A stretch of DNA of 64,000 nucleotides, from positions 757 through 64,756 of the forward strand of contig CAZIFD010000003.1 in NCBI GenBank assembly GCA_964538685.1. The letters are read 5' to 3'. A model generated the notes under the pieces. That model was not told the DNA's origin and did not search any database. It worked only from the letters and a program-made list of their open reading frames with translations. Position 1 is the stretch's first letter; every line of letters begins with the position of its first letter. Of the stretch, positions 1-64,000 are shown one piece after another. This DNA comes from an uncultured Bdellovibrionales bacterium (GTDB lineage Bacteria; Patescibacteriota; Minisyncoccia; Moranbacterales; UBA2206). The translations under genes were made by a program, and so were the position numbers.

Positions 1-1402
1 CAAACCATTTTCCTGTTAATTGAAAACCGATAGGAAGTTTTTCTCCCTCCCAAGAAACCTCCGGAGCCGGAACGGAAATAGCCGGTACGCCGGCAATATT
101 GGCTGTTACTGTAAAAATATCCGCCAAATACATCTCCAAGGGATTTTCCGTTTTTTCGCCTAACTTAAAGGCTGGCGTAGGTGAAGTAGGAGTTAGGACC
201 AAATCAACTTCAGAAAAAGCTTTTTCAAAATCTTCTTTGATAAGCGTTCTGACTTTCTGAGCCCGAAGATAAAAAGCATCATAATAACCGGCAGAAAGAG
301 CGTAAGTTCCAAGCATTATTCTTCTTTTGATTTCTTGACCCAAACCATATTGGCGAGAATCAAAATATTTTTCCAATAAATTTCTATCTGCCAAATCAAC
401 TGGCGTATCTTTTTGATGATCATCCGCCCGCATTCCGTATTTTATGCCATCATACTTGGCTAAATTGGAACTTATTTCAGAAGGCATAATGATATAATAA
501 GCTGGAAGAGAATATTTCGCATTAGGCAAAGCTACCTCTTTTATTTCCGCTCCCATTTTTTTGTAGCTCTCAATCACTTTCTCCATTGAAACTCTCACTT
601 CCGGATTTAGGTCTTTCAAATATTCCGAAATGATTCCAATCTTCATTCCCCTGACTTCTCCTGTCAAATAGTTGGTATAGTCTTTGCCAAAACTTTTCGC
701 CGAAGTCGCGTCTTTGCTATCGCGTCCGGCAATAATATTCAAAATCAAAGCCGCATCTTCCACTGTTTTGGTTATTGGTCCGATTTGGTCCAAACTGGAA
801 CCCATAGCAATCGCACCATATCTGGAAACTCGGCCATAAGTCGGCTTTAACCCAACTAGTCCACAAAAAGAAGCTGGCTGACGAATTGATCCGCCAGTAT
901 CAGTACCAAGCGACCAAACAGCTTGATCGGCGGCCACACTCGCCGCACTTCCACCAGACGAACCACCTGGAACCCTTTTCAAGCTCAGCGGATTTTTAGT
1001 TGGTCCATAAGCACTATTTTCCGTTGAGGAACCGCAAGCAAATTCGTCCAAATTAGTTTTTCCCAAAATCACTGCGCCTTCATCCTTAAGTTTTCTAACC
1101 ACCGTTGCATCATAAGGAGCAATATAGTTATCCAAAATCTTGGAAGCCGCTGTCGCTCTTTCGTTTTTAACTAAAATCATATCCTTAACCGAGCCGGGAA
1201 TTCCTTCTAAAATTCCGATTTCTTCTCCATTTTTTATTTTGTCATCCACCCTTTGCGCTTGTTCCAAAGCCAATTTTTCGGTAATAGTCAAATAAGCGAA
1301 AATATTTTCGTTTTCTTTTTTTATTTTAGACAAATATTCTTCTGTCAATCTCAAAGCGGAAATTTCTCCGCTTACCAATTTTTGATGCAAATCTTTAATC
1401 AT
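1..1402 (-). CDS. gatA: Glu/Asp-tRNA amidotransferase subunit A (amidase family); 3' end runs off the window
   Basis: Minus-strand ORF starting at ATG ~1402 and open to position 1. Translation shows the amidase signature region (GGSSGGSAA...GTDTGGSIRQPA). It lies directly downstream of gatC. Confidence 0.85.
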   Translation of the reverse strand, partial: MIKDLHQKLVSGEISALRLTEEYLSKIKKENENIFAYLTITEKLALEQAQRVDDKIKNGEEIGILEGIPGSVKDMILVKNERATAASKILDNYIAPYDATVVRKLKDEGAVILGKTNLDEFACGSSTENSAYGPTKNPLSLKRVPGGSSGGSAASVAADQAVWSLGTDTGGSIRQPASFCGLVGLKPTYGRVSRYGAIAMGSSLDQIGPITKTVEDAALILNIIAGRDSKDATSAKSFGKDYTNYLTGEVRGMKIGIISEYLKDLNPEVRVSMEKVIESYKKMGAEIKEVALPNAKYSLPAYYIIMPSEISSNLAKYDGIKYGMRADDHQKDTPVDLADRNLLEKYFDSRQYGLGQEIKRRIMLGTYALSAGYYDAFYLRAQKVRTLIKEDFEKAFSEVDLVLTPTSPTPAFKLGEKTENPLEMYLADIFTVTANIAGVPAISVPAPEVSWEGEKLPIGFQLTGKWF

Positions 1403-1428
1403 AATAACTGATAAAATAGCTAATCAAA

Positions 1429-1710
1429 TTACATAACACTCTTAACTTTGTCGTAGCGATCTTTTTTGTCAGGGAAAAGCTCAATTAACTTTTCCTTATC
1501 AGAAAAATCCGCCTCGCGATCTTCTCTTTTAATATTTTTCACACCTGCAATATGAGCTGTCGGCAAAACCTCCGTCACATCCGCTTCTTCCATCTTTTTT
1601 ATCCAATCCAAAACCGAAGAAAGATCTTGGGAAAATCGTTCCAATTCATCGTCGCTCATTCCAATTCTGGCTAACTCCGCAATATGTTTAGTTTCTTCTT
1701 GGCTGATCAT
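1429..1710 (-). CDS. gatC: Glu/Asp-tRNA amidotransferase subunit C
   Basis: 93-aa ORF with GatC-like sequence (DDELERFSQDLSSVLDWI), in the conserved gatC-gatA order. Confidence 0.8.
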   Translation of the reverse strand: MISQEETKHIAELARIGMSDDELERFSQDLSSVLDWIKKMEEADVTEVLPTAHIAGVKNIKREDREADFSDKEKLIELFPDKKDRYDKVKSVM

Positions 1711-1721
1711 AAATTTTCTGA

Positions 1722-3794
<2,073 letters not shown>

Positions 3795-3833
3795 TCACAA
3801 TAAATTAAAGACATCATTAGTTTTAATTATAAC

Positions 3834-3866
3834 ACAAAAAAACCTCTTTTGAGAGGTTTTTCACTA
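3834..3866 (-). terminator. Rho-independent terminator after the pilus operon (bidirectional hairpin)
   Basis: AAAAAACCTCT-TTTG-AGAGGTTTTTT palindrome. On the minus strand the hairpin is followed by a T-run. Confidence 0.55.
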
Positions 3867-3874
3867 AAAGAAAA

Positions 3875-4999
3875 TTAATAAGGCAATGAAGATGGAGTAA
3901 AATTATCTTTCCACTGCGCTTTCCCTTTCAGAATTCTCACTTCATCCAAATAACCATCAAGATAATTTGATTTACTTGAATCTCCCAATGCACCTATCAG
4001 TAAGGCTACACTGCTATTAAAAACCTCACCGTTCAATCCAGAGTCCGTATCTTCTTTATTGCCGTTTAGAAATAAATAAGCCTTATCCCCATCTCTCACC
4101 ACAGTTGCATGATTCCACCTATTTATTTCAATATTTTTGTTGCAAGTTAAATTAATAAGATCCGCAGAATCCGTTTGATTTCTGGCAATAAATTGAAGTT
4201 TGCTGTTATTGTTAATTTCAAACCGGAAAGCATTTTTTCCATTCACTGTCCCCCAACTGGAAACAAAAGTTTCGTTTTTTATATCTGAATTTTTCAGATA
4301 AAACCAAAAATCCATAGTAAAATTATCACTTCCAAAATTCCAATCGTCACTATCCGCTATTGACAAATAACCTGAAGTTCCATCAAATTTTGCCCCCCGA
4401 CAAATCTTTTTTTGATCTTTGGTTATTTCTACTCCCCCCTTCTTAACTATAGTGTGCACTCCATTTGCCACTGCCGAATCAATAAAATTACCGGTATCAC
4501 TCCCACCATCCATATGCAAAAGCAATTTCACTTGTTCATCATTGTTTTCTCCATTACAAGACATAAACTTCACCGGAACATCAATCGCCCGTTCGGATTG
4601 TTGAAAAACATTTGAGGAAACACCTATTGATTTAATGCTTTTCACCCGTTCAATAGGATCAGTGGAATTGCAGGAGATTTTATTTTTGTCATCACCCACA
4701 CCGTCATAAAGAGCTACCCGATATTCGCCCCGACGGATCAAACCGCTACTACTAACACATCCGGAAAGTTCCGAAATTCTGTTAACTTCACTAATTTCTC
4801 CCATAACACTTTCAATTCCCTCATCAGCCGTTTGATAAGCCAAACTAGTTCTGGAAGCTCCCGTAGCTGATCGCATTTCCCTAATAGAAACAAGAATTAA
4901 ACTGAGCGCAATAGATAAAATTAATCCTAAAATTAAAATAGAAACAATCAAAGCTGAAGCTGGATATTTTTTTGTTATATTATTTTTTTCCATAAGCAT
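3875..4999 (-). CDS. Minor pilin-like protein with C-terminal LamG/concanavalin A-like lectin domain (candidate pilus tip adhesin)
   Basis: N-terminal hydrophobic helix followed by the AYQTADEGIE motif typical of PilX-like minor pilins. The C-terminal half has LamG-like signatures (GYLDEVRIL). It is the last gene of the pilus operon. Confidence 0.5.
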   Translation of the reverse strand: MLMEKNNITKKYPASALIVSILILGLILSIALSLILVSIREMRSATGASRTSLAYQTADEGIESVMGEISEVNRISELSGCVSSSGLIRRGEYRVALYDGVGDDKNKISCNSTDPIERVKSIKSIGVSSNVFQQSERAIDVPVKFMSCNGENNDEQVKLLLHMDGGSDTGNFIDSAVANGVHTIVKKGGVEITKDQKKICRGAKFDGTSGYLSIADSDDWNFGSDNFTMDFWFYLKNSDIKNETFVSSWGTVNGKNAFRFEINNNSKLQFIARNQTDSADLINLTCNKNIEINRWNHATVVRDGDKAYLFLNGNKEDTDSGLNGEVFNSSVALLIGALGDSSKSNYLDGYLDEVRILKGKAQWKDNFTPSSLPY

Positions 5000-5002
5000 A
5001 AA

Positions 5003-5554
5003 TTATTCCAAATAATCCCTGAGAGAAATAGTGGTTTGTAACGGCTCATTTGATCCTAAAATTTTAACTTTAATAGTTACTCGTCCGACTGAGGGATTTG
5101 TCGTTCCGTAATTTGATTTTTGAATAACAAATTTCAAGCTTTCAATATTAGAGACTGAAACCAAGTCAAAAAAAGTACCATAACTGACACTGGAACAATT
5201 AGGATTGTCTATTCTGGATATTTCAGCTGTTTCGGCCATTTTAATTTTTTTATTCCCACTATCAAAAGAATAGGCCATACATTTTTTCTGAGAATAATTG
5301 TAAAAATATATTTTTTCTTCTGTTCCACCATCCACCGCTCCCATTCTGATATTTTTTGCCATTGATTCCATCGCTACTCTGGAATTTTCCATCCCCACTT
5401 GAATTTCTCTGGAATTTTTTTGATACCGATAAATGCTCAAAAAGGTAGAAATAACAGCCACAATCACAAAAGAAAAAACAAACATCGCAACCAGAAGCTC
5501 AATCAGAGTAAAGCCTGAAGCCGATTTTTTTTTAATGGTTATTGCTCTCTCCAT
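5003..5554 (-). CDS. Prepilin-type N-terminal cleavage/methylation domain protein (PilW-like pseudopilin)
   Basis: N-terminus [18 protein letters not shown] matches a class III signal peptide. Confidence 0.7.
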   Translation of the reverse strand: MERAITIKKKSASGFTLIELLVAMFVFSFVIVAVISTFLSIYRYQKNSREIQVGMENSRVAMESMAKNIRMGAVDGGTEEKIYFYNYSQKKCMAYSFDSGNKKIKMAETAEISRIDNPNCSSVSYGTFFDLVSVSNIESLKFVIQKSNYGTTNPSVGRVTIKVKILGSNEPLQTTISLRDYLE

Positions 5555-6102
5555 CTGTTTAAAATTATTTTAGTAAAAACACACTTAGAACTTAAATTGC
5601 AATTGCCTACAGTTGGCGCACTACTCGGAAACGACCCGTCCTCCCAAACTACAGTACTATAAACGGTCCTAGTGTCTCCCGTTCCCTGAATTAATATTTT
5701 CCGAGAAAAAAGGGTTTTCGTTCCAAGTGTGGTGTTTCTATAATAACCACCATACAAATTCAAGGCAACATTGGAAGAATTTGCATTGTACAAAGTGACT
5801 CCAGAAAAGTCTATAATTTTCCATCCAGCCGTTATTCCCAAAAATGATTCTTGATCTTTTCTGGCATTCATATCTCGGATATTTCTAACCAGTTCCACTC
5901 CCTCCTGAGACAAAAGCGAAGCAACAAAATAACGCCGACTTTGAGTGGTCTTCTCTATTCCAGAAACCATAATGGAAATGACTGAAATTATTCCCACTGA
6001 AAGCATAAAAATTGAAAGCATCACTTCAATAAAAGAGAAGGCAGAAAAAGTCTTTCTATTTTTTCGTTTGTTTTTCATTAGCACTAAATTAATTTTCAAC
6101 AA
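5539..6102 (-). CDS. PilV-like minor pilin
   Basis: FSFIEVMLSIFMLSVGIISV prepilin-like N-terminus. Overlaps its neighbours (operon coupling). Confidence 0.6.
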   Translation of the reverse strand: MLKINLVLMKNKRKNRKTFSAFSFIEVMLSIFMLSVGIISVISIMVSGIEKTTQSRRYFVASLLSQEGVELVRNIRDMNARKDQESFLGITAGWKIIDFSGVTLYNANSSNVALNLYGGYYRNTTLGTKTLFSRKILIQGTGDTRTVYSTVVWEDGSFPSSAPTVGNCNLSSKCVFTKIILNRWREQ

Positions 6103-6649
6103 CCAAACCAGAACGATTTACAGTTATACTTCTACTCGTTGAACCACTGGCCGAAACAAGCACTATATCGGTACCGTAAAAAACACTACCGTCCCGTTTA
6201 TAAACATTTCCATGCGGTATGGAAAAATACATTTCTGAATTTTGATACACTCCTGATAATTTAACATTATTACTCAAAGCATATTCTTCCAATTTGACGC
6301 AATTTGATCCGGCACTAGAACAATTACTAGCACAGACCCCACTACTTGAATTTTTTATATAAAAAATTTGATAGGTATTATTGTTAACAAATCTAAACCC
6401 ATAACCGCAAGGAGCAATGCTTCCTCCCGGAACCACAAGCCCCTGAAGAGCATAGCTCTTAGTCAAATTTATTGCCGAAGCCACTTCGCGTTGAGAGTTC
6501 TTAAGGCTGTTTTTTTCTTTGGTTGAAATAAAAGAATAAATTCCAACCGAAGAAAGTATACCAATTATGGCAATCACAATCAAAAGCTCAATCAGAGTAA
6601 ATCCTGACAAATTATTTCTTTTTTTGCAGTAATTCAAATTTAAAATCAT
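6089..6649 (-). CDS. Type IV pilin-like protein (FimT/GspH-like)
   Basis: [17 protein letters not shown] class III signal. Confidence 0.7.
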   Translation of the reverse strand: MILNLNYCKKRNNLSGFTLIELLIVIAIIGILSSVGIYSFISTKEKNSLKNSQREVASAINLTKSYALQGLVVPGGSIAPCGYGFRFVNNNTYQIFYIKNSSSGVCASNCSSAGSNCVKLEEYALSNNVKLSGVYQNSEMYFSIPHGNVYKRDGSVFYGTDIVLVSASGSTSRSITVNRSGLVVEN

Positions 6650-6659
6650 ATAAACTAAG

Positions 6660-7475
6660 TTAAAAAGCCAACAAATTCCAATACCATTCAGTTATTGGAA
6701 AATAGAAAAACAAACTCACCAGACTGCCTATCACCAAAAATGGAGCTAGCGGAAGTTTACTTTTCATTTTTTTCTCTCCAAAAGCGATGAGTCCAACTCC
6801 AACAACTGCCCCGAAGAAAAATCCTAAAATCAAAGCTAGGAGAACTTGGGGAGCTCCCAAAATCAATCCTAGAAAAATCGCCAAATAAGCATCCCCCATT
6901 CCCATCCACTTCTCTTTGCTTCCATAAGCAATAGCAAAGAAAAATAGAAAAGAAAAAAATCCGCCAAGAATTCCAGAATATGTCCTAACGCTTAAAATAT
7001 CAGCTAGAAACAAATTATCCCTCCAATCAAATATCAAATTAAATAACAATGCCACCCCAATACCTATCCAAAGAACAATTCCTGGAATTTCCAAGTACAA
7101 AACATCATAAACAAAAATAACTACCAAAATACTAACAATAAAAAGCCAATAAGCCGTTACGATCCAAGAAAAATAATTTTCCGGCAAAAAAAACCTATAA
7201 GCAATAAAGGCAAAAAGTAATCCGGTAAAAAATTCAACCAACGGATACTGCCAAGATATTTTTTCTTTGCAATTCCTACATCTAAAATTGAGCAAAATAA
7301 AACTAACAATAGGAATGTTGTCATACCATTTAATTTTAGATTGGCATTTGGGACATTTTGATCTTCCAAAAAAAATACTCTCCACTACATTCAACCGATA
7401 AATAACCACATTCAAAAAACTCCCCACCATAAGTCCGAATACAAAAAAAACAACTAAAGCGCCGGTCATGTTCAT
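6660..7475 (-). CDS. pilD: Prepilin peptidase (A24 family)
   Basis: N-terminal tetra-Cys zinc motif (CPKCQ...CRNCK) followed by a polytopic membrane domain with a GMGD motif. Confidence 0.9.
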   Translation of the reverse strand: MNMTGALVVFFVFGLMVGSFLNVVIYRLNVVESIFFGRSKCPKCQSKIKWYDNIPIVSFILLNFRCRNCKEKISWQYPLVEFFTGLLFAFIAYRFFLPENYFSWIVTAYWLFIVSILVVIFVYDVLYLEIPGIVLWIGIGVALLFNLIFDWRDNLFLADILSVRTYSGILGGFFSFLFFFAIAYGSKEKWMGMGDAYLAIFLGLILGAPQVLLALILGFFFGAVVGVGLIAFGEKKMKSKLPLAPFLVIGSLVSLFFYFPITEWYWNLLAF

Positions 7476-7554
7476 CTCTTGATTAATAAAAATTATTTAA
7501 TCTCAATTCTCAAGTTCCGAATAATAAAATTCGGAACTAAAAGAATAAAGACTA

Positions 7555-7995
7555 TTAGGGTGCAGTGGCGCTACAAGTCGCATTGCCAGCAATTACTTTG
7601 CAAGAATTGTTTTTGCTATTGCAACAAATCAAATTATCGCTAGCCCCAGTTCCATTATAAGCGGAAAAATAATAAGCGCCAGAAGTTGAATTAAAACTTG
7701 ATCCACTGGTCCAGTTCCATCCGGCAGTACTTCCCGTATTGAGAGTTGGCCATGTTTCTGTCCCTCCGCAAATAGCCGTTCCAGCTGATGGAGCTGCTAC
7801 TGTCTTACCATCATCAAAACACAAGAAAATTGTAGGTAAAACAGAAGAAACTGTTGACTGAACTGAAGCTGTTTTTGCCTTCTTTCTGGCGTTACTCAAA
7901 GAAACCAAAACAGTCGCCGCTAAAATCCCAATTATGGCAATCACAATTAGAAGCTCAATCAGAGTAAATCCTCTCTTGGTTTGAATTTTTTTCAT
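7555..7995 (-). CDS. pilA: Type IV major pilin
   Basis: [21 protein letters not shown] class III signal peptide. The C-terminal domain is Ser/Thr/Gly-rich with multiple Cys. The gene has its own upstream gap, which may contain a promoter. Confidence 0.8.
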
Positions 7996-8038
7996 AAGTC
8001 ACCTCCCTTCATCTTTTTTTTCTTGTCTATTTAAATAT

Positions 8039-9247
8039 CTAACTTATCGATCCGGTAATATTGTAAATTGGAATTAGGACCGCAAAAGCCAAAATTCCCA
8101 CCGCAACTCCAATCATTATCATAAGCACCGGCTCAATTAAGGTGGATAAGTTTTTAGTCAAGGTATCTGTTTGTTGCTGATAAAATTTAGCCACATATTT
8201 CAAAACGGAATCAATTTGCCCCGATTCCTCCCCTATTTTTACCATTTGTGAAACCATAGACGGAACTTGAGGATATTTTCTAAGAATATCACTCATTTCC
8301 CCTCCTATTTTTACCTCCTCAGCCGCTTTGAGAAAAATATTCGCATAAACACTATTATTAATTACTGAACTGACAATATTGAGTGCCCGAATAATTGGAA
8401 TACCTCCTGACAAAAGCACAGCTAGATTTTCAGAAAAACGAGTTACATAAACATTTCTAAATATGATTCCGACGATTGGCAATTTAATTTTAACTTGATC
8501 CCACTCCCTTTTCCCTTCTTCTGTTCTAACATAATAAAACAAACCGACAAAAAAACCAACGATAACAATAGCAACTGCCCACCAATAATTTGCCATAAAA
8601 TCACTGATATTAATGACTAATTTGGTGTACCATGGCACCTCGACTTCCAGTTCCTTAATCATCAAGGTTAATTTTGGAACAATGAAAGAGATTACCAGAA
8701 ATCCAATCACAAAGAAAACCACCATAACAATAGCCGGGTACATCATAGCCGAACGAACCTTGGTGGTAAGCTCATAATTTCTTTCAATATTATCTGCCAC
8801 ATATTCAATTGAATCTTTGAGATTTCCGGAAGCTTCACCAGCTCTGATTATGTTAATAGAAAGATTAGAAAAAACATCATCGTGCTTTTTTAGAGCGTCC
8901 GAAAGAGAAACTCCATCTTGGATTTCATTAGCTACCTCAGTAATAATCCGGCTGAAATATTGATTTCTGGTTTCTTCTCGGATTGAATAGAGAGCGGAAA
9001 TAATTGGCACTTTGGCCCCAATCATTATGGAAAGCTGGCGAAAAAATATTACTAATTCTTCCGTCTTGACACTATCAAAATATTTAAGAAAAGCTTTTTT
9101 AAGAGAATTTTTTTTCTCCGCCACAACACTAATAGGATAAAGTCCGTTTTTTTGCAAAACCTCAATGGCAGCAGTTTCATTAACTGCTTCAATTATACCT
9201 TCCTTTTTGAGTCCGTCTTGATCTTTGGCTCTAAAATTAAATTTCAT
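8039..9247 (-). CDS. pilC: Type IV pilus platform protein PilC (GspF family)
   Basis: 402 aa with duplicated T2SSF-like domains and 3 TM segments. Confidence 0.9.
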   Translation of the reverse strand: MKFNFRAKDQDGLKKEGIIEAVNETAAIEVLQKNGLYPISVVAEKKNSLKKAFLKYFDSVKTEELVIFFRQLSIMIGAKVPIISALYSIREETRNQYFSRIITEVANEIQDGVSLSDALKKHDDVFSNLSINIIRAGEASGNLKDSIEYVADNIERNYELTTKVRSAMMYPAIVMVVFFVIGFLVISFIVPKLTLMIKELEVEVPWYTKLVINISDFMANYWWAVAIVIVGFFVGLFYYVRTEEGKREWDQVKIKLPIVGIIFRNVYVTRFSENLAVLLSGGIPIIRALNIVSSVINNSVYANIFLKAAEEVKIGGEMSDILRKYPQVPSMVSQMVKIGEESGQIDSVLKYVAKFYQQQTDTLTKNLSTLIEPVLMIMIGVAVGILAFAVLIPIYNITGSIS

Positions 9248-9288
9248 ATTTTTTTGTTTTTGATATCTTATATTTTAGTATAAATGCA

Positions 9289-10359
9289 TCAAACATTCAA
9301 CATTGATTGGAAATTTTTCTGATCCTTAGCATAAACCAAAGCTGATTCAAGAGAAATCAATCCTTTTTTCACCATCTCCGACAATGATTTGTCCAGAGAA
9401 ATCATGCCGGAATTGGAACTGGTATCAATCACATTATCTATCTGGTAAGTTTTGTTTTCTCTGATTAAATTTGAAATGGCATGATTTTTTATCATTATTT
9501 CCACCGCTGGGATTCTTCCTCCGTCGTTTTTCGGCACTAACCGTTGAGAAACAACTCCCAAAAGAACATTGGCCAGCTGGGTCCTTATTTGATTTTGCTG
9601 ATGAGCCGGAAAAACATCAATAATACGATCAATTGTTTGAGGAGAATCGTTGGTGTGAAGAGTAGCAAAGATTAAATGGCCGGTTTCTGCCGCAGTGATA
9701 ACAGTAGAAATGGTTTCTAAATCTCTCATTTCACCCACCAAAACTACATTAGCATCCTCGCGAAGAACCGCCTTGAGTGCTGTTTGAAATGATTTCGTGT
9801 CTTCATAGACTTCTCGTTGATCAATAATGCATTTATCCGGTTCATACATATATTCTATCGGATCTTCAATGGTAACAATATGCTTTTCCTGAGTTTTATT
9901 GATCTGATTGATAAGCGCCGCCAAAGTAGTTGATTTTCCATGACCCACCGGGCCGACCACCAAAACCAAGCCTTGGGAAACATTATTGAAATCATATAAA
10001 ATTTCCGGCATACCCAATTCTTCTAAACTCCGAACTTCCATTGGAATAAGTCGCAAAGCAATGCTGATATGGCCTTGCTGAAAAAAAGCATTGACTCTGA
10101 ATCTGGCCTTGTCTTCAAAATTATACGAAAAATCAATGTGTCCATCCTCAAGCATTTTCTTTTTTCTCTCTTCATTCAAAAAACTATCACACATCTCCTT
10201 GGTGTCCGACGGAATGAGAACTTTTTCCTGATTCAAAGGAAATAATTTGCCATCAATTCTAAGTGTTGGATATCTTCCTACATTTAAATGCAAATCAGAA
10301 GCTCCCTGCTGGGCCACTAATCGCAAAAGATTTTTAATTCTTTGTTCCGTATGTATCAT
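9289..10359 (-). CDS. pilT: Twitching motility retraction ATPase PilT
   Basis: Walker A (GPVGHGKST), Asp box, His box and the AIRNLIRE-like motif (AISNLIRE). Confidence 0.9.
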   Translation of the reverse strand: MIHTEQRIKNLLRLVAQQGASDLHLNVGRYPTLRIDGKLFPLNQEKVLIPSDTKEMCDSFLNEERKKKMLEDGHIDFSYNFEDKARFRVNAFFQQGHISIALRLIPMEVRSLEELGMPEILYDFNNVSQGLVLVVGPVGHGKSTTLAALINQINKTQEKHIVTIEDPIEYMYEPDKCIIDQREVYEDTKSFQTALKAVLREDANVVLVGEMRDLETISTVITAAETGHLIFATLHTNDSPQTIDRIIDVFPAHQQNQIRTQLANVLLGVVSQRLVPKNDGGRIPAVEIMIKNHAISNLIRENKTYQIDNVIDTSSNSGMISLDKSLSEMVKKGLISLESALVYAKDQKNFQSMLNV

Positions 10360-10769
10360 TTTTTTATTATTTCACCTCCGGAAAAAACTAAATTTATTTT
10401 TTCCAAAACCTCGGAGGGAGTAAAATGGGATTTAATTAAATAGTCATTAGCTCCCAACCCCAATCCGGTTTCAATTTCTTCTTTTTGACTCAAGTTGGTT
10501 AAAAGAATTACTGGAATATTTTTAAATCGCTCTTCGCTTTTTATTTTTTTGAGAAATTCCAATCCGTCCATGTAGGGCATAATGATGTCCAGAAGTATTA
10601 AATCCGGCAAAACATCCATTTCTTCCAGTTTTTTTAAACCTTCCATTCCATTAGCAGCACCCAAAACATCAAATCCTTCTCCTTGAAGTTTGGTTTCATA
10701 AATATCCATCACAAAGGCATCATCTTCCACTATCATTATTTTCTTTTTTTCAACTGCATTTTCACTCAT
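10356..10769 (-). CDS. Single-domain response regulator (CheY-like REC), PilH/PilG-like
   Basis: 137 aa REC domain (MIVEDD...LLDIIMP...K). Its stop overlaps the pilT start (ATGA). Confidence 0.85.
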   Translation of the reverse strand: MSENAVEKKKIMIVEDDAFVMDIYETKLQGEGFDVLGAANGMEGLKKLEEMDVLPDLILLDIIMPYMDGLEFLKKIKSEERFKNIPVILLTNLSQKEEIETGLGLGANDYLIKSHFTPSEVLEKINLVFSGGEIIKK

Positions 10770-10840
10770 ATTTTTTTCAGTACCTCAATGTTTTTTAATA
10801 AAACACCGTGGCACAATTTTTAACCAATTGAATGGCTATT

Positions 10841-12574
10841 TTATAAATTTTCATCTTCCAATGTAATATTACCTTCCGTAACTCTTTCTATTTCTTCTAT
10901 AGTAGTCAATCCTTTTATAATTTTCATAATACCATCTTGTTTCATTGTAAGCACGCCTAAACGCTGTCTCTCAGCCATCAACAAGGAATCCTCTCCATTA
11001 TTATCAGAGATTATATTTCTCATTTTATCAGAAATAGGAATAACTTCGTAAATCGCTACTCTTCCCTTGAGTCCGGTTCCATTGCATTTTTCGCAACCCC
11101 TACCTTGATAAGCCTTGATTCCTTTTTCAATATCAATGCCATATTTTTTAAATTCATTTTGATTTACTCCCTTTAACACCTCGCTCATTTTATTTTTTAT
11201 TGTTTCCGACAAAACTTTTTCTTCCCGGCAATGATCGCAAATTCTTCTGGCTAATCTTTGAGACATAACCATTCTAAGTGAAGAAGAAAGCAGAAAAGGT
11301 TCTATGCCCATATCAATCAAGCGAGGGATGGCTCCCAGGGCAGTGTTGGTGTGTAAGGTAGAAAACATAAGATGCCCCGTAAGCGCAGCGTGAACCGCCA
11401 ATTCAGCCGTTTCTCCATCTCTGATTTCCCCCACCATAATTACATTAGGATCTTGACGAAGAACGGTTCTTAATCCTGAAGCAAAAGTATAACCAATTTC
11501 CGGTTTTACTTGAGATTGATTAAGTCCTTCAATATTATATTCTACCGGATCTTCCAAGGTAATTATATTTCTTTCTTCTTGATTGAGAATTTTGAGGAGA
11601 GCATAAAGAGTGGTTGATTTTCCACTACCAGTCGGACCGGTCATTAAAATCATTCCATAAGTCTCTTTGATGGCACTCTTCAGGTTATCAATCGCCGATC
11701 CAGAAACACCCAAATGCTCCAAATCAGTTAGACCGCTGTCTTTATCTAAAATTCTCATTACCACTTTCTCCCCGTTTATAACAGGCAAAGTGGAAACCCT
11801 AAAGTCTATTTCCTTACCATCACTTGTAAGACGGAAACGACCATCTTGAGGTTTTCTCTTCTCATCTATTTTCAGATTGGCCAATATTTTAATTCTGGAA
11901 ATAACCACTGGACCAATTTCTTTGGGCAACAACAAGCTTACATGTAAAATTCCATCCACTCTAAATCTTACCCGATATTCTGAACTTGCCGGTTCAATGT
12001 GAATATCACTAGCCTTTCCTTCTATGGCATGACTGATAATTACCTGAACCAACTTGGCCACAGGAGCATCCTGTAAAACTTCCTGACGAGATTTATTTCT
12101 AGCAGCATCTCTTTCAGCAATTTTTTCCGGGGAAAATTCATCTAAATCAAATCCGGAATCTTCCTTAAAAGATTTAACAGCTGCTTTTACCACTTCACTT
12201 GGTCCGTCATATAAAGAAAAAATATCCTCAAAAACCGCTTGACTAATCAAATATGGCTTTATGGTAAAACCTTCTTTTTCAGCAATAAATCTCAGAGTAT
12301 TGAGCGCTCCCAAATCCTGCGGATCAACAAGCGCTACCTTGAGAACATTGCCCTCTCGCTCAAAAGCCACCATTTTGTATTTCAAAGAAACATCCCTAGG
12401 AATGATACCAATAACTCCACTTGCAACACCAGATGGTCTTTTCTCCAAATAACCAGTTCCCATTTTTTCCGCCTTTTCAGCTAAAACCCTCTTGTCTTCC
12501 TTTTCTTTTGCTTCTTCTTCAAGATTATTTTTATTGACAGATTCTATTGATTCTTGATCTTTTTTTTCTTCCAT
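10841..12574 (-). CDS. pilB: Type IV pilus assembly ATPase PilB (GspE family)
   Basis: GspE N-terminal domain, Walker A (GPTGSGKSTT) and tetra-Cys motif (CDHC...CEKC). Confidence 0.9.
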   Translation of the reverse strand: MEEKKDQESIESVNKNNLEEEAKEKEDKRVLAEKAEKMGTGYLEKRPSGVASGVIGIIPRDVSLKYKMVAFEREGNVLKVALVDPQDLGALNTLRFIAEKEGFTIKPYLISQAVFEDIFSLYDGPSEVVKAAVKSFKEDSGFDLDEFSPEKIAERDAARNKSRQEVLQDAPVAKLVQVIISHAIEGKASDIHIEPASSEYRVRFRVDGILHVSLLLPKEIGPVVISRIKILANLKIDEKRKPQDGRFRLTSDGKEIDFRVSTLPVINGEKVVMRILDKDSGLTDLEHLGVSGSAIDNLKSAIKETYGMILMTGPTGSGKSTTLYALLKILNQEERNIITLEDPVEYNIEGLNQSQVKPEIGYTFASGLRTVLRQDPNVIMVGEIRDGETAELAVHAALTGHLMFSTLHTNTALGAIPRLIDMGIEPFLLSSSLRMVMSQRLARRICDHCREEKVLSETIKNKMSEVLKGVNQNEFKKYGIDIEKGIKAYQGRGCEKCNGTGLKGRVAIYEVIPISDKMRNIISDNNGEDSLLMAERQRLGVLTMKQDGIMKIIKGLTTIEEIERVTEGNITLEDENL

Positions 12575-12601
12575 TTCTATTTCGGTTTTTAGAATAAAAA
12601 A

Positions 12602-13354
12602 TTAAGGCAAAAACGGACTAGCTTTTCCAGCTGAATCAACATTCGTTCGGTTAAATTCATGGTCCTTAAAATTCTTAATCTTACTGATAATACTCATATC
12701 AAATCCACTATTTCCAAAAATTTCCTCGTCAATATTGGAAACCAAATCAATTTTGGGAAGATAATTAAATTTAAAAACAAAATTAGCTAAAAGATTATTT
12801 GGATTTCCATCGCCTAAGCCGGTATTTCTAGTGCTTATTTCCAAAGAAGTAATTTCATTGAATCTTTTTAATTTATAAATTTTACTGATAATATTTTTAA
12901 TGTTTTCATATCCTCCAAAAACACTCAAACTAACATCAAATTCCTTTGTTTTGGTTTTCTCCTGTTCTACTAATTTATACCCTGGATCATTTTCCAAAAC
13001 ACCCTCGGTTTCAACCAACGCAACATCTTTCTTGGGTTGCATAACTGACAAGTCAAAAATTGAAAGACTTTCCCCGGTAGCAATATCATTAAGATTTTTT
13101 ATGACATCTTCAGAATTTTGATCATCCGGAAGGAATTTAGTAACCACTGCCTGCTCATCAATACTTTTACTCAATGCATCCATAAGTCCGGCCATTGATT
13201 TTTCCTTTTCATTCAAAGAAATAATGTCTTGATTGATTTTACTCAATTCACCCCGACGCTCCAAAACTCCCTTAAAGGAAGGGACGACCAACCAAATTAC
13301 CAAAGTTACCGAAATCACCAAAATAAGCGGAGTAAGCAATATTTTAACTTTCAT
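12602..13354 (-). CDS. PilO-like pilus assembly protein
   Basis: N-terminal TM followed by a coiled-coil region. Sits between pilN and pilB. Confidence 0.5.
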   Translation of the reverse strand: MKVKILLTPLILVISVTLVIWLVVPSFKGVLERRGELSKINQDIISLNEKEKSMAGLMDALSKSIDEQAVVTKFLPDDQNSEDVIKNLNDIATGESLSIFDLSVMQPKKDVALVETEGVLENDPGYKLVEQEKTKTKEFDVSLSVFGGYENIKNIISKIYKLKRFNEITSLEISTRNTGLGDGNPNNLLANFVFKFNYLPKIDLVSNIDEEIFGNSGFDMSIISKIKNFKDHEFNRTNVDSAGKASPFLP

Positions 13355-13375
13355 ATTTTTGTTTTTAGGATAAGT

Positions 13376-13897
13376 TTATTTAATAAATAATTTAACTTCA
13401 AATTTTATCTTTCCGTTTTCACCGGTAAAAACACTTTCTCCTGCAACAACTGAAGAAAAATAATCGGATTTTTTAAAACTCAATATTTGTTTGGCAATTT
13501 CGTCATAATTAGTGGCAACACACAACAAGTTAACGGTTTTGTTTGTGGCTTCAAATTCGTAGGATTCCAAAAATATACTAGGAATCAAAAGTTTTTCTAT
13601 TTCTTGAATATTGTCTCTAGAATTAACACTTTTATCAATCATTTTACTTGATTGATCAAGCCGATTTTGAAAATCAAGAACATTTCTGGCATTACCGCTT
13701 TTAAATTCATTCAGTCTTTGGTTGTAGTCCTCTCGGGCTAAAATAATATTATTGTCTAAACGGGAAGAATAAAAAACCACTCCTCCGTAAAAAACTAAAA
13801 CCAGAATCAGAACGATAATTGAAAAAGTTAGAAATTTTCCTATTTCTATTTTTTCAGATTTTTCCGATACTTGAGTTTTTAGATTGATGTTGACCAT
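13376..13897 (-). CDS. PilN-like pilus assembly protein
   Basis: Single TM at residues ~22-44 with a periplasmic domain. Lies immediately downstream of pilM. Confidence 0.55.
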   Translation of the reverse strand: MVNINLKTQVSEKSEKIEIGKFLTFSIIVLILVLVFYGGVVFYSSRLDNNIILAREDYNQRLNEFKSGNARNVLDFQNRLDQSSKMIDKSVNSRDNIQEIEKLLIPSIFLESYEFEATNKTVNLLCVATNYDEIAKQILSFKKSDYFSSVVAGESVFTGENGKIKFEVKLFIK

Positions 13898-13936
13898 TTT
13901 TTTTGTTTATATGCTTATTTATTTTTAATTTGAAAA

Positions 13937-15046
13937 TTATTTTTTTTCACCGCCCCGAAGTGCCAAGCCTATTGCTACTGAAAAGCTGGATCCGATTTTT
14001 TTAACTACCGGAGAGAGCTCGTTTTTAAATCCAATCCGACTGAATGGATTGCCCATAACAATTTTCATACCAAGAGATTTGAAAAAATAGTCTCCTATTC
14101 CCGGCATATGCGCTGTTCCACCAGAAAGGATTATTGAATCAATCTTGGTTTTTCCGTCTTTTCCATAATATGAATTTATAACTCGGTTAATTTCTCCAAA
14201 AATAACATCCAAAACAGGAAAAACAAAGCCAGAATTTTGAACAAAAAAATCATTGCTCATTTTCATCTTTTCCGCCCTAGCCTCGTCAACTTGGGCACTT
14301 CTGGCTACTGTTTTGGTAATGTCTTTTCCTCCAGCATCAATGTTTCTATTGACTTTTATAACACCTTTTTCAACCAAAACAATATTACAAACCCGAGAGC
14401 CAATATCAACTATGACAAAATTTCCTTGATCATTTCCGATTAAGGATCTTACTAATGGGAAGCTTTCTATCTCTATGCCATCCAACTTCAAACCGGAATC
14501 GTCAATTATTTTTTCGTATCTTTCCACTTTATTTTTTGGCGCCGCCACTAAAAGAACTTGCATCTTTTCGCTAGTGCCATCTCCGTCCACTATTTCCTGT
14601 TTTTCTGAAAAAGCCTCCTTTGATTTTTTTGATCCGATTAGAATTTTCTTCTTTCTACTGATTTCTCCAACCACATCCCAGCTGAAAACCACATCATCCA
14701 AAGAAGTCGGGATATATTTGTGAGCCTCAAAACGAATTGCTTGTTCCAACTCATCTTCAGCCACTTTCGGAAATTCTATTAAAGTTATCAAGCCTCCAAA
14801 GGCCGGGATAGCCACATTGCAACTTTTGCTTTTTATTTTCGCTACCTTAACAGATCTTTTTATGCTCTGAAAAATAATTGAATCGGATTCCTGCGACATA
14901 ACATCATGACCGCAGTCGCCAATATTCATCCAAGCATAATTGCTTAAATAAGGTTTTCCGCCAGTCATTTCAAGTTCCACAATTTTAATGGAAGATGCAC
15001 CGATATCCACCCCTAAAAAAGATTTTTTCTTAAAAATACCAAACAT
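13937..15046 (-). CDS. pilM: Type IV pilus assembly protein PilM (actin-like ATPase fold)
   Basis: N-terminal LGVDIGASSIKIVEL motif of PilM/FtsA-like proteins. Confidence 0.85.
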   Translation of the reverse strand: MFGIFKKKSFLGVDIGASSIKIVELEMTGGKPYLSNYAWMNIGDCGHDVMSQESDSIIFQSIKRSVKVAKIKSKSCNVAIPAFGGLITLIEFPKVAEDELEQAIRFEAHKYIPTSLDDVVFSWDVVGEISRKKKILIGSKKSKEAFSEKQEIVDGDGTSEKMQVLLVAAPKNKVERYEKIIDDSGLKLDGIEIESFPLVRSLIGNDQGNFVIVDIGSRVCNIVLVEKGVIKVNRNIDAGGKDITKTVARSAQVDEARAEKMKMSNDFFVQNSGFVFPVLDVIFGEINRVINSYYGKDGKTKIDSIILSGGTAHMPGIGDYFFKSLGMKIVMGNPFSRIGFKNELSPVVKKIGSSFSVAIGLALRGGEKK

Positions 15047-15137
15047 TAATTCTAAATCAGAAACATTAAAGTTTCTTTTAATTAATTTTTATTTTTTTAT
15101 TGCAAATTAATATTATCATATTTAAATAAAAAAAACT

Positions 15138-15923
15138 ATGCCAGAATCATTAAGCACTTTATCCACAACCCCAAAGAAATTCGCTAGCCAAATCAAAAAA
15201 ACGCTTTTGGATATATTTTTTCCCATTGAATGTTTTCATTGCCAGGCACCGGACCAATTATTGTGCAAATCTTGTCTCAAAAAAATATTAGTAAAAACCG
15301 AACAAACTTGCCCCCATTGCGAAACAATAATAACTCCTCAAGGAAAGATTTGTCCGAAATGCAAAATAAAATTTGCCCAATCTAATTCGCTTCGCTATTT
15401 AGACTTCCTTGTTTCCTCATCCGAATATAAGCAATGTGATTTAAACAAATTAATTCACTTTTATAAATATCGCTTTATTAAAGATCTTTGTTTCCCTTTT
15501 GGAGAAATAATGATTCAAACCTTAATTGGGAATGACATTTCCATTCCCGATTTAATTATTCCTGTTCCTCTTCACAAAAAAAGACTTCGCCAAAGAGGTT
15601 TCAATCAGTCAGAACTTTTGGCTAGACAAATCAGCCAACATTTGGCACCCGGTTTCCCAATTCCGATGGAAAACAATATTTTATTCAGAAAAAACAACAC
15701 CTCCGCACAAATGAAAATTAAAAATTTTGAAAGCAGACAAATCAATATCCAAGGAGCTTTCAGAGTAATTAATTGTCAAAAAATAAAAAATAAAAACTTG
15801 CTTTTGGTGGATGATGTCGCCACTACCGGATCAACTCTCTTTGAATGCGCCAAGATGCTTAGGGAAAACGACGCCAAAACAATTGGCGCCATTGTGCTTG
15901 CCAGACAAAGTTTTATTCATTGA
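15138..15923 (+). CDS. comF: ComF family competence protein (phosphoribosyltransferase domain)
   Basis: N-terminal Cys4 zinc ribbon and C-terminal PRTase motif (LLVDDVATTGSTL). Transcribed divergently from the pilus operon. Ends with a TGA stop. Confidence 0.8.
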   Translation: MPESLSTLSTTPKKFASQIKKTLLDIFFPIECFHCQAPDQLLCKSCLKKILVKTEQTCPHCETIITPQGKICPKCKIKFAQSNSLRYLDFLVSSSEYKQCDLNKLIHFYKYRFIKDLCFPFGEIMIQTLIGNDISIPDLIIPVPLHKKRLRQRGFNQSELLARQISQHLAPGFPIPMENNILFRKNNTSAQMKIKNFESRQINIQGAFRVINCQKIKNKNLLLVDDVATTGSTLFECAKMLRENDAKTIGAIVLARQSFIH

Positions 15924-16509
15924 TTATTTTCGCTATCAAAGAAAGAATCTTTCTTTTCCAAATATGTCCCATGCCGGGCACTACAATAACCCGCACACCC
16001 ATTTCCAAAAGAATTTTCTCCAAACCAGAGTCGCAAAAAAAATTATCATTTTCTCCCCGAATGACGGTAATTTTTTCTCTAGGAATTTTTTTTACTATTT
16101 TCAAAAAATCATCCCGAAGCAAATACTTGGTCTTTTCAAAAAGTTTAACCGGTCTTTTGAGAACTGAAGCTCTTTCTCTATTAATATTCCCTTTTCCCTC
16201 TTTGGAAAAATATTCCATCCATTTAGAAACCCAGTATCCCAAAGGTCTTTTTATTAGCAAAGGATTAATCAAAATAAGCTTGGTATTTTTATTTTTTTTC
16301 CAATTAAGCAAAGCGAAGTGAGTTCCCAAACTGTGCGCCACCACAAATTCCGTTTCCAATTTTTGGTTGAAATCTATGTTGTTTTCCCAAATTTCCAAAC
16401 TTTTGAATTCCGGATAAAAACAAGCTTTGTCCATCCAACCGGGAATATAAATCGTGTTTTTAAAATCGTGTTTTTTCATAATATTCTTAGTATAAACAAA
16501 AAAATCCAA
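15913..16509 (-). CDS. Alpha/beta hydrolase
   Basis: GxSxG nucleophile elbow (AHSLGTHFA) plus downstream Asp/His candidates. Confidence 0.55.
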   Translation of the reverse strand: MDFFVYTKNIMKKHDFKNTIYIPGWMDKACFYPEFKSLEIWENNIDFNQKLETEFVVAHSLGTHFALLNWKKNKNTKLILINPLLIKRPLGYWVSKWMEYFSKEGKGNINRERASVLKRPVKLFEKTKYLLRDDFLKIVKKIPREKITVIRGENDNFFCDSGLEKILLEMGVRVIVVPGMGHIWKRKILSLIAKIINE

Positions 16510-16621
16510 CTGGAAAAGACCGCAGGAAAGATCAATTTATCAGCAGATCTATTTTCATAATTTATCAGAAAATAAATCAAGCAAGATTGGTTGCGTTTTC
16601 AACTCTTGACAAATCTCCCGA

Positions 16622-16662
16622 AATTAGTTAAGTTTCTTATTGTGTAAGAAACTTAACTAATT
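16622..16662. promoter_or_regulatory. Perfect 18-bp inverted repeat (AATTAGTTAAGTTTCTTA-N5-TAAGAAACTTAACTAATT), candidate MarR operator overlapping its promoter
   Basis: A TTGACA -35 at ~16603 and TAAGTT -10-like sequence lie inside the repeat. The marR start abuts the repeat. Confidence 0.6.
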
Positions 16663-17121
16663 TTGATTATGACACAAAGAAACAAAAATCTTCAGAAAAT
16701 TCTTGATTTTTTCCATCTACAAAGAAAGGTCATCATTCACAAAATTATTCAGGAAGTTTCCGAAAGCAGAGGAAAAATCTGCCTTACTCCTTCACAGTGG
16801 CCTCTCATAATGTTTTTGGAACACAATCAGGCTTCCAGCATCAAAGAACTCGCCAAAACTTTTGGCATAACCAGTTCGGCAGCCACCCAGCTAGTTGACG
16901 GTCTGGTGCAAAATAAATATGTTCAAAGAAAAAATGATCCCAATGATAGACGAAGAATACTCCTTAGTCTTACGTCAAAAGCCAAACAGGATTTGAAAGA
17001 AATCCAGAAAAAAACCGAAAAATTTCTTATATCAATTTTCAGTAATCTCTCCGAAAAGGAGCTGGAAAGTTATGTGAAAATAAACCAAAAAATAACTGAT
17101 ACACTTTTAAAAAAATCCTAA
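16663..17121 (+). CDS. MarR family transcriptional regulator
   Basis: Winged HTH (SIKELAKTFGITSSAATQLVDGLVQNKYVQRKNDPNDRRR). The ORF-track start is TTG at 16663; an ATG at 16669 is more likely. Confidence 0.85.
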   Translation: MIMTQRNKNLQKILDFFHLQRKVIIHKIIQEVSESRGKICLTPSQWPLIMFLEHNQASSIKELAKTFGITSSAATQLVDGLVQNKYVQRKNDPNDRRRILLSLTSKAKQDLKEIQKKTEKFLISIFSNLSEKELESYVKINQKITDTLLKKS

Positions 17122-17155
17122 ATTTAAATAATTATCAATAAATCACTTAAAAATT

Positions 17156-18247
17156 ATGCATAAAAAATCCATTATAATTGCTTTGATTATCATCATCTCA
17201 GGCGCTTCAGTGTTTTTTTGGGGATATCAAAATCATGCCAAAAGCCAACAAGCCACTGCCAATTCAGACAAAAAAACTAAGGAAGCGATCACTGTAACCG
17301 CCCAAACTGTCCGAGAAAGCCTCACCATGCCTTTTGAAATTCAATATCCAGCTGTTATTGTCGGCGATCAGGAAATCACCCTAACCGCCAAAACGAGTGG
17401 CACAATCACCGCTCTTAATTTTGATTTGGGTACTTGGGTTGGGGTCGGAAAGCAATTGATTACTATTGATGATTCCGGAAACTTTTCCAAACCGGGAGAC
17501 AATCAATTTAAAAGCACCAATATTAAACAACTGGAAATTGCTTTGGAAAAAGCCGAGCAATCATACAAACTTGCCAAGAGAAATTATTCGGACGATGATT
17601 CCTATGCAAATAAAAAAACTAAAGAAATTTCCGAATTGGATTTAGAAAAAGCCAAAATTGATTTAAAAGGAGCTCTGGACGATAACTCTGTTGTCGCTCC
17701 GATTTCCGGCTACATCACTCAACGCTATGTTTCATTGGGAGATTCAATAAGTGCCGGACAAACAATTGCCAAAATTTCTCAAACCGGATTTATGAAAATC
17801 CAATTTTATGTTAATCAAGAAGAACTTTCTTCTTTAAAAACAGGCATGCAAATCAATATTTTGGAAGATGGAAAAAATATTCCGGCCACAATAACCAATG
17901 TTTCACCTCAAGCCGACATTACGACAAGAAGATTTCTTATTGAAGCCAAACCAAACAATAAAACTGATCTAAAAATTGGTTCCGTAACCGGAGTTTCCTT
18001 TATGAGAAACCGAACAGTTGAGGAAAAAAATTGGGTTATTCTGCCACTTTCCGCCATTACTGTAAGCCAAAGCGAAAATTTTATTTTCATCAATGAGAAT
18101 GGCATAGCCAAAAAAACTCCGATTGAAATCAAGAAAATCAGTGGAGAAACCGCTCAAATAGAAATCAATCTTCCCGGGGAAACTCAGATTGTCATTAATG
18201 GTAACAAATTAATTCAGGATGGAGATAAATTAATCATTAACAATTAA
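17156..18247 (+). CDS. Efflux RND periplasmic adaptor (HlyD/membrane fusion protein family)
   Basis: N-terminal TM, coiled-coil and beta-barrel/lipoyl-like segments. Lies upstream of the RND permease. Confidence 0.8.
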   Translation: MHKKSIIIALIIIISGASVFFWGYQNHAKSQQATANSDKKTKEAITVTAQTVRESLTMPFEIQYPAVIVGDQEITLTAKTSGTITALNFDLGTWVGVGKQLITIDDSGNFSKPGDNQFKSTNIKQLEIALEKAEQSYKLAKRNYSDDDSYANKKTKEISELDLEKAKIDLKGALDDNSVVAPISGYITQRYVSLGDSISAGQTIAKISQTGFMKIQFYVNQEELSSLKTGMQINILEDGKNIPATITNVSPQADITTRRFLIEAKPNNKTDLKIGSVTGVSFMRNRTVEEKNWVILPLSAITVSQSENFIFINENGIAKKTPIEIKKISGETAQIEINLPGETQIVINGNKLIQDGDKLIINN

Positions 18248-18254
18248 TAATCCG

Positions 18255-21200
18255 ATGGAAGATTTGAATAAAAATAAACTAGACCAATCTTCTGATTCCC
18301 GCTACCTAGAAAGATTGGAATTCAATCCAAAACTTAGAAAATCTTGGCTTAATTTTTTCGTTTCCAATTTTCGGGTAGTCGTTTTGCTTATTCTTCTCAT
18401 TTCCGCTTGGGGAATTTTTTCTTTCTCAAAACTTCCGCTGGAATCCAATCCGGAAGTCAAAATTCCTTATGCTATCATCACCACAACTTATTCAGGAGCC
18501 TCTCCGACCGATGTAGAGGAGCTTCTAACCAAAAAAATTGAAACTAAAATTTCCGGCATCAAAGGCATCAAAAAAATCACTTCTGATTCTTCCAATTCCC
18601 TGTCCTATATTGCTGTTGAATTTGAATCCGGCATTAACCAAGATGACGCTATCAGAAAACTCAGGGACGAAGTTAACTCAATCAAAAAAGACTTGCCTGA
18701 AGACGCCAGCGAGCCGACAGTTATAGAAGCCTCTTTGGACGACACTCCGATTTTTACTTTTTCCTTGACCGGACCATTTGACGGCTTTGAACTAAGAAGC
18801 TTTGCCGAACGCCTAGAGGATGAATTGGAAAAAATTCCCGGCGCCAGAGAGGTTAATATCTCTGGAGGAGATGAACGAGAATTTAGCGTAGCTTATGACC
18901 CAGAAAAACTGTCTTTTTTCAATATTTCTCCAGCTCAGGCTAATCAAATTATCGCAACTGCCAACATTGCCGTTCCAGCCGGTAATTTTGAGGGTCAAGA
19001 ATTTAATTATTCCGTCCGAACTGACGGCCGTTTTTATGATCAAGAATCATTGAAAAATATTCCAATTCTTCATACTGAAGAAGGCGCTATTGCTTACCTC
19101 AAAGACATTGCCCAAATAAAAGAACAAGCCATCAAAAAAACTACTCTTTCCAGATTTTCCATAGACGCTAAAGCTCCGCAAAATTCCGTGACTATCAGTA
19201 TTGTCAAGAAGGCCGGCAATTCTATTGTTGATACTGTTTCCGAAGCCAAACAAATTATCAACCAGGAAGTTTCAACTATGCCAGCAGGACTTCAATATGA
19301 CATTACGGTTGATATGGCCAAACAAATCAAAGACGATTTTGATCAATTGACTCATGATTTCCTTTTGACTTTAGTATTGGTTATGAGTGTTCTCTTTTTG
19401 ATTGTCGGTTTGAAAGAAGCACTAGTGGCCGGTCTGGCCATTCCCTTGGTTTTTTTCATTACTTTTGGAATAATGCATTTGACCGGAATCACCTTGAATT
19501 TTCTTTCCATCTTTTCTTTGATTTTATCTCTTGGTCTTTTGGTTGACGACGCTATTGTGGTAGTAAGCGCCACCAAACAATATATGAAAAGTGGCAAATT
19601 TACTCCCGAAGAAGCTGTTCTTTTGGTTCTTAATGATTTCAAGGTAGTTCTCACTACCACCACCCTGGCTACTACCTGGGCATTTCTTCCATTACTTCTT
19701 TCAACCGGCATCATTGGTTCTTACATTAAATCTATTCCAATTACCGTTTCTGTAACTCTCATCGCTTCTTTGCTTGTTGCTCTTATGGTTAATCATCCTC
19801 TCGCCGCAGTTTTGGAAAGAGTGCGTCTGACTAAAAAATCTTTCTTTTCTTTTGTGATCATACTTTTTGGAGTTTCACTTTTGTCTTTCGCCCAAAAATC
19901 GGTTTGGGGAATAATTTTTTCCGTTCCGGCATTAGCAACCGGAATTTTGTTGCTCTTTTGGTTTTTTAAGAAAAATGGAAAAAAGAAGCTGGAGAACAAT
20001 CAAGCTCTTGCCAAAAGGGAATGGAAAGATGATAAACTCATCAAAGAAAAACTGAAAAAACAAGGTCAAAGAGAAGAAGCTGGTTTCGGACAAAAACTGA
20101 TTCACGGAATTGTTCATTTTGATCGCATTATTCCGATTTATGAAAAATATTTGCGAAAAATTCTTCACACCAAAAAAAGGCGCCTGGCTTTTATCGGAGC
20201 CACAACCGGACTTTTTATTTTCTCTATTCTTTTGCCGATTTTTGGAATTGTTCCTTCGGAATTTTTTTCTCCTTCCGATCAAGAAAATATTTATATCAAT
20301 CTGGAAGCACCTATTGGAACCAGATTGGATATTACCAATCAAATAACCGCCCAAGTGGAAGAAAAACTTTTGACTTATCCGGAAATTATCAACTTTTCAA
20401 CTGTAATTGGAAAATCTGACGGAGCTTCTCACAAAGCATCTTTCACTCTAACCTTAAAACCTAAAGAAGAAAGAAACATCACTTCCTACGCTCTGGCCGA
20501 TAAATTGAGAGAAGCTTTGTCTTCCATCAAAGAAGCTAAGGTGACTGTTGAATCCCAATCTGGCGGACCCCCTTCTGGATCCTCTTTTGAAGCCAGAATA
20601 ATCGGAGATGATTTGGATACCTTGGATAAAATTACCACGGATCTTAAAAAAATTCTTGCCTCCATTCCGGGTGTAGTTGATATAGATGTTTCTCTTAAAA
20701 ATGCTCCGGCCGAATATACTTTCACTCTTGATCACGCTAAAATGGAACTTTACAACTTGAATGCGGCCACAGTTGGATCAACTCTCCGAATGGCTATTTC
20801 CGGAACAGAAGTTTCAACTGTCATCAGGGAAAACAAAGAAATTAACATCAACGCTACTTTTCAAGAAGACAAACTTCCCAACCTGGAAGCCATTCAAAAT
20901 CTTCAAATATTAAATTCAAAAAATCAAAGTGTTTTCCTGAAAGATGTTGCCAAAATTGAACTTAAACCGTCCGTTGAAACCATCAGTCGGGTTGATCAAA
21001 GAAGAGTGGAAATTTTAACTGCCGGAGTTTCGGGTGATGCGCGTGGAACGGAAGTAGTAGCAGAGTTCCAGAAAAAACTTGCTCGGGAATATATTTTCCC
21101 TGAAGGTTATACTATCAAATATGGAGGCGAAACGGAACAAAACAATGAATCAGTCGCTTCCATTATTCGTGCTATGGCTATCGCCGCTATTTTGATTATC

Positions 21201-21638
21201 GCTACAATGGTGATTCAGTTTAACTCATTCCGAAAATCCATTATTGTTCTCATCACTATGCCACTTTCTCTTATTGGAACTTTCATCGGTATGGCAATTT
21301 TTGGAATTACCTTGAGTTTCCCGACGCTTATCGGAATTTTGGCTCTTTTTGGAATCGTAGTAAAAAACGCTATCATTCTTATTGATAAGATAAACCTAAA
21401 CATCAAATTCGGTATTCCGTTTTTTGAATCTGTAATTGATGCCGGAAAATCCAGAATTGAAGCTATTTTTATTACTTCTATTTGTACTATCTTTGGAATT
21501 TTGCCCATTACCCTTTCCAATGAAACTTGGCGAGGATTAGGAAGCGCCATCATTTTCGGTTTAATGCTTTCTTCTTTCCTTACTCTTTTCTTGGTTCCAA
21601 CTCTCTTTGCCACTTTCGTAAAAAAAGAAGAGGAATAG
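18255..21638 (+). CDS. RND efflux transporter permease (AcrB/HAE1-like)
   Basis: 1127 aa with 12 TM helices in two repeats, large periplasmic loops and a charged cytoplasmic linker. Confidence 0.9.
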   Translation: MEDLNKNKLDQSSDSRYLERLEFNPKLRKSWLNFFVSNFRVVVLLILLISAWGIFSFSKLPLESNPEVKIPYAIITTTYSGASPTDVEELLTKKIETKISGIKGIKKITSDSSNSLSYIAVEFESGINQDDAIRKLRDEVNSIKKDLPEDASEPTVIEASLDDTPIFTFSLTGPFDGFELRSFAERLEDELEKIPGAREVNISGGDEREFSVAYDPEKLSFFNISPAQANQIIATANIAVPAGNFEGQEFNYSVRTDGRFYDQESLKNIPILHTEEGAIAYLKDIAQIKEQAIKKTTLSRFSIDAKAPQNSVTISIVKKAGNSIVDTVSEAKQIINQEVSTMPAGLQYDITVDMAKQIKDDFDQLTHDFLLTLVLVMSVLFLIVGLKEALVAGLAIPLVFFITFGIMHLTGITLNFLSIFSLILSLGLLVDDAIVVVSATKQYMKSGKFTPEEAVLLVLNDFKVVLTTTTLATTWAFLPLLLSTGIIGSYIKSIPITVSVTLIASLLVALMVNHPLAAVLERVRLTKKSFFSFVIILFGVSLLSFAQKSVWGIIFSVPALATGILLLFWFFKKNGKKKLENNQALAKREWKDDKLIKEKLKKQGQREEAGFGQKLIHGIVHFDRIIPIYEKYLRKILHTKKRRLAFIGATTGLFIFSILLPIFGIVPSEFFSPSDQENIYINLEAPIGTRLDITNQITAQVEEKLLTYPEIINFSTVIGKSDGASHKASFTLTLKPKEERNITSYALADKLREALSSIKEAKVTVESQSGGPPSGSSFEARIIGDDLDTLDKITTDLKKILASIPGVVDIDVSLKNAPAEYTFTLDHAKMELYNLNAATVGSTLRMAISGTEVSTVIRENKEININATFQEDKLPNLEAIQNLQILNSKNQSVFLKDVAKIELKPSVETISRVDQRRVEILTAGVSGDARGTEVVAEFQKKLAREYIFPEGYTIKYGGETEQNNESVASIIRAMAIAAILIIATMVIQFNSFRKSIIVLITMPLSLIGTFIGMAIFGITLSFPTLIGILALFGIVVKNAIILIDKINLNIKFGIPFFESVIDAGKSRIEAIFITSICTIFGILPITLSNETWRGLGSAIIFGLMLSSFLTLFLVPTLFATFVKKEEE

Positions 21639-21654
21639 TAATTAAATTTGAAAT

Positions 21655-21692
21655 CAAAAACAGCTCCAATCAAGGAGCTGTTTTTTGGTTGG
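21655..21692 (+). terminator. Rho-independent terminator (AAAACAGCTCC-AATCAA-GGAGCTGTTTTTT)
   Basis: GC stem plus T-run after the RND gene. It also faces the convergent lipoprotein gene. Confidence 0.55.
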
Positions 21693-21704
21693 AATCTATC
21701 TCCC

Positions 21705-22085
21705 CTATTCACTTTCCGCATTTTCCGGTCTTCCCGGTCGGCAAGCCAAGGCGTCAGATTGAGGATTTTTTTCACAAGTTCCGCTTATCTCCCGAGCTTC
21801 ATCTTCGTTAGGCGGAGTCATAGAAAAAGAACAATTGTCTCCTTCGGATTTGTCCGTACAAGCTGTTTTAGCTTCTTCGGATTGAACTCCCGAAGCACCG
21901 CCGGGACCATTCCCTTTGGCATCACCTTGTTTTTTTTCTTGGTTTCCGCTTCCGGTTTCTGATTGCTGAACCTGATTGGCCTCCTGAGTTTGCTCCTGAT
22001 TTTGTTTTTGTTCAGCTTTTCCACAACCGGAAAGCACCAAAACAAACAGAAGAAGCCCGGAAATTGCCAATAGTTTTTTCTTCAT
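21705..22085 (-). CDS. Lipoprotein, low-complexity Q/E-rich with C-terminal Cys cluster
   Basis: Lipobox LSGC after the signal peptide. Confidence 0.5.
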   Translation of the reverse strand: MKKKLLAISGLLLFVLVLSGCGKAEQKQNQEQTQEANQVQQSETGSGNQEKKQGDAKGNGPGGASGVQSEEAKTACTDKSEGDNCSFSMTPPNEDEAREISGTCEKNPQSDALACRPGRPENAESE

Positions 22086-22100
22086 TGTTTTTTAATTAAA

Positions 22101-22613
22101 TTATTTAATTTTAATGGTTTTAGCTGTAATTGAATCAGAACTCACCGAATCGGCGCTCACCACAATTTGACCATCTACCGCCAAATCATTGGCGCTTTGA
22201 GAAACTATTTTTTCCACCACTGTTGAATCGGAAAGAACTATGGTTTTGGTTCCGTCTTGAGTTTCAATAGTGAAACTCTGACCGTCCTTAGAAACAATCT
22301 TTCCTTCAATTGTTTTTTCCAAATTACAATTAGGTCCGGTTCCATCTTGAAGTCCTTTGCCGGAATTCATTCGCTGACCACTACCGTCTTTTCGCCCCAT
22401 TTCTTGATCATTATCACTGTTGAATTTTCCTTTTCCGTCAAAATTATTTCCTTGACCCTGAAAAAATTGACCTTGCGGATTAGCCGGAAAACTTCTTCTT
22501 CCCAAGCTGGCTCCACCCACAAAAGCCAATCCGCCAACCAAAACAATTATCACTCCTCCGGCTAAAGCTATGAGCAATTTTTTATTGTTTTTAATATCGT
22601 TATTGATATTCAT
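22101..22613 (-). CDS. Membrane-anchored hypothetical protein (disordered G/Q-rich linker plus C-terminal beta domain)
   Basis: N-terminal TM and a C-terminal repeat-like beta region (DGQSFTIETQDGTKTIVL). Confidence 0.45.
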   Translation of the reverse strand: MNINNDIKNNKKLLIALAGGVIIVLVGGLAFVGGASLGRRSFPANPQGQFFQGQGNNFDGKGKFNSDNDQEMGRKDGSGQRMNSGKGLQDGTGPNCNLEKTIEGKIVSKDGQSFTIETQDGTKTIVLSDSTVVEKIVSQSANDLAVDGQIVVSADSVSSDSITAKTIKIK

Positions 22614-22718
22614 TTTTTTATGTTTCCTGAAAAAGCAGGAAATCCTGCCAATTTCAAGAAAATAGATTGATTAAGGCACAAAAATCTTGCGCCTTAATGT
22701 TTACGAAACAAAAATAAA

Positions 22719-22745
22719 AAAGATGCAAAAAGCATCTTTTTTCAG
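22719..22745. terminator. Bidirectional hairpin terminator (AAGATGC-AAAAA-GCATCTT flanked by A- and T-runs)
   Basis: Palindrome with flanking A/T tracts. Confidence 0.5.
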
Positions 22746-22787
22746 AAAACAAACCACAATTGGCAGAACAATAGAATACTCGCTCTA

Positions 22788-23141
22788 TTATTTCAATCCA
22801 CTTATTACTTTATGAAAATCCCAAATATCCGCTCGTAAATTTAGAAATAATTCATTTTTTATTAGATTATTCTTTTTAAATACATCCGCCAGTTGATGCA
22901 AATAATTATAAATAAGACTGTCAAATCTATATTCTCTGTTAAATCTATATCCTTCATCAAGTTCATTTTTTTCAAACTTATCTATCATTTCCTCAAAAAT
23001 TTCTTTTATTTGCTTTTTTAAATTATCATCAATTTCCGACAAATCAATATGCTCAAACCAATCCCTTTTTCTTTTTTCTACTTCTTTGGCACATAATTCT
23101 TTGCGCGATAACTCCGGACAAGATTCAAAATTATTTTCCAT
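22788..23141 (-). CDS. Hypothetical protein
   Basis: 117-aa ORF with no recognisable motif. Confidence 0.4.
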   Translation of the reverse strand: MENNFESCPELSRKELCAKEVEKRKRDWFEHIDLSEIDDNLKKQIKEIFEEMIDKFEKNELDEGYRFNREYRFDSLIYNYLHQLADVFKKNNLIKNELFLNLRADIWDFHKVISGLK

Positions 23142-23225
23142 ATTTTTAATTTATGCTAATTATTTTTATTTTTTGATTCCAGCTTCAAATATATGACCGT
23201 CAATTTTTATATCATTTTTTTTAAT

Positions 23226-23831
23226 TTACAGCAAAAAACTCTTTCCAACAAGATGCCAAACGGCTTTTTGAACAACCTTGTTCAGCTTTGAAATCTTTTC
23301 GTCATCCAACTTTCTGCATTTACCAATTTGATAAACTTTTGTTTTTATCCCGCAAAATTCCAAAATATCATTTTTAATATTTTTCTTGGGACGATTGCCT
23401 CGTAAATAAGAATACCAAATCGGTCCTCCGCTGGTCATTATTACTATCGCTTTTTTGCCCTTAAGAAGTTTTTTGGGTAAAACATTTTCGTATCTATATC
23501 CAAATCCAGGAGTAATAATTCTATCAAAGAAGCCCTTGAGAATCGCCGGCATCGCTCCCCACCAAATCGGATAAATAAAGATGAAATGATTGCTTCCGAT
23601 TATTTTCTTTTGAATAGATAAATTTTCTGCAGATATATTTCTATTTCCGGAAGTGTAATGTTCGTCTTCTCGCAAAATTGGATCATAATTCATTTTATAC
23701 AAATCCAAAACCTCATAGGGAATATTTCTTGCCACAAGTTCTTCTATGGTTTTTTCCAAAATTTTTGGACAATGTCCTTTTGTTTTGGGATGAGCATAAA
23801 CAATCAGTATTTTCATAAATTGAGCATCCAA
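23226..23831 (-). CDS. Flavodoxin-like NAD(P)H-dependent oxidoreductase (quinone reductase family)
   Basis: KILIVYAHP N-terminus typical of the Flavodoxin_2/NQO fold. Confidence 0.7.
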   Translation of the reverse strand: MDAQFMKILIVYAHPKTKGHCPKILEKTIEELVARNIPYEVLDLYKMNYDPILREDEHYTSGNRNISAENLSIQKKIIGSNHFIFIYPIWWGAMPAILKGFFDRIITPGFGYRYENVLPKKLLKGKKAIVIMTSGGPIWYSYLRGNRPKKNIKNDILEFCGIKTKVYQIGKCRKLDDEKISKLNKVVQKAVWHLVGKSFLL

Positions 23832-24289
23832 ATTGAATAATTTAGGTAGCCAGCGAAACTAACCCACAAAATATATGGTACCAGTAGCCAAGAAGCTAAT
23901 TTTGATATTTTTGCAAAAGCAATGATTGTGCCAAAAATAGCGAGCCAAAGAAAAATCATTTCCAAAAGCGCGCCACCTGGACTATGCAATCCAAAAAAAA
24001 TAATGGACCAAAGCATATTCAAAAACATTTGAACTCCAAAAGCCCAATAGGCCAAGCGTTTGTTTTTTCCGCTTTCGCTTACCCAGACCAGATATAACGC
24101 ATAGCCCATCAAAAGAAACAATGTTGTCCAGACTGGACCAAAAACCCAGCTCGGCGGATTGAGAGCCGGCTTAATTAGCACCGGATACCAATCTTTAACC
24201 GAACCGACCGTAAAAAAACTACCGATTCCCCCTGCCAGTTGCGGAATCAGCAAAGAAATTATGAGCTTAATAAAATTGTTTCTTCTCAT
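23813..24289 (-). CDS. tspO: TspO/MBR tryptophan-rich sensory protein
   Basis: 5-TM protein with Trp-rich motifs (PPSWVFGPVWTTLF). Confidence 0.8.
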   Translation of the reverse strand: MRRNNFIKLIISLLIPQLAGGIGSFFTVGSVKDWYPVLIKPALNPPSWVFGPVWTTLFLLMGYALYLVWVSESGKNKRLAYWAFGVQMFLNMLWSIIFFGLHSPGGALLEMIFLWLAIFGTIIAFAKISKLASWLLVPYILWVSFAGYLNYSIWMLNL

Positions 24290-24460
24290 TTTTGAAACTT
24301 AAACAAACGCCCATAAAACAAAAATTGAAGCAAAATTGTAAGTCCTATATCTTTCCAAAAAAATACCAACTTCGCTTATGTTTTGAATATTTCCTATTTT
24401 ATCTTAATTTCCGAGCAAAATCAAAAATTACAAATATAATCTTTCGGAATCTATCCTTTT

Positions 24461-25198
24461 CTAAACCAACATCGTCAAACCAACATGCACAAGAACACTG
24501 AGAAATAGTCCTAAAATGAATAATGGAATCTTTCCATATTTATGAGCCATAGGAAACAATTCATGCAAAGAAACAAAAATCATCGCCCCTGCCGCAAAAG
24601 CCATAAAAAAAGAGTTTAAACTAGGAAAAAATTCTAAAGTAGCCAAACCCAGAACGGCTCCTGCTGGTTCGGCCAAAGCTGAAAGAAAGGCCGCCTTCAG
24701 GACCAACTCTTTTTTCTTTGCCAATAAAAGTGGTACCGCCATAGCAAATTCTTCGGGAATATTGTGAATAGCAATCGCCAATGCCACCAAGATTCCCAAA
24801 GAAGAAGAATGAATGTAAGAAGTAGCCATAGCGAATCCTTCCGGAAAATCATGTAAAATCAACCCGATAACAATCAAATAGGCAGTTTTAATCAGAGTTC
24901 TTTTCCTTCCTTCATTCTCTTTGACTAAATGAGTATGAGGAATTATCAAGTTTAAAATTCCAATAAAGAACACTCCTAAAAATAAACCCAAAAATGTCTT
25001 GACCAATCCAGATGCTTCCAATGACTCGGGAATTAGCTCAAAAAAAGAAATTAGAAGCATAATGCCGACCGAAAAACCAATGCCAATAACTATTCCCTTA
25101 ACGCTTTTTTTGAAAAAGAAAGCCAGCCCCACTCCAATGATTGTGGAGACAACAGAAAGACAAGATAAAAGGATTATTGCAATAGAAGTTTTTTCCAT
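24461..25198 (-). CDS. zupT: ZIP family metal transporter
   Basis: HDFPEGFAMA and HNIPEEFAMA metal-binding motifs. Confidence 0.8.
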   Translation of the reverse strand: MEKTSIAIILLSCLSVVSTIIGVGLAFFFKKSVKGIVIGIGFSVGIMLLISFFELIPESLEASGLVKTFLGLFLGVFFIGILNLIIPHTHLVKENEGRKRTLIKTAYLIVIGLILHDFPEGFAMATSYIHSSSLGILVALAIAIHNIPEEFAMAVPLLLAKKKELVLKAAFLSALAEPAGAVLGLATLEFFPSLNSFFMAFAAGAMIFVSLHELFPMAHKYGKIPLFILGLFLSVLVHVGLTMLV

Positions 25199-25302
25199 TT
25201 TGAAATAAAATTATATTTGAATATGTTTCGTTGTCCTAATCATCACCCTTGCCACAATTAAATTACTGAATTTATTCCTGAATTTATCTTAAGCTTACAA
25301 TA

Positions 25303-26940
25303 TTAACATTTTTTTTCAAGCATTTCTTTGGCCATTGCAATTGCTTCCGTACTGCTTTTAGCAACAAATTTTTCTCCCCCCAAAAGATCAATAATTCCGT
25401 TCTTCTTCAAATTTCTAAAAACATTTTTTTGCATAGTGGCTAAAATAATTTTTCCGCCATTCGCAAGCACTTCGTCAATTAAAAGTTCCAAAGCGTGCAT
25501 AGCTGTCGCATCAATTTCATCTACATGTTTCATACGAATAATCAAAACTCCGTCTTGAGAATATCCCATACGCTCCTGCATCACACTGGCGGCGCCGAAA
25601 AACATTGGTCCATTTATTTCATACAAAGAAATTTGCGGAAAATTACTGATACTGGCATGCAATTTTTTACTTCCCTCACTGCCAATTTTTACATTATCTT
25701 CCAAACTGATCACTCGGATATCACTCACGCGTTTAACAAACAACAATGCCGCCATCACAACCCCAACTCCCACTGCCACAGTCAAATCCGCAAAAACTGT
25801 CAAAAGAAAAGTCGCAAGCAAAACAATGACATCGCGTCGGGGAGCTTTCATCAGTTTTTTGAAATGATCAATTTCAGCCATATTATAAGCCACAATAAGT
25901 AAAATCGCAGCCAAGGCAGACAATGGAATAACTTTAGCATAGCGAGCAAAAATTAAAATAATCAGAAGCAAAACAAAAGCGTGGATGATTCCGGCTATTC
26001 TGGTTCTTGCTCCGTTTTTAATGTTTGTGGCAGTTCTTGCTATCGCTCCTGTCGCCGGAATTCCTCCAAAAAAAGGCACCACCACATTGCCAATTCCTTG
26101 CGCAATCAATTCTTTGTTTGAATTATGTTTTGTTCCGGTCATACCATCTGCCACTACTGCAGAAAGCAAAGACTCAATTGCGCCCAGCATAGCTACCGTA
26201 AAAGCCGAAGGCAAAAGAAGCTTCATATTTTCAAAATTGAAATCCAACATATGAAAAGACGGCAGACCGGCTGGAATATCCCCTACAATCGGAATTTTGC
26301 CAGCAAAAAAAAGACTAGCGACAATTCCCCCCAAAAGAGCTACGGGTGCCGGCGGAAATTTTTTATTGTATTTTTTCCAAATGAAAAAAACTGCCAAAGT
26401 AACCAAACCAACAACTATGGCTGGCAAGGTTATGCCTCGTTCAAAACTTTCAAAAATCATTTTGACCGTATCAATAAAATCAAGCGGGCGCTTGCCTTCA
26501 AAATCCAAACCGAGGAAATTTTTTATCTGACCAGAAAATATTATTACTGCAATACCAGAAGTAAATCCAACGGTAACGGGATATGGGATATATTTAATGA
26601 TTGATCCGAACTTAAAAGCACCCATCAAAATCAATATGATACCCGCCATAAATCCTGTCATCAACAATCCTTCCACTCCAAATTTATTAACAATACTCAA
26701 TAAGATCACAATAAATGCTCCCGTTGGTCCGGACACTTGATATTTTGAACCCGAAAAAACAGCAATGATTCCACCGGCAATTATTGCTGTATAAAGTCCT
26801 TGCTCAGCGCTTACTCCCGAAGCAATGGCAAAGGCGATAGATAGTGGCAAAGCCACCAAACCAACAACTATCCCTGCAATCAAATCTGCTTTCAAATCAT
26901 TTTTTAGGTACATCCTGACTGACTTTTTTGTAAAAAACAT
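25303..26940 (-). CDS. SulP family anion transporter with C-terminal STAS domain
   Basis: 545 aa polytopic protein with a STAS-like C-terminal tail. Confidence 0.85.
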   Translation of the reverse strand: MFFTKKSVRMYLKNDLKADLIAGIVVGLVALPLSIAFAIASGVSAEQGLYTAIIAGGIIAVFSGSKYQVSGPTGAFIVILLSIVNKFGVEGLLMTGFMAGIILILMGAFKFGSIIKYIPYPVTVGFTSGIAVIIFSGQIKNFLGLDFEGKRPLDFIDTVKMIFESFERGITLPAIVVGLVTLAVFFIWKKYNKKFPPAPVALLGGIVASLFFAGKIPIVGDIPAGLPSFHMLDFNFENMKLLLPSAFTVAMLGAIESLLSAVVADGMTGTKHNSNKELIAQGIGNVVVPFFGGIPATGAIARTATNIKNGARTRIAGIIHAFVLLLIILIFARYAKVIPLSALAAILLIVAYNMAEIDHFKKLMKAPRRDVIVLLATFLLTVFADLTVAVGVGVVMAALLFVKRVSDIRVISLEDNVKIGSEGSKKLHASISNFPQISLYEINGPMFFGAASVMQERMGYSQDGVLIIRMKHVDEIDATAMHALELLIDEVLANGGKIILATMQKNVFRNLKKNGIIDLLGGEKFVAKSSTEAIAMAKEMLEKKC

Positions 26941-27156
26941 AGCCGTAAATTTTGTTAATTAAAAATAAAGTCCAGCCTTTTGGGCTGGTTAACCGGTAAC
27001 TATAAATTGCCAGAAAAACAAAACACCGCGTGCACTAACAAACGCTGGTGATTCTATATTTCAAACTATTAAGGCACTTGGCTCACAATGATAGATTATA
27101 TTCTCATTTAAAAATTTTGCAAGTGCTTGTTTTTATGCATTTTTACAGATGATTTA

Positions 27157-27251
27157 TTCCTGAATTAATTCGGGAATTTGTTGCCAATTAAGTAAGCTAA
27201 TGACCGTCCCAGAATGGTTCTATTTTTTTATTATATCACTAAACAAAAACA
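27157..27251. repeat. 95-bp direct repeat, copy A (94/95 identical to 33651..33745). Contains a near-palindromic operator TTCCTGAATTAATTCGGGAA and a minus-strand extended -10 (TGATATAAT)
   Basis: Direct sequence comparison of the two copies. Confidence 0.85.
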
Positions 27252-27556
27252 ACCGCGTTTAGCGATTGTATTTGTGGAAGGTCGCGCCTTTAGATCATCT
27301 TCTCAGTGTCGCCGGATTTCTAATAACTTTTTATGGCTTTCGTATCTCCTACCGATCGGACCCTATCTGTCGAGTCGCAGTTTCCCAATAACCTTTTACT
27401 TACTTCTCCGCCAAACATATTTATATCCAGGAGGTGCTGGTGGTTTTGGTGGTTTGATTTCCGGAATTCTTGGGATACGAGGCCCTCTTGGACCTCTAGG
27501 AATTTTAATTTTTGGAATCACAAGCGGACCATTGGGATCTTTTATCAGCTTCCATG

Positions 27557-28939
27557 TCATACCCTTTCACCCCCTTTCTCAATCATCTCTTCAACTTTTC
27601 TTTTGGCTTCTTCTAATAATTCTTTGGCTTTCCTGCGCGCTCCATGTGACTTCTGCACAAGATTGGCAATTTTTTCTTGAATTTCTTTTGGCAAAATTGG
27701 AACAACGACATTTTTAATTTGCTCCGGTTTCCAGTGAGCAATGACCGACCCGCCAGCATCTCGTTCAGCCTGCATTTGTCCGACCAAAGAATTTAGACAT
27801 AGTGCCAAATATTCTGCTTCGACATCATCATCTTTTAATTTTAACCGCAAAGTTCCGCCAGAAATAATACCTTGGATATCTTCTTTGAGAACGTAAGCAA
27901 TCCCTGGCGTCGCATCCTTGGTTAAAAGGATTTCGCCTTTTTTCGGCTCAAAATTATTTTTTAACTCATCATATAGCTTATCGCTCAAGTATTTTTGATC
28001 ACTTTCAACCACCCCAAATTTTGTCATACTACTAACTCGAATAAAAACTTTGCCTTCTTCCTGATATTCTTCCGCTCCAACCTCAATCCCTTTTCTCACA
28101 GAAACCAAATCGCTCAGTTTTTTGAAATTTTGAGATTTGATTTTCAAAAATAGTTTCTCATATTTTTTTTGAAAATATTCCGCATCTATCCGCTCTGCAC
28201 CCAAGACATCCGAAAAATTTACAATCGTTGATAAATTTTCCCCCGCATCAGAATTTTCTAAATTCAATTCTTTCAAGAGTAGCCTTTCGGCTCGTTGATA
28301 AAAGCTAATAGACTTTCTTTTTTCATTTACAATTTCAGAATATAAATCTTCAAAAATATCATACTTTGCACTTTCGCTTAATGGCACAATTAAACTCTCT
28401 ATATCTAAAACATTTAACTTTAATTGGATATTTCCACTAGCTTTTCTAAAAATTTGCGCCTGACCAAACTTGCTTAATAGAAAAAATAAAATGAAAGATT
28501 TTATTTTATTGTTTAAATTTTGCAATCTTATTCCAATATTATTTTCGCTTATATTAACTTCCCCGAAGCTATCATCAATAACAGACAGCCTGCCAATTGT
28601 AGCAATTTTTGATAGAACGATATCTCCAATATTCAAATGGGTGCTATAAATTCTTTTATTTTCTTCCTCTGAAATATAAACTAAATTATCTTTATCAATA
28701 AAAATGTCCGAAATATCACCAATGCGAATAAATGGGATGCCGTCGCTTTGATATGATTCGCTTTTCAGGGTAGAGCCAAATGGACCGCTAAAAACTTTTT
28801 CTGATATATTTTTTATTGTTTCGAATTTATTTTTTTTTATTTGATTTTCCACATCTAAATACTCTGGCTGATAATATTCAGCATCCAATCGCATCGCGCC
28901 TTCAAGTTGAGATTTTTGGATTATTGAAAAAGTTATCAT
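27557..28939 (-). CDS. hsdS: Restriction-modification specificity subunit (HsdS/BcgIB-like, two target-recognition domains)
   Basis: Duplicated TRD-plus-conserved-spacer architecture (RLDAEYYQPEY ... ERIDAEYFQKKY). Confidence 0.8.
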   Translation of the reverse strand: MITFSIIQKSQLEGAMRLDAEYYQPEYLDVENQIKKNKFETIKNISEKVFSGPFGSTLKSESYQSDGIPFIRIGDISDIFIDKDNLVYISEEENKRIYSTHLNIGDIVLSKIATIGRLSVIDDSFGEVNISENNIGIRLQNLNNKIKSFILFFLLSKFGQAQIFRKASGNIQLKLNVLDIESLIVPLSESAKYDIFEDLYSEIVNEKRKSISFYQRAERLLLKELNLENSDAGENLSTIVNFSDVLGAERIDAEYFQKKYEKLFLKIKSQNFKKLSDLVSVRKGIEVGAEEYQEEGKVFIRVSSMTKFGVVESDQKYLSDKLYDELKNNFEPKKGEILLTKDATPGIAYVLKEDIQGIISGGTLRLKLKDDDVEAEYLALCLNSLVGQMQAERDAGGSVIAHWKPEQIKNVVVPILPKEIQEKIANLVQKSHGARRKAKELLEEAKRKVEEMIEKGGERV

Positions 28940-28940
28940 T

Positions 28941-29270
28941 TTATTTGCTAAAAATCCACTTATATTTTTTAAGTTTTTCGAGATATGTTAACTCTGCCTT
29001 CTTTTTATCTATTTTATTATCATATTTTACCCTTAAGACATTCTCGATTTTTGTTCTGATGCCAGAAAAAGTTAGGCCTCTTCTAGCCATATCCGCCTTA
29101 ATATTTTCTTGATCTTTCAAATATTCATTTTTTAATTCTGCTATTTCTATTCTCTTTATTTCTATTTCCTTATCAATTTCAAGGCCCTTTAATTTTCTAT
29201 TTTCTAAATACAAATAGACAGTCATCAGTCCCAATATGCCATTCAGTATTTTGGATATTATATCCCACAT
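28941..29270 (-). CDS. Small protein with N-terminal TM and coiled-coil
   Basis: 109 aa with a 2-bp gap to hsdS. Confidence 0.45.
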   Translation of the reverse strand: MWDIISKILNGILGLMTVYLYLENRKLKGLEIDKEIEIKRIEIAELKNEYLKDQENIKADMARRGLTFSGIRTKIENVLRVKYDNKIDKKKAELTYLEKLKKYKWIFSK

Positions 29271-29276
29271 ATTCCT

Positions 29277-29591
29277 TTATAAAATTTTAACTATAATTTT
29301 AATCATAAAATAAGCTGAAACTATTAAACCAAACAAAAACATTCCCCATAGAAACTTTCCAAAATATGTTGTCTCATAGCTAAAAATTCCGCTAGGAGTG
29401 GGTAAAGAGTCTTTTCTTTTACCCAACAAAATTGAAAGTCCCATAATAGTCACCCCCATTGATAAACCGAACAAATTTTTATTTTCAAGAAAAGAAATGT
29501 CATACTGAACAGAAATAAACATCAAAAAAATTCCCAAATAAATAAAGATGTAAAATTTATTAATTTGTAATTTTCCAATGACTTCCTTCAT
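29277..29591 (-). CDS. Small 3-TM membrane protein
   Basis: 104-aa hydrophobic ORF in the same operon. Confidence 0.45.
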   Translation of the reverse strand: MKEVIGKLQINKFYIFIYLGIFLMFISVQYDISFLENKNLFGLSMGVTIMGLSILLGKRKDSLPTPSGIFSYETTYFGKFLWGMFLFGLIVSAYFMIKIIVKIL

Positions 29592-29644
29592 TTTTAAAAA
29601 TATTATCCTTGATTAAAGCGTATTATTGGTGAGTATAGCGACTA

Positions 29645-29756
29645 TTGACAATCTATCAGAAACTGCTATACTTACAATGTCTTTCGGTCAACATAGACTG
29701 AAAGGGTATTACATCCAAGAGCAGTCCTCCTTGCGGAGGGCTGTTTTATTTCTTTT
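29645..29756 (+). ncRNA. Candidate small RNA, antisense-oriented within the RM/NYN operon
   Basis: Near-consensus promoter (TTGACA 29645-29650, 16-nt spacer, TATACT 29667-29672). About 78 nt downstream lies a GC hairpin (CAGTCCTCC-TTGC-GGAGGGCTG) followed by TTTTATTTCTTTT. An 8-bp inverted repeat (AGTATAGC/GCTATACT) brackets the promoter. Confidence 0.3.
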
Positions 29757-30327
29757 CAGATCTGTATCTCAACTCCTTCCCCCAAACATCTTCTTCAATT
29801 TTCAATACATCAAAATATCCGTCGCCACCGGTTTTCAATTCCCGAGAAGCGTTGTTTTCTGAAGAAAAAATATATACCTTCTTGCCCCTATTTTTTAAAT
29901 AAGTTACCAATGCTAAAAAATCCGAATCTCCACTGAATAATATCGCAGTATCATATTTCTTTATATGGTGCATTGCATCTATTGTCATTTCAACATCCAT
30001 GTTTCCCTTTTCCTCGATAGCCTGTCCGTTATCCGTAACTATCGAAATGCGTTTCAGTTCCTTTTTTCTAACAACAAAACCCAAACCCTTCTTCAGGAAT
30101 GTAAAAAACTTATGCTTTCCATCCGTGCTATAATCACGAGTTCCTTCGGCCGGATAAGCAGTATAATAAAATACTTTTATTTCGGTTGACTCAAATTTGT
30201 TTTTAAGGTAGTTTCTTAATTTTTCTAAATCAAAAAGTCTCCCCTTCGTCTTTTGAGCTTGCCAAAGATTGGAAGCGTCAACAAAAACATAGACTGCATT
30301 TTTATTTTGTTTTTCTTGGTCATGCAT
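29746..30327 (-). CDS. NYN domain (LabA-like) nuclease
   Basis: Conserved acidic motifs VFVDASNL, DVEMTIDAM and SGDSDF. Sits 6 bp downstream of the methyltransferase gene. Confidence 0.75.
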   Translation of the reverse strand: MHDQEKQNKNAVYVFVDASNLWQAQKTKGRLFDLEKLRNYLKNKFESTEIKVFYYTAYPAEGTRDYSTDGKHKFFTFLKKGLGFVVRKKELKRISIVTDNGQAIEEKGNMDVEMTIDAMHHIKKYDTAILFSGDSDFLALVTYLKNRGKKVYIFSSENNASRELKTGGDGYFDVLKIEEDVWGKELRYRSEKK

Positions 30328-30332
30328 AATAT

Positions 30333-32264
30333 TTATTTTTTCATAAACCTCAAAAACTCTTCCGCGATTTCTTCCAGATCATGATCAATGATTTTCTTTC
30401 CATTCGGGTCAAACATCACATTTCCATCCTTGTCTTTCTTGTAGACATAATCCCCCGAAGTATCTTTTCCGCCTCTCTTTGAAACCGCCATAAAAATCGG
30501 ATAGTCATCTACTTTTGGACAAAGCGGTCCGGCCTTCGGATCATCATTCCATTTTTGCAAAAACAACACGCTTGTTTTTGTCCCGGTATGCGGCTTGAAA
30601 GTGTTTCCATGAAGTCCAACGACTGCCAAAAGCCTGGCTTTGTCCAGAAAGAAACGGCGCACATATTCCATTTGAGTATTATTCAGGATTCCTTGCGGCA
30701 AAACAATGGCCATTCTTCCGCCCGGTTTTAGAAAATTCAAGTCTCTTTCAATAAAAAGAACATCGCGAGAAACCTTGTTTTGATGCTTATTGGTTTTTTG
30801 AAAATCTTTGTCCCACTTAAAGCCCAGGTCATATCGATTGAGAAGTACCCCTTTGATTTCTCCGGCAAATGGCGGATTAGTGATGACTATATCAAAATCA
30901 AAGTCTGTCATTTTCTCCTGATTTCTTCTGTCTTCTTCCGGATCTTTTAATTTTCTAAGAAATGGCCGGAATTTAGCTTTGGCCTCTTCATTCCAAACTT
31001 CGCTGTCGAGTGAATTGGCATAAGTCACATTAGTTTTTCCGTCTCCAGCAATCAGCATCATGGCTTTTCCGATTTTAACACTGCGAGGATCAAAATCGAT
31101 TCCAAACAAACGTTTTTCGGCATAGTCTTTGCGTTCCACATCGTAGCGCTCGCCATATTTTTCTTTGGTAATTTCCCTTTTCCAAACATATTGCATGGCA
31201 TGAAGCAAAAAACCACAGCTTCCGGCTGCCGTGTCGATAATATAATCATTGGAAGTTGGAGCAAGCATCTTGACGGCCATATCAATAACATGGCGTGGTG
31301 TGAAATATTGGCCCTTTTCTCCTTTGGCATCCAGATTGATTAAATATTCAAAAGCATCGTCAATCACTTGAAGATTTGATCCAAACAGGCGGTATTTTTG
31401 AAGAAGAGAAACTGCCGGCACAACAACATTTTCTGGAATCTCCAATTCATCATTTGCCTTGAAAACTTCCCGCCACTCTCTTTTGGCATCTTCGAAAAGA
31501 CGTTCAATATTATTGAGATTTTCTTTGTTGGTAGCTCCAGCGATTACCCTAAACCTTCTATTTTCATTTCTTGGAGTCCGAATATCATCATAGAGCTTGG
31601 CATAGATAAGTTTGAAAATTTCATCAAAAGAATTAACGCCACTATTAGCCAGAACGACTTCCTGCAGATCATAGACCAGTTGCTGCAGATTTGGGATTTC
31701 ATCCAAGTCGTCATAAGTAAGCTTTTTTGTTCTAACATCCTCCACCGTTTCATTGAATTTGGGAATTTCCGGCAAATCTTCAAAAAGGTTAGGATCGGTT
31801 CGGAGAATATTATTTTGAATTTTTCCGTCCGTTAGAATCAGGATCGGCGCGCCAGTCGCATTAGCGTAGCTCTTGAGCTGCCCTAGTCCATCTTTTACAT
31901 CAGGTTTTTTGACCTCAACCACAAGGTATGGAGTTTTTCCGTCTTCCCGATAAATTACAATGTCCGCCCTTTTAGATCCAATCTCTCTTCCAAATTGAAC
32001 ATCTACCTCAACATCCAGTCGATCTAGGGGATATTTATAAAAATTAACCAGCTTATATATCATAAGTTGGCGAACAATTTCTTCCGGTTTAGCTTGGATA
32101 CTTTTTTTTCTTTTTAAACATTCAAGATAATATTTTCCTTCTTTTTCCGAAAAGCGAATAACTTCTTCAATAGTAATTCCTTCAAAAACCGAAAGCCCAA
32201 ATTGCATATCTGGATTATGAAATATCTTGCCCAAAATTTCGCTAGTCTTTTTTTGATCTACCAT
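30333..32264 (-). CDS. Fused PD-(D/E)xK endonuclease (HsdR_N-like) plus gamma-class N6-adenine DNA methyltransferase (BcgI-A-like type IIB / type I-like RM subunit)
   Basis: N-terminal D...EVK nuclease motif (RADIVIY...YLVVEVKKP). MTase motif I (IIDTAAGSCGFLL) and motif IV (NPPF). Confidence 0.8.
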   Translation of the reverse strand: MVDQKKTSEILGKIFHNPDMQFGLSVFEGITIEEVIRFSEKEGKYYLECLKRKKSIQAKPEEIVRQLMIYKLVNFYKYPLDRLDVEVDVQFGREIGSKRADIVIYREDGKTPYLVVEVKKPDVKDGLGQLKSYANATGAPILILTDGKIQNNILRTDPNLFEDLPEIPKFNETVEDVRTKKLTYDDLDEIPNLQQLVYDLQEVVLANSGVNSFDEIFKLIYAKLYDDIRTPRNENRRFRVIAGATNKENLNNIERLFEDAKREWREVFKANDELEIPENVVVPAVSLLQKYRLFGSNLQVIDDAFEYLINLDAKGEKGQYFTPRHVIDMAVKMLAPTSNDYIIDTAAGSCGFLLHAMQYVWKREITKEKYGERYDVERKDYAEKRLFGIDFDPRSVKIGKAMMLIAGDGKTNVTYANSLDSEVWNEEAKAKFRPFLRKLKDPEEDRRNQEKMTDFDFDIVITNPPFAGEIKGVLLNRYDLGFKWDKDFQKTNKHQNKVSRDVLFIERDLNFLKPGGRMAIVLPQGILNNTQMEYVRRFFLDKARLLAVVGLHGNTFKPHTGTKTSVLFLQKWNDDPKAGPLCPKVDDYPIFMAVSKRGGKDTSGDYVYKKDKDGNVMFDPNGKKIIDHDLEEIAEEFLRFMKK

Positions 32265-32268
32265 ATTA

Positions 32269-32907
32269 TTACTCTACTTTAGAAAGATTTAAAATTACTT
32301 TTCCCTGGAATTCAACTTCTTCCGGAATAATCACCTTGGCTTCATAGGCTGGATTTTCCGGTTTCAAATATCTCTTTCCGCCTTCAGCAATAAAGCGTTT
32401 AACAGTTGTTCCTTCATCCGTCCTGGCAATGACAATATCTCCGCTCTTGTATTCTTTTGATTCCTTAACTAATAATTTGTCCCCGTCATCGATGCCAGCG
32501 TTGATCATAGAGTCTCCGCTAACCTTTATGATAAAAACATCCTTTATCTGCTGAATATTTTCGTTATATAAAAATTTATCAGACAACGGCATCCAACTGG
32601 TAAAAGCATCGACATAAGATTCAATATATGGTCCGCCCGCGCTTGTTCCGGCAACCCTAACCAGAGGTTTTCTGTTTATTTCTTTATACCCTAAAGGCAA
32701 TATCTTAATTCCACGCGCTTGTCCATCCTCGCGCTTAATACATTCCTTCCTTTCTAATATCTCCAGAAAATTCAAAACCGATTGATTAGAAGACACACCC
32801 AATTCCTCTTTCAAGTCCGCCAAGGTTGGCGGAAATCCAGAAGATTGAATAGCGTCATATATTGACTCAAGGACTTTTTTCTGTTTTGAAGTAAGATATT
32901 TACTCAT
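32269..32907 (-). CDS. lexA: LexA repressor (wHTH plus S24 peptidase)
   Basis: N-terminal LexA DNA-binding domain. C-terminal Ser (GDSM) and Lys (KR) catalytic dyad. 4 bp upstream of the MTase gene. Confidence 0.8.
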   Translation of the reverse strand: MSKYLTSKQKKVLESIYDAIQSSGFPPTLADLKEELGVSSNQSVLNFLEILERKECIKREDGQARGIKILPLGYKEINRKPLVRVAGTSAGGPYIESYVDAFTSWMPLSDKFLYNENIQQIKDVFIIKVSGDSMINAGIDDGDKLLVKESKEYKSGDIVIARTDEGTTVKRFIAEGGKRYLKPENPAYEAKVIIPEEVEFQGKVILNLSKVE

Positions 32908-33103
32908 TAATCTAATTATATATGACTATAAAGTCTTGTCAAGTGTCTTTATTTAAGCCATTTTTAAACTATTTATTTTAGGATAAAAATCTTGACTTAT
33001 TTCGAGAACCTGCTAAAATTATACCTTAGAAGTACTTTTCTGGTTCCCCAGAAACCAGTTAATAAACCTGCCGGAGTCTGGGGCAAGGGCCTACAATAAA
33101 ATT

Positions 33104-33420
33104 ATGATTGGATCATTCAGGGAACCTTTTCCGTTTAACAATGATTCTGTCTCGAGAAACGCACCTGATTCAATGGGAGTTTATTACTGCGGGAAATTAA
33201 AGACAGACAATGTCAACGCGCTTTCACCCGTCCACTATGTTGGAATGTCAGGAGAAAGCATAAAGGGTCGTTTACAGGATCACATACGAAAAGACAATTG
33301 GCCAGATGTGACTCATTTCGGTTTTGAGGTATGATCTACTGAGTCTGAAGCTGAAAATCAAGAAGCAAGAGAAATTGCTCGGCTACGACCAAAATATAAC
33401 GAGCAGGGAAAATAGTTATA
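33104..33420 (+). pseudogene. GIY-YIG nuclease gene interrupted by an in-frame TGA
   Basis: GVYY...YVGMSG...R motif, then a TGA at 33335. The frame continues through ESEAENQEAREIARLRPKYN, giving the GIY-YIG Glu/Asn residues. Confidence 0.5.
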
Positions 33421-33435
33421 TTTTGTAACGCTGGA

Positions 33436-33468
33436 AAGAGCTAGTTTAGTCTAGCTCTTTTTCATTTC
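33436..33468 (+). terminator. Hairpin terminator (AAAGAGCTAG-TTTAGT-CTAGCTCTTT plus T-rich tail)
   Basis: Palindrome followed by TTCATTTCTT. Sits between the convergent GIY-YIG pseudogene and the AbrB-like gene. Confidence 0.5.
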
Positions 33469-33638
33469 TTCCAATCCCTAATCACCACTCCCCCACGGAC
33501 GCGCTTGACGACAACTTTCTGTTTCTCTTTCCACCCAAGCTCACGAACAACTTCAATCGGCAAAGTCAATCCGATTGATCCGTTGCCGGATTTAGTCAGC
33601 TTGCGAATGTCTTTTTCGGTTAATTTTTTGTTTGCCAT
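33462..33638 (-). CDS. AbrB/SpoVT/MazE-family small DNA-binding protein (antitoxin-like), orphan copy
   Basis: 58 aa MANKKLTEKDIRKLTKSGNGSIGLTLPIEVVRELGWKEKQKVVVKRVRGGVVIRDWKK. Not in the ORF track (under 60 aa). It is 83% identical in core to the 35228..35407 paralog. Confidence 0.55.
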   Translation of the reverse strand: MANKKLTEKDIRKLTKSGNGSIGLTLPIEVVRELGWKEKQKVVVKRVRGGVVIRDWKK

Positions 33639-33650
33639 AAGTTTTATTAA

Positions 33651-33745
33651 TTCCTGAATTAATTCAGGAATTTGTTGCCAATTAAGTAAGCTAATGACCG
33701 TCCCAGAATGGTTCTATTTTTTTATTATATCACTAAACAAAAACA
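33651..33745. repeat. 95-bp direct repeat, copy B. Contains the perfect 20-bp palindrome TTCCTGAATTAATTCAGGAA and a minus-strand TGATATAAT -10 driving the AbrB-like gene
   Basis: Identical to 27157..27251 except one base (A/G inside the palindrome). Confidence 0.85.
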
Positions 33746-33758
33746 GCTACATTGGTAG

Positions 33759-34592
33759 CTATTTCTTACTGTTTAATTTAAGTTGCTTAGCATTCTTTTT
33801 GGTTATAACTTTTCTGCCAGTTTTTTTCTCTATGTCTTTTCTAGCATTACCGGCCACACTGCCACCTTCGCGCGCCGTTTGTCTGTTTTCTTCAAAATTT
33901 TTCGGCTCGCGTTTTTGCGAAATTTCAGTCGTGACAGTTTCCGCCAACATATTCAATACCAATTCCAAATTAGTCATATTGTCGCGCAAATTTTCTTTTT
34001 TCAAATCTTTTAATTTTTTATACTCTTTTGTTGTGAGTCCTGCCCAAGCTTTAGTAATTTCATTGGTTAATATAGCAAAATCCAAACCTTCTTTCACTCC
34101 ACGCATTTCCCATTCATCAGTTAAAGATTTTCTAATTTCAATACTCTTTAGTCTTTGATTGATCCATTCTCGGCTATAGCCTTTTTGTAGATAAGTTTTC
34201 AAGGCGCGATTGATTGCCAATTCCGGATCAGCGGTTTCCTCCAATCTTTCATAACCAACCCGAGCCAACCAAAGCTTAAAAGGCTCAGCCTTTGGCGAAG
34301 GCACGGATTGAATAAGGCGAAGAACATTTTCCGTATCCAAAACATCAGTCAGATAGAATTTGCCGTCGCTGGCTTGCATTTTCAGTTGTCCGATTTTTTC
34401 GGACAACTCACTTCCCTCCTTTTTCAGCTTATTTTTCAGGTCATTCCAGTATTTTCTTGGCCGATCAGTTTGCGCCAATATTTGAATTATATCCATCACC
34501 GAAAAATACCACAGCTCTTTTTCCTCGTCCCAGTGACGGCGAATTTGCTTACCCTCAAAAATCGCAATTTGTTTTATCTTCTTGGATTTCAT
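33759..34592 (-). CDS. DinD-like DNA-damage-inducible protein with N-terminal Bro-N domain
   Basis: N-terminus IAIFEGKQIRRHWDEEKELWYFSVMDIIQIL (Bro-N). The C-terminal half resembles DinD. Confidence 0.65.
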   Translation of the reverse strand: MKSKKIKQIAIFEGKQIRRHWDEEKELWYFSVMDIIQILAQTDRPRKYWNDLKNKLKKEGSELSEKIGQLKMQASDGKFYLTDVLDTENVLRLIQSVPSPKAEPFKLWLARVGYERLEETADPELAINRALKTYLQKGYSREWINQRLKSIEIRKSLTDEWEMRGVKEGLDFAILTNEITKAWAGLTTKEYKKLKDLKKENLRDNMTNLELVLNMLAETVTTEISQKREPKNFEENRQTAREGGSVAGNARKDIEKKTGRKVITKKNAKQLKLNSKK

Positions 34593-34675
34593 AGATTTAA
34601 ATTATTACTGCCGGTTTTCCCAATCTTCACTAAACCAGAAACCGCGGTTGTCATGATATAAATAATTCCTTTCAT
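34589..34675 (-). other. 28-codon mini-ORF encoding a GIY-YIG-like N-terminal fragment (MKGIIYIMTTAVSGLVKIGKTG); its TGA overlaps the ATG of the DinD-like gene
   Basis: Direct translation. GIIY and KIGKT match GIY/YIG positions. The ATGA overlap suggests coupling or a relic of a fused GIY-YIG/T5orf172-Bro-N gene. Confidence 0.3.
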
Positions 34676-34850
34676 ATTTATTCACTTAAATAGTATTTTC
34701 TATAGAATCATTTATTTAAATCATCTACTATATAATTAATCCCATCTTTAATTCCAACAAAACCCTTCGTATAAACATGGCCACTCTCTTTTGACTTCCC
34801 TATTTTATATAGGATATCACCAACTGAATCCCAAACCTCTCTTATCTTAT

Positions 34851-35240
34851 TTATGCAGCCTGATTAAAAAATCGATAGTTGTCTTCCTGAATAATATTTT
34901 TCGACAGATGACCAATGTGCTGATTGCGGAGTATCACGCAAAATTTCATTTCTTTTTTTGCATTATCAATATCAATCTTTCGTGCGCCTTCTAAATCAAT
35001 GGCATATAGTGACCAACAGTCTTTTCTTTTTTGAAAAAATAAATCTATAGTTATCGCAATACTTCTAGTTAGATTATCAAGTATGAGCTGAAAACCAAAG
35101 TTATATCGATTACTTTTTATTTCAATGTTTTGGAAGAACTTATCATAAGCGTAAAGCTGATCATGTAATTTTAACCACTCCCTATAGAGAAAATGATAAA
35201 TTTTTTCTTTCTCTTTTTCCATTTCCCTTACTTCCTCCAA
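34851..35240 (-). CDS. Hypothetical protein with HEPN-like Rx5H motif (candidate toxin)
   Basis: 129 aa, predicted helical, with RNQHIGH near the C-terminus. Its start overlaps the stop of the upstream AbrB-like gene by 13 bp. Confidence 0.4.
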   Translation of the reverse strand: MEEVREMEKEKEKIYHFLYREWLKLHDQLYAYDKFFQNIEIKSNRYNFGFQLILDNLTRSIAITIDLFFQKRKDCWSLYAIDLEGARKIDIDNAKKEMKFCVILRNQHIGHLSKNIIQEDNYRFFNQAA

Positions 35241-35407
35241 TCCTTAATCACTACTCCTCCACGAACGCGCTTAACAATAACCTTTTGCTTTTCTTTCCAG
35301 CCTAAATCATCCACCATATCTTTCGGCAAAGTAAGCCCGATAGATTTCCCACCACCGGATTTGGTTAATTTTCTAATATTATTCTCGCTTTGAATTCTTC
35401 TGGCCAT
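35228..35407 (-). CDS. AbrB/SpoVT/MazE-family small DNA-binding protein (candidate antitoxin)
   Basis: 59 aa MARRIQSENNIRKLTKSGGGKSIGLTLPKDMVDDLGWKEKQKVIVKRVRGGVVIKDWRK. Preceded by the CTGAATTAATTCCTGAAT operator-like motif. Confidence 0.55.
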   Translation of the reverse strand: MARRIQSENNIRKLTKSGGGKSIGLTLPKDMVDDLGWKEKQKVIVKRVRGGVVIKDWRK

Positions 35408-35524
35408 ATTTTTGTTTTATAAATTACTGAATTAATTCCTGAATACTTTCAGCTTTTCAGACTTATTCTCCCCCTCAAAAACTACCCTAAGCTTATAACA
35501 AAACACGGCTTTAGTAAAACCAAG

Positions 35525-35556
35525 TTTGATATCAAAAAACCCGCCGTTAGGCGGGA
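35525..35556 (-). terminator. Rho-independent terminator (CCCGCC-GTTA-GGCGGG plus T-run on the minus strand)
   Basis: GC hairpin followed by T-run, immediately after the 35547..36173 gene. Confidence 0.55.
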
Positions 35557-36173
35557 TTATTTACTCTTTTTTTTGCTTTTTCCCAAGCATACCTATATTC
35601 ATCTTCTTTTTCTGGACACACCAGCATTCTCCATTTGAATAATTTTTCCGCTTTCCCAGCTTGTTCTGCCAATAAAAATTCTCTCCTTAAAGCAAGTTGA
35701 TGATTCCTCTCTCTCATTTCTTGAGTAAATTCTTCCTCCCTTTCTTCCAAAAAACCCCTCTTTGCTCTTATCCATACTTCCGTTATCTCGTGCTCAATAA
35801 TGAAAGGAATCAAATCCTCATAATTTTCTCCGTCTATAGAGAACTTGCTAATATCAATGGCTATTTCAAGATTGGTGATATATTTTTCAAAATCATCTTT
35901 TGGGCTGATTTTAAAATTTATTAACCCAAGCGCCGGACTTTCAGCAAAATTTTCGCTCCAATTTTCATCATCAATCATACTGGAAAGCCAACTCAAAAAT
36001 TCTTGATGACTAAAATAGCTTATCTTATTTTTAGCCAATTCATAAAATGATTTTTTAGAATCATTAATGCTTTTCTCAATTTTGTGAGGAGGATTAATAT
36101 TTGAAGATTCTGGCATTTTAAACATTTTATACTTTCTTTCGTCTGTTTCATCCTTGTTTTGAAAATTCTCCAT
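35547..36173 (-). CDS. Hypothetical protein
   Basis: 208-aa acidic ORF with no recognised motif. Adjacent to the tRNA-Ser pair. Confidence 0.45.
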   Translation of the reverse strand: MENFQNKDETDERKYKMFKMPESSNINPPHKIEKSINDSKKSFYELAKNKISYFSHQEFLSWLSSMIDDENWSENFAESPALGLINFKISPKDDFEKYITNLEIAIDISKFSIDGENYEDLIPFIIEHEITEVWIRAKRGFLEEREEEFTQEMRERNHQLALRREFLLAEQAGKAEKLFKWRMLVCPEKEDEYRYAWEKAKKRVNNPA

Positions 36174-36190
36174 AATATTAATAAAACTTC

Positions 36191-36280
36191 TGGCGGGAAG
36201 GCAGGGATTTGAACCCTGGGACCCTTTTACAGGTCAACACGTTAGCAGTGTGCCGCTTTCAACCACTCAGCCACCTTCCC
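36191..36280 (-). tRNA. tRNA-Ser (anticodon GCU)
   Basis: Manual fold: GGGAAGG acceptor, long variable arm, anticodon loop CUGCUAA, encoded CCA. Confidence 0.85.
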
Positions 36281-36308
36281 AATATATATTTTTTAAAACT
36301 TCACTTTT

Positions 36309-36405
36309 TCTTTCCGGCGGAAGAGGTGAGATTCGAACTCACGGAACCCTTTCAGGTTCGACAGTTTTCAAGACTGTTCCCTTAAACCACTCGGGCACTC
36401 TTCCC
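36309..36405 (-). tRNA. tRNA-Ser (anticodon UGA)
   Basis: Manual fold: GGAAGAG acceptor, long variable arm, anticodon loop CUUGAAA, T-loop GTTCGAATC. Confidence 0.85.
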
Positions 36406-36532
36406 CTAATCCAATTTTCGCATTTTAGCATTTAATAATCAATTTGTAAACCCAAGCTATTTTTTTATTATAACCTATTTTGGATAAACAATTAATCGTG
36501 CTAAAATCAAAAAAGAAAAATAAGCTAAAAAA

Positions 36533-37144
36533 ATGGATATAGGAAATATTTCACGACACAAAAAAAATTTGGATCGCGATCAAAAAATGGGCGAATTTTT
36601 GCGAAAAGATTTGGAAGCGGAAAAAAGAAAAATGATTGCCGAGGAAGAATCGCTCCAACCTAAAGAAAAACCTTTTCCCAAAAATACGCTGATGCATTGG
36701 CAAGCACCGGATTATGAACCGACCTTTCGCCGAGATGATCGCTGGTACAAATATATCTCTCTTGTAATTGCCGCCATTGTCGGTTATGCCGTTTATATGA
36801 ACAGTCCGATTATGGCCATTACATTTATATTGATCGGGCTGGTTGGTTATTTGTATCTCAAAAAAGAACCGGAAATTTGGGATTTTTTCATTACCAAAAA
36901 AGGAGTTGTGGCTGGAAAAGAACTTTATGCCTTTGAAGACATTGATTCTTTTTGGATTTTTTATGAACCAGGAGAAACAAAAGTGATCAGTCTTCACAAC
37001 AAAAAAAGCATGTTCCCCTTTGTTCATATTCCGGTTCATGACCAAGATCCGGTTCAAATCCGAGAAATTCTCCTCAAATTTATTCCTGAAATAGAGCAAG
37101 AACCTAGCTTTATAGACACTTTGGAAAAATTTATTGGAATTTAG
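36533..37144 (+). CDS. Hypothetical membrane protein (2 TM)
   Basis: 203-aa ORF followed by a strong terminator. Confidence 0.5.
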   Translation: MDIGNISRHKKNLDRDQKMGEFLRKDLEAEKRKMIAEEESLQPKEKPFPKNTLMHWQAPDYEPTFRRDDRWYKYISLVIAAIVGYAVYMNSPIMAITFILIGLVGYLYLKKEPEIWDFFITKKGVVAGKELYAFEDIDSFWIFYEPGETKVISLHNKKSMFPFVHIPVHDQDPVQIREILLKFIPEIEQEPSFIDTLEKFIGI

Positions 37145-37150
37145 TTTAAA

Positions 37151-37195
37151 AGCAAAAAAGAACGGCTGTTGCGTTCTTTTTTGCTTTCTCTCTAG
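37151..37195 (+). terminator. Rho-independent terminator (13-bp stem GCAAAAAAGAACG / CGTTCTTTTTTGC)
   Basis: Long palindrome plus T-run. Confidence 0.6.
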
Positions 37196-37247
37196 TTTTG
37201 TGGTATTTGTTATTTGTCAGACGAGACAAGCGGAGGAGACACAAGAA

Positions 37248-37315
37248 GTCCTTGTAGCTCAGTGGACCTGCCCGGCATTGCCTTCGGCATCAGCCGATGG
37301 CAGGCGGGTAGAGCG
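37248..37315 (+). other. Duplicated 5' fragment of tRNA-Arg (positions 1-27) with a 43-nt structured hairpin inserted in the D-loop
   Basis: GTCCTTGTAGCTCAGTGG, then ACCTGCCCGGCATTGCCTTCGGCATCAGCCGATGGCAGGCGGG, then TAGAGCG. The intact tRNA follows 30 nt downstream. Confidence 0.5.
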
Positions 37316-37344
37316 CCTCTTGGGATTACAAAAATTAAACAAAA

Positions 37345-37417
37345 GTCCTTGTAGCTCAGTGGATAGAGCGTTTGGTTGCGGTCCAAAAGGTCGCAGGTTC
37401 AATTCCTGCCAAGGACA
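37345..37417 (+). tRNA. tRNA-Arg (anticodon GCG by manual fold; needs tRNAscan confirmation)
   Basis: Cloverleaf: acceptor GTCCTTG/CAAGGAC, D-stem GCTC/GAGC, anticodon stem TTTGG/CCAAA, loop TTGCGGT, T-loop TTCAATT. Confidence 0.75.
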
Positions 37418-37418
37418 C

Positions 37419-38249
37419 CTAGTATTTCTTTTCAAATTCAGCAAATTCTTCTAACATTTCCTGAGTAATTTTTCCGATTTTTCCATTCCCTACTTTCCAA
37501 GAATCAACCTTAACAATCGGAACTACAAATTTATTGGTAGCTGTCAAAAAGATTTCATCAGCTTTTTTGAGCTCATCAATTGAAACTTCCCGCTCTTCAA
37601 CCGGGTATTTTTTCTTAGCCAATTTCAAAACCAAATTCCGAGTAATGCCATGAAGAATTCCGTCTTTGGGAGTGATAATTTTTCCATCTTTGACCATAAA
37701 AATATTACTAGTGGAAGCTTCCAGAACCAATCCGTTTTTCACAAAAAGAATTTCCAAAGCTTTTTGCTTATTTTTTTTATCTTGCAATTTAATCGCTTCC
37801 ACATAGTTTGTGATTTTGCATTTTGGAAGATTTCGGGAAAACTCATGAGTTATGAGTTTAGCGCCCTTGGTATAAATTTCTTCGGGAAGATTGTAAAATC
37901 TTTCAATTAAAATATAGCAAGTCTGTTTTCCGACAGAAAAACCGTTCTCACTCACTCCTCCTGTCAGAACTGTTCTTATGGTTGATTTTTTGTGCCCATG
38001 AAGCTTGAGCAAATTTTTTAGTATTCCCTCATATTCCGAAAATGAAAATGGCACTTTGAGTTCAAGTTCTTTGGCTGAATTTCTAAATCGTTCAAAATGT
38101 TCCTTGCTTAAAAAAGGTTTCTCGCCGTTCGCACACATCACATCAAACACTCCGTAACCACGAAGGATTCCAATGTCATAAGGATCAATTTTTATCTTGT
38201 CCACAGTTGTTATTTTTCCGTTCCAATAGCAATGGTTTTTTTTGGCCAT
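37419..38249 (-). CDS. Class IV aminotransferase (branched-chain / D-amino-acid aminotransferase family)
   Basis: 276 aa with fold-type IV PLP motifs (EASTSNIFMV ... GITR). Confidence 0.75.
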   Translation of the reverse strand: MAKKNHCYWNGKITTVDKIKIDPYDIGILRGYGVFDVMCANGEKPFLSKEHFERFRNSAKELELKVPFSFSEYEGILKNLLKLHGHKKSTIRTVLTGGVSENGFSVGKQTCYILIERFYNLPEEIYTKGAKLITHEFSRNLPKCKITNYVEAIKLQDKKNKQKALEILFVKNGLVLEASTSNIFMVKDGKIITPKDGILHGITRNLVLKLAKKKYPVEEREVSIDELKKADEIFLTATNKFVVPIVKVDSWKVGNGKIGKITQEMLEEFAEFEKKY

Positions 38250-38382
38250 ATTGTTTCAGTTGCATTCCCAGCAAAAGCCAGAAATCCAATTTGATTAAAT
38301 TATTATTGGAAACCCCATTATATACAAAAAATCAGAAAAAAGGAAATTTCCCCTGTTTCCCCTAATCCTTTATACTAAAAGC

Positions 38383-40491
38383 ATGAAGATTACGCTTGAA
38401 ACACCACTCACCGATCTTGGCGCAGTTAGTCCGAATTATTCAAAACTGCTCAAAAAACAAAATCTTGAAACCGTTCAGGATTTGCTTTGGTATTTTCCTA
38501 ATCGCTATGACGACTTTTCTAAAATTGTCCCAGTTTCGGAAGAATACCTCGGAGAAACTATTACTGTTTCGGGAACAGTCCAAAAAACAAAGATTAATCG
38601 GATTTGGAAAAGAAAAATGACTATTATAGAAGCTTCTTTGGAAACTTCCGATTCAGTTATGCTCAAGGCTATTTGGTTTAACCAGCCCTTCATTCTTTCC
38701 ACTGTTCAAGAAGGAAAAACGATTCGCTTATCCGGAAAGTTGGAAAAAAAGGGTCGCACTTTTCAAATGGTCGGTCCGGCCTTTGAAAGATCCGCTCGCG
38801 CCACTACGCATACCGCCCGCTTGGTTCCAATCTACAAGGAAACCAAGGGTCTCACTTCCAAATGGCTTCGCTGGCAAATTTCCAATTTCCTTTCGCTTAC
38901 TCAAGAAATTCCGGATATTGTTCCTCAAGAAATTTATCAAAAGTTTCATCTTTTTTCCTTGGGAAAAGCTATTCGGGAATTGCATTTTCCAAGTTCAACC
39001 GATCATCTTTTGATTGCTCAAAAAACTCTAGCTTTTCAAGAAATGTTTTTGCTTCAGGTCAAAGCTCTTCAAATTAAAAACCTTTGGCAAGAAAAAAAAT
39101 CGGTAGCTATTGAAATTAAAGAAAAAGAAATCCAAGAGTTTATTCAAAGTCTGCCATTTGCATTGACAACGGCTCAAAAAAAATCCATCCAAGAAATATT
39201 TTCCGATCTCAAGAAAAAAATTCCAATGAACAGGCTTTTGAACGGTGATGTTGGCAGTGGAAAAACCGTTGTAGCCGGAGCATCCGCTTTTCCCGTCTTA
39301 AAAAATGATTTGCAAGTAGCGCTGATGGCTCCAACTGAAGTTTTAGCTCGCCAACATTTTGAAAGTTTTTGCCGACTATTTAAAAATTATGACTTTAGCA
39401 TTGCTCTTTTTTCCGGTTCTTATAAAATAACAAACCAAAAAAACGACACGCTGAAATCTTACCAAAAAAGAGAGGATCTATTGAAAAAAATAAAAACTGG
39501 AGAAATCAAATTTGTCATTGGCACCCACGCTCTCATCCAAAAAGATGTTCATTTCAAAAATTTGGCACTCGTCATTATTGATGAGCAACACCGTTTCGGC
39601 GTCGCCCAAAGAGCCACCCTACAAAAAGAAACTTTGGAAATGGATGACGGCAACAAAAAAAGCGTTCCGCACCTTCTCACTATGACTGCCACTCCCATTC
39701 CCCGCAGTCTTTCAATTGCTTATTTCGGCAGTTTGGATATTTCCGTTTTGGACGAAATGCCCAAAAATAGAAAACCGGTTGAAACAAAAATAATTTCGTC
39801 TCATCAAAGAAATCAGGTTTACGCTTTTGGGCGAAAGGAAATTGCGGAAGGTCGCCAAGCTTTCATCATTTTGCCTTTAGTTGAAGATTCTCAATCACTA
39901 GCCAACACCAAATCCGTCAAAGCCGAGCACCAAAGATTGGCAAAAGAAATTTTTCCCGAACTGAAACTCGGACTCCTTCACGGCCAAATGAAACCAGATG
40001 AAAAAGAAAAAACTATGCAGAAATTCAAAAACAATCAAACTCAAATTTTGGTTTCCACTTCAGTGGTGGAAGTAGGCGTTGATATTCCAAACGCTTCTAT
40101 TATGATTATTGAAAATGCCGAGAGATTCGGTCTTTCCCAGCTTCATCAATTTCGCGGTCGGGTCGGACGAGGTGAATTTAAATCACATTGTTTTCTTTTT
40201 TCTGATTCCGAGTCGGCAACAGTTTGCCAAAGATTAAAAATCTTGGAAAAAAATGCTGATGGTTTCAAAATTGCCGAAAAAGACTTGGAACTGCGCGGTC
40301 CCGGTCAATTTTTCGGCACCATTCAATCCGGCCTGCCGGATGTTTCCATGCAAAACATCACTAATTTGAAATTGGTCAAACTAGCTAGAGAAGAAGCGGA
40401 AATTATTTTAAAAGAAGATTCTGAACTAAAAAAATTTCCCGCCATAAAAAAAGCTCTCAAAAAATTTGAAGAGCAAGTTCATTTGGAATAG
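38383..40491 (+). CDS. recG: ATP-dependent DNA helicase RecG
   Basis: Wedge domain plus SF2 helicase motifs (GDVGSGKT, DEQHRFGV, QFRGRVGRG). Confidence 0.9.
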   Translation: MKITLETPLTDLGAVSPNYSKLLKKQNLETVQDLLWYFPNRYDDFSKIVPVSEEYLGETITVSGTVQKTKINRIWKRKMTIIEASLETSDSVMLKAIWFNQPFILSTVQEGKTIRLSGKLEKKGRTFQMVGPAFERSARATTHTARLVPIYKETKGLTSKWLRWQISNFLSLTQEIPDIVPQEIYQKFHLFSLGKAIRELHFPSSTDHLLIAQKTLAFQEMFLLQVKALQIKNLWQEKKSVAIEIKEKEIQEFIQSLPFALTTAQKKSIQEIFSDLKKKIPMNRLLNGDVGSGKTVVAGASAFPVLKNDLQVALMAPTEVLARQHFESFCRLFKNYDFSIALFSGSYKITNQKNDTLKSYQKREDLLKKIKTGEIKFVIGTHALIQKDVHFKNLALVIIDEQHRFGVAQRATLQKETLEMDDGNKKSVPHLLTMTATPIPRSLSIAYFGSLDISVLDEMPKNRKPVETKIISSHQRNQVYAFGRKEIAEGRQAFIILPLVEDSQSLANTKSVKAEHQRLAKEIFPELKLGLLHGQMKPDEKEKTMQKFKNNQTQILVSTSVVEVGVDIPNASIMIIENAERFGLSQLHQFRGRVGRGEFKSHCFLFSDSESATVCQRLKILEKNADGFKIAEKDLELRGPGQFFGTIQSGLPDVSMQNITNLKLVKLAREEAEIILKEDSELKKFPAIKKALKKFEEQVHLE

Positions 40492-40499
40492 TTTTTGGT

Positions 40500-41651
40500 T
40501 TATTTTTTAATTTTTGTCAAGTCGTCATAAACTTCCAGCATTTTTTTGGCACAAACCGAAGCGGTGTATTTTTCTCGGGCAATGTGCGACGACAATACTC
40601 CCATTTTCTTTCTTAGTTCTTTGTCCAAAATCAAATTTTGAACTTTTTGCATAAACTCTTTCTTGTTTTTCCGAACTAAAAATCCGTTTTTTCCATCCTC
40701 CACCAAAGAAGAAATTCCTGTTGCCCGAATCGCTACCACCGGCAAGCCAGCATACATTGCTTCAGTCACAATCATGCCTTGCGTTTCCGACAGAGAAGCA
40801 TACACAAAAATATCCGCCACCGCATAATACTCCGCAATTTCTGTCCGTTTTTTTTCTCCAACAAAAATTATTTGTCCGGTTAATTTTTTTCGTCTAGTCC
40901 AATTTATAAGATTATCCAAGAGATAACCCCCGCCAACCACTAAAAATTTTATTCGGCTGTCGCTTTTTAGTATTTTGACTAAAGACTTGAAAACAAATCC
41001 GACATTTTTTTCTTCCGTCAAACGGCTCACCAAAAGAATAACGATGTTTTTCTCCTCAAAACCGAAGTTCCTCCGACTTTTTTCTCTGTTTTTGTCGGAA
41101 AAAATTTCTTCCTCCACTCCGGTTGGAATGGCAATTATGTCATTTTTAACTTTCCATTTTCTAAGAATAGGAATGATTGAATCAGTTGGAGCAATCACCT
41201 TGTCCGCCAAATTGGCATAATTCCTGGCATTTCTAATTGTCCAATAATTTACCAATTTTTTGGGTAAGAATGGAACAAAATGAGAATATTTATCATATAA
41301 AGTGTGCCAAGTAAAAACCAGCGGGATATTTTTTTTTCTCGCCCATTTTTCGGCCGCCGCCCCCAACAAATTGGGATGCTGAGAATGAATAATATCCAGA
41401 TCCAAATTTTCCAAAATAGCATCCATTTTTTTGGAATAAGGAATGGCCAAAGGAAAGCGGAATTTTATTTTAATATCCAGCGACGGATAACGAAAAACAT
41501 TTTTGTTTTCATCCTTGTATCCCGGCCAATCGGGCGCAAAAACAAAGACCTTGTGTCCCATTTTTTCAAACTCTTTCCGAAAAGTTTCCACCGAACCGGG
41601 AACACCATAAGGATTGGGAAGGTAATTATTGGTAAAAATACCAATTTTCAT
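40500..41651 (-). CDS. Glycosyltransferase family 4 (GT-B fold)
   Basis: C-terminal EX7E-like region (SETQGMIVTEAMYAGLPVV). Confidence 0.8.
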   Translation of the reverse strand: MKIGIFTNNYLPNPYGVPGSVETFRKEFEKMGHKVFVFAPDWPGYKDENKNVFRYPSLDIKIKFRFPLAIPYSKKMDAILENLDLDIIHSQHPNLLGAAAEKWARKKNIPLVFTWHTLYDKYSHFVPFLPKKLVNYWTIRNARNYANLADKVIAPTDSIIPILRKWKVKNDIIAIPTGVEEEIFSDKNREKSRRNFGFEEKNIVILLVSRLTEEKNVGFVFKSLVKILKSDSRIKFLVVGGGYLLDNLINWTRRKKLTGQIIFVGEKKRTEIAEYYAVADIFVYASLSETQGMIVTEAMYAGLPVVAIRATGISSLVEDGKNGFLVRKNKKEFMQKVQNLILDKELRKKMGVLSSHIAREKYTASVCAKKMLEVYDDLTKIKK

Positions 41652-41652
41652 T

Positions 41653-42510
41653 TTAATTTTCTTTAATGAAATTTAAAATATCCTCAAAAACTTCTTCATT
41701 TTTAATATCTGAAATGAAAGTATGGTAAGCTCGTTTGATATATTTTTTTCTTTTCACCTCGGAACCGACTTGATTATATATTTCCACAAGACTTCCTTTG
41801 GAAACAACATGATCACTCAATGATTGAATCACGAAAACCGGTTGAGTAATATTTCTAATAAATTTCCTAGCTTCTTTGACCAACTCAAAAGCTTCCACGG
41901 CGCTTTTAATCGGATAAGTTTGATAGGAAATTATTCTGGTAATTGTTCGCCTGGAACCAAACATCGGCGGATAATATTTTTTGTTATATTCTTTGAAAAG
42001 TCCCATTAATTTTCCAAAGAATACCGTTATTCGTTCAAATTTTATCCGGAAAGGAGCCGCCATCAAAATCAATCCAGCAATTTCCGGATTTTTTTGAGCC
42101 AACATAATCGCCACACTGGATCCGATTGAAGTGCCGGCCACAAAAACTTTTTTGTGAGTTTTTTTTAATTTTTCGTATTCGTTTTCAATATCCAAAACCC
42201 AATCTTTCCATTCAACATTGCGAAGATCGCTAGGTACTGTTCCGTGTCCCCGAAGCATCGGTCCGGAAGCTGTATAACCGTTTTCATTGAGATATTTTCC
42301 CAATCTCCGCACTTCATAAGGAACCGAAGTCCAGCCGTGAACCAAAATCACCGCTTCATTGTTTGTTCCTTGAAAAAAGAAAGGCTTGTTAGTCAATTCC
42401 CTTTCTTTGTCAAAAAGTTCCCGCGGATTGAAAAGTAAAACACTCTTCACTTCCTTAACTTTTTTATATACACTTTTGACAATTTTTTTGTTTGCCAGTT
42501 TTTCTATCAT
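41653..42510 (-). CDS. Alpha/beta hydrolase (esterase/lipase-like)
   Basis: HGWTS oxyanion region and GTSIGS nucleophile elbow. Confidence 0.7.
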   Translation of the reverse strand: MIEKLANKKIVKSVYKKVKEVKSVLLFNPRELFDKERELTNKPFFFQGTNNEAVILVHGWTSVPYEVRRLGKYLNENGYTASGPMLRGHGTVPSDLRNVEWKDWVLDIENEYEKLKKTHKKVFVAGTSIGSSVAIMLAQKNPEIAGLILMAAPFRIKFERITVFFGKLMGLFKEYNKKYYPPMFGSRRTITRIISYQTYPIKSAVEAFELVKEARKFIRNITQPVFVIQSLSDHVVSKGSLVEIYNQVGSEVKRKKYIKRAYHTFISDIKNEEVFEDILNFIKEN

Positions 42511-42542
42511 TTGTATATTCTAGCAAAAATAAACGAAAAATA

Positions 42543-42568
42543 AAAAGCGGATTTATCCCGCTTTTAAT
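42543..42568 (-). terminator. Terminator after tRNA-Glu (AAAAGCGG-GATAAAT-CCGCTTTT)
   Basis: Hairpin plus T-run on the minus strand. Confidence 0.55.
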
Positions 42569-42569
42569 C

Positions 42570-42648
42570 TGGTACCGCCAAGGGGATTCGAACCCCTGAT
42601 TTCCAGGATGAAAACCTGGCGTCCTGGACCGGGCTAGACGATGGCGGC
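42570..42648 (-). tRNA. tRNA-Glu (anticodon UUC)
   Basis: D-arm CGTCTAGCCCGGTCCAGGAC, anticodon loop TTTTCAT, T-loop GGGGTTCGAATCCCC, encoded CCA. Confidence 0.85.
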
Positions 42649-42776
42649 AAATTTGCATAACATAAAAGATTATAACAGAAAAGATAAATAAATCAAGTCC
42701 TCCCTTTGAATATTTCGCCTTGCTGAGTTTCTTTCTGTCCCATATAATGAAATTATATTTTTCAAACTCCGAATTT

Positions 42777-43862
42777 ATGCTTATTTTAGGAATAGAAACT
42801 TCTTGCGACGAAACAGCCGCTTCACTGATAGAAGCAAAAAATGGTCAAATAACAGTTCTATCGGACATTGTTTCCTCTCAAGTCAAACTTCATGCCAAAT
42901 GGGGCGGAGTGGTCCCCAATTTGGCCGCCAGAGAACACACTAAAAACATTATTCCCGTCATTCGGGAAGCCTTGGAAAAATCCGGAAAAAATCCGAAAGA
43001 AATTGATCTGCTGGCCACAACCAATGGTCCCGGGTTGATGCCAGCCTTGATTGTTGGCGCCCAAGCCGCCAAAGCATTAGCTCTTGTCTGGCAAAAACCG
43101 CTTATGGGAATTCATCACATTGAAGGACACATTTATGCAAATTTCATCAATCAAAACTTCGGTTCCGATAAAATTAAGTTCCCAGCCATATCATTGGTGA
43201 TTTCCGGCGGTCATACCCAGTTAATTTTAATGAAAGAACATCTGAAATACGAAATAATCGGAGAAACCCAAGACGATGCTGTCGGTGAAGCGTTTGACAA
43301 AGTTGCCAGAATTTTAGGCTTAGGCTATCCTGGCGGACCGATTATTGCAGAAGAAGCTGAAAAGTATTCAGACCAAAAAACAAAAACTGATGTTTTTGAC
43401 TTTTCTTTTCCTCGCCCGATGATAAATTCCAAAGATCTTAATTTTTCTTTTTCCGGACTCAAAACGGCTGTTCTCTATTTGACTAAAAAAAATTCTTCTC
43501 TTCTTGAGGAAAAAATGTTTATCCAAAAAGTTGCTTTTGAATTTCAAAATGCCGTTTCTGATGTATTGATTTCCAAAACTATTTCCGCCGTCAAAAAATA
43601 CCAACCAAAAACAGTATTAATTTCCGGTGGCGTTAGCGCTAATCAAGAAATTCGTCAAAATTTGGAGAAAAGCCTCCGAGACAATTTTCCTCAAATAAAT
43701 TATCTGGCTCCGGAAAAAAAATACACCGGAGATAATGCGACCATGATTGCCGTCGCCGCTTTTTTTCGCTTCCAAAAAATGAGTTCTTCGGAAAAAAACG
43801 GACTGAGTGAAACTTGGAAAAATTTGGAAATTAAAGCTGATTTAAAGTTGCAAAATTTATGA
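42777..43862 (+). CDS. tsaD: tRNA N6-adenosine threonylcarbamoyltransferase (Kae1/TsaD family)
   Basis: MLILGIETSCDETAAS start and HxxGH metal motif (GIHHIEGH). The ORF-track start at 42720 is probably too far upstream. Confidence 0.9.
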   Translation: MLILGIETSCDETAASLIEAKNGQITVLSDIVSSQVKLHAKWGGVVPNLAAREHTKNIIPVIREALEKSGKNPKEIDLLATTNGPGLMPALIVGAQAAKALALVWQKPLMGIHHIEGHIYANFINQNFGSDKIKFPAISLVISGGHTQLILMKEHLKYEIIGETQDDAVGEAFDKVARILGLGYPGGPIIAEEAEKYSDQKTKTDVFDFSFPRPMINSKDLNFSFSGLKTAVLYLTKKNSSLLEEKMFIQKVAFEFQNAVSDVLISKTISAVKKYQPKTVLISGGVSANQEIRQNLEKSLRDNFPQINYLAPEKKYTGDNATMIAVAAFFRFQKMSSSEKNGLSETWKNLEIKADLKLQNL

Positions 43863-44332
43863 AAAAACCATCATCTCCTTTTTGGGAAGGACTTCTTGCG
43901 TCATTTGTGGTTCTCATTTTTGAAACCTTTTTATTGATTATTACGCAAAGAGAAGTTTCTCTTCGGCTAGACATGGGATCAATTGTATTTTTGGCTTTTT
44001 TAGCCTTGATAGAAGAATTCTTTAAATTGTTTTTTATTTTCAAAAATATCTCTTTAAATTCAACCTTTTCCCAGGCCATTTCTTCTTCTTTGCTGGTTGG
44101 ATTGGGTTTTTCAATCGGAGAATTAATTTTCAAAACCTTTTCTTTCCGGGAAAGCGTTTTTTGGGAAAACATTCCGGCCCTAATATTTCATTTGTTTTTA
44201 GCCACACTGACTGGAGTTATTATTTTTAAAAAAAGACTTCAATCCAAAACCGGCTATTTCTTGCTGTTATTTTTTTTAGTCCTTATTCACCTGGCTTTCA
44301 ATATCCTAATAATAGATTATTTCAATAAATAA
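43859..44332 (+). CDS. Hypothetical polytopic membrane protein
   Basis: 157 aa with 4-5 TM. Its start overlaps the tsaD stop. Confidence 0.5.
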   Translation: MKKPSSPFWEGLLASFVVLIFETFLLIITQREVSLRLDMGSIVFLAFLALIEEFFKLFFIFKNISLNSTFSQAISSSLLVGLGFSIGELIFKTFSFRESVFWENIPALIFHLFLATLTGVIIFKKRLQSKTGYFLLLFFLVLIHLAFNILIIDYFNK

Positions 44333-44403
44333 CGACTTGCAAAATGAAAGGGTTATCCTTTATAATATAAGCAAGCGAATAAAATAAACAGTAATATAAA
44401 ACC

Positions 44404-44928
44404 ATGACTAAAGTTAAAAAATCTTTTTTAGAAAGATTAACCGGCTCAACTAAACTGGAAATGGAGCCTGAAGAAGATAATCGGACCATTGAAACCAATA
44501 CTTATTTTGAAGAAGAGGATACCCCTCAAATGCTTATGCGAAACCCAAGAAACAACTCCATAGAAGAACGATTGGAATCATCATCTCAAGATGATAGCGA
44601 GGGACAATTAACCTTGGATGTTTATCAAACAGAAGGCGAAATTGTCATCAAATCAACCATTGCTGGAGTCAAACCCGAAGATTTGGATGTGAGCATCAAC
44701 AATGATATGGTTACTATCCGAGGAGAAAGAAAAAATGAAGAAGAAGTAACTGATGACAACTACTACTACCAAGAGTGTTATTGGGGAGGATTTTCCCGTT
44801 CCGTTATTTTGCCGGTTGATGTAATTCCGGAAAAGTCAGAAGCAGCTATGAAAAACGGGATCTTAACTATCCGACTCCCCAAAGCTGATATCAATAAAAC
44901 CAAAAAAATTCAGGTTCGCGGTTTCTAG
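44404..44928 (+). CDS. Hsp20/alpha-crystallin small heat-shock protein
   Basis: ACD core (LTLDVYQTEGEIVIKSTIAGVKPEDLDVSINNDMVTIRGER ... GILTIRLPK). Confidence 0.85.
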   Translation: MTKVKKSFLERLTGSTKLEMEPEEDNRTIETNTYFEEEDTPQMLMRNPRNNSIEERLESSSQDDSEGQLTLDVYQTEGEIVIKSTIAGVKPEDLDVSINNDMVTIRGERKNEEEVTDDNYYYQECYWGGFSRSVILPVDVIPEKSEAAMKNGILTIRLPKADINKTKKIQVRGF

Positions 44929-44952
44929 AAATAAAATTATCAATTTTTCAAA

Positions 44953-44987
44953 AAAATCCTTCTCAGAAAAGAAGGATTTTTTTTGAA
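44953..44987 (+). terminator. Rho-independent terminator (AAATCCTTCT-CAGAAA-AGAAGGATTT plus T8)
   Basis: Palindrome plus T-run after hsp20. Confidence 0.6.
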
Positions 44988-45035
44988 ATCGTTCCGCATC
45001 AGCATATTGATTTTAACCTTAGTTTAGTCTATTAT

Positions 45036-46334
45036 TTGTTTATGGGTAAAAAATTGACCACAGTTTTTTTATTATCCTCGGCTTTAATTTTTTTTGAAGC
45101 TTCTTTTTGTCGTGCCGAAACTCAATCTGTTAAAAAATATTTTGACATTCAACTAAAAATAAAAGAGAAAGTCTATAACCTGAAAAAACAAGAAACTGCC
45201 AATTGGCTTTCCAATAAGACTGATTTGACCATTAATTTGGATTATTTGACAGAGATAGAAAATAATAATTTATGCCAATATTTACAATCTCCGATTTGCG
45301 ATTTAACTTTTTCTTCCAATCAAAAACTCCACATCAAAAAAATATCTTCAGTGAATGTTGACCAAAAAGCAATTGAAAATTTTCTGGATAAATTGGCCAA
45401 TGAAATGGATGAAGAACCGAAAAACGCCAAATTTAAAATAGAAGATGGCAAAGTTTCTATGTTTTCGCTCAGCAAAAAGGGAATCTCTCTTGACAAAGAA
45501 AAAAGCTTGAAAAAAATAATGGATTTTTTCCAAGAAAATTCCAATCCGTTTTCCGAAAATTCAACCCTGGAATTACCCTTTTCGGAAACCGAAGCAGAAA
45601 TAGGCATTGATTCAATTGAAAATATGGGAATCACCACTCTTATCGGACAGGGAAAATCAAACTTTCGCGGATCCACCAACAGCCGAATTCATAACATTAA
45701 AACCGCCACCGCCAAATATGACGGTTTACTCATAAAACCTAATGAGGAATTTTCTTTTGTAAAAATTTTAGGAGAGGTTGACGAAGAGCACGGATATTTG
45801 CCCGAACTGGTTATTAAAAAAGATAAAACTGAACCGGAATTCGGAGGCGGAATTTGCCAAGTTTCCACCACTGCTTTCCGGGCCGCCATCTATTCAGGCT
45901 TAGAAATCACCGCCAGAAGGAACCATGCTTATCCAGTTTCTTACTACAATCCTCAAGGGATGGATGCCACTGTTTATGTCCCCCGCCCTGATCTTCGCTT
46001 TGTCAACAATACTCCGGGCTACATCTTGATTCAAACGGAAATCAAAGGAACGGAATTGACTTTCAATTTTTATGGCACCGACGACGGACGCAAAGTTGAG
46101 GTGGACGGTCCGACCATTTTGGAAAAAAACGCTGACGGATCAATGAAAACTTCTTTTACCCAAAAAGTTTTTGACAAAAACGGAAATTCAACAATGGAAA
46201 GCACTTTCAAAAGCAACTATGATTCTCCCGACAAATATCCTCACCCAACCACCACCGAAGATGTTCTGACGGAAAAACCTAAAAGCTGGTCAGATAATGA
46301 ATGGAAAAAATATAAAAAAGAACACGGTCTTTAA
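45036..46334 (+). CDS. VanW family protein (secreted)
   Basis: Signal peptide and VanW signature GGGICQVSTTAFRAA. Confidence 0.8.
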   Translation: MFMGKKLTTVFLLSSALIFFEASFCRAETQSVKKYFDIQLKIKEKVYNLKKQETANWLSNKTDLTINLDYLTEIENNNLCQYLQSPICDLTFSSNQKLHIKKISSVNVDQKAIENFLDKLANEMDEEPKNAKFKIEDGKVSMFSLSKKGISLDKEKSLKKIMDFFQENSNPFSENSTLELPFSETEAEIGIDSIENMGITTLIGQGKSNFRGSTNSRIHNIKTATAKYDGLLIKPNEEFSFVKILGEVDEEHGYLPELVIKKDKTEPEFGGGICQVSTTAFRAAIYSGLEITARRNHAYPVSYYNPQGMDATVYVPRPDLRFVNNTPGYILIQTEIKGTELTFNFYGTDDGRKVEVDGPTILEKNADGSMKTSFTQKVFDKNGNSTMESTFKSNYDSPDKYPHPTTTEDVLTEKPKSWSDNEWKKYKKEHGL

Positions 46335-46401
46335 TTGACTTTTGCTTCTATTTTTGATATATTGTTTCTGTTGTGCCAAGACAAAAAAATAAGCTAAAAA
46401 T

Positions 46402-46474
46402 GCGCTGGTAGCTCAGTGGATAGAGCAGTAGCCTTCTAAGCTATTGGTCGCAGGTCCGATTCCTGCCCAGCGCA
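46402..46474 (+). tRNA. tRNA-Arg (anticodon UCU)
   Basis: Manual fold with anticodon loop CTTCTAA. Confidence 0.8.
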
Positions 46475-46496
46475 CTAAATAATACGAAAAAAGTAC

Positions 46497-46565
46497 GCCC
46501 TTATAGCTCAGTTGGCCCGCCCGGCATCGTCTTCGGCTCAGCCGATGGCGGACGGGTAGAGCAGT
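46497..46565 (+). other. Duplicated 5' fragment of tRNA-Lys (leader plus positions 1-27) with a 41-nt hairpin inserted in the D-loop
   Basis: GCCCTTATAGCTCAGTTGG, then CCCGCCCGGCATCGTCTTCGGCTCAGCCGATGGCGGACGGG, then TAGAGCAG. Same insert family and position as 37266..37308. Confidence 0.5.
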
Positions 46566-46574
46566 AAAAAATAA

Positions 46575-46814
46575 ATGTTTTTTTATACATATGTACTGAA
46601 AAGTGAAAAAGATGATAATTTATATATAGGATTCACCAGTAATTTAAAAAATAGACTGGAAAAACATAACTCGGGAAAAGTAGTCGCCACAAAAAACAGA
46701 AAGCCACTAGAATTAGTTTATTATGAAGCCTGCAAAAATAAGGAAAAAGCCATAGCAAGAGAAAAATATTTCAAGAAAGGATTTGGGAGAAATTTCCTAA
46801 AAAATAGAATATAA
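46575..46814 (+). CDS. GIY-YIG family nuclease (79 aa)
   Basis: FYTYVL...LYIGFTSNLKNRLEKHN...E...KYFKKG matches the GIY-YIG core. Nested between the tRNA-Lys fragment and the intact tRNA-Lys. Confidence 0.75.
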   Translation: MFFYTYVLKSEKDDNLYIGFTSNLKNRLEKHNSGKVVATKNRKPLELVYYEACKNKEKAIAREKYFKKGFGRNFLKNRI

Positions 46815-46821
46815 AAAGTAC

Positions 46822-46894
46822 GCCCTTATAGCTCAGTTGGTAGAGCAGTTGCCTCTTAAGCAAACGGTCCCAGGTTCAAGTCCTGGTGAGGGCA
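46822..46894 (+). tRNA. tRNA-Lys (anticodon CUU)
   Basis: Manual fold with anticodon loop CTCTTAA. Confidence 0.85.
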
Positions 46895-46906
46895 CGGAGA
46901 AAAACA

Positions 46907-46975
46907 TGGCGGGTATAGTTCAATGGTAGAACACTGGTTTGTGGTACCAGCTACCTGGGTCCAATCCATCCGACC
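46907..46975 (+). pseudogene. tRNA-His-like fragment (intact acceptor-5', D-arm and GUG anticodon arm; no matching T-arm or 3' acceptor)
   Basis: GGCGGGTATAGTTCAATGGTAGAAC-A-CTGGT-TTGTGGT-ACCAG, then non-complementary sequence. Confidence 0.3.
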
Positions 46976-47135
46976 AATGACTTTCCAAGATTGGAGATAG
47001 ATTTAATTATAGTGTGAAGTAGCGCCTACTCTATGAGAGCACCTAAGAAAAAAGGGTGTTTTTTGTTCATTAAAAATTAATAATTTCTCATTTCTAGATT
47101 ATAAAGTAATTTTTTGAAATTATGCCTTACTTATT

Positions 47136-48185
47136 CTACTTTTTTCCTATTTGCCTCTTCAGCGCTCCTTTAATCAGTTTGTCCAGAAAAATCGGAAACT
47201 CCATCCCAGCTGCCTTGGCAGCTTGTGGCACAAGGCTGGTTGCGGTCATACCGGGAATAGTGTTAATTTCAAGAAAATATAATTTGTCATCACTTTCACT
47301 CCAAATGAAATCAGCCCGAGCTAAATCTAAACACCCCACTGCCTTAAAAGCTTTGACTGCATAGCGCTGAATCTTCTTTCTCACTTCTTCCGGAATTTCA
47401 GCTGGACAAACTTCTTGTGATCCCCCAGTTTCATATTTCGCTCTATAGTTAAACCATCCGGAAACTTTAGGAATGATTTCGATGACTGAAAGAGCCTTTG
47501 GAGTTTTGTCGCTCATAACGGTAACGGTTAGTTCACGCCCTTTCACAAATTGTTCCAAAAGGATTTCGCTCCCATATTTCAGAGCCTCTTTAATACCGGA
47601 CTCCAATTCTTCTTTAGAGTTGGCCAAACTCATTCCAATAGACGAACCAAGCTCACCAGGTTTAACGACAATCGGAAGACCGAGTTTGGATATAATCTTT
47701 TCCGTATTATATTTTTTACCCTTTATAACAACCATATCTTTAGCAATTTTGAGTCCTACCGATTTAACAATGATTTTGGTTTTTTTTTTATTCATTGCAA
47801 GAGAGCTAGCTAAAACGCCGGAAAAGGCATATGGTAAACCAAATAACTCAAAAACGCCTTGCACATTGCCATCCTCTCCGAAAGTACCGTGCATGACCGG
47901 CAAGATCAGATCAACTTTCGGAAACTCTTCTGGAAATTTACCGCGCTCTCCCGTTTCTGCGACACCTTTCACTCCGCCTTCCTGATCAGCTTTTCCGATA
48001 TTGTTTTTCATATAATTCTCTCCTTCTTCTCCTGTTAGCCAGTAGCCGTTTTTAGTGATTGCCACTGAAAAAATTTCATATTTATTCCTGTCCAGCGCAC
48101 TCATGACTTGACTCGCTGATTTTAAGGACACTTCATGCTCGTCTGATGGTCCGCCAAAAATGACAGCGATTTTCTTTTTTCGCAT
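47136..48185 (-). CDS. ddl: D-alanine--D-alanine ligase
   Basis: ATP-grasp with KIAVIFGG N-terminus. The omega-loop retains K-Y (NYRAKY), consistent with D-Ala-D-Ala rather than D-Ala-D-Lac specificity. Confidence 0.9.
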   Translation of the reverse strand: MRKKKIAVIFGGPSDEHEVSLKSASQVMSALDRNKYEIFSVAITKNGYWLTGEEGENYMKNNIGKADQEGGVKGVAETGERGKFPEEFPKVDLILPVMHGTFGEDGNVQGVFELFGLPYAFSGVLASSLAMNKKKTKIIVKSVGLKIAKDMVVIKGKKYNTEKIISKLGLPIVVKPGELGSSIGMSLANSKEELESGIKEALKYGSEILLEQFVKGRELTVTVMSDKTPKALSVIEIIPKVSGWFNYRAKYETGGSQEVCPAEIPEEVRKKIQRYAVKAFKAVGCLDLARADFIWSESDDKLYFLEINTIPGMTATSLVPQAAKAAGMEFPIFLDKLIKGALKRQIGKK

Positions 48186-48323
48186 AAATATAAATCAAAC
48201 ATTTATTATGTAAATGATAGCCTGATTTGGTGATTATTGCAATAATAACTACGGCTTAAGCCAAAAATAAAGTGGCCATCAAAAAAAACGATGACCACTA
48301 AGCCTATATGAGAATGTTCTCCA

Positions 48324-49106
48324 TTAAGGCTCTACATACGAATAATAAGCAATCCCCTTCTTTACAAGAGCATCCATCTGATTGCCGAAATTGAAATGCC
48401 ATATTTCTGGACCATAGCAAGTGAACTCTTCTTGCAACATTGAAAGCAACATCCTTTCTCGATTATGGCATATCTTGGCATCGTTTCCGGAAAATTTTTT
48501 CCGATTAGTTTTCAGATGATAAAAAGCTCCAGCTTCCTCTTCCATCCAGTCAAAAGGCACTCCCAGATTCACAGCTTTGGAATCCTTATACAACCAAATA
48601 TCAACGGCGCCTCCCGTAGCATGAGGACTTGGACAAGACGAATTGCTCGTTGGCCAGCTCACATAAGTTCTGTTGGCCTCAAAAAGCAATTGCCTAACAT
48701 CAAGAGAAAGGCTTTCGTAGCACTCTTTTATCTCCTTTATTAAAGTCAGGTTGGCGAATTTTTCCTTGAGATTAAACTTCTCCACGGTGAACAATTTCAT
48801 ATAAAACCAAAAGAGTTTTTCTTGAAGCTCGATAGATCTCCATCCATCATATACCATCAAATCAAAACCCTGAGATCTTAATTTTGTACGAGCAACCAGA
48901 ACTCTATCTAAAACCTCCTCGCGAAGGTAGAGCTTATCTGAATCCGTGACCTTCAAGACATTGTGATAAAAAGGAAACGCCATCTCTCCGGGAACTTCAA
49001 CAAGAGGTTGGTTGCTTTCTTTGATTAAAACCTTACGCCAGTCGCCTTTTTTATACGCCATCAGTGTGAAATATCTAGCCACCTGTAATTTTAAATAATT
49101 CAACAT
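48324..49106 (-). CDS. VanX-like D-Ala-D-Ala dipeptidase (M15 family)
   Basis: SxHxxGxAxD motif (SPHATGGAVDI), DGWRS and EIWHF motifs. Confidence 0.8.
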   Translation of the reverse strand: MLNYLKLQVARYFTLMAYKKGDWRKVLIKESNQPLVEVPGEMAFPFYHNVLKVTDSDKLYLREEVLDRVLVARTKLRSQGFDLMVYDGWRSIELQEKLFWFYMKLFTVEKFNLKEKFANLTLIKEIKECYESLSLDVRQLLFEANRTYVSWPTSNSSCPSPHATGGAVDIWLYKDSKAVNLGVPFDWMEEEAGAFYHLKTNRKKFSGNDAKICHNRERMLLSMLQEEFTCYGPEIWHFNFGNQMDALVKKGIAYYSYVEP

Positions 49107-49108
49107 TT

Positions 49109-49468
49109 CTAACCTCCTATGCCTATTTCGAAGAATCGTTCTTCTTTTATTTTTTCAACTATTCTTTTCTTATCCAAATAGCTGATAACTTCAAATGCAC
49201 GACATTTCGTATTGCGACATATAGCAGGACGATTTTCATAATCACCACACAGTCCTGTTTCTGCGTTGAATTTAGTACAGTAATACTGTTTTAACCTAAT
49301 CGTGTCAGGATTTGATTCCGGAGCCAATATCCCTTCTAATTCTATAAAAGGAAGTTTGTCTCTTTCTAAACCAATCAATCTTCTACTGTCGATTTTTACA
49401 GGATTGCAACACATGCTACATCCGAAAAGCAAGCAAATATTACCTTTATTATTAGTGTCTTTATCCAT
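49109..49468 (-). CDS. YkgJ-family Cys-cluster protein
   Basis: CxxCxxCC motif (FGCSMCCNP) plus additional C-terminal Cys residues. Confidence 0.55.
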   Translation of the reverse strand: MDKDTNNKGNICLLFGCSMCCNPVKIDSRRLIGLERDKLPFIELEGILAPESNPDTIRLKQYYCTKFNAETGLCGDYENRPAICRNTKCRAFEVISYLDKKRIVEKIKEERFFEIGIGG

Positions 49469-49639
49469 GGATACTCCTCCTATTTACATGAGATTTGTAT
49501 TTTTTGTTAAGGAACCTTATCGGTTCTTATTATATTTAATATGCCGACTACTCTAAGCATACCAGTTTACTACTTTTTTGCAAAAAGTCAACAGCTACTA
49601 TGATGATTTGCTAAATTTAAAAAGTTCCACCTTCCATAG

Positions 49640-49800
49640 CTAGTTTTTTAAGTTGTTCTTGAATTTTTTTCTATTTTCCTTTTTAAATGAGCGTGTTTAT
49701 CTTCAAATCTTTGTTGAGGATTTTTGTAATTGTAAAAAGTAGCTTTACTGATTCCGGTTAACTGACAGATGTAGTTAGTGTCTAATATCTGATTTTTGAC
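49640..49800 (-). pseudogene. Degenerate transposase HTH remnant (IS3-like OrfA fragment)
   Basis: Minus-strand translation ILDTNYICQLTGISKATFYNYKNP resembles the HTH_Tnp_1 'ISxATFYNW' region. No intact ORF. It lies in a 600-bp non-coding stretch. Confidence 0.3.
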
Positions 49801-50082
49801 TTAGTTTCTTGTAAATTGCACTAGGTCCGTATTTTGGATTCGTAAAAATCTGAAAAAAATTTTTTCCAGAAGACTCGAATCCACTTCCTTTTTGCTGATG
49901 ATTTATTATGGTTTCTTCAACCACTTTGAACTATGGCTCAACTGAAAAGAGCACATTGACAGGAAACTGTGCTGAGCATAAGACGCAAAAAAGACCTACA
50001 AAATGAGGATTAAATCAGTATCTTGATAATTGTATTTTTTTATGCTAACCTTTTGAAGTGATAGTCTTGCATTTTTATTTAT

Positions 50083-50156
50083 GGCGATTATCGTCTAACG
50101 GTTAAGACATCGGTTTGTGGTACCGAGAATCAGGGTCCGACTCCCTGTAATCGCCC
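50083..50156 (+). tRNA. tRNA-His (anticodon GUG) with G-1
   Basis: G-1:C73 pair, anticodon loop TTGTGGT and T-arm CAGGG-TCCGACT-CCCTG. Confidence 0.85.
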
Positions 50157-50204
50157 CGATATTGGCTTAATAAATAGATTTAACTCCCTTTATTTTACAA
50201 AGCC

Positions 50205-50242
50205 AATAAAAAAACAGATACTTTGAAGTGTCTGTTTTTTTT
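50205..50242. terminator. Bidirectional terminator (ACAGATAC-TTTGAA-GTGTCTGT flanked by A7/T8)
   Basis: Hairpin plus T-run on both strands. Serves tRNA-His (+) and mntH (-). Confidence 0.55.
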
Positions 50243-50249
50243 GTTAAAT

Positions 50250-51584
50250 TTATCTTAAAGAAAATATAATTGAAGCCAAGACTATGAGTGCCATAAAAAA
50301 TACCGCCATCCAACCGAAAAATTTGACCCAAGCCGGATGACGATGTTTACCCATAATTTTTGAATCATCCCCCACCACCATAATGAGAATTAGAAGTGGT
50401 AAAGCGATGATCCCGTTCAAAAAAGCGCTCCAATAGAGAGCTTGAATTGGATTAATGCCAAAAAAATTCAACAATAATCCGAAAATTATTGAAGCTATAA
50501 TAACCGCATAAAAACCTTTCGCCCGAGAAAATTTAAGTTCCAAACCTTCTTTCCAATTAAAAACTTCCGAAAGCGCATAAGCCCCTGATCCGGCCAAGAT
50601 TGGCACTGCCAAAAGTCCCGTTCCAATAATTCCCAAAGCAAAAAACAAAAAAGCATAATTTCCAGCCAAAGGTTTGAGAGCCAAAGCTGCTTGCTCGGCT
50701 GATTTAATATCAGTTATTCCGTTTTTAAAAAGTGTTTGAGCTGTCGCCACAATAATAAAGAAAAAAACTAAATTTGCTAAAACCATTCCGATACTTACAT
50801 CTTTTCTCATTTTTTTAACCTTTTTTTCAATTAAACATTTTTTCGCTCCGTCTCGCAAAAGATGATTTTCCTCCACTTCCTCCGAAGTTTGCCAGAAAAA
50901 AAGATAGGGTGTGATTGTGGTTCCAAAAACAGCGATTATAGCAAAAAGGTAATCTTTGGTTAAATGAATTTGAGGAACAAAAGAATTTTCCAACACTTCC
51001 CGCCAATCAGGTTGAACAATAATTCCAGTTAGAACATAAGCAAAAACTGAAAGCGTGAGCCATTTGAGAAATTTAACATAAGAATGATAGTGAACAAAAA
51101 TTTCAAGTAAAATTATAAGAACGGAAAAAAGAACGGCACCAAAATAAAAATGAATGCCGGTTATCATTTCAAAAGAAGCTGCCATCGCCCCCAAGTCAGC
51201 GCCAATATTGGCAATATTGGCAATTAGTAAAAAAACTACCGCCAATAAAATAACATTTTTTTTGTAATGTTTTTTAAGCACTCCGGCCAATCCTTGATTG
51301 GTTACGATTCCAATTCTGGCACACACTTCCTGAACCGCCAGCATAAAAGGAAAAAGCCAGACAGCCATCCAAAGAAGAGAAAATCCGAATTTAGCTCCCA
51401 CTGAAGAATAAGTTCCGATTCCTCCCGGATCATCATCTGACGCTCCAGTAATAAGACCCGGCCCCAAATCTTTGCTGAAATGAGCCGTCCTTTTGAAAGG
51501 ATTCCTAATGGCATAGCTGATACGACCCAATTGTTTTCTAAAAAATCCGGCTGGTTGTATTTTGTTTTTATTTTCTATTTTCAT
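50250..51584 (-). CDS. mntH: Nramp family divalent metal transporter
   Basis: DPG motif (DDDPGGIGTYS) and 11-12 TM. Confidence 0.85.
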   Translation of the reverse strand: MKIENKNKIQPAGFFRKQLGRISYAIRNPFKRTAHFSKDLGPGLITGASDDDPGGIGTYSSVGAKFGFSLLWMAVWLFPFMLAVQEVCARIGIVTNQGLAGVLKKHYKKNVILLAVVFLLIANIANIGADLGAMAASFEMITGIHFYFGAVLFSVLIILLEIFVHYHSYVKFLKWLTLSVFAYVLTGIIVQPDWREVLENSFVPQIHLTKDYLFAIIAVFGTTITPYLFFWQTSEEVEENHLLRDGAKKCLIEKKVKKMRKDVSIGMVLANLVFFFIIVATAQTLFKNGITDIKSAEQAALALKPLAGNYAFLFFALGIIGTGLLAVPILAGSGAYALSEVFNWKEGLELKFSRAKGFYAVIIASIIFGLLLNFFGINPIQALYWSAFLNGIIALPLLILIMVVGDDSKIMGKHRHPAWVKFFGWMAVFFMALIVLASIIFSLR

Positions 51585-51585
51585 C

Positions 51586-52266
51586 TCAAATAAACTGGTG
51601 AATCAATTCTTCCGCCAAAATCAAATCTTCTTTGGTGTTGATTGGATGCCAATGACTGGCTTTTTGAATTTTTATTTTATATTTATCTTTCATTTGAGCT
51701 ACTGTTTGGGGCAAACCGAATTCGCCCTTGCCAATTGAAACCAGTTCGTAGTCAAAAAATTTTTCATTTAGAACATAAACGGCCGCATTGGCCAATTTTT
51801 CTTTGCATCTTTGAGGTTTTTCAAGAATATCAACTAAATTACCATTTTTGTCAGTTTTGAGAATTCCAAATAAACTGGAGTCCGCCACTTCTTTGGCCAA
51901 AATTGAAAGATCATCCTTGAGCATTGCCTGAATATCTTTTTTTGAATACAAATCGTCTCCCATCATCACCATAAATTTCTTTTCCAAAACACTTCTGGCA
52001 GCATAAACCGCCCCGCCAGTACCATTCAAAATCGGCTGAAAGACATAAGTTATTTTTCGTCCGTCAAATTCTCGTTTGAAATGACGCATAATCTCTTCGC
52101 CATAATATCCGATCACAAAAATCACTTCGTTGATTTTTTTGGGCAACGCTTTGATTTTATATTCCAGAATCGGAACCCCCTTGATCCGAAGCATCGGTTT
52201 GGGCGCATGCGCTGTCAATTTTCCCATTCGCTTCCCCTTTCCAGCGGCTAAAATAAGTGCTTGCAT
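51586..52266 (-). CDS. Sugar-phosphate nucleotidyltransferase
   Basis: N-terminal LILAAGKGKRMG motif. Confidence 0.7.
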   Translation of the reverse strand: MQALILAAGKGKRMGKLTAHAPKPMLRIKGVPILEYKIKALPKKINEVIFVIGYYGEEIMRHFKREFDGRKITYVFQPILNGTGGAVYAARSVLEKKFMVMMGDDLYSKKDIQAMLKDDLSILAKEVADSSLFGILKTDKNGNLVDILEKPQRCKEKLANAAVYVLNEKFFDYELVSIGKGEFGLPQTVAQMKDKYKIKIQKASHWHPINTKEDLILAEELIHQFI

Positions 52267-52318
52267 CTAAGGAAATAAAAATGCAAAAATCAAATAACCC
52301 CAACTTTGACTTTTGATT

Positions 52319-54703
52319 TTAGATTACAAAATTAACCAGTTTGCCCCTAACAAAAATTACTTTTTTCAGCTCTTTGTTTGCTAATTGATTTTTAATTTTT
52401 TCCCTTGAAATAGCCTTATTTTTGGCTTCTTCTTCGGAAATTTCTACGCTAACGGTCATTTTATCTCTAACTTTTCCATTGATTTGAATCACCATTTCCA
52501 CTTCTTCATCTTGAATGAGATTTTTGTCATATTCCGGCCAAGATTCTTGAAAGATACTGGTTTCATGTCCAAGTTCAGACCACAACTCTTCAGCTAACGC
52601 TGGAAGAAAAACTGAAACCATGATAAGAAATTTCTTGAAAGTTCCGATGGATATTTTTGTAGTTCCGCTAAAAGCGTTAGTCAATTCCATAAGCTTAGCC
52701 ACGGCCGTATTATATTTCTGTTCCTCCATATCTTCTTCAATTTTCTTGATAGTTTTGTGAAGTTTTTTCAAAAGCTCTTTTTCATCATCATTTTCAATAA
52801 GCACTTTCTTGGACAAATTAAAAATTCTATCCATCCAATGACGCGTTCCGATAATTCCTTCATCGCTGAAACTTCTATCTTCGCTAAGTGGTCCCAAAAA
52901 CAGTATGTAACTCTTGAGCGCATCATAACCGACTTTTTCTCCATATTCCTCGGGGTTAATAACATTACCTTTGGACTTGCTCATTTTCTTTCCATCCTTA
53001 AGAATCATCCCGTTAGCCCTGAATTTTTTAAAAGGATTGTCAAAATCAATCAGTCCCAAGTCGTGCAATGCCATTGTAATAAAACGCGTATACATCAAAT
53101 GCAAAACGGCATGTTCATTGCCTCCGACATAAAAATCAACCGGAAACCATTTTTTCGCCAGCTTCTCATCAAAAATTCGATTTTCTTTTTGCGGAGAAAT
53201 ATAACGGAAAAAATACCAAGCTGAATCCAAAAAATTATCCATAACATCAGCTTCTCGCTCGGCGCGCCCTCCACACTTAGGACAAGTCGTTTCCATAAAA
53301 TCTTTTACCTTAGCCAAAGGTCCTCGTCCATCTCCAGCCGGTTCCCATCCTTCTTTCATTTCCGGCAAACGAACCGGCAAATCTTTTTCGGGAACGGAAA
53401 CTACTCCGCATTTTTCACAATAAACCACAGGCACTGGCGGTCCCCAATAACGCTGACGAGAGATGCACCAGTCGCGTAGTTTATAATTGGAAACTAATTC
53501 TCCGCCAACAAATTCCGTAATAGCTTTTTTCGCTTCTTCGGAAGTTAATCCGGAAAATTTATCAGAATTTATGAGACTACCTTCTCCTACAAAAACTTCC
53601 TTTTTGATATTTCCACCATTAATAACTTCTATTATTTCCAGATTAAACTTTTTGGCAAACTCAAAGTCCCGTTCATCATGGGCGGGAACGGCCATAATTG
53701 CACCAAATCCATAACCAACTAAAACATAATCAGCAATCCAAATCGGAACTTTTTTCTGATTAGCTGGATTAATTGCGTAAGCCCCTGTAAAAACCCCACT
53801 TTTTTCTTTATTCTCTTTTCTTTCTAGTTCTGATTTAGCACTTGATTCTTGGATATATTTTTCCACTGCTTCCTTTTGCTCCTCTGTTGTAATTTTATAA
53901 ATCAAGTCATGTTCTGGAGCTAAAACACAATAAGTACAACCAAAAAGAGTATCCGGTCGCGTTGTAAAAATATCAAATTCTAGAGCACTGTCAGCCACCT
54001 TAAATTTAATTTTAGCTCCTTCTGATTTTCCGATCCAATTTTTCTGAGCGCTTTTGGTAATGTCAGACCAATCCATATCTTCCAGACCATCAAGTAATCG
54101 GTCAGCATAATGAGTAATTCTAAAAAACCACTGCTTCATTTTTCTTTTTTCAGGAATACTTTTACATCTCTCACATTGCCCTCCTTCAATTTGCTCATCC
54201 GCCAAAACTGTTTTGCAACTTGGACACCAATTCAAATAGGCTTCTTTTTGGTAAGCCAAACCTTTTTCAAAAAGTTGGGTAAAAATCCACTGTGTCCATT
54301 TGTAATACTCCGGGAAAGTAGTATTAAGCTCGCGCGTCCAATCGCAACTAAGCCCCGCCGCTTGAATTTGTTTGGTAAAATTAGCCACTGTTCGCTTGAG
54401 CATTTTTTCCGGAGATTCGCCAATCTTCAAGGCATAATTTTCACTGTGAATTCCAAATGCATCCCAACCGATCGGCTCAAAAACATCAAAACCTTTCAGC
54501 TTTTTATATTTTGCCATCACATCCACGCAAGTGAAAGCGTAAAAATTGCCAATGTGAAGCCCTTCGGCACTGGGATAAGGAAACATAAATAAGGCATAAT
54601 AAGGATTCTGAGCTTTTTCTAAGTCTGGAACAAAAATCGCCTCATCTATCCATTTTTTAGCCCATTTAGCTTCTATTTCCTTGTGATTATATTTATTGCT
54701 CAT
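52319..54703 (-). CDS. leuS: Leucine--tRNA ligase
   Basis: 794 aa class I aaRS with a HIGN(HIGH) variant, KMSKS and editing (CP1) domain. Confidence 0.95.
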   Translation of the reverse strand: MSNKYNHKEIEAKWAKKWIDEAIFVPDLEKAQNPYYALFMFPYPSAEGLHIGNFYAFTCVDVMAKYKKLKGFDVFEPIGWDAFGIHSENYALKIGESPEKMLKRTVANFTKQIQAAGLSCDWTRELNTTFPEYYKWTQWIFTQLFEKGLAYQKEAYLNWCPSCKTVLADEQIEGGQCERCKSIPEKRKMKQWFFRITHYADRLLDGLEDMDWSDITKSAQKNWIGKSEGAKIKFKVADSALEFDIFTTRPDTLFGCTYCVLAPEHDLIYKITTEEQKEAVEKYIQESSAKSELERKENKEKSGVFTGAYAINPANQKKVPIWIADYVLVGYGFGAIMAVPAHDERDFEFAKKFNLEIIEVINGGNIKKEVFVGEGSLINSDKFSGLTSEEAKKAITEFVGGELVSNYKLRDWCISRQRYWGPPVPVVYCEKCGVVSVPEKDLPVRLPEMKEGWEPAGDGRGPLAKVKDFMETTCPKCGGRAEREADVMDNFLDSAWYFFRYISPQKENRIFDEKLAKKWFPVDFYVGGNEHAVLHLMYTRFITMALHDLGLIDFDNPFKKFRANGMILKDGKKMSKSKGNVINPEEYGEKVGYDALKSYILFLGPLSEDRSFSDEGIIGTRHWMDRIFNLSKKVLIENDDEKELLKKLHKTIKKIEEDMEEQKYNTAVAKLMELTNAFSGTTKISIGTFKKFLIMVSVFLPALAEELWSELGHETSIFQESWPEYDKNLIQDEEVEMVIQINGKVRDKMTVSVEISEEEAKNKAISREKIKNQLANKELKKVIFVRGKLVNFVI

Positions 54704-54781
54704 AATAGTATCTTATCCTAAAAATTGCTTTTTTTCAAGAAAAATCCCGGAGCCTCCTTTTGGCGACTCCGGGGGAAAGAA

Positions 54782-54967
54782 TTACCGATTGCAGGCTTCG
54801 CAATTTGGATATCGGTAATCCTTCATCGATCCATAATTTTCAGTACCACACTCTTTTCTTTGTTCATTAGAACAAAATTCACAAGTTCCCCGGTCACAAC
54901 CAAGTGGACGATTGCAAACGGAGCAGTAGACTATAGTCGGATTCTTTCTTACTGCGCTTGGATTCAT
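54782..54967 (-). CDS. Small Cys-rich zinc-ribbon-like protein (61 aa)
   Basis: Four CxxC/Cx4C pairs. Flanked by stem-loops at 54746-54772 and 54978-55008. Confidence 0.3.
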   Translation of the reverse strand: MNPSAVRKNPTIVYCSVCNRPLGCDRGTCEFCSNEQRKECGTENYGSMKDYRYPNCEACNR

Positions 54968-54974
54968 TTTTCCC

Positions 54975-55012
54975 TCCTTCTGGCAAACAAAAAACCGACT
55001 TTTCAGTCGGCG
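54975..55012 (-). terminator. Terminator after atpC (CCGACT-GAAA-AGTCGG plus T-run on the minus strand)
   Basis: Hairpin plus T6. Confidence 0.55.
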
Positions 55013-55152
55013 TTGGTTGCTTTTTTAAAACGAACTTTAGCAATCCAAAACTACCGACCTTGCGCCAGCATTATTATTGTTATTGTTTTGGATTGTTTGA
55101 ATTTTCATATCACCATTCTATTCTTTAACCAAAATTTGTCAATTATTTATTT

Positions 55153-55584
55153 TTAATGGCGACTGCGAAATCTTCTTGCTACTCCGATTCTGGCCAGTTC
55201 CTTTTCCAAGACTGCTGCCACTCTAGCATAATCAGAATCATCAACATTTTTCTGATTTTGAACTTCCTCAGCTCTCTTTCTGGCTTCTTCCGCTTTTTCA
55301 ATGTCAATTTCTTCCGCTCTTTCCGCTTCATCCGACAAAATCACCAGTTTGTTGTTGTGAAATTCAATAAAGCCTCCTGAAATAAAAAGACTGCTTTCTT
55401 TTTTTTCCTTGGAATCTTCTTTGAGAATCACTTCTCCCGGCTTGAGCGAAGCGATATAGGAGCGATGATTGGGCAAAATCGTCACCAAACCGTTCGCCAC
55501 CGGCAAAGTGGCTTGATAATATTCTCCGCTTATCACTGTTCTCTCCGGAGTAATAATATTAATTTGAATTATTTTTTTATCCAT
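55153..55584 (-). CDS. atpC: F-type ATP synthase epsilon subunit
   Basis: Homology plus operon position. Confidence 0.85.
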   Translation of the reverse strand: MDKKIIQINIITPERTVISGEYYQATLPVANGLVTILPNHRSYIASLKPGEVILKEDSKEKKESSLFISGGFIEFHNNKLVILSDEAERAEEIDIEKAEEARKRAEEVQNQKNVDDSDYARVAAVLEKELARIGVARRFRSRH

Positions 55585-55597
55585 AACGATTTTAGGA

Positions 55598-57080
<1,483 letters not shown>

Positions 57081-57114
57081 TAAAAAAACTAACCAGATGA
57101 ACTTCGTTGCTAAT

Positions 57115-58083
57115 TTATCCCTCCAAAGCCGCCCGACCGGCTGAAATTTCAGAAATTTCTTGGGTAATTTTGCTTTGTCTAATCTGATTATAAGCAAAAG
57201 TTAAATCGGAAACCATTTCTCCGGCCGCCTCAGTCGCATTTCTCATCGCCAACATCCGAGCTGATTCTTTGGAAGCGTTGGATTCCAGAATGGCATGAAA
57301 AATTTGCATTTCAAGCAGTCTTGGAAAAATTTCATTCAATACTGTTTCTGGACTCGGTTCAACCTTATATTCCGACTTTGGTTTATCCAATCCATATTCT
57401 TCTGCCGTTTGATCCATTTCCGCTAATTGTTTTTCAATGTCCACCTTGGAAATCGGCAATAATTGACGAATCTTGGTTTGTTGAATCATCGTTGAAACAT
57501 AGTCAGTATAAACAATCACCACTTTATCATAATTTTTGTTGAGATATTCAGCTTGAATAATTTGCACCAGAGGATAAACATCAGCAATTTTGGGAAGATA
57601 AGTCAGATTGGGAAAAGAAGCAATCAATTTTCCGGTTCCAAATTTCTTGACAATATTTTCCCCTCTTTTTCCAACGGCAATAAAATCCACTTTCAAATCT
57701 TTTCCTTTCTTCTGAGATTCTATCCTCTTGTCTCCCATTCTATTGATAGAAAGACTTTCCGGATTGTTAAGTTGTTCTTTAACTTTCTTAATCACTTGGG
57801 AATTAAAAGATCCACAAAGACCCTTGTTAGATGCCACTATGATCATCAAGACATTTTTCACTTCCCGCACTTCCAAAAGCGGAAAATCGCGTGCTCCTTT
57901 TTCAAAAGCTCTGGCCAAATTAGTTAGCACGCTCCAAGCTGTTCGGGCATAATTTCGGACCTTAAGCACTCCGTCCACCGCTCGGCGCATTTTGGCTGCC
58001 GACACCATCTCCATTGCACGCGTGATTTTCTTGGTGTTTCCAACCGACTTTATTCTTCTTTTGATTTCAAGAGTATTGGGCAT
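57115..58083 (-). CDS. atpG: F-type ATP synthase gamma subunit
   Basis: Homology plus operon position. Confidence 0.9.
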   Translation of the reverse strand: MPNTLEIKRRIKSVGNTKKITRAMEMVSAAKMRRAVDGVLKVRNYARTAWSVLTNLARAFEKGARDFPLLEVREVKNVLMIIVASNKGLCGSFNSQVIKKVKEQLNNPESLSINRMGDKRIESQKKGKDLKVDFIAVGKRGENIVKKFGTGKLIASFPNLTYLPKIADVYPLVQIIQAEYLNKNYDKVVIVYTDYVSTMIQQTKIRQLLPISKVDIEKQLAEMDQTAEEYGLDKPKSEYKVEPSPETVLNEIFPRLLEMQIFHAILESNASKESARMLAMRNATEAAGEMVSDLTFAYNQIRQSKITQEISEISAGRAALEG

Positions 58084-58088
58084 CTGAA

Positions 58089-59597
58089 TTAATTTCCATT
58101 ATTATAAATTTCATTAAAATCTTTGATGGCTTTTTCCAATTTTGCCACCAATTCATCGCTAAGTTCTTTTTCTTTCCTAATCATTTCCAAAACATCGCTT
58201 GCCTGAGCACCGAGAAAACTTTGGAAATCATCTTCCCATTTTTGAATCTTCTCAACCGGCACTTCGTCCAAAAATCCGTTTGTCAAAGCATAAATAACCG
58301 CCACCTGATTTTCAACCGCCATTGGTTCATATTGCTTCTGTTTCAAAAGCTCAACCGTTCTTTTTCCTCTCTCAATTTGCTTTCTGGTTCGCTCATCCAA
58401 GTCCGATCCGAATTGAGCAAAAGCTTCCAATTCACGGAATTGAGCCAAGTCCAATCTGAGTTTTCCAGCCACTTTTTTCATTGCTTTTATTTGAGCCGAA
58501 GAACCGACTCTGGAAACTGAAAGTCCCACATTAATAGCCGGTCGGATTCCTTTGTAAAAAAGATCTGATTCCAAATAAATTTGTCCGTCGGTGATGGAAA
58601 TCACATTGGTCGGAATGTAAGCGCTAACATCTCCGGCTTGAGTTTCAATAATCGGAAGAGCGGTAATTGACCCTCCGCCATAGGCTTCGTCCAATCTAGC
58701 ACTTCTTTCCAAAAGTCTGGAATGCAAATAAAAAATATCTCCCGGATAAGCCTCTCGTCCTGGTGGTCTTCTTAAAATCAAAGAAATTTGACGATAAGCC
58801 CAAGCGTGTTTGCTTAAATCATCATAAACAATCAAAACATCTTTTTCTTGGTCCATAAAAAATTCTCCCAAAGCACAACCGGCATAAGGAGCAATAAAAG
58901 AAAAAGCAGCTGGCTCGGATGATCCGGCTGAAACCACAATGGTGTAATCCATTGCACCTCGTTTTTTAAGCTCCGCTACAATTCTGGCTACTTTGGATTC
59001 TTTCTGACCGATGGCCACATAAACACAAATTATGTCTTGTCCTTTTTGATTAATAATCGTGTCAATTGCCACTGCTGTTTTTCCGGTTTGCCTGTCGCCG
59101 ATAATAAGTTCTCTTTGTCCTCGTCCAATCGGAATCATAGCGTCAATTGCCTTAATTCCGGTTTGCACCGGCTGAGAAACTGATTTTCTTTCAATTACGC
59201 CCGGCGCCACTTTTTCAATCGGATAAAATTTTTCCGATTCAATCTCCTCGCCTCCGTCCAAAACTTTTCCAAGCGGATTAATCACTCTTCCAATCATTTT
59301 TTCGGAAACCGGAACTGACAAAATGCGTCCGGTTGAAACTACTTTGTCGCCTTCCTTAATACCTCCGGCTTCTCCTAAAATCATCACACCCACCTGATCT
59401 TCCTCAAGGTTAAGCACCACTCCAACGGTTCCATCCGGAAATTCCACCATTTCCGAAGCCATTACTTCTCCAAGACCGTTAATTTTGACCACGCCATCTC
59501 CAACTTCAACCACTTCACCGACTTTTTCTTTACCTGCTTCATCTTTCCAGCCTTCAATTTGTTTTTTGATCTGATCAATAATGTAATTTTTGTCCAT
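58089..59597 (-). CDS. atpA: F-type ATP synthase alpha subunit
   Basis: Walker A GDRQTGKT. Confidence 0.95.
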
Positions 59598-59636
59598 AGA
59601 AATTATTTTAATATATTGTATTTAAAAAAATATCAA

Positions 59637-60038
59637 TTACTTGGCAATTTGCGCTTTCAACCTCCGAACTTTTCTCACCACACTCATGTCCCACAAATCA
59701 TCACCGGCTTTTATGATTATTCCTCCCAAAATTTCCGGATTCATTTTCTGACTCAATTCTATTTTTTTTCCGGGATATTGTTTTTCCAAAAATTCCCCAA
59801 TCTTCTTGTTTGTTTCTTCCTGAACCTTTCCGAAAGTTTCTATTTCTACCGGCAATACACTTTCTTTTTCATTAAAAATTTCTTGAAAATTAGCCATAAT
59901 CCGTCCGATATCTTTCCTCCGTTTGTTTTTTTTCACCAAATTTAAAAAATTCAAAACACAAAAATCAATCTCTTTTTGGTTCTTGCCTTGAAGCGACTCA
60001 TACAACCCCTCAGCATACTGTTTGGAGCTTAGTTTCAT
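59637..60038 (-). CDS. atpH: F-type ATP synthase delta subunit (short form)
   Basis: 133 aa OSCP-like, in operon position. Confidence 0.7.
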   Translation of the reverse strand: MKLSSKQYAEGLYESLQGKNQKEIDFCVLNFLNLVKKNKRRKDIGRIMANFQEIFNEKESVLPVEIETFGKVQEETNKKIGEFLEKQYPGKKIELSQKMNPEILGGIIIKAGDDLWDMSVVRKVRRLKAQIAK

Positions 60039-60043
60039 ATTTC

Positions 60044-60535
60044 TTATCTCTCGCCAAGCGAGTCCTCAATTATTTTTTTATCTTTCTCAGTATCCATCTT
60101 TTCTTTGATTACTTTTTCCGTCGCCAAAGAAACCAACTCCGCCACTTCCGACTTGATTTCCCGAATAGCCCGGTTTTTTTCCTCCTCCACTTTCTTCTTA
60201 GCCGCCTCAATAATTTTTCTTGATTCTTCTTGCGTTTTTTCCATAATTTCCAACTTGGATTTTTCCGCCGTATCCTTGGCTAAATTGATCATTTCTTGAG
60301 ACTCTTTTCTAGCCTCAGCCAAAACCGTTTTTTCCTTTTCGGAAATTTCTTTCAAGTTCTTTCGGGCTTCTTCAGCATTAGTGATTCCTTTGGCTATTTT
60401 TTTGTTGCGCTCATCCAAAAAAGACAAGATTGGTTTGTAGCCGAAACGATAAAGAACAAAAACCAAAACGGCAAAATTGACGAATTGCGCCAAAAGAATT
60501 TTTAGATCAAGCCCGAGTGCATTGAAAAGCTCCAT
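60044..60535 (-). CDS. atpF: F-type ATP synthase subunit b
   Basis: N-terminal TM plus long charged helix. Confidence 0.75.
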   Translation of the reverse strand: MELFNALGLDLKILLAQFVNFAVLVFVLYRFGYKPILSFLDERNKKIAKGITNAEEARKNLKEISEKEKTVLAEARKESQEMINLAKDTAEKSKLEIMEKTQEESRKIIEAAKKKVEEEKNRAIREIKSEVAELVSLATEKVIKEKMDTEKDKKIIEDSLGER

Positions 60536-60616
60536 ATCTTTATTTCAAAAAATTTAAAAATAACCCTCTCCGACTCTCTTGGATTGCCAAAAGTGCCGGA
60601 AGATGAATATCTTTTT

Positions 60617-60859
<243 letters not shown>

Positions 60860-60889
60860 TTAATTATTAAAAATTATTTACCCACTTCA

Positions 60890-61630
60890 TTAAGCTGTTT
60901 CTGTTTCAGTTTCTGAGGCCATTGAAATGAAAACCAAAGTTAGGACTGAAAACACAAAAGCCTGAACAAAGGCAGTCAAAAGACTCAAAAACATAAACGG
61001 AATCGGAGCAAAAAACGGCAGAAGAAACATCACCACCGCTCCCAAAACTTCTCCGGCAAAAATATTTCCAAAAAGACGGAACGACAAGGAAACTATTTTA
61101 GCTGTCTCTCCAACTATATCCATTAGTCCTAAAAAAAACTTAAGCGGGCTTCTGAGGTTAATGAATTTAGTGACATAGCCAAATGGACCAGAAACATAAA
61201 TTGCCACAATTTGAACAATAATAATAGTTATCATTGTCATTACCAAAACCATTCCATAATCAGCCATCACTGCCCGAAAAATCGGAACCGAACCACCCTC
61301 TTTCAAAAGGCTAACCGCTGCTTGACCAGGAATAAAAGTGGCCAAATTGGCCAAGAGAATAAAAATAAAAAGAGTCATCACTAAAGGATAAACTCTCTTG
61401 GCCTTTTTTTTGTCTCCAACAATTGACACTACAAAATCAAATCCTCCTTCTAAAAGAAGTTCAAAAACCGATTGTAATCTTCCCGGAACGGTTTTGAGAT
61501 TGAAACGAATAATTAAAGTGAAAATTATGATAAAAGCAGACAAAAAAAGAGACCAAAAAAAGGTGTTGGTCACCGGGAAAGACCCGATATGAAACAAAAC
61601 TTCCGGAGATAGAGATATGCTTAGATTCAT
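60890..61630 (-). CDS. atpB: F-type ATP synthase subunit a
   Basis: 5-6 TM with conserved Arg in the penultimate helix (SLSFRLFGNIFAGE). Confidence 0.85.
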   Translation of the reverse strand: MNLSISLSPEVLFHIGSFPVTNTFFWSLFLSAFIIIFTLIIRFNLKTVPGRLQSVFELLLEGGFDFVVSIVGDKKKAKRVYPLVMTLFIFILLANLATFIPGQAAVSLLKEGGSVPIFRAVMADYGMVLVMTMITIIIVQIVAIYVSGPFGYVTKFINLRSPLKFFLGLMDIVGETAKIVSLSFRLFGNIFAGEVLGAVVMFLLPFFAPIPFMFLSLLTAFVQAFVFSVLTLVFISMASETETETA

Positions 61631-61635
61631 AGATT

Positions 61636-61956
61636 TTATTGCTTGTTTTCTTTTTCTGCTTCCTCCTTTTCTTTTTCTCTACCTTCGCTGTTGATTTTTT
61701 TCACTAGAGAAATTGATTTAAGAGTGATTTTTCGCGATTTTTTAATTAGCAGAATGTTGGTCACCACAAAAGCTATTCCCAAACCTATCAACATACAAAT
61801 AGGTTTGCTTCCAAAAATTCTATCCAACCAATAGCCTATTCCCAAAAATATAACGAGCGGAGCGAAAACTGCTGCGCTACTGTATGACATCACCTCCAGC
61901 ATTATTTTCCAAAATTGATTGTCTTTCGGAGTCATATTTTTTCTTGAATTGCTCAA
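61636..61956 (-). CDS. AtpZ/AtpI-like small membrane protein at the head of the atp operon
   Basis: 106 aa, 2 TM, charged C-terminus. Confidence 0.45.
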   Translation of the reverse strand: MSNSRKNMTPKDNQFWKIMLEVMSYSSAAVFAPLVIFLGIGYWLDRIFGSKPICMLIGLGIAFVVTNILLIKKSRKITLKSISLVKKINSEGREKEKEEAEKENKQ

Positions 61957-62045
61957 TCAACACAATCTATTATGAAGCCTCAGAAAAAAAAAGTCAAGAT
62001 TTGAAAATCCGACCTTTTTCAACTACTTTTTAAAAAAATTCCCCT

Positions 62046-62873
62046 CTAATCCCAACTAAATAGCTTCTTGGCATTATTGGAAGTTGCCTCGGCTACCTCG
62101 GAAATTTCCATTCCTCTAACTTTAGCTATCTTTTCAACCACTTTTTCCACATAAAGCGGTTCGTTTCTTTTACCCCGAAACGGAACTGGCGTAAGATAAG
62201 GACAATCGGTTTCCGTCAAAAAATATTTGAGATCAATATTTTTTAACACTTCTTCATAAACATCAGTGAAGGTAATAATACCATTAAATCCTAAATGAAA
62301 ACCCAGTTCAGCAGTGTAGATTTCAGCTTGCTTCAAATTTCCCGTAAAGCAATGCATCACCCCCCTCAATTTTTCACTGTATTCATTTTTCTTTTTTCGT
62401 AAAATTTCAATCGTATCTTTATGCGCCTCTCTACAATGAACGATGATCGGCAAATCCAACTCTAATGCCAAATCAATTTGTTCGGCAAAAACTTTTTTCT
62501 GAAGTTCCGTATTGTCCGAAGCGTGAAAATAGTCAAGACCAATTTCACCAATCGCCACCACTTTTTTGTTTTTTGCCAACTCGCGATATTTTTCCTTGTC
62601 ATATTCTTCCGGCTTCGGCTGAAATTTAGCCGTTTCCATTTCATCAATCTTTGCCAAAAATTCTCGGCTATCAAGATGAGCCGGATGGAGACCAACTGCT
62701 GCCAAAACGCCTTCCGGATATTTTTTGGCCATTTCAACTGCCCGAGCGCTGGTTCTCAGCTCTGACCCGACATTGATCATCCAAATCCCATTATCCAAAG
62801 CGCGCCTAATCACCGATTCTTGATCGTCTTTGAAAGCGTTAAAATTTACATGGGCATGAGTGTCAATTAACAT
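62046..62873 (-). CDS. tatD: TatD family metal-dependent hydrolase (DNase)
   Basis: MLIDTHAHVNF start and conserved His/Asp/Glu. Conserved metG-tatD order. Confidence 0.9.
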   Translation of the reverse strand: MLIDTHAHVNFNAFKDDQESVIRRALDNGIWMINVGSELRTSARAVEMAKKYPEGVLAAVGLHPAHLDSREFLAKIDEMETAKFQPKPEEYDKEKYRELAKNKKVVAIGEIGLDYFHASDNTELQKKVFAEQIDLALELDLPIIVHCREAHKDTIEILRKKKNEYSEKLRGVMHCFTGNLKQAEIYTAELGFHLGFNGIITFTDVYEEVLKNIDLKYFLTETDCPYLTPVPFRGKRNEPLYVEKVVEKIAKVRGMEISEVAEATSNNAKKLFSWD

Positions 62874-62922
62874 ACTTTTTTTATCCCTGTTTTTATAAGA
62901 ATAAACTTCGGTGGGAACTGGC

Positions 62923-63213
62923 TCATTTAATTATATTGAAATATAAATCATTCCAATTGGGATTATCTTTTTCAATCAATTTTATCTTCCAACTTCTATT
63001 CCATTTTTTAAGTTGTTTTTCTCTAGTGATAGCCGAATTAATATAGTCTGCTTGCTCATAATATACTAATTTGTGTACATTGTATTTTTTTGTGAAACCA
63101 TCCGCTAATTTTTCTCTATGTTCTTGAATTCTCTTGATTAAATTTGAAGTTACTCCGATGTATAAGGTACTGTTTCTTTGATTAGTTAAAATATAAACGA
63201 AATAGCTTTTCAT
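62923..63213 (-). CDS. GIY-YIG family nuclease (96 aa)
   Basis: FVYILTN...LYIGVTSNLIKRIQEHR...E...KQLKKW. Confidence 0.75.
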   Translation of the reverse strand: MKSYFVYILTNQRNSTLYIGVTSNLIKRIQEHREKLADGFTKKYNVHKLVYYEQADYINSAITREKQLKKWNRSWKIKLIEKDNPNWNDLYFNIIK

Positions 63214-63225
63214 TAAACTTTTCCA

Positions 63226-63333
63226 CTGGATTCCCAGTCAAGCTGGGAATGACATAAAAAAATTAAAATTAGCCAGTAGACATTTGGAAATGAGATTTAT
63301 CTTGTTGTCATTCCTGCGAAAGCGGGAATCCAG
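63226..63333. repeat. REP-like palindromic element (CTGGATTCCCAGTCAAGCTGGGAATGACA ... TGTCATTCCTGCGAAAGCGGGAATCCAG), 13 bp upstream of the GIY-YIG start
   Basis: Same hairpin-unit family as 57003..57080, with the units in swapped order. Confidence 0.75.
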
Positions 63334-63341
63334 TCATTTGA

Positions 63342-64000
63342 TTATATTTTTTCCAAAAAACCGGAAGTGTTTATCCGCGGAAAAAGAATTTTCGCTTCTT
63401 TGGTTTCAATCGCTTTTTTAATTTTCAGAGAAGTTTCAGGAAGATAAATCTTTATTTTATGGGAAATATATAAAAGTCCTTCAATTAAATGCTTCATCAT
63501 GGCATCAAATTTAACTTTGTCATTCTTTAATATCTCCCAAGGTTTATTATCTTCAATATATTTATCCATATCTCTAATATGAACCATAATATAATTTATA
63601 TCCAAATCAAATCTTAAGTCAGCTATATTTTTAAGCAACTCTTTATTGTCTTCAGAAAAAACAACTTCTTTATTTCTAGTAATATCAAAAACGGTATCCG
63701 TTTTTTTATATAAAGTAATTATTCTGCTTGTGAGGTTACCAATGCCATTCGCCAGATCCGCATTATATTTTTCGGTAAATTTTTCCCACGAAACATCCCA
63801 ATCTTCTCCGAAAGCTCCGGAAGATAAAAGCAAATAGCGCGTGCCGTCCGTTCCGAATTTTTCCACCATCTCATTGGGAGAAATGACATTCCCCAATGAC
63901 TTGCTCATTTTTTGGCCGTTGACATTGATGAAACCATTCACAAAAACTTGTTTGGAGTTGGGAAGCTCAGTTGCCAAAAGCATCGCCTGCCACATTCCGG
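63342..64000 (-). CDS. metG: Methionine--tRNA ligase (C-terminal portion; the 5' end lies beyond the window)
   Basis: KMSKS motif and class I anticodon-binding region. The ORF is open at the window edge. Confidence 0.85.
   Translation of the reverse strand, partial: GMWQAMLLATELPNSKQVFVNGFINVNGQKMSKSLGNVISPNEMVEKFGTDGTRYLLLSSGAFGEDWDVSWEKFTEKYNADLANGIGNLTSRIITLYKKTDTVFDITRNKEVVFSEDNKELLKNIADLRFDLDINYIMVHIRDMDKYIEDNKPWEILKNDKVKFDAMMKHLIEGLLYISHKIKIYLPETSLKIKKAIETKEAKILFPRINTSGFLEKI

What the first reader, a model, noticed from the sequence alone, without database searches (positions are those of the whole stretch)
34851..35407. Translationally coupled AbrB-fold antitoxin-like gene and HEPN-like candidate toxin
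A 59-aa SpoVT/AbrB-type protein gene overlaps by 13 bp a 129-aa helical protein carrying an Rx5H motif (RNQHIGH) near its C-terminus. This is the hallmark of HEPN RNases. The pair has TA-module architecture but does not match a classic family from sequence alone. A paralogous orphan AbrB-like gene sits 1.6 kb away.
Basis: inference. Interest (0 to 1): 0.6.

Follow-up and report, generated by a model that had tools for sequence, protein, structure and literature searches.

The report
Broken AbiU2-type HEPN gene behind AbrB regulator
A small AbrB-type DNA-binding gene sits directly in front of a predicted RNA-cutting defence gene (AbiU2-type HEPN) that a one-base deletion has broken in this genome, and the AbrB protein looks like a portable on/off switch for defence operons in ultra-small (CPR) bacteria, not a dedicated antidote.

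Summary
Both ORFs exist, but three details of the finding are wrong. The 13-bp overlap comes from a TTG inside the conserved Asp-Trp codons of the AbrB gene. The likely start is ATG 35222, 5 nt after the AbrB stop. The "129-aa" protein is the 5' part of a roughly 171-aa gene: one base is missing at 34853/34854, and the last 48 codons continue in the -1 frame to 34708. The protein does match a named family. Its 57%-identical intact orthologue passes the Pfam HEPN_AbiU2 threshold, and Arg and His of the Rx5H motif are nearly invariant across 30 homologues. Foldseek did not confirm the fold.

The toxin-antitoxin reading is only partly supported. The AbrB protein is a bare 59-aa DNA-binding domain with no toxin-binding tail. 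Copies 78-83% identical to it sit upstream of unrelated genes, mostly restriction-modification (R-M) methylases and RadC. None of 80 AbrB loci carries this HEPN. Most HEPN homologues lack AbrB and sit inside R-M operons. AbrB genes carry tandem 12-nt operator-like repeats upstream.

Best reading: an AbrB autoregulator heads a small defence operon whose HEPN effector is now a pseudogene.

The parts
35540..35555 (-). Terminator-like hairpin (CCCGCCTAACGGCGGG followed by a T run). It ends the upstream 208-aa gene and so marks the start of a separate AbrB1 transcription unit.
   Evidence: (consensus scan) and the sequence. Function is inferred.
35421..35444 (-). Operator-like tandem repeat with a 12-nt period (ATTCAGGAATTA | ATTCAGTAATTT), 14-37 nt upstream of the AbrB1 ATG. 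A G-run plus a -10-like GAGAAT lies at about 35465-35475.
   Evidence: Sequence. The same architecture is seen family-wide: 31 of 70 AbrB upstream regions carry an exact 7-mer repeated at 12 nt, against 3 of 210 control windows. Binding is inferred, not shown.
35228..35407 (-). AbrB1: a 59-aa bare AbrB/MazE-fold DNA-binding protein (domain at roughly residues 11-57, no C-terminal tail).
   Evidence: Pfam PF04014 31.2 bits, above GA 24.7. It matches only positions 2-43 of the 74-position TIGR02609 antitoxin model. 127 close homologues of mostly 55-62 aa; among named relatives the organism labels are mostly CPR/Patescibacteria.
34854..35222 (-). 5' part (123 codons) of an AbiU2-family HEPN gene. 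The likely true start is ATG 35222. The premature stop TAA is at 34851-34853.
   Evidence: Ribosome-binding-like GGAGG at 35234-35238.
34908..34928 (-). Codons of the Rx5H motif (RNQHIGH), the predicted catalytic Arg and His of the HEPN RNase.
   Evidence: R and H are nearly invariant in 30 homologues. Pfam HEPN_AbiU2 aligns over this stretch.
34853..34854 (-). Frameshift site: one base is missing from the Ala codon (GCTGC-ATAAAT) compared with the orthologues.
   Evidence: DNA alignment with L001 and L012. tblastn shows two collinear pieces in different frames.
34708..34854 (-). 3' part of the HEPN gene (48 codons plus stop) in the -1 frame. It encodes helix 4 and the last helix of the domain.
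   Evidence: Helices 122-145 and 159-171 of the orthologue model.
33759..34592 (-). 277-aa Bro-N domain protein (PADLOC candidate PDC-S13). It lies 115 nt downstream on the same strand with no predicted terminator between, so it is probably in the same operon.
   Evidence: Pfam Bro-N E=1e-9. PADLOC PDC-S13 E=1e-131. Terminator scan.
33649..33672 (-). Perfect 24-nt palindrome (AATTCCTGAATTAATTCAGGAATT) 10 nt upstream of the AbrB2 ATG. It uses the same TTCAGGAAT half-site as the AbrB1 operator.
33462..33638 (-). AbrB2: a paralogous 58-aa AbrB gene. It is followed by a 4-codon stub (ATGA overlap) and a hairpin at 33433-33462, with no partner gene.

Best explanation
This is a small defence-island operon of a probable CPR/Patescibacteria genome. 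It is headed by a minimal AbrB-fold autoregulator, and its effector gene is a broken AbiU2-family HEPN gene.

Inferred mechanism:
- An AbrB1 dimer binds the tandem 12-nt repeats between a -10-like box and its own start codon, and represses the operon AbrB1 - HEPN - Bro-N/PDC-S13.
- This resembles how controller (C) proteins time and limit expression of restriction-modification operons. Near-identical AbrB-plus-operator cassettes precede R-M methylases, RadC and other defence genes in related genomes.
- When intact (about 171 aa), the HEPN protein would be a metal-independent RNase that uses the Arg/His of Rx5H. It would act as an abortive-infection or second-line effector, as proposed for AbiU2 and for HEPN genes embedded in R-M operons.
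- In this genome a 1-nt deletion stops translation just before helix 4 of the bundle. The 123-aa product keeps the motif but lacks a core helix and is most likely inactive.

Shown here: the ORFs, the frameshift, the family assignment, motif conservation, the diversity of AbrB partners, and the enrichment of operator-like repeats. Inferred: DNA binding and repression, RNase activity, and loss of function.
For: - Frameshift. All intact homologues are 165-206 aa.
- Family: the orthologue P0002 (57% identical) scores 33.1 bits on PF18734, above GA 26.8. 16 of 30 family members hit PF18734 at E<=0.01, with no competing family. R and H are nearly invariant, and the residue after R is N, S, H or D, as described for HEPN (PMC3710099).
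- Model: the AF2 model (pLDDT 94.1) places R100 near the end of the third long helix and H106 just past it, as PMC3710099 describes. Helix 4 (residues 122-145) falls in the frameshifted part.
- AbrB is not a partner-specific antitoxin. It is 59 aa with no tail. It is 78-83% identical to AbrBs upstream of Type III Mod, EcoRI methylase, RadC and HsdM, but only 62-68% identical to the AbrBs next to HEPN orthologues.
- AbrB partners are diverse. In 65 loci the downstream gene falls into 45 unrelated clusters, led by N6_N4_Mtase (8), N6_Mtase (5) and RadC (5). The HEPN family appears in none of the 80 AbrB loci.
- HEPN context: the HEPN is mostly embedded in R-M operons without AbrB.
- Operator: exact 7-mer repeats at 12 nt in 31/70 upstream regions versus 3/210 controls. 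The motif changes with the AbrB clade.
Against: - The 5-nt spacing with the ribosome-binding site inside the AbrB gene is also the classic type II TA layout.
- The AbrB-HEPN adjacency recurs in the three closest HEPN loci (window, L012, L001).
- No experiment or structure shows AbrB binding to DNA here, and operators are equally expected for a TA antitoxin.
- Foldseek found no HEPN structure match.
- The window ORF alone scores below the Pfam threshold (13.6 bits; 18.1 bits when repaired).
- The frameshift was not checked against reads.
Confidence: 0.6

Rival explanations
1. It is a genuine type II toxin-antitoxin pair. AbrB1 neutralises the HEPN toxin by direct binding and autoregulates the operon. 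The toxin has simply decayed in this genome, leaving the antitoxin behind.
For: - Antitoxin-first order, 5-nt spacing and a ribosome-binding site inside the upstream gene.
- The same adjacency occurs in L012 (stop 1 nt before the HEPN ATG) and, more loosely, in L001.
- The Pfam name of the AbrB hit is MazE_antitoxin, and there is a weak TIGR02609 'doc_partner' hit.
- Toxin decay is common: a second independently frameshifted family member exists (L099).
Against: - AbrB1 is a bare DNA-binding domain with no C-terminal neutralising tail. It covers only positions 2-43 of the 74-position antitoxin model.
- There is no co-variation with the partner. AbrB1 is closer to AbrBs that precede methylases or RadC (78-83%) than to those next to HEPN orthologues (62-68%).
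- The same 4-nt coupling is seen between AbrB and an EcoRI-type methylase and other large enzymes.
- 0 of 80 AbrB loci contain the HEPN, and most HEPN loci lack AbrB.
- In L001 a terminator-like hairpin and 287 nt separate the two genes.
- AbrB-HEPN is not among the AbrB partner classes listed in PMC2701414.
Confidence: 0.25
2. The HEPN gene is actually intact or expressed in full. The missing base would then be a sequencing or assembly error, or the ribosome shifts frame (-1) at the GCA-TAA site.
For: The two pieces are perfectly collinear with the orthologues, with no residue lost. The 3' piece has no further stops or decay over 48 codons. The contig is a metagenome assembly that was not checked against reads.
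Against: - The site (GCTGC|ATAAAT) is neither a homopolymer nor a slippery heptamer of the X XXY YYZ type (direct reading).
- The 123-aa product is on record from NCBI, ENA and Logan sources.
- Another family member is independently frameshifted a few codons away and also has R->K in the motif, which shows that real decay happens in this family.
Confidence: 0.12
3. The protein is not a HEPN RNase at all. It is an unrelated helical-bundle protein of R-M islands, and its conserved Arg/His serve another role such as binding or regulation.
For: - Two Foldseek searches of solved structures gave no significant hit, including one with a pLDDT-94 model. The only HEPN entry seen (3jrt) ranked 18th at E=1.5.
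- Pfam matches cover only the C-terminal part of the AbiU2 profile (positions about 103-170 of 193).
- PADLOC has no match for most members.
- hhalign against a Ymh-type HEPN found nothing.
Against: - A Pfam gathering-score match for the orthologue and 16 of 30 members hitting only HEPN_AbiU2.
[quoted passage not shown] These are the features PMC3710099 lists for HEPN.
- The R-M-embedded context is what that paper reports for AbiU2.
- Foldseek is weak on helical bundles.
Confidence: 0.12

Closest known systems
AbiU2-type HEPN domain (Pfam PF18734; HEPN superfamily as defined by Anantharaman et al. 2013, PMC3710099)
   Same: Conserved Rx5H with a polar residue after R. [quoted passage not shown] Occurs in R-M operons, as that paper lists for AbiU2.
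   Different: A short (about 170-190 aa) and rare subfamily: 28 representatives at 50% identity among 1.84 billion proteins, with neighbouring genes resembling those of CPR genomes. Only the C-terminal part of the Pfam profile aligns. The window copy is frameshifted. An AbrB gene upstream is not a context reported there.
PrrC / RloC anticodon nucleases embedded in Type I R-M loci
   Same: Family members L003, L005, L010 and L099 sit immediately upstream of hsdS inside a methylase-hsdS operon. This suggests a latent RNase held in check by, or backing up, the R-M system (concept from PMC3710099).
   Different: No ATPase domain; the proteins are single-domain. In the window the HEPN is not inside the R-M operon, and its slot there is occupied by a NYN-domain protein.
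AbrB/MazE-type type II antitoxins (MazE, VapB, PrlF, AbrB-type Phd)
   Same: The same swapped-hairpin DNA-binding domain family by Pfam. Upstream position, tight coupling and repeats upstream of its own gene.
   Different: It lacks the C-terminal toxin-wrapping tail. It is highly conserved while its downstream partner changes completely. Its partners are mostly DNA methylases and R-M genes, not the PIN, MazF, Doc or RelE toxins listed in PMC2701414.
Controller (C) proteins of restriction-modification systems
   Same: A small DNA-binding protein encoded first in the operon, with repeated operator sites upstream of its own gene, placed in front of R-M genes.
   Different: C proteins are helix-turn-helix (Xre-like) proteins, whereas this one has an AbrB fold. 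Here the gene most often precedes the methylase, not the nuclease. Regulation is untested. My searches of the held literature found no AbrB-fold R-M controller, but that is not proof that none exists.

Membership tests
HEPN superfamily | Conserved Rx4-6H motif with a polar residue (N/D/H) after the Arg | tested here: met
   RNQHIGH in the window. R and H are nearly invariant in the 30-sequence alignment A4, and the residue after R is N, S, H or D. Criterion taken from PMC3710099.
HEPN superfamily | Four-helix up-down bundle with an insert between helices 2 and 3, and the motif at the end of helix 3 / start of the loop to helix 4 | tested here: inconclusive
HEPN superfamily | Second conserved acidic residue in helix 2 (E-x3-[KR]-like) | tested here: met
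   D49-x3-R53 (123-aa numbering) is invariant among the 8 closest homologues and lies in predicted helix 2. D replaces E.
HEPN superfamily | Metal-independent RNase activity that depends on the Arg and His | not testable with these tools
   Needs biochemistry.
Pfam HEPN_AbiU2 (PF18734) | Score at or above the gathering threshold (26.8 bits) | tested here: inconclusive
   Window ORF 13.6 bits, repaired 171-aa sequence 18.1 bits (both below threshold). The 57%-identical orthologue P0002 scores 33.1 bits (above threshold). 16 of 30 family members hit at E<=0.01. Membership therefore rests on transitivity.
Type II toxin-antitoxin module (AbrB-type antitoxin) | Antitoxin gene directly upstream of the toxin gene and co-translated with it | tested here: met
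   5 nt between the AbrB stop and ATG 35222, with GGAGG inside the AbrB gene.
Type II toxin-antitoxin module (AbrB-type antitoxin) | Antitoxin carries a toxin-binding segment in addition to the DNA-binding domain | tested here: not met
   59 aa in total. The Pfam domain covers residues 19-55. Only positions 2-43 of the 74-position TIGR02609 model are matched.
Type II toxin-antitoxin module (AbrB-type antitoxin) | The two families are found together across genomes and co-vary | tested here: not met
   AbrB is adjacent in only 3 of about 13 HEPN contexts. The HEPN is in 0 of 80 AbrB loci. AbrB1 is more similar to AbrBs with unrelated partners.
Type II toxin-antitoxin module (AbrB-type antitoxin) | Toxicity of the downstream protein and rescue by the upstream one | not testable with these tools
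   Needs expression assays. The toxin ORF here is frameshifted.
R-M controller (C) proteins | Small regulator encoded at the head of an R-M operon, with repeated operator sites upstream of its own gene | tested here: met
   This holds for the AbrB family at large: methylases and R-M genes downstream; 12-nt tandem repeats. In the window the operon carries the HEPN and Bro-N genes, not an R-M system.
R-M controller (C) proteins | Helix-turn-helix (Xre-type) fold | tested here: not met
   Pfam assigns the AbrB/MazE fold. It is therefore an analogue at most, not a member.

The most novel reading that the evidence does not exclude
The roughly 60-aa AbrB proteins of CPR/Patescibacteria, together with their clade-specific 12-nt tandem operators, may be a portable AbrB-fold counterpart of R-M controller proteins. 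On this reading a single regulatory cassette is swapped in front of methylases, RadC, HEPN and other defence genes, and it sets the timing and level of their expression after horizontal transfer. The window would then show two such cassettes: one in front of a decayed HEPN effector, and one orphaned next to a LexA-linked R-M operon.
Probability: 0.4. Interest if true: 0.6.

Novelty: new variant of a known kind. Interest (0 to 1): 0.4.

Why it matters
The HEPN gene itself is a decayed member of a known abortive-infection family, and that part is ordinary.

The more useful result concerns the AbrB gene. It belongs to a large family of minimal regulators, whose named relatives are mostly from CPR genomes, that recur with recognisable operator repeats at the head of restriction-modification and other defence operons. 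CPR bacteria are thought to rely heavily on R-M systems, yet I found no described regulator of this kind for them in the searches I could run. If the operator prediction holds, the cassette gives a testable handle on how defence genes are controlled and exchanged in these organisms.

It is also a caution for annotation. 'AbrB plus a small downstream ORF' should not automatically be called a toxin-antitoxin pair.

Tried and rejected
- **PDB sequence-profile search.** The only hit was a marginal Cas2 match (E=0.005 over 49 residues), which I take as chance because the folds differ.
- **hhalign against a Ymh-type HEPN.** The family profile gave no relation.
- **PADLOC.** No model matched the window ORF or P0002. 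Hits to other family members were scattered and weak.
- **Genome scans.** The scan of representative genomes for the HEPN family found nothing. Alignments A3 and A4 were too divergent for pattern scans.
- **LexA box idea.** I considered that the palindrome upstream of AbrB2 might be a LexA box, because lexA is adjacent. I rejected this: no similar site lies upstream of lexA, which has its own consensus promoter, and the motif tracks AbrB clades in other genomes.
- **tRNA-Ser integration idea.** I considered an island integrated at tRNA-Ser, but found no tRNA-derived direct repeat in 30000-37500.
- **Organism name.** The CPR assignment is inferred from the organism labels of AbrB relatives.

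Full report
**1. What is in the sequence**

On the minus strand there is a 59-aa ORF at 35228..35407 and, just downstream, a mechanical ORF at 34851..35240.
- The first ORF is a real AbrB/MazE-fold gene. It scores 31.2 bits on Pfam PF04014, above the gathering score of 24.7.
- It has 127 close homologues of mostly 55-62 aa.
- A paralogue that is 72% identical lies at 33462..33638.

**2. Corrections to the observation**

*The start codon.* The TTG at 35240 that gives the 13-bp overlap lies inside the GAT-TGG (Asp-Trp) codons of the conserved AbrB C-terminus (...KDWRK). My own ORF caller produced the same "-13" overlap in 5 of 80 unrelated AbrB loci. The orthologues begin at the position of ATG 35222 (MEKEKEK... 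against MKEEERK...). That ATG is 5 nt after the AbrB stop, with GGAGG at 35234-35238. The product on record in public databases is this 123-aa version (P0001).

*The length.* The ORF is truncated.
- Its two nearest homologues are 172 and 185 aa. An exhaustive profile search found 28 representatives, and the intact ones are 165-206 aa.
- The missing C-terminus (INKIREVWDSVGDILYKIGKSKESGHVYTKGFVGIKDGINYIVDDLNK*) is encoded in the -1 frame at 34708..34854, starting at the premature stop.
- A DNA alignment with two orthologous genes shows exactly one missing base in an Ala codon (GCTGC-ATAAAT against GCTACCATTGAT and GTTGCTATTGAT).
- Repairing it gives a collinear 171-aa protein.
- The site is neither a homopolymer nor a slippery heptamer. 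I therefore read it as a true 1-nt deletion, although I could not check the reads.

**3. What the downstream gene is**

*Pfam.*
- Alone, the window ORF hits only Pfam HEPN_AbiU2 (PF18734), weakly (E=0.047, over the motif).
The 57%-identical intact orthologue P0002 scores 33.1 bits, above the gathering score of 26.8.
- 16 of 30 family members hit PF18734 at E<=0.01, with no competing family.

*Conserved residues.*
- In the 30-sequence alignment the Arg and His of R-x5-H are nearly invariant, and the residue after Arg is N, S, H or D.
- A D-x3-R pair in predicted helix 2 is invariant among the close homologues.
- These are the features Anantharaman et al. list for HEPN domains. [quoted passage not shown]

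*Model.*
- An AF2 model of P0002 built on the 30-sequence alignment is confident (pLDDT 94.1, pTM 0.89).
- It has helices 3-32, 42-62, an insert, then 83-105 (R100 near its end, H106 just past it), 122-145 and 159-171.

*Consequence of the frameshift.* The window product ends at the start of helix 4. It keeps the catalytic motif but loses a core helix and the terminal helix, so it is most likely inactive (inference).

**4. Where the HEPN family lives**

*Loci with an AbrB gene upstream.* Only the three closest loci have one:
- the window;
- L012, where the AbrB stop is 1 nt before the HEPN ATG;
- L001, where 287 nt and a terminator-like hairpin lie between the two genes, and a Type III mod-res operon follows.

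*Loci without AbrB.* Elsewhere the HEPN sits among R-M and other defence-type genes:
- immediately upstream of hsdS in L003, L005, L010 and L099;
- after a methylase plus HNH in L007;
- after an HD-domain gene on the P0008 contig;
- next to a Ymh-type HEPN in L006.

*Comparison with the window's own R-M operon.*
- The window has a lexA - 643-aa methylase/HSDR_N - NYN - 104 aa - 109 aa - hsdS operon at 27557..32907.
- Its HsdS is 48-54% identical to the HsdS proteins that follow the HEPN in L003, L005 and L010. Its methylase is 49% identical to that of L010, and its LexA is 65% identical to that of L003.
- So in relatives the HEPN occupies a variable slot inside this LexA-linked R-M operon, and here a NYN-domain protein occupies that slot.
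- This is the "R-M operons" context that PMC3710099 lists for AbiU2, and it recalls PrrC in Type I loci.

*Decay.* A second member (P0014, L099/L100) is independently frameshifted a few codons away and has Lys in place of the motif Arg. Decay therefore recurs in this family.

**5. What the AbrB gene is**

*Size.* The protein is a bare swapped-hairpin domain. It has 59 residues, the Pfam domain covers 19-55, and it matches only positions 2-43 of the 74-position TIGR02609 antitoxin model. It has no room for the C-terminal tail that AbrB-type antitoxins use to wrap their toxins (established knowledge of MazE and VapB).

*Closest relatives (78-84% identical).* They precede unrelated genes:
- Type III mod-res (P0043);
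- RadC - C5 methylase - NgoFVII-like nuclease (P0048);
- a MerR-HsdM methylase - RhuM (P0051);
- an EcoRI-type methylase at a 4-nt gap - RhuM - GmrSD (P0045).

*Census of 80 loci from representative genomes.* Most are labelled as CPR lineages such as Moranbacteria, Nomurabacteria and Parcubacteria.
- The same-strand downstream gene (65 loci, gap <=180 nt) falls into 45 unrelated clusters.
- The most frequent Pfam families are N6_N4_Mtase (8), N6_Mtase (5), RadC (5), HsdM_N (4) and ResIII (3). MmeI, D12, EcoRI methylase, Tsp45I, DpnI, PLD, Fic and patatin also occur.
- An HMM of the HEPN family finds nothing in any of these 80 loci.

*Co-variation.* AbrB1 is more similar to AbrBs with unrelated partners (78-83%) than to the AbrBs next to HEPN orthologues (62-68%). 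A protein this conserved in front of such different partners is unlikely to neutralise each of them by specific binding. A DNA-binding regulator fits better.

**6. Operator-like repeats**

*In the window.*
- Upstream of AbrB1 lies ATTCAGGAATTA|ATTCAGTAATTT (35421-35444). It sits between a G-run/GAGAAT box and the ATG.
- Upstream of AbrB2 lies the perfect palindrome AATTCCTGAATTAATTCAGGAATT (33649-33672).

*Across the family.*
- Across the AbrB loci the 75 nt before the ATG usually show two or three repeats with a 12-nt period, just downstream of a TAGAAT-like box.
- The repeat is TTCAG[G/T]AAT in the closest relatives and TACGTAAT in more distant ones.
- An exact 7-mer repeated at 10-12 nt (always 12) occurs in 31 of 70 upstream regions. 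It occurs in 3 of 210 control windows from the same loci, and in 0.7 of 70 shuffles on average.
- That the motif changes with the protein clade is what one expects of cognate operators. Binding itself is inferred.

**7. Most likely mechanism**

AbrB1 dimers bind the tandem repeats and repress their own operon, which here comprises AbrB1, the HEPN gene and probably the Bro-N/PDC-S13 gene at 33759..34592. That gene lies 115 nt downstream with no predicted terminator between. The HEPN, when intact, would act as an RNase effector of the abortive-infection type. In this genome it is a pseudogene.

My confidence in each part:
- That the ORF is a frameshifted AbiU2-family gene: about 0.9.
- That it is a true HEPN RNase: about 0.8.
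- That AbrB is a regulator and not a dedicated antitoxin: about 0.6-0.65.

**8. Rivals**

- A real but decayed AbrB-HEPN TA pair remains possible (0.25), because of the tight coupling and the recurrence in the three closest loci.
- A sequencing error or recoding at the frameshift (0.12) needs the reads.

**9. Comparison with what is known, and novelty**

- The HEPN part is a new, short and rare subfamily of a known family, seen here as a pseudogene.
- AbrB-HEPN is not among the AbrB partner classes in Makarova et al. 2009 (PMC2701414). AbrB does not occur in the text of the 2013 HEPN survey.
- An AbrB-fold protein in the role of an R-M controller did not turn up in my literature searches. Those searches cover only the held library.
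- I therefore rate this as a new variant of a known kind, of moderate interest (0.4). The interest comes from the AbrB cassette, not from the original TA claim.

Noticed in passing
window 27152-27251 and 33646-33745: A 100-nt direct repeat (98% identical), 6494 nt apart. It contains the AbrB2 promoter/operator region and brackets the whole segment AbrB2 - GIY-YIG-like fragment - lexA - R-M operon - hsdS. The second copy lies about 210 nt upstream of a SulP transporter gene (25303..26940). It could be a recombination or insertion scar of the R-M island.
   Followed up: partly
window 27557-32907 (-): A lexA gene followed on the same strand, closely spaced, by a 643-aa HSDR_N_2/N6_Mtase/Eco57I protein, a NYN-domain protein (193 aa), two small membrane-like ORFs (104 and 109 aa) and a 460-aa HsdS. 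In relatives (L003, L005, L010, L099) the slot before the orthologous hsdS holds the AbiU2-like HEPN instead. The slot therefore looks like a variable RNase cargo position.
   Followed up: partly
window 33433-33470 (-): The AbrB2 stop overlaps an ATG (ATGA) that opens only a 4-codon stub (MKKS*), followed by a 12-bp-stem hairpin. The junction resembles the AbrB1/HEPN junction, so it may be the remnant of a deleted downstream gene.
   Followed up: no
window 33104-33334 (+): A 76-aa ORF with weak GIY-YIG nuclease similarity (E=0.056), lying between AbrB2 and lexA on the opposite strand. It is probably a gene fragment.
   Followed up: no
window 37246-37266 and 37343-37363: An exact 21-nt duplicate of the start of tRNA-Arg(gcg) (first 19 nt of the gene plus 2 nt upstream) lies 97 nt upstream of the gene. 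This partial tRNA copy could be an integration scar.
   Followed up: no
window 36191-36404 (-) and 35547-36173 (-): Two tRNA-Ser genes sit directly upstream of the island. The first island gene (208 aa) has no family match in Pfam, NCBIfam or PADLOC.
   Followed up: partly
L099 1747-2290 and L100: Another member of the HEPN family (P0014, 137 aa) is independently frameshifted, with its C-terminal part in another frame within an A-rich tract. It also has Lys in place of the motif Arg. The downstream hsdS there is split into two ORFs.
   Followed up: partly
L006 3237-4513: Two different HEPN-type genes in tandem: a 239-aa Ymh-family protein (Pfam Hypoth_Ymh E=1e-25, motif RNRKAH) directly upstream of a 175-aa member of the AbiU2-like family.
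   Followed up: partly
L001 1025-1310: In the orthologous locus a 287-nt spacer lies between the AbrB and HEPN genes. It begins with a terminator-like hairpin (AAACCCCGATACTTATCGGGGTTTTTT). The two genes may therefore be separate transcription units there.
   Followed up: no
window 46909-46959 (+): A borderline tRNA-like match (30.7 bits, gathering score 29) right after tRNA-Lys. ARAGORN did not call it.
   Followed up: no

Follow-up and report, generated by a model that had tools for sequence, protein, structure and literature searches.

Why should the 5' end of a tRNA gene be present a second time just upstream of the intact gene, in a copy that is split by a GC-rich hairpin? The question is raised by a tRNA-Arg locus in the stretch of DNA analysed here (the window, 64,000 nt), and it is posed again by a tRNA-Lys locus of the same window. 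We consider it somewhat probable that the two features are displaced tRNA-gene 5' ends made by a small selfish cassette, consisting of a nuclease gene and a palindromic hairpin module, hereafter H.

The features of the two loci are collected in Table 1. At the Arg locus the displaced segment, AAGTCCTTGTAGCTCAGTGGA (37246-37266), is an exact direct repeat of 21 nt of positions 37343-37363, at a spacing of 97 nt. An earlier note, made from the letters of the window alone, had recognised this duplication and its spacing, both of which are real, but had given its length as 18 nt; the repeat comprises two leader nucleotides and tRNA nucleotides 1-19. Likewise, the insert described there as 43 nt long measures 42 nt (37267-37308), while the account of what follows it proved accurate, with the 3' D-stem TAGAGCG (37309-37315) matching tRNA nucleotides 20-26 ahead of 27 nt of unrelated sequence. 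The insertion of H is clean, without target duplication, and its GC content is 71% against 36.7% for the window. No remnant of an ORF was found in the 27-nt spacer, whose alignment score against the GIY-YIG cassettes described below equals the shuffle mean. The claim that the same architecture, with a covarying insert, is found at the tRNA-Lys gene was also borne out: there a 28-nt copy is followed by a 41-nt insert and a 9-nt continuation, and the two inserts are homologous. At the Lys locus the place of the spacer is held by an ORF for a minimal GIY-YIG nuclease, starting 18 nt past H and 9 nt past TAGAGCAGT, with its stop codon 7 nt before the tRNA.

Table 1. Features of the two window loci, and position of H within the exact displaced copy at seven tRNA loci. 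Positions are those of the window.
Feature	Position	Strand	Exact copy left of H (nt)	H after tRNA nt	Copy right of H (nt)	Details
Displaced tRNA-Arg (GCG) 5' copy, window	37246..37266	+	21	19	7	2 leader nt + tRNA nt 1-19; AAGTCCTTGTAGCTCAGTGGA
Hairpin module H, Arg copy	37267..37308	+				42 nt, GC-rich; covariance model R1 63.2 bits, E=1.4e-14
TAGAGCG, resumption of displaced tRNA-Arg copy past H	37309..37315	+				tRNA nt 20-26; 7-nt exact contiguous match to intact tRNA
Arg-locus spacer	37316..37342	+				27 nt, unrelated sequence without ORF; place held by GIY-YIG ORF at other loci
Intact tRNA-Arg (GCG)	37345..37419	+				ARAGORN; Rfam RF00005 73.1 bits
Displaced tRNA-Lys (CTT) 5' copy, window	46488..46515	+	28	19	9	9 leader nt + tRNA nt 1-19; 28-nt exact match to 46813-46840
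Hairpin module H, Lys copy	46516..46556	+				41 nt; subtype as in Arg copy; R1 62.5 bits, E=2.2e-14
TAGAGCAGT, resumption of displaced tRNA-Lys copy	46557..46565	+				tRNA nt 20-28; 9-nt exact contiguous match
79-aa minimal GIY-YIG nuclease ORF (UPF0213/Slx1-like)	46575..46814	+				Pfam PF01541 E=9e-19
Intact tRNA-Lys (CTT)	46822..46895	+				ARAGORN; Rfam 69.4 bits
L240, tRNA-Lys (TTT)			22	20	5	
L265, tRNA-Thr (TGT)			12	6	8	
L279, tRNA-Lys (TTT)			8	7	7	
L282, tRNA-Phe (GAA)			33	18	5	
L283, tRNA-Asn (GTT)			13	12	6	

Within the window the arrangement is confined to these two genes. The covariance model of the insert detects exactly two sites in 64 kb, those of Arg and Lys, the consensus pattern of the insert is expected zero times in shuffles, and the two inserts have 71-76% GC in a window of 36.7%. 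Moreover, once the shared tRNA D-arm sequence is left out, Arg and Lys are the only two of the window's seven tRNAs in which a run of consecutive 11-mers from the 5' part is repeated nearby on the same strand. The earlier note was right to set aside an anticodon-loop intron, since the flanks of the insert represent tRNA nucleotides 1-26 or 1-28 only and then pass into unrelated sequence, with no intron match in Rfam; it was equally right that a 3'-end att duplication is not present, the repeat being made of the 5' part and the leader. A group I or bulge-helix-bulge tRNA intron was rejected for lack of complete tRNA halves around the insert and of any Rfam intron or ribozyme match, and a target-site duplication of the MITE type was rejected because the sequences on the two sides of H adjoin each other directly in the target and share no duplicated bases. 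The window was placed taxonomically by its TsaD, whose best named homologs, at about 60% identity, come from Patescibacteria/Parcubacteria.

The protein encoded at the Lys locus leads to further examples. Homologs number 325 at E below 1e-8, nearly all of 78-80 aa and from CPR, with source names that include Moran-, Zambryski-, Kerfeld- and Magasanikbacteria. The DNA around nine of them was analysed, giving ten distinct loci with the window, all CPR loci having been found via the protein. At 10/10 of these loci a related H (model R1) is found no further than about 50 nt from the ORF, so that the linkage to GIY-YIG ORFs for which the earlier note had proposed a check is strongly positive, as a statement of the form "ORF implies H". 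The hairpin precedes the ORF at nine loci, 2-32 nt from the start codon; at L271 it is located between the ORF and the tRNA and abuts tRNA nucleotide +1. With the ORF as reference, H is in forward orientation in the window and in L247 and in reverse orientation in L265, L266 and L279. Except at one locus, the ORF is followed on its own strand by a tRNA gene, at a distance of 0-46 nt in these nine cases and of 0-20 nt in eight of them; the tRNAs in question are Lys-CTT, Lys-TTT (four times), Thr, Asn (twice) and Phe. The full layout of displaced copy, H, resumed copy, ORF and intact gene is found at the window Lys locus (CTT) and at L240, L265, L279, L282 and L283, and L247 and L266 look like decayed versions of it. 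Between the two copies the ORF is essentially alone. Decay is also seen in L273, where, in comparison with L271, 45 nt have been lost at the start of a second GIY-YIG ORF.

The junctions of these loci are precise. At seven tRNA loci (Table 1) H is a clean insertion, with neither loss nor duplication of bases, into an exact copy of the leader and 5' part of the tRNA gene; at L282 the repeat extends to about 65 nt with two mismatches. The length of the displaced copy ranges from 15 to 65 nt, and H is placed 5-11 nt from its right end throughout, a fixed spacing to which, were placement random, we would assign a p of about 5e-4 (our own estimate from the locus table). The insertion into the D-loop reported by the earlier note is correct for the two window loci, where H follows nucleotide 19, and is not the rule: in other lineages H is found after nucleotide 6, 7, 12 or 18, at nucleotide +1, or in a fragment of a protein gene. 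The position of H thus varies within the tRNA copy and tracks the junction with the ORF, and the D-loop is therefore not special. The anatomy recurs at tRNA genes of five types and at one protein gene, across different lineages of CPR; a displaced duplicate and an intact gene bracket the nuclease ORF, the duplicate being exact at seven tRNA loci and diverged at the protein gene.

The protein-gene locus, L255, was annotated as encoding a "GIY-YIG" protein of 109 aa, which is in fact made of three pieces ahead of and including the start of the nuclease: 34 nt from the start of a gene for an NAD-dependent epimerase (MKTVATGGAGF), a hairpin of 47 nt, and 11 further epimerase nucleotides (..IGSH), which provide the start codon (ATG) for the 79-aa nuclease. 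The upstream fragment accordingly reads MKTVATGGAGF, H, IGSH, and the intact epimerase gene (MKVLVTGGAGFIGSH...) is located downstream of the ORF. The two epimerase 5' ends encode the same motif and differ mainly by synonymous changes. An epimerase ortholog of 84% identity, L288, has neither hairpin nor ORF nor duplicate, and its 5' end matches the displaced L255 fragment at 37/45 nt as against 32/45 for the current 5' end; furthermore, a Ser codon is TCG in L288 and in the displaced fragment, and AGT in the current L255 gene. Over the 45 nt compared, this weakly suggests that the displaced piece is the 5' end which the gene had originally, the working one having come with the cassette.

The nuclease belongs to the GIY-YIG superfamily (PF01541, E=9e-19) and, within it, to the minimal UPF0213/prokaryotic Slx1-like group, being a single domain without auxiliary domains; prokaryotic Slx1-like proteins have been described as the minimal GIY-YIG form in a 2006 survey (PMC1564403). 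A profile built on 11 members gives its best matches to the UPF0213 structures 1zg2 (BH0048, E=3.7e-8) and 1ywl (EF2693, 2e-5), followed by SLX1 (2e-3), and reaches I-TevI only at 0.087. Residues Y4/Y6, Y17/G19, R27, H31 and E63, which include those of the GIY and YIG motifs, are invariant in the 11 sequences. Protein identity is 65-79% across lineages in which the flanking DNA does not align, and the protein, which is conserved, looks active. An assignment to homing endonucleases of the I-TevI/Seg type was discarded, as the 78-80 aa comprise the catalytic domain only, without a C-terminal DNA-binding region. Seventeen homologs are over-long, and in 13 of them the N-terminal "extension" is translated H, or tRNA D-arm plus H (for example MAGG.., DGGRVE.. 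in the context ..SDGGRVEQ.., ARPQRLSK.. and ..AVSSAARPQRLSK..); these extensions add further independent loci at which H and the ORF are joined.

From a structural perspective, H has a nested fold of three helices, CCYGCC/GGCRGG, CGNC/GNCG and an apical helix of 3-4 bp, and this fold is conserved. Among 17 distinct family members, 93.4% of the cells are paired in the nested fold, with four double-change pairs and a covariation score reached by 0/500 shuffles. A rod-like fold was rejected as less conserved by the same measures (85.1% of cells, two double-change pairs, score reached by 24/500 shuffles). RNAalifold recovers the nested fold independently, and the compensatory changes include CGGC/GCCG to CGCC/GGCG and, in L247, UGCC/GGCA to UGGC/GCCA. 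The multi-stem hairpin drawn in the earlier note is hence supported by covariation, while the single-sequence folding proposed there as a check gave, for the Arg copy, a minimum-free-energy structure with different pairing that is not conserved and was not retained. At both window loci Rfam reports only the tRNAs, whether the gathering score or a permissive cut-off (E up to 10 and up to 5) is applied, and no family matches H at 18 related loci at gathering score. An HDV-like or other small self-cleaving ribozyme was dismissed on these searches, permissive for the two loci and at gathering score for the 18.

The hairpin is also found away from tRNA genes, and the recurrence for which the earlier note had asked extends from the GIY-YIG loci to a threonyl-tRNA synthetase gene and to Desulfobacterales. 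A genome scan with one genome per species yielded about 30 true members of the H family among the 118 matches listed, the remainder of those listed being chance matches in GC-rich coding DNA. At least about 30 copies are present in MAGs of Desulfobacterales/Desulfobacteraceae, several per MAG, with arms and junction bases in common (cccGCCCGGCAUU..CAGCCGAUGGCggacggg); they usually cap a longer GC-rich palindrome, and nesting of one copy inside another is seen, for example in L049, L054 and L099. No GIY-YIG gene was detected by tblastn within about 4 kb of them. In a Patescibacteria MAG (L039), a 42-nt H forms a clean, in-frame insertion at the 3' end of a threonyl-tRNA synthetase-like (ThrRS) gene, which reads ...HVRER[ARPASPSASADGGR]GKEKLRLV..., with neither a tRNA nor a GIY-YIG gene within 8 kb. 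Since H is found without a GIY-YIG gene in Desulfobacterales and in the ThrRS gene, H and the ORF can be uncoupled. A metagenome scan with the pattern GCCGATGGCNNNCGGGTAGAGC, which was too loose, gave no H among the 120 matches listed, all of them coding sequence in GC-rich genes, and viral contigs yielded neither the hairpin nor a relative of the GIY-YIG protein. Given its occurrence in both orientations, in frame in ThrRS and in the nested Desulfobacterales repeats, H is a DNA-level palindrome.

In the cassette reading, the mobile part would consist of a gene of about 240 bp for a minimal, single-domain UPF0213/Slx1-like GIY-YIG nuclease and a GC-rich palindromic DNA hairpin of about 40-46 bp. 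It would settle at the start of its target, in most cases a tRNA gene, in either the leader or the 5' part, and the 5' region of the target would come to lie in duplicate on either side of the ORF: the downstream copy would join the rest of the gene and keep it intact, and the upstream copy, interrupted by H at 5-11 nt from its end, would be non-functional. The ORF is probably transcribed from the tRNA promoter, because 0-46 nt separate its end from the tRNA. In the window, the Lys locus would be a complete cassette, and the Arg locus, which belongs to the same genome and carries the same H subtype, would be an ORF-less derivative, decayed or mobilised in trans. The possibility of a mobile-element scar, raised by the earlier note, fits the evidence. 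That the cassette is mobile and moves horizontally is suggested by one cassette-free ortholog (L288) and by the diversity of targets. The DNA on which the nuclease acts may lie at H, at the target or close to either, and copying into alleles that lack the cassette, break-induced or recombinational, may be how the cassette spreads. Several observations count against this reading, namely the Arg locus without ORF or detectable remnant in its 27-nt spacer, a protein of 78-80 aa without a DNA-binding domain, the identity of the intact downstream copy with the displaced copy at tRNA loci, the uncoupled copies of H in Desulfobacterales and in the ThrRS gene, and viral contigs without relatives.

How such a nuclease might work can be approached from the same anatomy. 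Because the tRNA copies are identical, a classical site-specific homing endonuclease would still cut occupied alleles, and an enzyme of that kind is hard to reconcile with a bare catalytic domain and with identical copies at tRNA loci. Speculatively, what is seen would fit a structure-specific nuclease that acts at H itself, or at H where it loops out from a heteroduplex formed with a naive target. A more elaborate proposal, to which we attach a low probability, is a homology-guided homing device built from H and the minimal nuclease, in which the displaced copy would pair with a cassette-free target, H would loop out, the Slx1-like nuclease would cut and repair would copy the cassette. The pairing arms would be 8-65 nt on the left and 5-11 nt on the right of H, which would loop out as a structure branched at a defined base, and the choice of target would be set by flanking homology and not by the protein. 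Such a device would explain the target range, the fixed right arm of 5-11 nt, the indifference to orientation and the conserved hairpin arms; the solo hairpins of the Arg locus, ThrRS and Desulfobacterales would be its non-autonomous products.

In the main rival to the cassette, H moves independently, as a miniature palindromic repeat like REPs, MITEs or Rickettsia palindromic elements, and landed secondarily in dispensable DNA. We judge it unlikely, albeit with real points in its favour: the solo copy in frame in the ThrRS gene, the nested and multiple copies of Desulfobacterales with no GIY-YIG gene nearby, the two orientations, and an Arg locus that has H without the ORF. Under this rival, tRNA stubs arising from an unrelated GIY-YIG insertion or duplication would be safe sites in which insertions of H persist; by interrupting the direct repeat, H may also make the cassette more stable. 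Set beside repeats of the REP, MITE, Rickettsia-palindromic-element and GC-cluster kinds, the copy number of H is two in the 64-kb CPR window and several per Desulfobacterales MAG, some copies being nested. Independence is difficult to square with a distance of no more than about 50 nt between H and the ORF at each of the ten GIY-YIG loci and with no other copy in the 64-kb window, with a distance of 5-11 nt from the junction that is fixed for any repeat length, or with the retention of H in L255, where the copies are too diverged to recombine. A role of H as RNA, either as a 5' stem-loop stabilising or regulating the GIY-YIG mRNA or as a D-arm and hairpin released as a small RNA, appears improbable to us. 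It would agree with the proximity of H to the start codon at nine loci (2-32 nt upstream), with the conserved fold and its compensatory changes, with a D-stem that can lengthen the helix at both window loci and with the ability of a palindrome to fold in either orientation. It runs against the variable orientation, as the loop and bulge are asymmetric (53 vs 30 bits on the two strands of L279), and against the variable position of H in the tRNA copy, its location after the ORF in L271, its presence in coding sequence and in non-CPR repeats, the lack of an Rfam family match and the Arg locus, where there is no ORF to regulate. H may play an RNA-level role in ORF expression, though variable orientation and position disfavour such a role as the primary explanation, and the processed, tRNA-derived structured RNA that the earlier note had offered as one possibility is made unlikely by both orientations, variable positions, the in-frame ThrRS copy and the nested Desulfobacterales repeats.

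The two remaining alternatives are far weaker. That the repeats are of the att type, left by a tyrosine or serine recombinase when a larger element that had integrated at tRNA genes was partly excised, seems very improbable: large serine recombinase genes do lie directly downstream of the same tRNAs in L241, L267 and L283, but the duplicated part is the 5' part and leader and not the 3' end, only 27-260 bp without an integrase separate the copies, the L240 cassette has no recombinase island, and the layout is repeated at a protein gene. Chimeric assembly at repeated tRNA sequence, an artefact that the earlier note had named as a possible refutation, has hardly any credibility left. One contig (L287) does end within the repeated segment; against this, the Arg locus is base-for-base identical in the assemblies of SRR5581382 and SRR30684747, the Lys locus is found in another assembly (the Logan assembly of SRR5581382), and the architecture recurs in many unrelated assemblies and lineages.

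Should the selfish cassette be confirmed, it would be, at about 300 bp for a bare GIY-YIG domain and a hairpin, among the smallest nuclease-based mobile cassettes. It would provide a concrete biological context for the large, uncharacterised bacterial UPF0213/Slx1-like family, and would account for tRNA-like pseudo-fragments at CPR tRNA loci. Mis-called GIY-YIG ORFs are explained as well, their N-terminal extensions beginning within the hairpin. The question that is raised in turn is how a nuclease without a DNA-binding domain finds tRNA genes. Moreover, H is conserved across phyla (Patescibacteria, Desulfobacterales), a sign of a family of palindromic mobile DNA that has gone unrecognised.

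Among known systems, Rickettsia palindromic elements are small mobile palindromes that can be inserted within genes. Like these elements and the GC clusters of yeast mitochondria (PMC4478555), H is a GC-rich hairpin in an AT-rich genome, can reside in frame in a protein gene or in RNA-gene sequence and is multi-copy in some genomes. It differs from both in being shorter, in having arms and junction bases that are nearly identical across phyla, in its clean insertion without target duplication, and in its tie to a nuclease in CPR. The tRNA introns of Patescibacteria belong to group I and interrupt the anticodon loop (PMC13011429); they too are insertions in tRNA gene sequence in the same phylum, and they are unrelated to H, which is 41-46 nt long without an intron core and splits a copy that has no 3' two-thirds, with an intact tRNA downstream.

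[quoted passage not shown] Here it is the 5' end that is duplicated, mostly in tRNA genes and in bacteria, the nuclease is a bare catalytic domain of 78 aa, and a conserved hairpin always splits the displaced copy. T4 SegB, a GIY-YIG homing endonuclease of a tRNA gene cluster, is also encoded among tRNA genes (PMC2330249) and linked to local sequence transfer or duplication, as here (segmental amplification, PMC13096335). Seg proteins are site-specific endonucleases and carry added DNA-binding regions, unlike the protein described here, and they are not known to be accompanied by a hairpin module or a split tRNA stub. Stand-alone UPF0213/Slx1-like proteins (BH0048, 1zg2; EF2693, 1ywl; PMC1564403) share the sequence family and the minimal single domain, and are treated as cellular proteins without an assigned role; in the literature on this family we found no mobile-cassette context, tRNA linkage or associated hairpin. 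A UPF0213-type nuclease together with a conserved hairpin at tRNA 5' ends was not found in the searchable literature, which is incomplete and offered only analogies, so that a description elsewhere is possible. The arrangement is a combination of known kinds, a free-standing nuclease cassette and a palindromic mobile repeat, and not a categorically new system.

The hairpin (H), the GC-rich palindromic module that splits the displaced 5' copies of tRNA genes at the Arg and Lys loci of the window, also occurs apart from GIY-YIG genes (see table). Among the matches listed, around 30 near-identical copies of its core were found in Desulfobacterales/Desulfobacteraceae MAG loci (L002-L117), several copies per MAG and intergenic in most cases; these cores mostly cap longer GC-rich palindromes made of CCCGCC(Y)GCC motifs, with nesting in some, and no GIY-YIG gene was found within ~4 kb of them. 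In a Patescibacteria MAG, the same hairpin as in the window tRNA stubs forms an in-frame insertion of 14 codons, ARPASPSASADGGR, within a ThrRS-like gene, in a loop close to the C-terminus, with neither a GIY-YIG gene nor a tRNA near it.

Coordinates of the features discussed (L, loci fetched from other genomes or assemblies; P, database GIY-YIG homologs of the ORF at the window Lys locus)
Feature	Location	Strand	Details
Hairpin-core examples	L008 155-189; L049 2651-2685; L054; L099		Desulfobacterales/Desulfobacteraceae
42-nt hairpin H	L039 4697-4738		Patescibacteria MAG H52-bin111_1; within ThrRS-like gene
Mirror-image GIY-YIG arrangement	L271 1821-2270; L273 same region
GIY-YIG proteins with start called too far upstream	P0004, P0005, P0006, P0012, P0021, P0050, P0052, P0066, P0079, P0081, P0082, P0113, P0114
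Truncated tRNA-His(GTG)-like sequence	window 46909-46959	+	Rfam tRNA 30.7 bits
Large serine recombinase genes	L241 1780-3114; L267 1784-3243; L283 1527-2646
SpoU/TrmH-type methyltransferase genes	L247 463-945; L279 1520-1993

On the downstream side of tRNA-Lys in L271 and L273, the layout is a mirror image: 3' of the tRNA lies a second GIY-YIG ORF (91 aa, 42% identical), and after it the 3' end of the tRNA recurs as a displaced copy, a 16-nt exact repeat (ATCCCACCCGACTCAC), whose T-loop holds an unrelated hairpin (TCCTACGAAGCCTTGGCGAAGTAGGA). In L273, 45 nt are lost from the start of this ORF. Directly 3' of tRNA-Lys in the window, a tRNA-His-like sequence has good D and anticodon arms and a good 5' acceptor strand, but its T arm is broken and it lacks the acceptor 3' strand; it does not duplicate the genuine tRNA-His (50084-50157), and neither a hairpin nor a GIY-YIG ORF adjoins it.

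Since gene callers place starts upstream of the true one, in several proteins at an ATG within the hairpin 3' arm (ATGGCGG...) and in others further upstream, some GIY-YIG proteins bear spurious N-terminal extensions, which are translated hairpin and tRNA D-arm DNA. The short-read contig L287 ends exactly within the repeated tRNA-Arg segment (~37361 in the window); the duplication seems to break assemblies, and loci of this kind may therefore be under-represented in MAGs.

Regarding the neighbours of the cassette (minimal GIY-YIG ORF plus hairpin), a large serine recombinase gene lies directly 3' of the cassette-bearing tRNA in three loci, and L240 holds the same cassette without a recombinase; these tRNAs therefore appear to be integration sites for larger islands as well. 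In two lineages the cassette is adjoined by a SpoU/TrmH-type methyltransferase gene, a proximity that may merely reflect shared synteny around tRNA-Lys; Slx1-like GIY-YIG domains fused to a TrmH-like (tRNA Gm18, D-loop) methyltransferase were noted in a 2006 survey (PMC1564403).

Follow-up and report, generated by a model that had tools for sequence, protein, structure and literature searches.

A GIY-YIG nuclease gene and a hairpin beside tRNA genes of Patescibacteria look like a tRNA-seeking selfish element

In the stretch of 64 kb analyzed here (the window), a gene for a 79-aa GIY-YIG nuclease lies between a hairpin-bearing 5' fragment of a tRNA-Lys gene and an intact copy of the same gene. 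This arrangement raises the question of what kind of element combines a nuclease gene, a hairpin, and a partly duplicated tRNA, and how it could settle in an essential gene. An earlier note, made from the sequence alone, read the locus as a compact mobile cassette that encodes a homing endonuclease and targets the tRNA D-loop. In order to examine this reading, we analyzed the cassette, its protein, its hairpin, and the corresponding loci of related genomes.

The cassette, its ORF-less twin, and the empty sites

The order given in the earlier note (leader and tRNA-Lys nt 1-19, hairpin, GIY-YIG ORF, leader and full tRNA-Lys) was confirmed in the sequence (Table 1). The segment that it had placed between the hairpin and the ORF is present as well, although with a length of 9 nt rather than 8, and corresponds to tRNA nt 20-28. 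Leader, nt 1-19, and nt 20-28 are identical between the left and right tRNA-Lys copies (37 of 37 positions), and a 39-nt direct repeat was detected at the cassette.

Table 1 Features of the tRNA-Lys cassette, its tRNA-Arg counterpart, and the second GIY-YIG gene in the window.
Feature	Positions	Strand	Basis or remark
Promoter-like site of the tRNA cluster, TTGACT-17-TATATT, TG preceding the -10 box	46335-46363	+	Sequence; box recurs in relatives
tRNA-Arg(tct), upstream neighbour in the conserved cluster	46402-46475	+	ARAGORN, Rfam
Leader AAAAAGTAC, 9 nt	46488-46496	+	Read from sequence
tRNA-Lys(ctt) nt 1-19, left fragment	46497-46515	+	Read from sequence
Left copy of the duplicated target (leader and nt 1-19)	46488-46515	+	Identical to 46813-46840
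Hairpin element, GC-rich imperfect palindrome, 41 nt	46516-46556	+	Fold z about -3 on both strands; family covariation
TAGAGCAGT, 9 nt, tRNA-Lys nt 20-28 after the hairpin	46557-46565	+	Read from sequence
Gene for the 79-aa single-domain GIY-YIG nuclease	46575-46814	+	Pfam PF01541, E 9e-19
Leader, second copy	46813-46821	+	Same letters as 46488-46496
Intact tRNA-Lys(ctt)	46822-46895	+	ARAGORN; Rfam 69.4 bits
Right copy (9-nt leader and intact tRNA-Lys(ctt))	46813-46895	+	ARAGORN, Rfam
tRNA-Arg(gcg) nt 1-19 fragment	37248-37266	+	Read from sequence
Hairpin element, 42 nt, family and orientation as in the Lys copy	37267-37308	+	Fold z -4.73
TAGAGCG (tRNA nt 20-26, 37309-37315) and 29-nt spacer	37309-37344	+	Read from sequence
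Intact tRNA-Arg(gcg)	37345-37419	+	ARAGORN, Rfam
Second small GIY-YIG gene (SsnA-like paralog)	62926-63213		Flanked by NTS-like repeats

In relatives, a TTGACT...TATAAT box stands upstream of the same tRNA cluster. We found no terminator-like site between the promoter-like site of the window and tRNA-Lys, and the ORF is therefore probably transcribed as part of the tRNA precursor. An outward promoter in the 3' end of the ORF (46783-46810) is possible at this locus; it was rejected as a general feature, given that the stop codon abuts nt 1 of the tRNA in many loci. We also rejected a tRNA intron or a ribozyme as the identity of the insert, since a complete tRNA-Lys follows it and, at E up to 1, the Rfam matches in 46300-47100 are all tRNA-related, none being to an intron or a ribozyme.

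A hairpin twin at a tRNA-Arg gene had been noticed before. It exists, but it precedes tRNA-Arg(gcg) and not the neighbouring tRNA-Arg(tct). In a syntenic locus (L176), tRNA-Arg(gcg) stands with neither fragment nor hairpin, which makes it an empty site. As a side observation, the spacer of the Arg(gcg) twin and the 3' end of the Lys ORF share TTGGGA...AAAAAT, the sole and weak hint that the Arg copy may have lost an ORF by deletion; as the short resemblance is not significant, the spacer was not taken for the leftover of such an ORF.

The Lys cassette is an insertion, as shown by ~60 syntenic relatives that carry the cluster Arg(tct)/Lys(ctt)/His/Arg(tcg) downstream of a VanW-like gene without the ORF, the Arg-Lys spacer being as short as 4-20 nt. 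An identical arrangement in all relatives, which the earlier note would have taken as a sign of immobility, is thus not what is found; instead, the ~60 syntenic loci reveal a presence/absence polymorphism at a conserved site, as is known for homing endonucleases. With only 52-71% identity in the VanW-like protein next to the cluster, the cassette-free relatives are too distant to date the insertion; for flanking proteins in general, identity to the best syntenic relatives is 52-77%. In one pair of genomes (loci L019 and L021), the module from promoter to tRNA, with ORF and hairpin, shows 97-100% identity, and ~99% over ORF, hairpin, and tRNA, as opposed to 70-85% upstream, suggesting a recent exchange of the module in this one case. 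The ORFs as a whole form a star-like set at 65-80% identity, and for this reason many copies may be old residents.

A single-domain nuclease and a covarying hairpin

By its sequence, the 79-aa protein belongs to the GIY-YIG nuclease superfamily: the Pfam match spans residues 3-72, homologs are 78-80 aa long, and Y6, Y17, G19, R27, H31, and E63 are invariant among 25 of them. It consists of the catalytic domain only and lacks the DNA-binding module of homing endonucleases of the I-TevI, Seg, or Mob type. The nearest solved structures are the UPF0213 proteins BH0048 and EF2693, followed by Slx1. The window also encodes an SsnA-like paralog with 39% identity to the 79-aa protein (E 9e-13), on which the profile of the 79-aa family scores 49.9 bits, as compared with 38.5 and 32 bits on the UPF0213 structures. 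The nearest characterized relatives of the 79-aa protein appear to be the Ssn nucleases, to whose clade (cd10448) it may belong. NTS-like repeats stand beside the paralog gene in just the manner known from SsnA, and this canonical example spans 62926-63329; such repeats occur in the window only at 57007-57076 and 63230-63329. Three GIY-YIG genes had been counted in the window, of which only two are detectable (at 46575 and at 62926-63213); one was searched for at the 100-nt direct repeat (27152/33646) and not found there.

Folded alone as DNA and compared with shuffles, the hairpin gave z-scores for the two strands of -3.05 and -2.91 in the Lys copy and of -4.73 and -2.49 in the Arg copy; the score falls to only -0.92 once the tRNA flanks are included. 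The compensatory change between CCGCC/GGCGG (Arg) and CTGCC/GGCAG (Lys) is present, and the selection on structure that it had been taken to indicate is borne out by covariation across the family: 82% of the cells are paired, versus 33-44% with the partners slid, and 25 double changes were counted where shuffles gave 9.2, with none of 500 shuffles reaching 25. The family has the consensus CCYGCC...GGCRGG-CGGG and a length of mostly 35-50 nt, longer when hairpins are nested, and its only two members within the 64-kb window are the Lys and Arg copies. Identical 47-mer hairpins occur in opposite orientation in two loci (L069 and L056), which rules out a strand-specific RNA motif; the hairpin is therefore a palindromic element at the DNA level.

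Recurrence beside tRNA genes

A pattern scan of species-representative genomes yielded 432 confirmed relatives, and 80 loci from Patescibacteria genomes were kept. A tRNA on the same strand starts within 135 nt of the ORF stop in 71 of these 80 loci, with a median gap of 7 nt; among the other nine, the locus itself breaks off no more than 66 nt from the ORF in three, and five have sequence resembling a tRNA that was not called by ARAGORN. The adjoining tRNAs span 15 amino-acid specificities. The full succession of tRNA 5' fragment, GC-rich insert, continuation of 4-13 nt, ORF, and intact tRNA was found in 47 of the 80 loci (50 overall), and in these 50 the continuation after the hairpin matches the local tRNA. 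We considered whether the continuation is a fossil from a donor tRNA and discarded this possibility, as it follows bases specific to the local tRNA, e.g. TAGGAC in Gln and TAGAAC in His. Neither the absence of the hairpin from other loci, which would have spoken against the cassette, nor the D-loop as a specific target agrees with these data: hairpin and ORF recur beside tRNA genes in dozens of genomes, and the split point of the fragment lies anywhere from nt 3 to nt 21, with 18-21 being the commonest positions at ~40%.

When the window and 634 kb of fetched loci are taken together, almost every hairpin lies within 400 nt of an ORF, and those checked beyond this distance are in tRNA-derived DNA. 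Conversely, of 84 ORFs, ~60 have a hairpin close by, in most cases at a distance of 4-44 nt. The distance from hairpin to ATG varies from 5 to 52 nt and is the same for both hairpin orientations, which, like the variable length of the continuation, speaks against a cut measured off from the hairpin as if by a ruler, an idea considered by analogy with SsnA and IS608. In some loci, hairpins are nested in hairpins or two of them interrupt a single tRNA fragment. Hairpin fragments that lack an ORF are found at tRNA-Arg in the window, as second copies in two loci (L059 and L058), and in L173, where an independent hairpin lies at nt 11 of the orthologous tRNA-Lys. Unrelated mini-hairpins and ORF-less partial tRNA duplications are also common in the tRNA clusters examined.

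Hairpin similarity rises with protein identity (Mantel r 0.23, p 0.0005) and shows no correlation with tRNA type (r 0.01, p 0.36), so that protein and hairpin appear to co-diverge as a cognate pair.

We favor the explanation that an Ssn-like nuclease and its hairpin form a selfish element parasitizing the 5' edge of tRNA genes, and we assign to it, including the cognate pairing, a probability of roughly 55%. The product of the ORF would be a minimal GIY-YIG nuclease (Ssn/UPF0213 type), and the imperfect palindrome of 36-48 nt would be its cognate partner, most likely recognized as folded single-stranded DNA by analogy with the Ssn nucleases. The ORF would be placed between a tRNA and its promoter or inside a tRNA cluster, with the hairpin in adjoining tRNA-derived DNA, and the duplicated leader and tRNA 5' part, however they arose, would leave one tRNA copy intact. 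For its expression, the ORF would ride on the tRNA transcript, the RNase P cut at the tRNA 5' end setting the 3' end of the mRNA. The element would spread when the module recombines as a unit into the orthologous tRNA locus of another cell, plausibly through natural transformation, while jumps to other tRNA genes would be rarer. As a hydrolytic GIY-YIG nuclease has no means of joining DNA strands, insertion must depend on host repair; the mechanism of insertion is our inference, whereas the architecture, recurrence, absence at syntenic sites, hairpin orientations, nesting, covariation, and co-divergence are direct observations. Points against this explanation include the following: it leaves the constant tRNA continuation of 4-13 nt and the duplication of leader and 5' part unaccounted for, and the nearest structures are UPF0213 proteins while the hairpin sequence is unrelated to the NTS/SRM motif.

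Classical homing, in which a double-strand break in an empty tRNA gene is repaired by copying the ORF and the hairpin-split fragment represents the disrupted recognition site, appears unlikely. The empty sites (~60 relatives and L176), the recent module exchange at an orthologous site (L019/L021), the essential and conserved target, and the precedent of T4 SegB as a GIY-YIG homing endonuclease within a tRNA cluster (PMC2330249) are all compatible with it. Yet the 79-aa protein, being a catalytic domain alone, is no classical homing endonuclease as had been supposed, and its nearest characterized relatives cut single-stranded DNA near a cognate hairpin. Moreover, the intact tRNA beside the gene would stay cleavable, the hairpin position is variable (nt 3-21) over 15 tRNA kinds, and co-conversion from a donor at another tRNA cannot explain fragments that match the local tRNA.

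A module serving the host is similarly improbable. It could tune the recombination of incoming DNA at tRNA loci, as SsnA restricts transformation via NTS repeats in Neisseria (PMC11893778), or the hairpin could act as a 5' stem-loop that stabilizes or regulates a small mRNA from the tRNA precursor, in line with its location 5-52 nt before the ATG in most loci and with an ORF inside a tRNA transcription unit that contains no terminator. The protein is kept across very distant lineages, but a fixed host function should not be so patchy: the pair is absent from ~60 syntenic relatives and its tRNA partner varies by genome. Nesting, tandem copies, and fragments in decay have a parasitic look, and the occurrence of both orientations, with G-T pairs turned into A-C mismatches, is unfit for a sequence-specific RNA role. 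Very unlikely, finally, is the combination of two independent things, i.e. an autonomous miniature palindromic element that prefers tRNA-like DNA and an ORF that parks upstream of tRNAs, where it is safe and well transcribed, the fragments being decaying duplications. The ORF-less hairpin fragments, the mini-hairpins, and the partial tRNA duplications mentioned above would fit it, whereas the proximity of nearly all family hairpins to an ORF (<400 nt) and a hairpin type that follows the ORF lineage and not the tRNA type would not; a small GIY-YIG gene with a flanking hairpin is also the rule for Ssn genes (PMC11893778).

The favored explanation of a selfish nuclease-hairpin pair can be extended, tentatively and with less than even odds, to a minimal mobile element: a 240-nt gene for a hydrolytic nuclease and a 40-nt hairpin would invade the single-stranded, heavily transcribed DNA of tRNA genes, restore the tRNA through a second copy of leader and 5' part, and be expressed as a passenger of the tRNA precursor. 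This would constitute a route of transposition or homing that uses no transposase, integrase, or intron, and would account for the many partial tRNA duplications in the tRNA clusters of Patescibacteria. If the selfish-element explanation is true, the recently discovered hairpin-directed single-stranded-DNA nucleases acquire a tangible selfish way of life and a specific place in the genome, and an element can occupy an essential gene without an intron by means of a duplicated 5' part. Targeting of the upstream side of tRNA genes, so far known mainly from eukaryotic retroelements, would also gain a prokaryotic example. In addition, these loci draw attention to a systematic origin of tRNA pseudo-fragments and of annotation errors in Patescibacteria genomes, and their nuclease-hairpin pairs are a natural collection on which single-stranded-DNA tools could draw.

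Relation to known systems

Literature on GIY-YIG proteins with tRNA and Patescibacteria, and on COG2827/UPF0213/YhbQ, provided no description of a nuclease-hairpin-tRNA arrangement, and the package looks like a previously undescribed tRNA-seeking selfish element. Integrative elements in tRNA genes likewise use an essential landing site and keep the gene intact through a flanking duplicated part. They are kilobases long, duplicate the 3' part, and use tyrosine or serine integrases, whereas the insert of ~300 nt found here holds one 79-aa ORF, has no integrase, and duplicates the 5' part, so we rejected an integrase-type island or att duplication. Mitochondrial GC clusters and double-hairpin elements are mobile GC-rich hairpins in AT-rich, organellar genomes, and the GIY-YIG ORF insertions of the Allomyces atp6 type also place a gene fragment beside a restored gene, but in protein-coding targets and with the 3' end duplicated; neither is known to have a cognate relation between nuclease and hairpin.

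Short GC-rich extragenic palindromes that flank a small nuclease gene and, probably, the recognition of single-stranded hairpins are shared with REP/REPIN and RAYT and with IS200/IS605 (PMC2817692, PMC3116915). These systems have an HUH tyrosine transposase, covalent intermediates, hundreds of dispersed copies, and no link to tRNA; membership was rejected, as the sole ORF here is a GIY-YIG protein and no HUH (Y1) transposase is present. T4-like SegB (PMC2330249) resembles the cassette as a GIY-YIG gene among tRNA genes that is polymorphic in its presence and promotes the inheritance of its own region; it is a multi-domain protein that cuts double-stranded DNA in a phage context, and it is not known to have a hairpin partner or to duplicate tRNA parts. 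In rRNA genes of the CPR, sparse non-intron insertions encode GIY-YIG proteins, with no hairpin partner or duplication reported (PMC11270868); they share the phylum, a location in structural-RNA genes, and the lack of a match to any intron family with the present cassette, and differ in targeting rRNA rather than tRNA.

The closest comparison is with SsnA and its NTS/SRM repeats. Neither tRNA nor Patescibacteria come up in the Ssn study (Chenal et al., Nat Commun 2025; PMC11893778), which likens the Ssn gene layout to an insertion sequence. The hairpin of the present family is unrelated to ATTCCC-N8-GGGAAT and does not have the NTS/SRM form (GTCATTCCC...GGGAATC). Its copies are few and confined to tRNA-derived DNA, as opposed to hundreds of Ssn repeats, and the ORF, found here in the phylum Patescibacteria, lies almost always directly 5' of a tRNA with partial tRNA duplication. 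For the Ssn nucleases, binding of the flanking hairpin is restricted to its single-stranded DNA form, and the cut falls a few nt away on the 5' side of the hairpin (PMC11893778). Both systems have a single-domain GIY-YIG protein of 80-100 aa with equivalent catalytic residues (Tyr6, Tyr17, and Glu63/64), and in both the gene is flanked by its own hairpin-forming inverted repeat of 20-50 nt, with nuclease and repeat varying together.

A nuclease-hairpin pair at the 5' edge of tRNA genes

A cognate pair of a small GIY-YIG nuclease gene and a hairpin sits inserted at the 5' edge of tRNA genes, with one tRNA copy kept intact, and its distribution among relatives is patchy. In the window, the layout that the earlier note had described at tRNA-Lys(ctt) holds with small corrections when the region is read base by base. 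Because nt 20-28 of the tRNA directly follow the 41-nt palindrome, the hairpin must have been inserted cleanly within a 28-nt 5' fragment of this tRNA; the 37 duplicated nt are identical in both copies. An ORF-less twin stands ahead of tRNA-Arg(gcg), not ahead of the neighbouring tRNA-Arg(tct).

Features of the two hairpin-bearing tRNA loci and of the second GIY-YIG gene (window positions)
Feature	Position	Strand	Basis
Leader AAAAAGTAC, left copy	46488-46496	+	read from sequence
tRNA-Lys(ctt) nt 1-19, left copy	46497-46515	+	read from sequence
GC-rich imperfect palindrome, 41 nt	46516-46556	+	read from sequence
TAGAGCAGT, nt 20-28 of tRNA-Lys(ctt)	46557-46565	+	read from sequence
A-rich stretch, 9 bases	46566-46574	+	read from sequence
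79-aa GIY-YIG ORF	46575-46814	+	Pfam
9-nt leader, second copy, same as AAAAAGTAC	46813-46821	+	read from sequence
Intact tRNA-Lys(ctt)	46822-46895	+	ARAGORN; Rfam 69.4 bits
tRNA-Arg(gcg) nt 1-19 fragment	37248-37266		read from sequence
Hairpin, 42 nt	37267-37308		read from sequence
TAGAGCG + 29-nt spacer	between hairpin (end 37308) and tRNA (start 37345)
tRNA-Arg(gcg)	start 37345
96-aa GIY-YIG gene	62926-63213
Two NTS/dRS3-like hairpin repeats, opposite orientation, ahead of 96-aa gene	63230-63250, 63310-63329

The last ORF codons contain a promoter-like TTGGGA-16-TAGAAT (46783-46810) facing tRNA-Lys 11 nt downstream, and the spacer before tRNA-Arg(gcg) likewise begins TTGGGA. The window's tRNA cluster is broken: a tRNA-His truncated at its 3' end follows tRNA-Lys (46909-46983), the working tRNA-His lies 3.1 kb from it (50084-50157), the two being separated by ddl and an M15/VanY peptidase gene, and tRNA-Arg(tcg), the cluster end in relatives, is absent.

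Insertion status and recurrence among relatives

The tRNA-Lys cassette is an insertion. The empty tRNA-Lys sites for which the earlier note had proposed a search were found among 80 metagenomic loci fetched via the VanW-like neighbour (52-71% identity with that in the window): about 60 retain this gene and, after it, the tRNA cluster Arg(tct)/Lys(ctt)/His(gtg)/Arg(tcg), and in none of these does the 79-aa ORF separate Arg from Lys, where spacers go down to 4-20 nt. At one orthologous tRNA-Lys (locus L173), an ORF-less hairpin of another subtype lies at nt 11 and is an independent event. The window's tRNA-Arg(gcg) site is matched by L176, with the same order of RecG, aminotransferase and 203-aa genes; the tRNA is there without fragment or hairpin. 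The window genome's relatives are too distant for dating the insertion. Two loci from different species-level genomes (L019 and L021) share 97-100% identity over promoter, ORF, hairpin and tRNA, against only 70-85% upstream; this one case suggests that the module was recently exchanged between orthologous sites.

The 79-aa protein has hundreds of relatives of 78-80 aa (65-80% identical), and all named ones are from Patescibacteria; some fetched genome records carry names of other phyla, which we suspect to be automatic mislabels. The first three relatives inspected share the layout beside tRNA-Lys in differing gene neighbourhoods, with hairpin split points at nt 7/8, 11/12 or 19/20. With one genome scanned per species, 432 relatives were confirmed, from which 80 loci were kept; because collection scans were pattern-based, these counts are lower bounds. 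In 71 of the 80 loci the stop codon is followed, no more than 135 nt on, by the start of a co-oriented tRNA gene (median gap 7 nt). Among the other nine, three run out within 66 nt of the ORF and five have tRNA-like sequence directly 3' of it that was not called by ARAGORN. In L033, L057 and L079, tRNA-Asn-like and tRNA-Lys-like genes just 3' of the ORF that ARAGORN misses appear interrupted in the anticodon loop, which fits the group I introns reported for Patescibacteria (PMC13011429).

Partner tRNAs cover 15 amino-acid specificities. Ahead of the ORF, 47 of the 80 loci (50 overall) carry a 5' stretch of the local tRNA, then a GC-rich insert, then a further 4-13 nt of the same tRNA, with 1 to more than 30 nt of leader co-duplicated. 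About 40% of splits fall at nt 18-21, other clusters lying at 6-9, 10-12 and 13; none was seen at nt 14-17 or beyond 21 among the surveyed loci. In minimal loci (L042, L020, L027) the insert is the bare ORF, the fragment abutting its ATG and tRNA nt 1 its stop codon. A second layout, at one kind of tRNA-Lys (L019, L021, L024, L030 and others), runs promoter, ORF, spacer, then hairpin after tRNA nt 3; here the hairpin's terminal GGG restores the tRNA 5' end, making duplication unnecessary. In L018 (3615-3809), L034 (4439-4666) and L067 (373-567), the tRNA-Lys next to the ORF is itself followed, after 14-42 nt, by a more distant GIY-YIG paralog (36-49% identical), so that the tRNA is sandwiched by two small nuclease genes.

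Other insertions were observed in tRNA clusters. A recurrent ~100-nt element (gggaaaggggtcgggaaaacg.gagttttcccgtggtggaag...), with no Rfam match, lies within tRNA T-arms in L102, L116, L121 and L173 (tRNA clusters after the VanW-like gene) and in L020 (4300-4500); the tRNA 3' fragment and trailer are repeated after it, mirroring the 5' duplication at the ORF/hairpin loci. A terminal-inverted-repeat element (CACGCCCCGCACCAAA...TTTGGTGCGGGGTG) bearing a whole tRNA-Lys gene (L116, L157, L097, L112) is nested in an older tRNA-Lys and is flanked by what remains of that gene, a 5' and a 3' piece. In L175 (3320-3790), two tandem units (tRNA-Arg nt 1-11, the 15-nt mini-hairpin TCCGCCAGAGGCGGA, 28 nt) precede an intact tRNA-Arg(ccg); the principle is that of the window's cassette, but the hairpin differs and the ORF is absent.

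The hairpin as a DNA element

The 64-kb window holds no further hairpin of the family besides the tRNA-Lys and tRNA-Arg(gcg) copies, and no Rfam counterpart was found. The change CCGCC/GGCGG versus CTGCC/GGCAG reported earlier between these two is present, and both, as single-stranded DNA, fold better than shuffles on either strand (z -2.5 to -4.7). The consensus fold consists of an outer stem of 6 bp (CCYGCC/GGCRGG, tailed by the 4 nt CGGG), a bulge of 2 nt, a second stem of 4-5 bp and a variable apical stem. Among 39 distinct copies, pairing holds in 82% of cells versus 33-44% with slid partners, and 25 double changes compare with 9.2 in shuffles, a count reached by 0 of 500. A 4-nt periodicity allows either strand, in either register, to take a similar shape.

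Both orientations are common among fetched loci, and L069 and L056 carry identical 47-mers that face opposite ways with respect to ORF and tRNA. This indicates a palindromic element at the DNA level and rules out a strand-specific RNA motif. Across the window and 634 kb of fetched loci, some 70 hairpin sites have a GIY-YIG ORF no more than 400 nt away. Those checked farther away are mostly in tRNA-derived DNA, such as pseudo-tRNA copies that lie downstream of the functional gene (L089, L061, L053) or the T-loop of a tRNA 3' fragment (L075). Copies may be nested within copies (L025, L042, L055, L084, L040), paired within one fragment (L058) or repeated with the fragment on both sides of the ORF (L088, L083, L085, L045). 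Hairpin similarity correlates positively with protein identity (Mantel r 0.23, p 0.0005) and shows no correlation with tRNA type (r 0.01, p 0.36), indicating that ORF and hairpin move and diverge jointly while the tRNA partner changes.

Proposed mechanism and relation to known nucleases

The only good promoter is the cluster promoter (46335-46363), and no terminator was found between it and tRNA-Lys; the ORF is thus probably expressed from the tRNA precursor, and would be freed by tRNA processing. The nuclease would recognise the hairpin folded in DNA that is single-stranded, be it at replication forks, in transforming DNA entering the cell or where a strand is displaced at heavily transcribed tRNA genes. 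Host repair of breaks beside the hairpin could yield local duplications, tandem copies and orientation flips. Spread would be chiefly between orthologous loci, through recombination, and would only rarely reach other tRNA genes. This model cannot explain the constant 4-13 nt of tRNA after the hairpin, nor the duplication of leader and 5' part. A cut at a fixed distance from the hairpin is not supported. Possibly the upstream copy was once a longer pseudo-tRNA, later trimmed to the hairpin and a short flank, as long hairpin-bearing pseudo-copies exist in L089, L061 and L112.

The earlier note counted three GIY-YIG genes, one beside a direct repeat. Only two ORFs are detectable in the window, and no GIY-YIG gene was detected at that 100-nt repeat (27152-27251 and 33646-33745, 98% identical) or in the 6.5-kb block that it brackets. 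This block, a possible mobile island, contains a type I restriction S subunit and a LexA-like gene, and a Bro-N protein adjoins it. The second GIY-YIG gene, on the minus strand, encodes 96 aa and, preceded by opposed NTS-like repeats, has the canonical layout of SsnA, founder of a single-domain GIY-YIG nuclease family (PMC11893778). An ORF-less inverted pair of NTS/dRS3-like repeats also lies between atpD and atpG (57007-57076).

Small GIY-YIG genes paired with flanking hairpins have been known since 2025 (PMC11893778), in a paper that mentions neither tRNA nor Patescibacteria. GIY-YIG ORFs have been noted in non-intron insertions of Patescibacteria rRNA genes (PMC11270868), and T4 SegB is a homing endonuclease within a tRNA cluster (PMC2330249). 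In the literature searched we found no published account of a niche at the tRNA 5' edge, of the partial 5' duplication or of this family of hairpins. The 79-aa product consists of the GIY-YIG catalytic domain only (Pfam E 9e-19, residues 3-72), with Y6, Y17, G19, R27, H31 and E63 invariant in 25 homologs; the SsnA catalytic residues are Y6, Y17 and E64 (PMC11893778). Among solved structures, two UPF0213 proteins and Slx1 come closest to the 79-aa product. The 96-aa paralog is 39% identical to it and scores 49.9 bits with the 79-aa family profile, versus 38.5 and 32 bits for the UPF0213 structures. SsnA-family nucleases are reported to bind their flanking hairpin repeat solely as single-stranded DNA, to cut a few nt 5' of it and to be inactive on duplex DNA and on RNA (PMC11893778). 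Unlike that of SsnA, the hairpin of the 79-aa protein shows no sequence relation to NTS. By analogy, we propose that protein and hairpin would work like an Ssn pair, a likeness that we do not extend to proven membership of the Ssn clade (cd10448).
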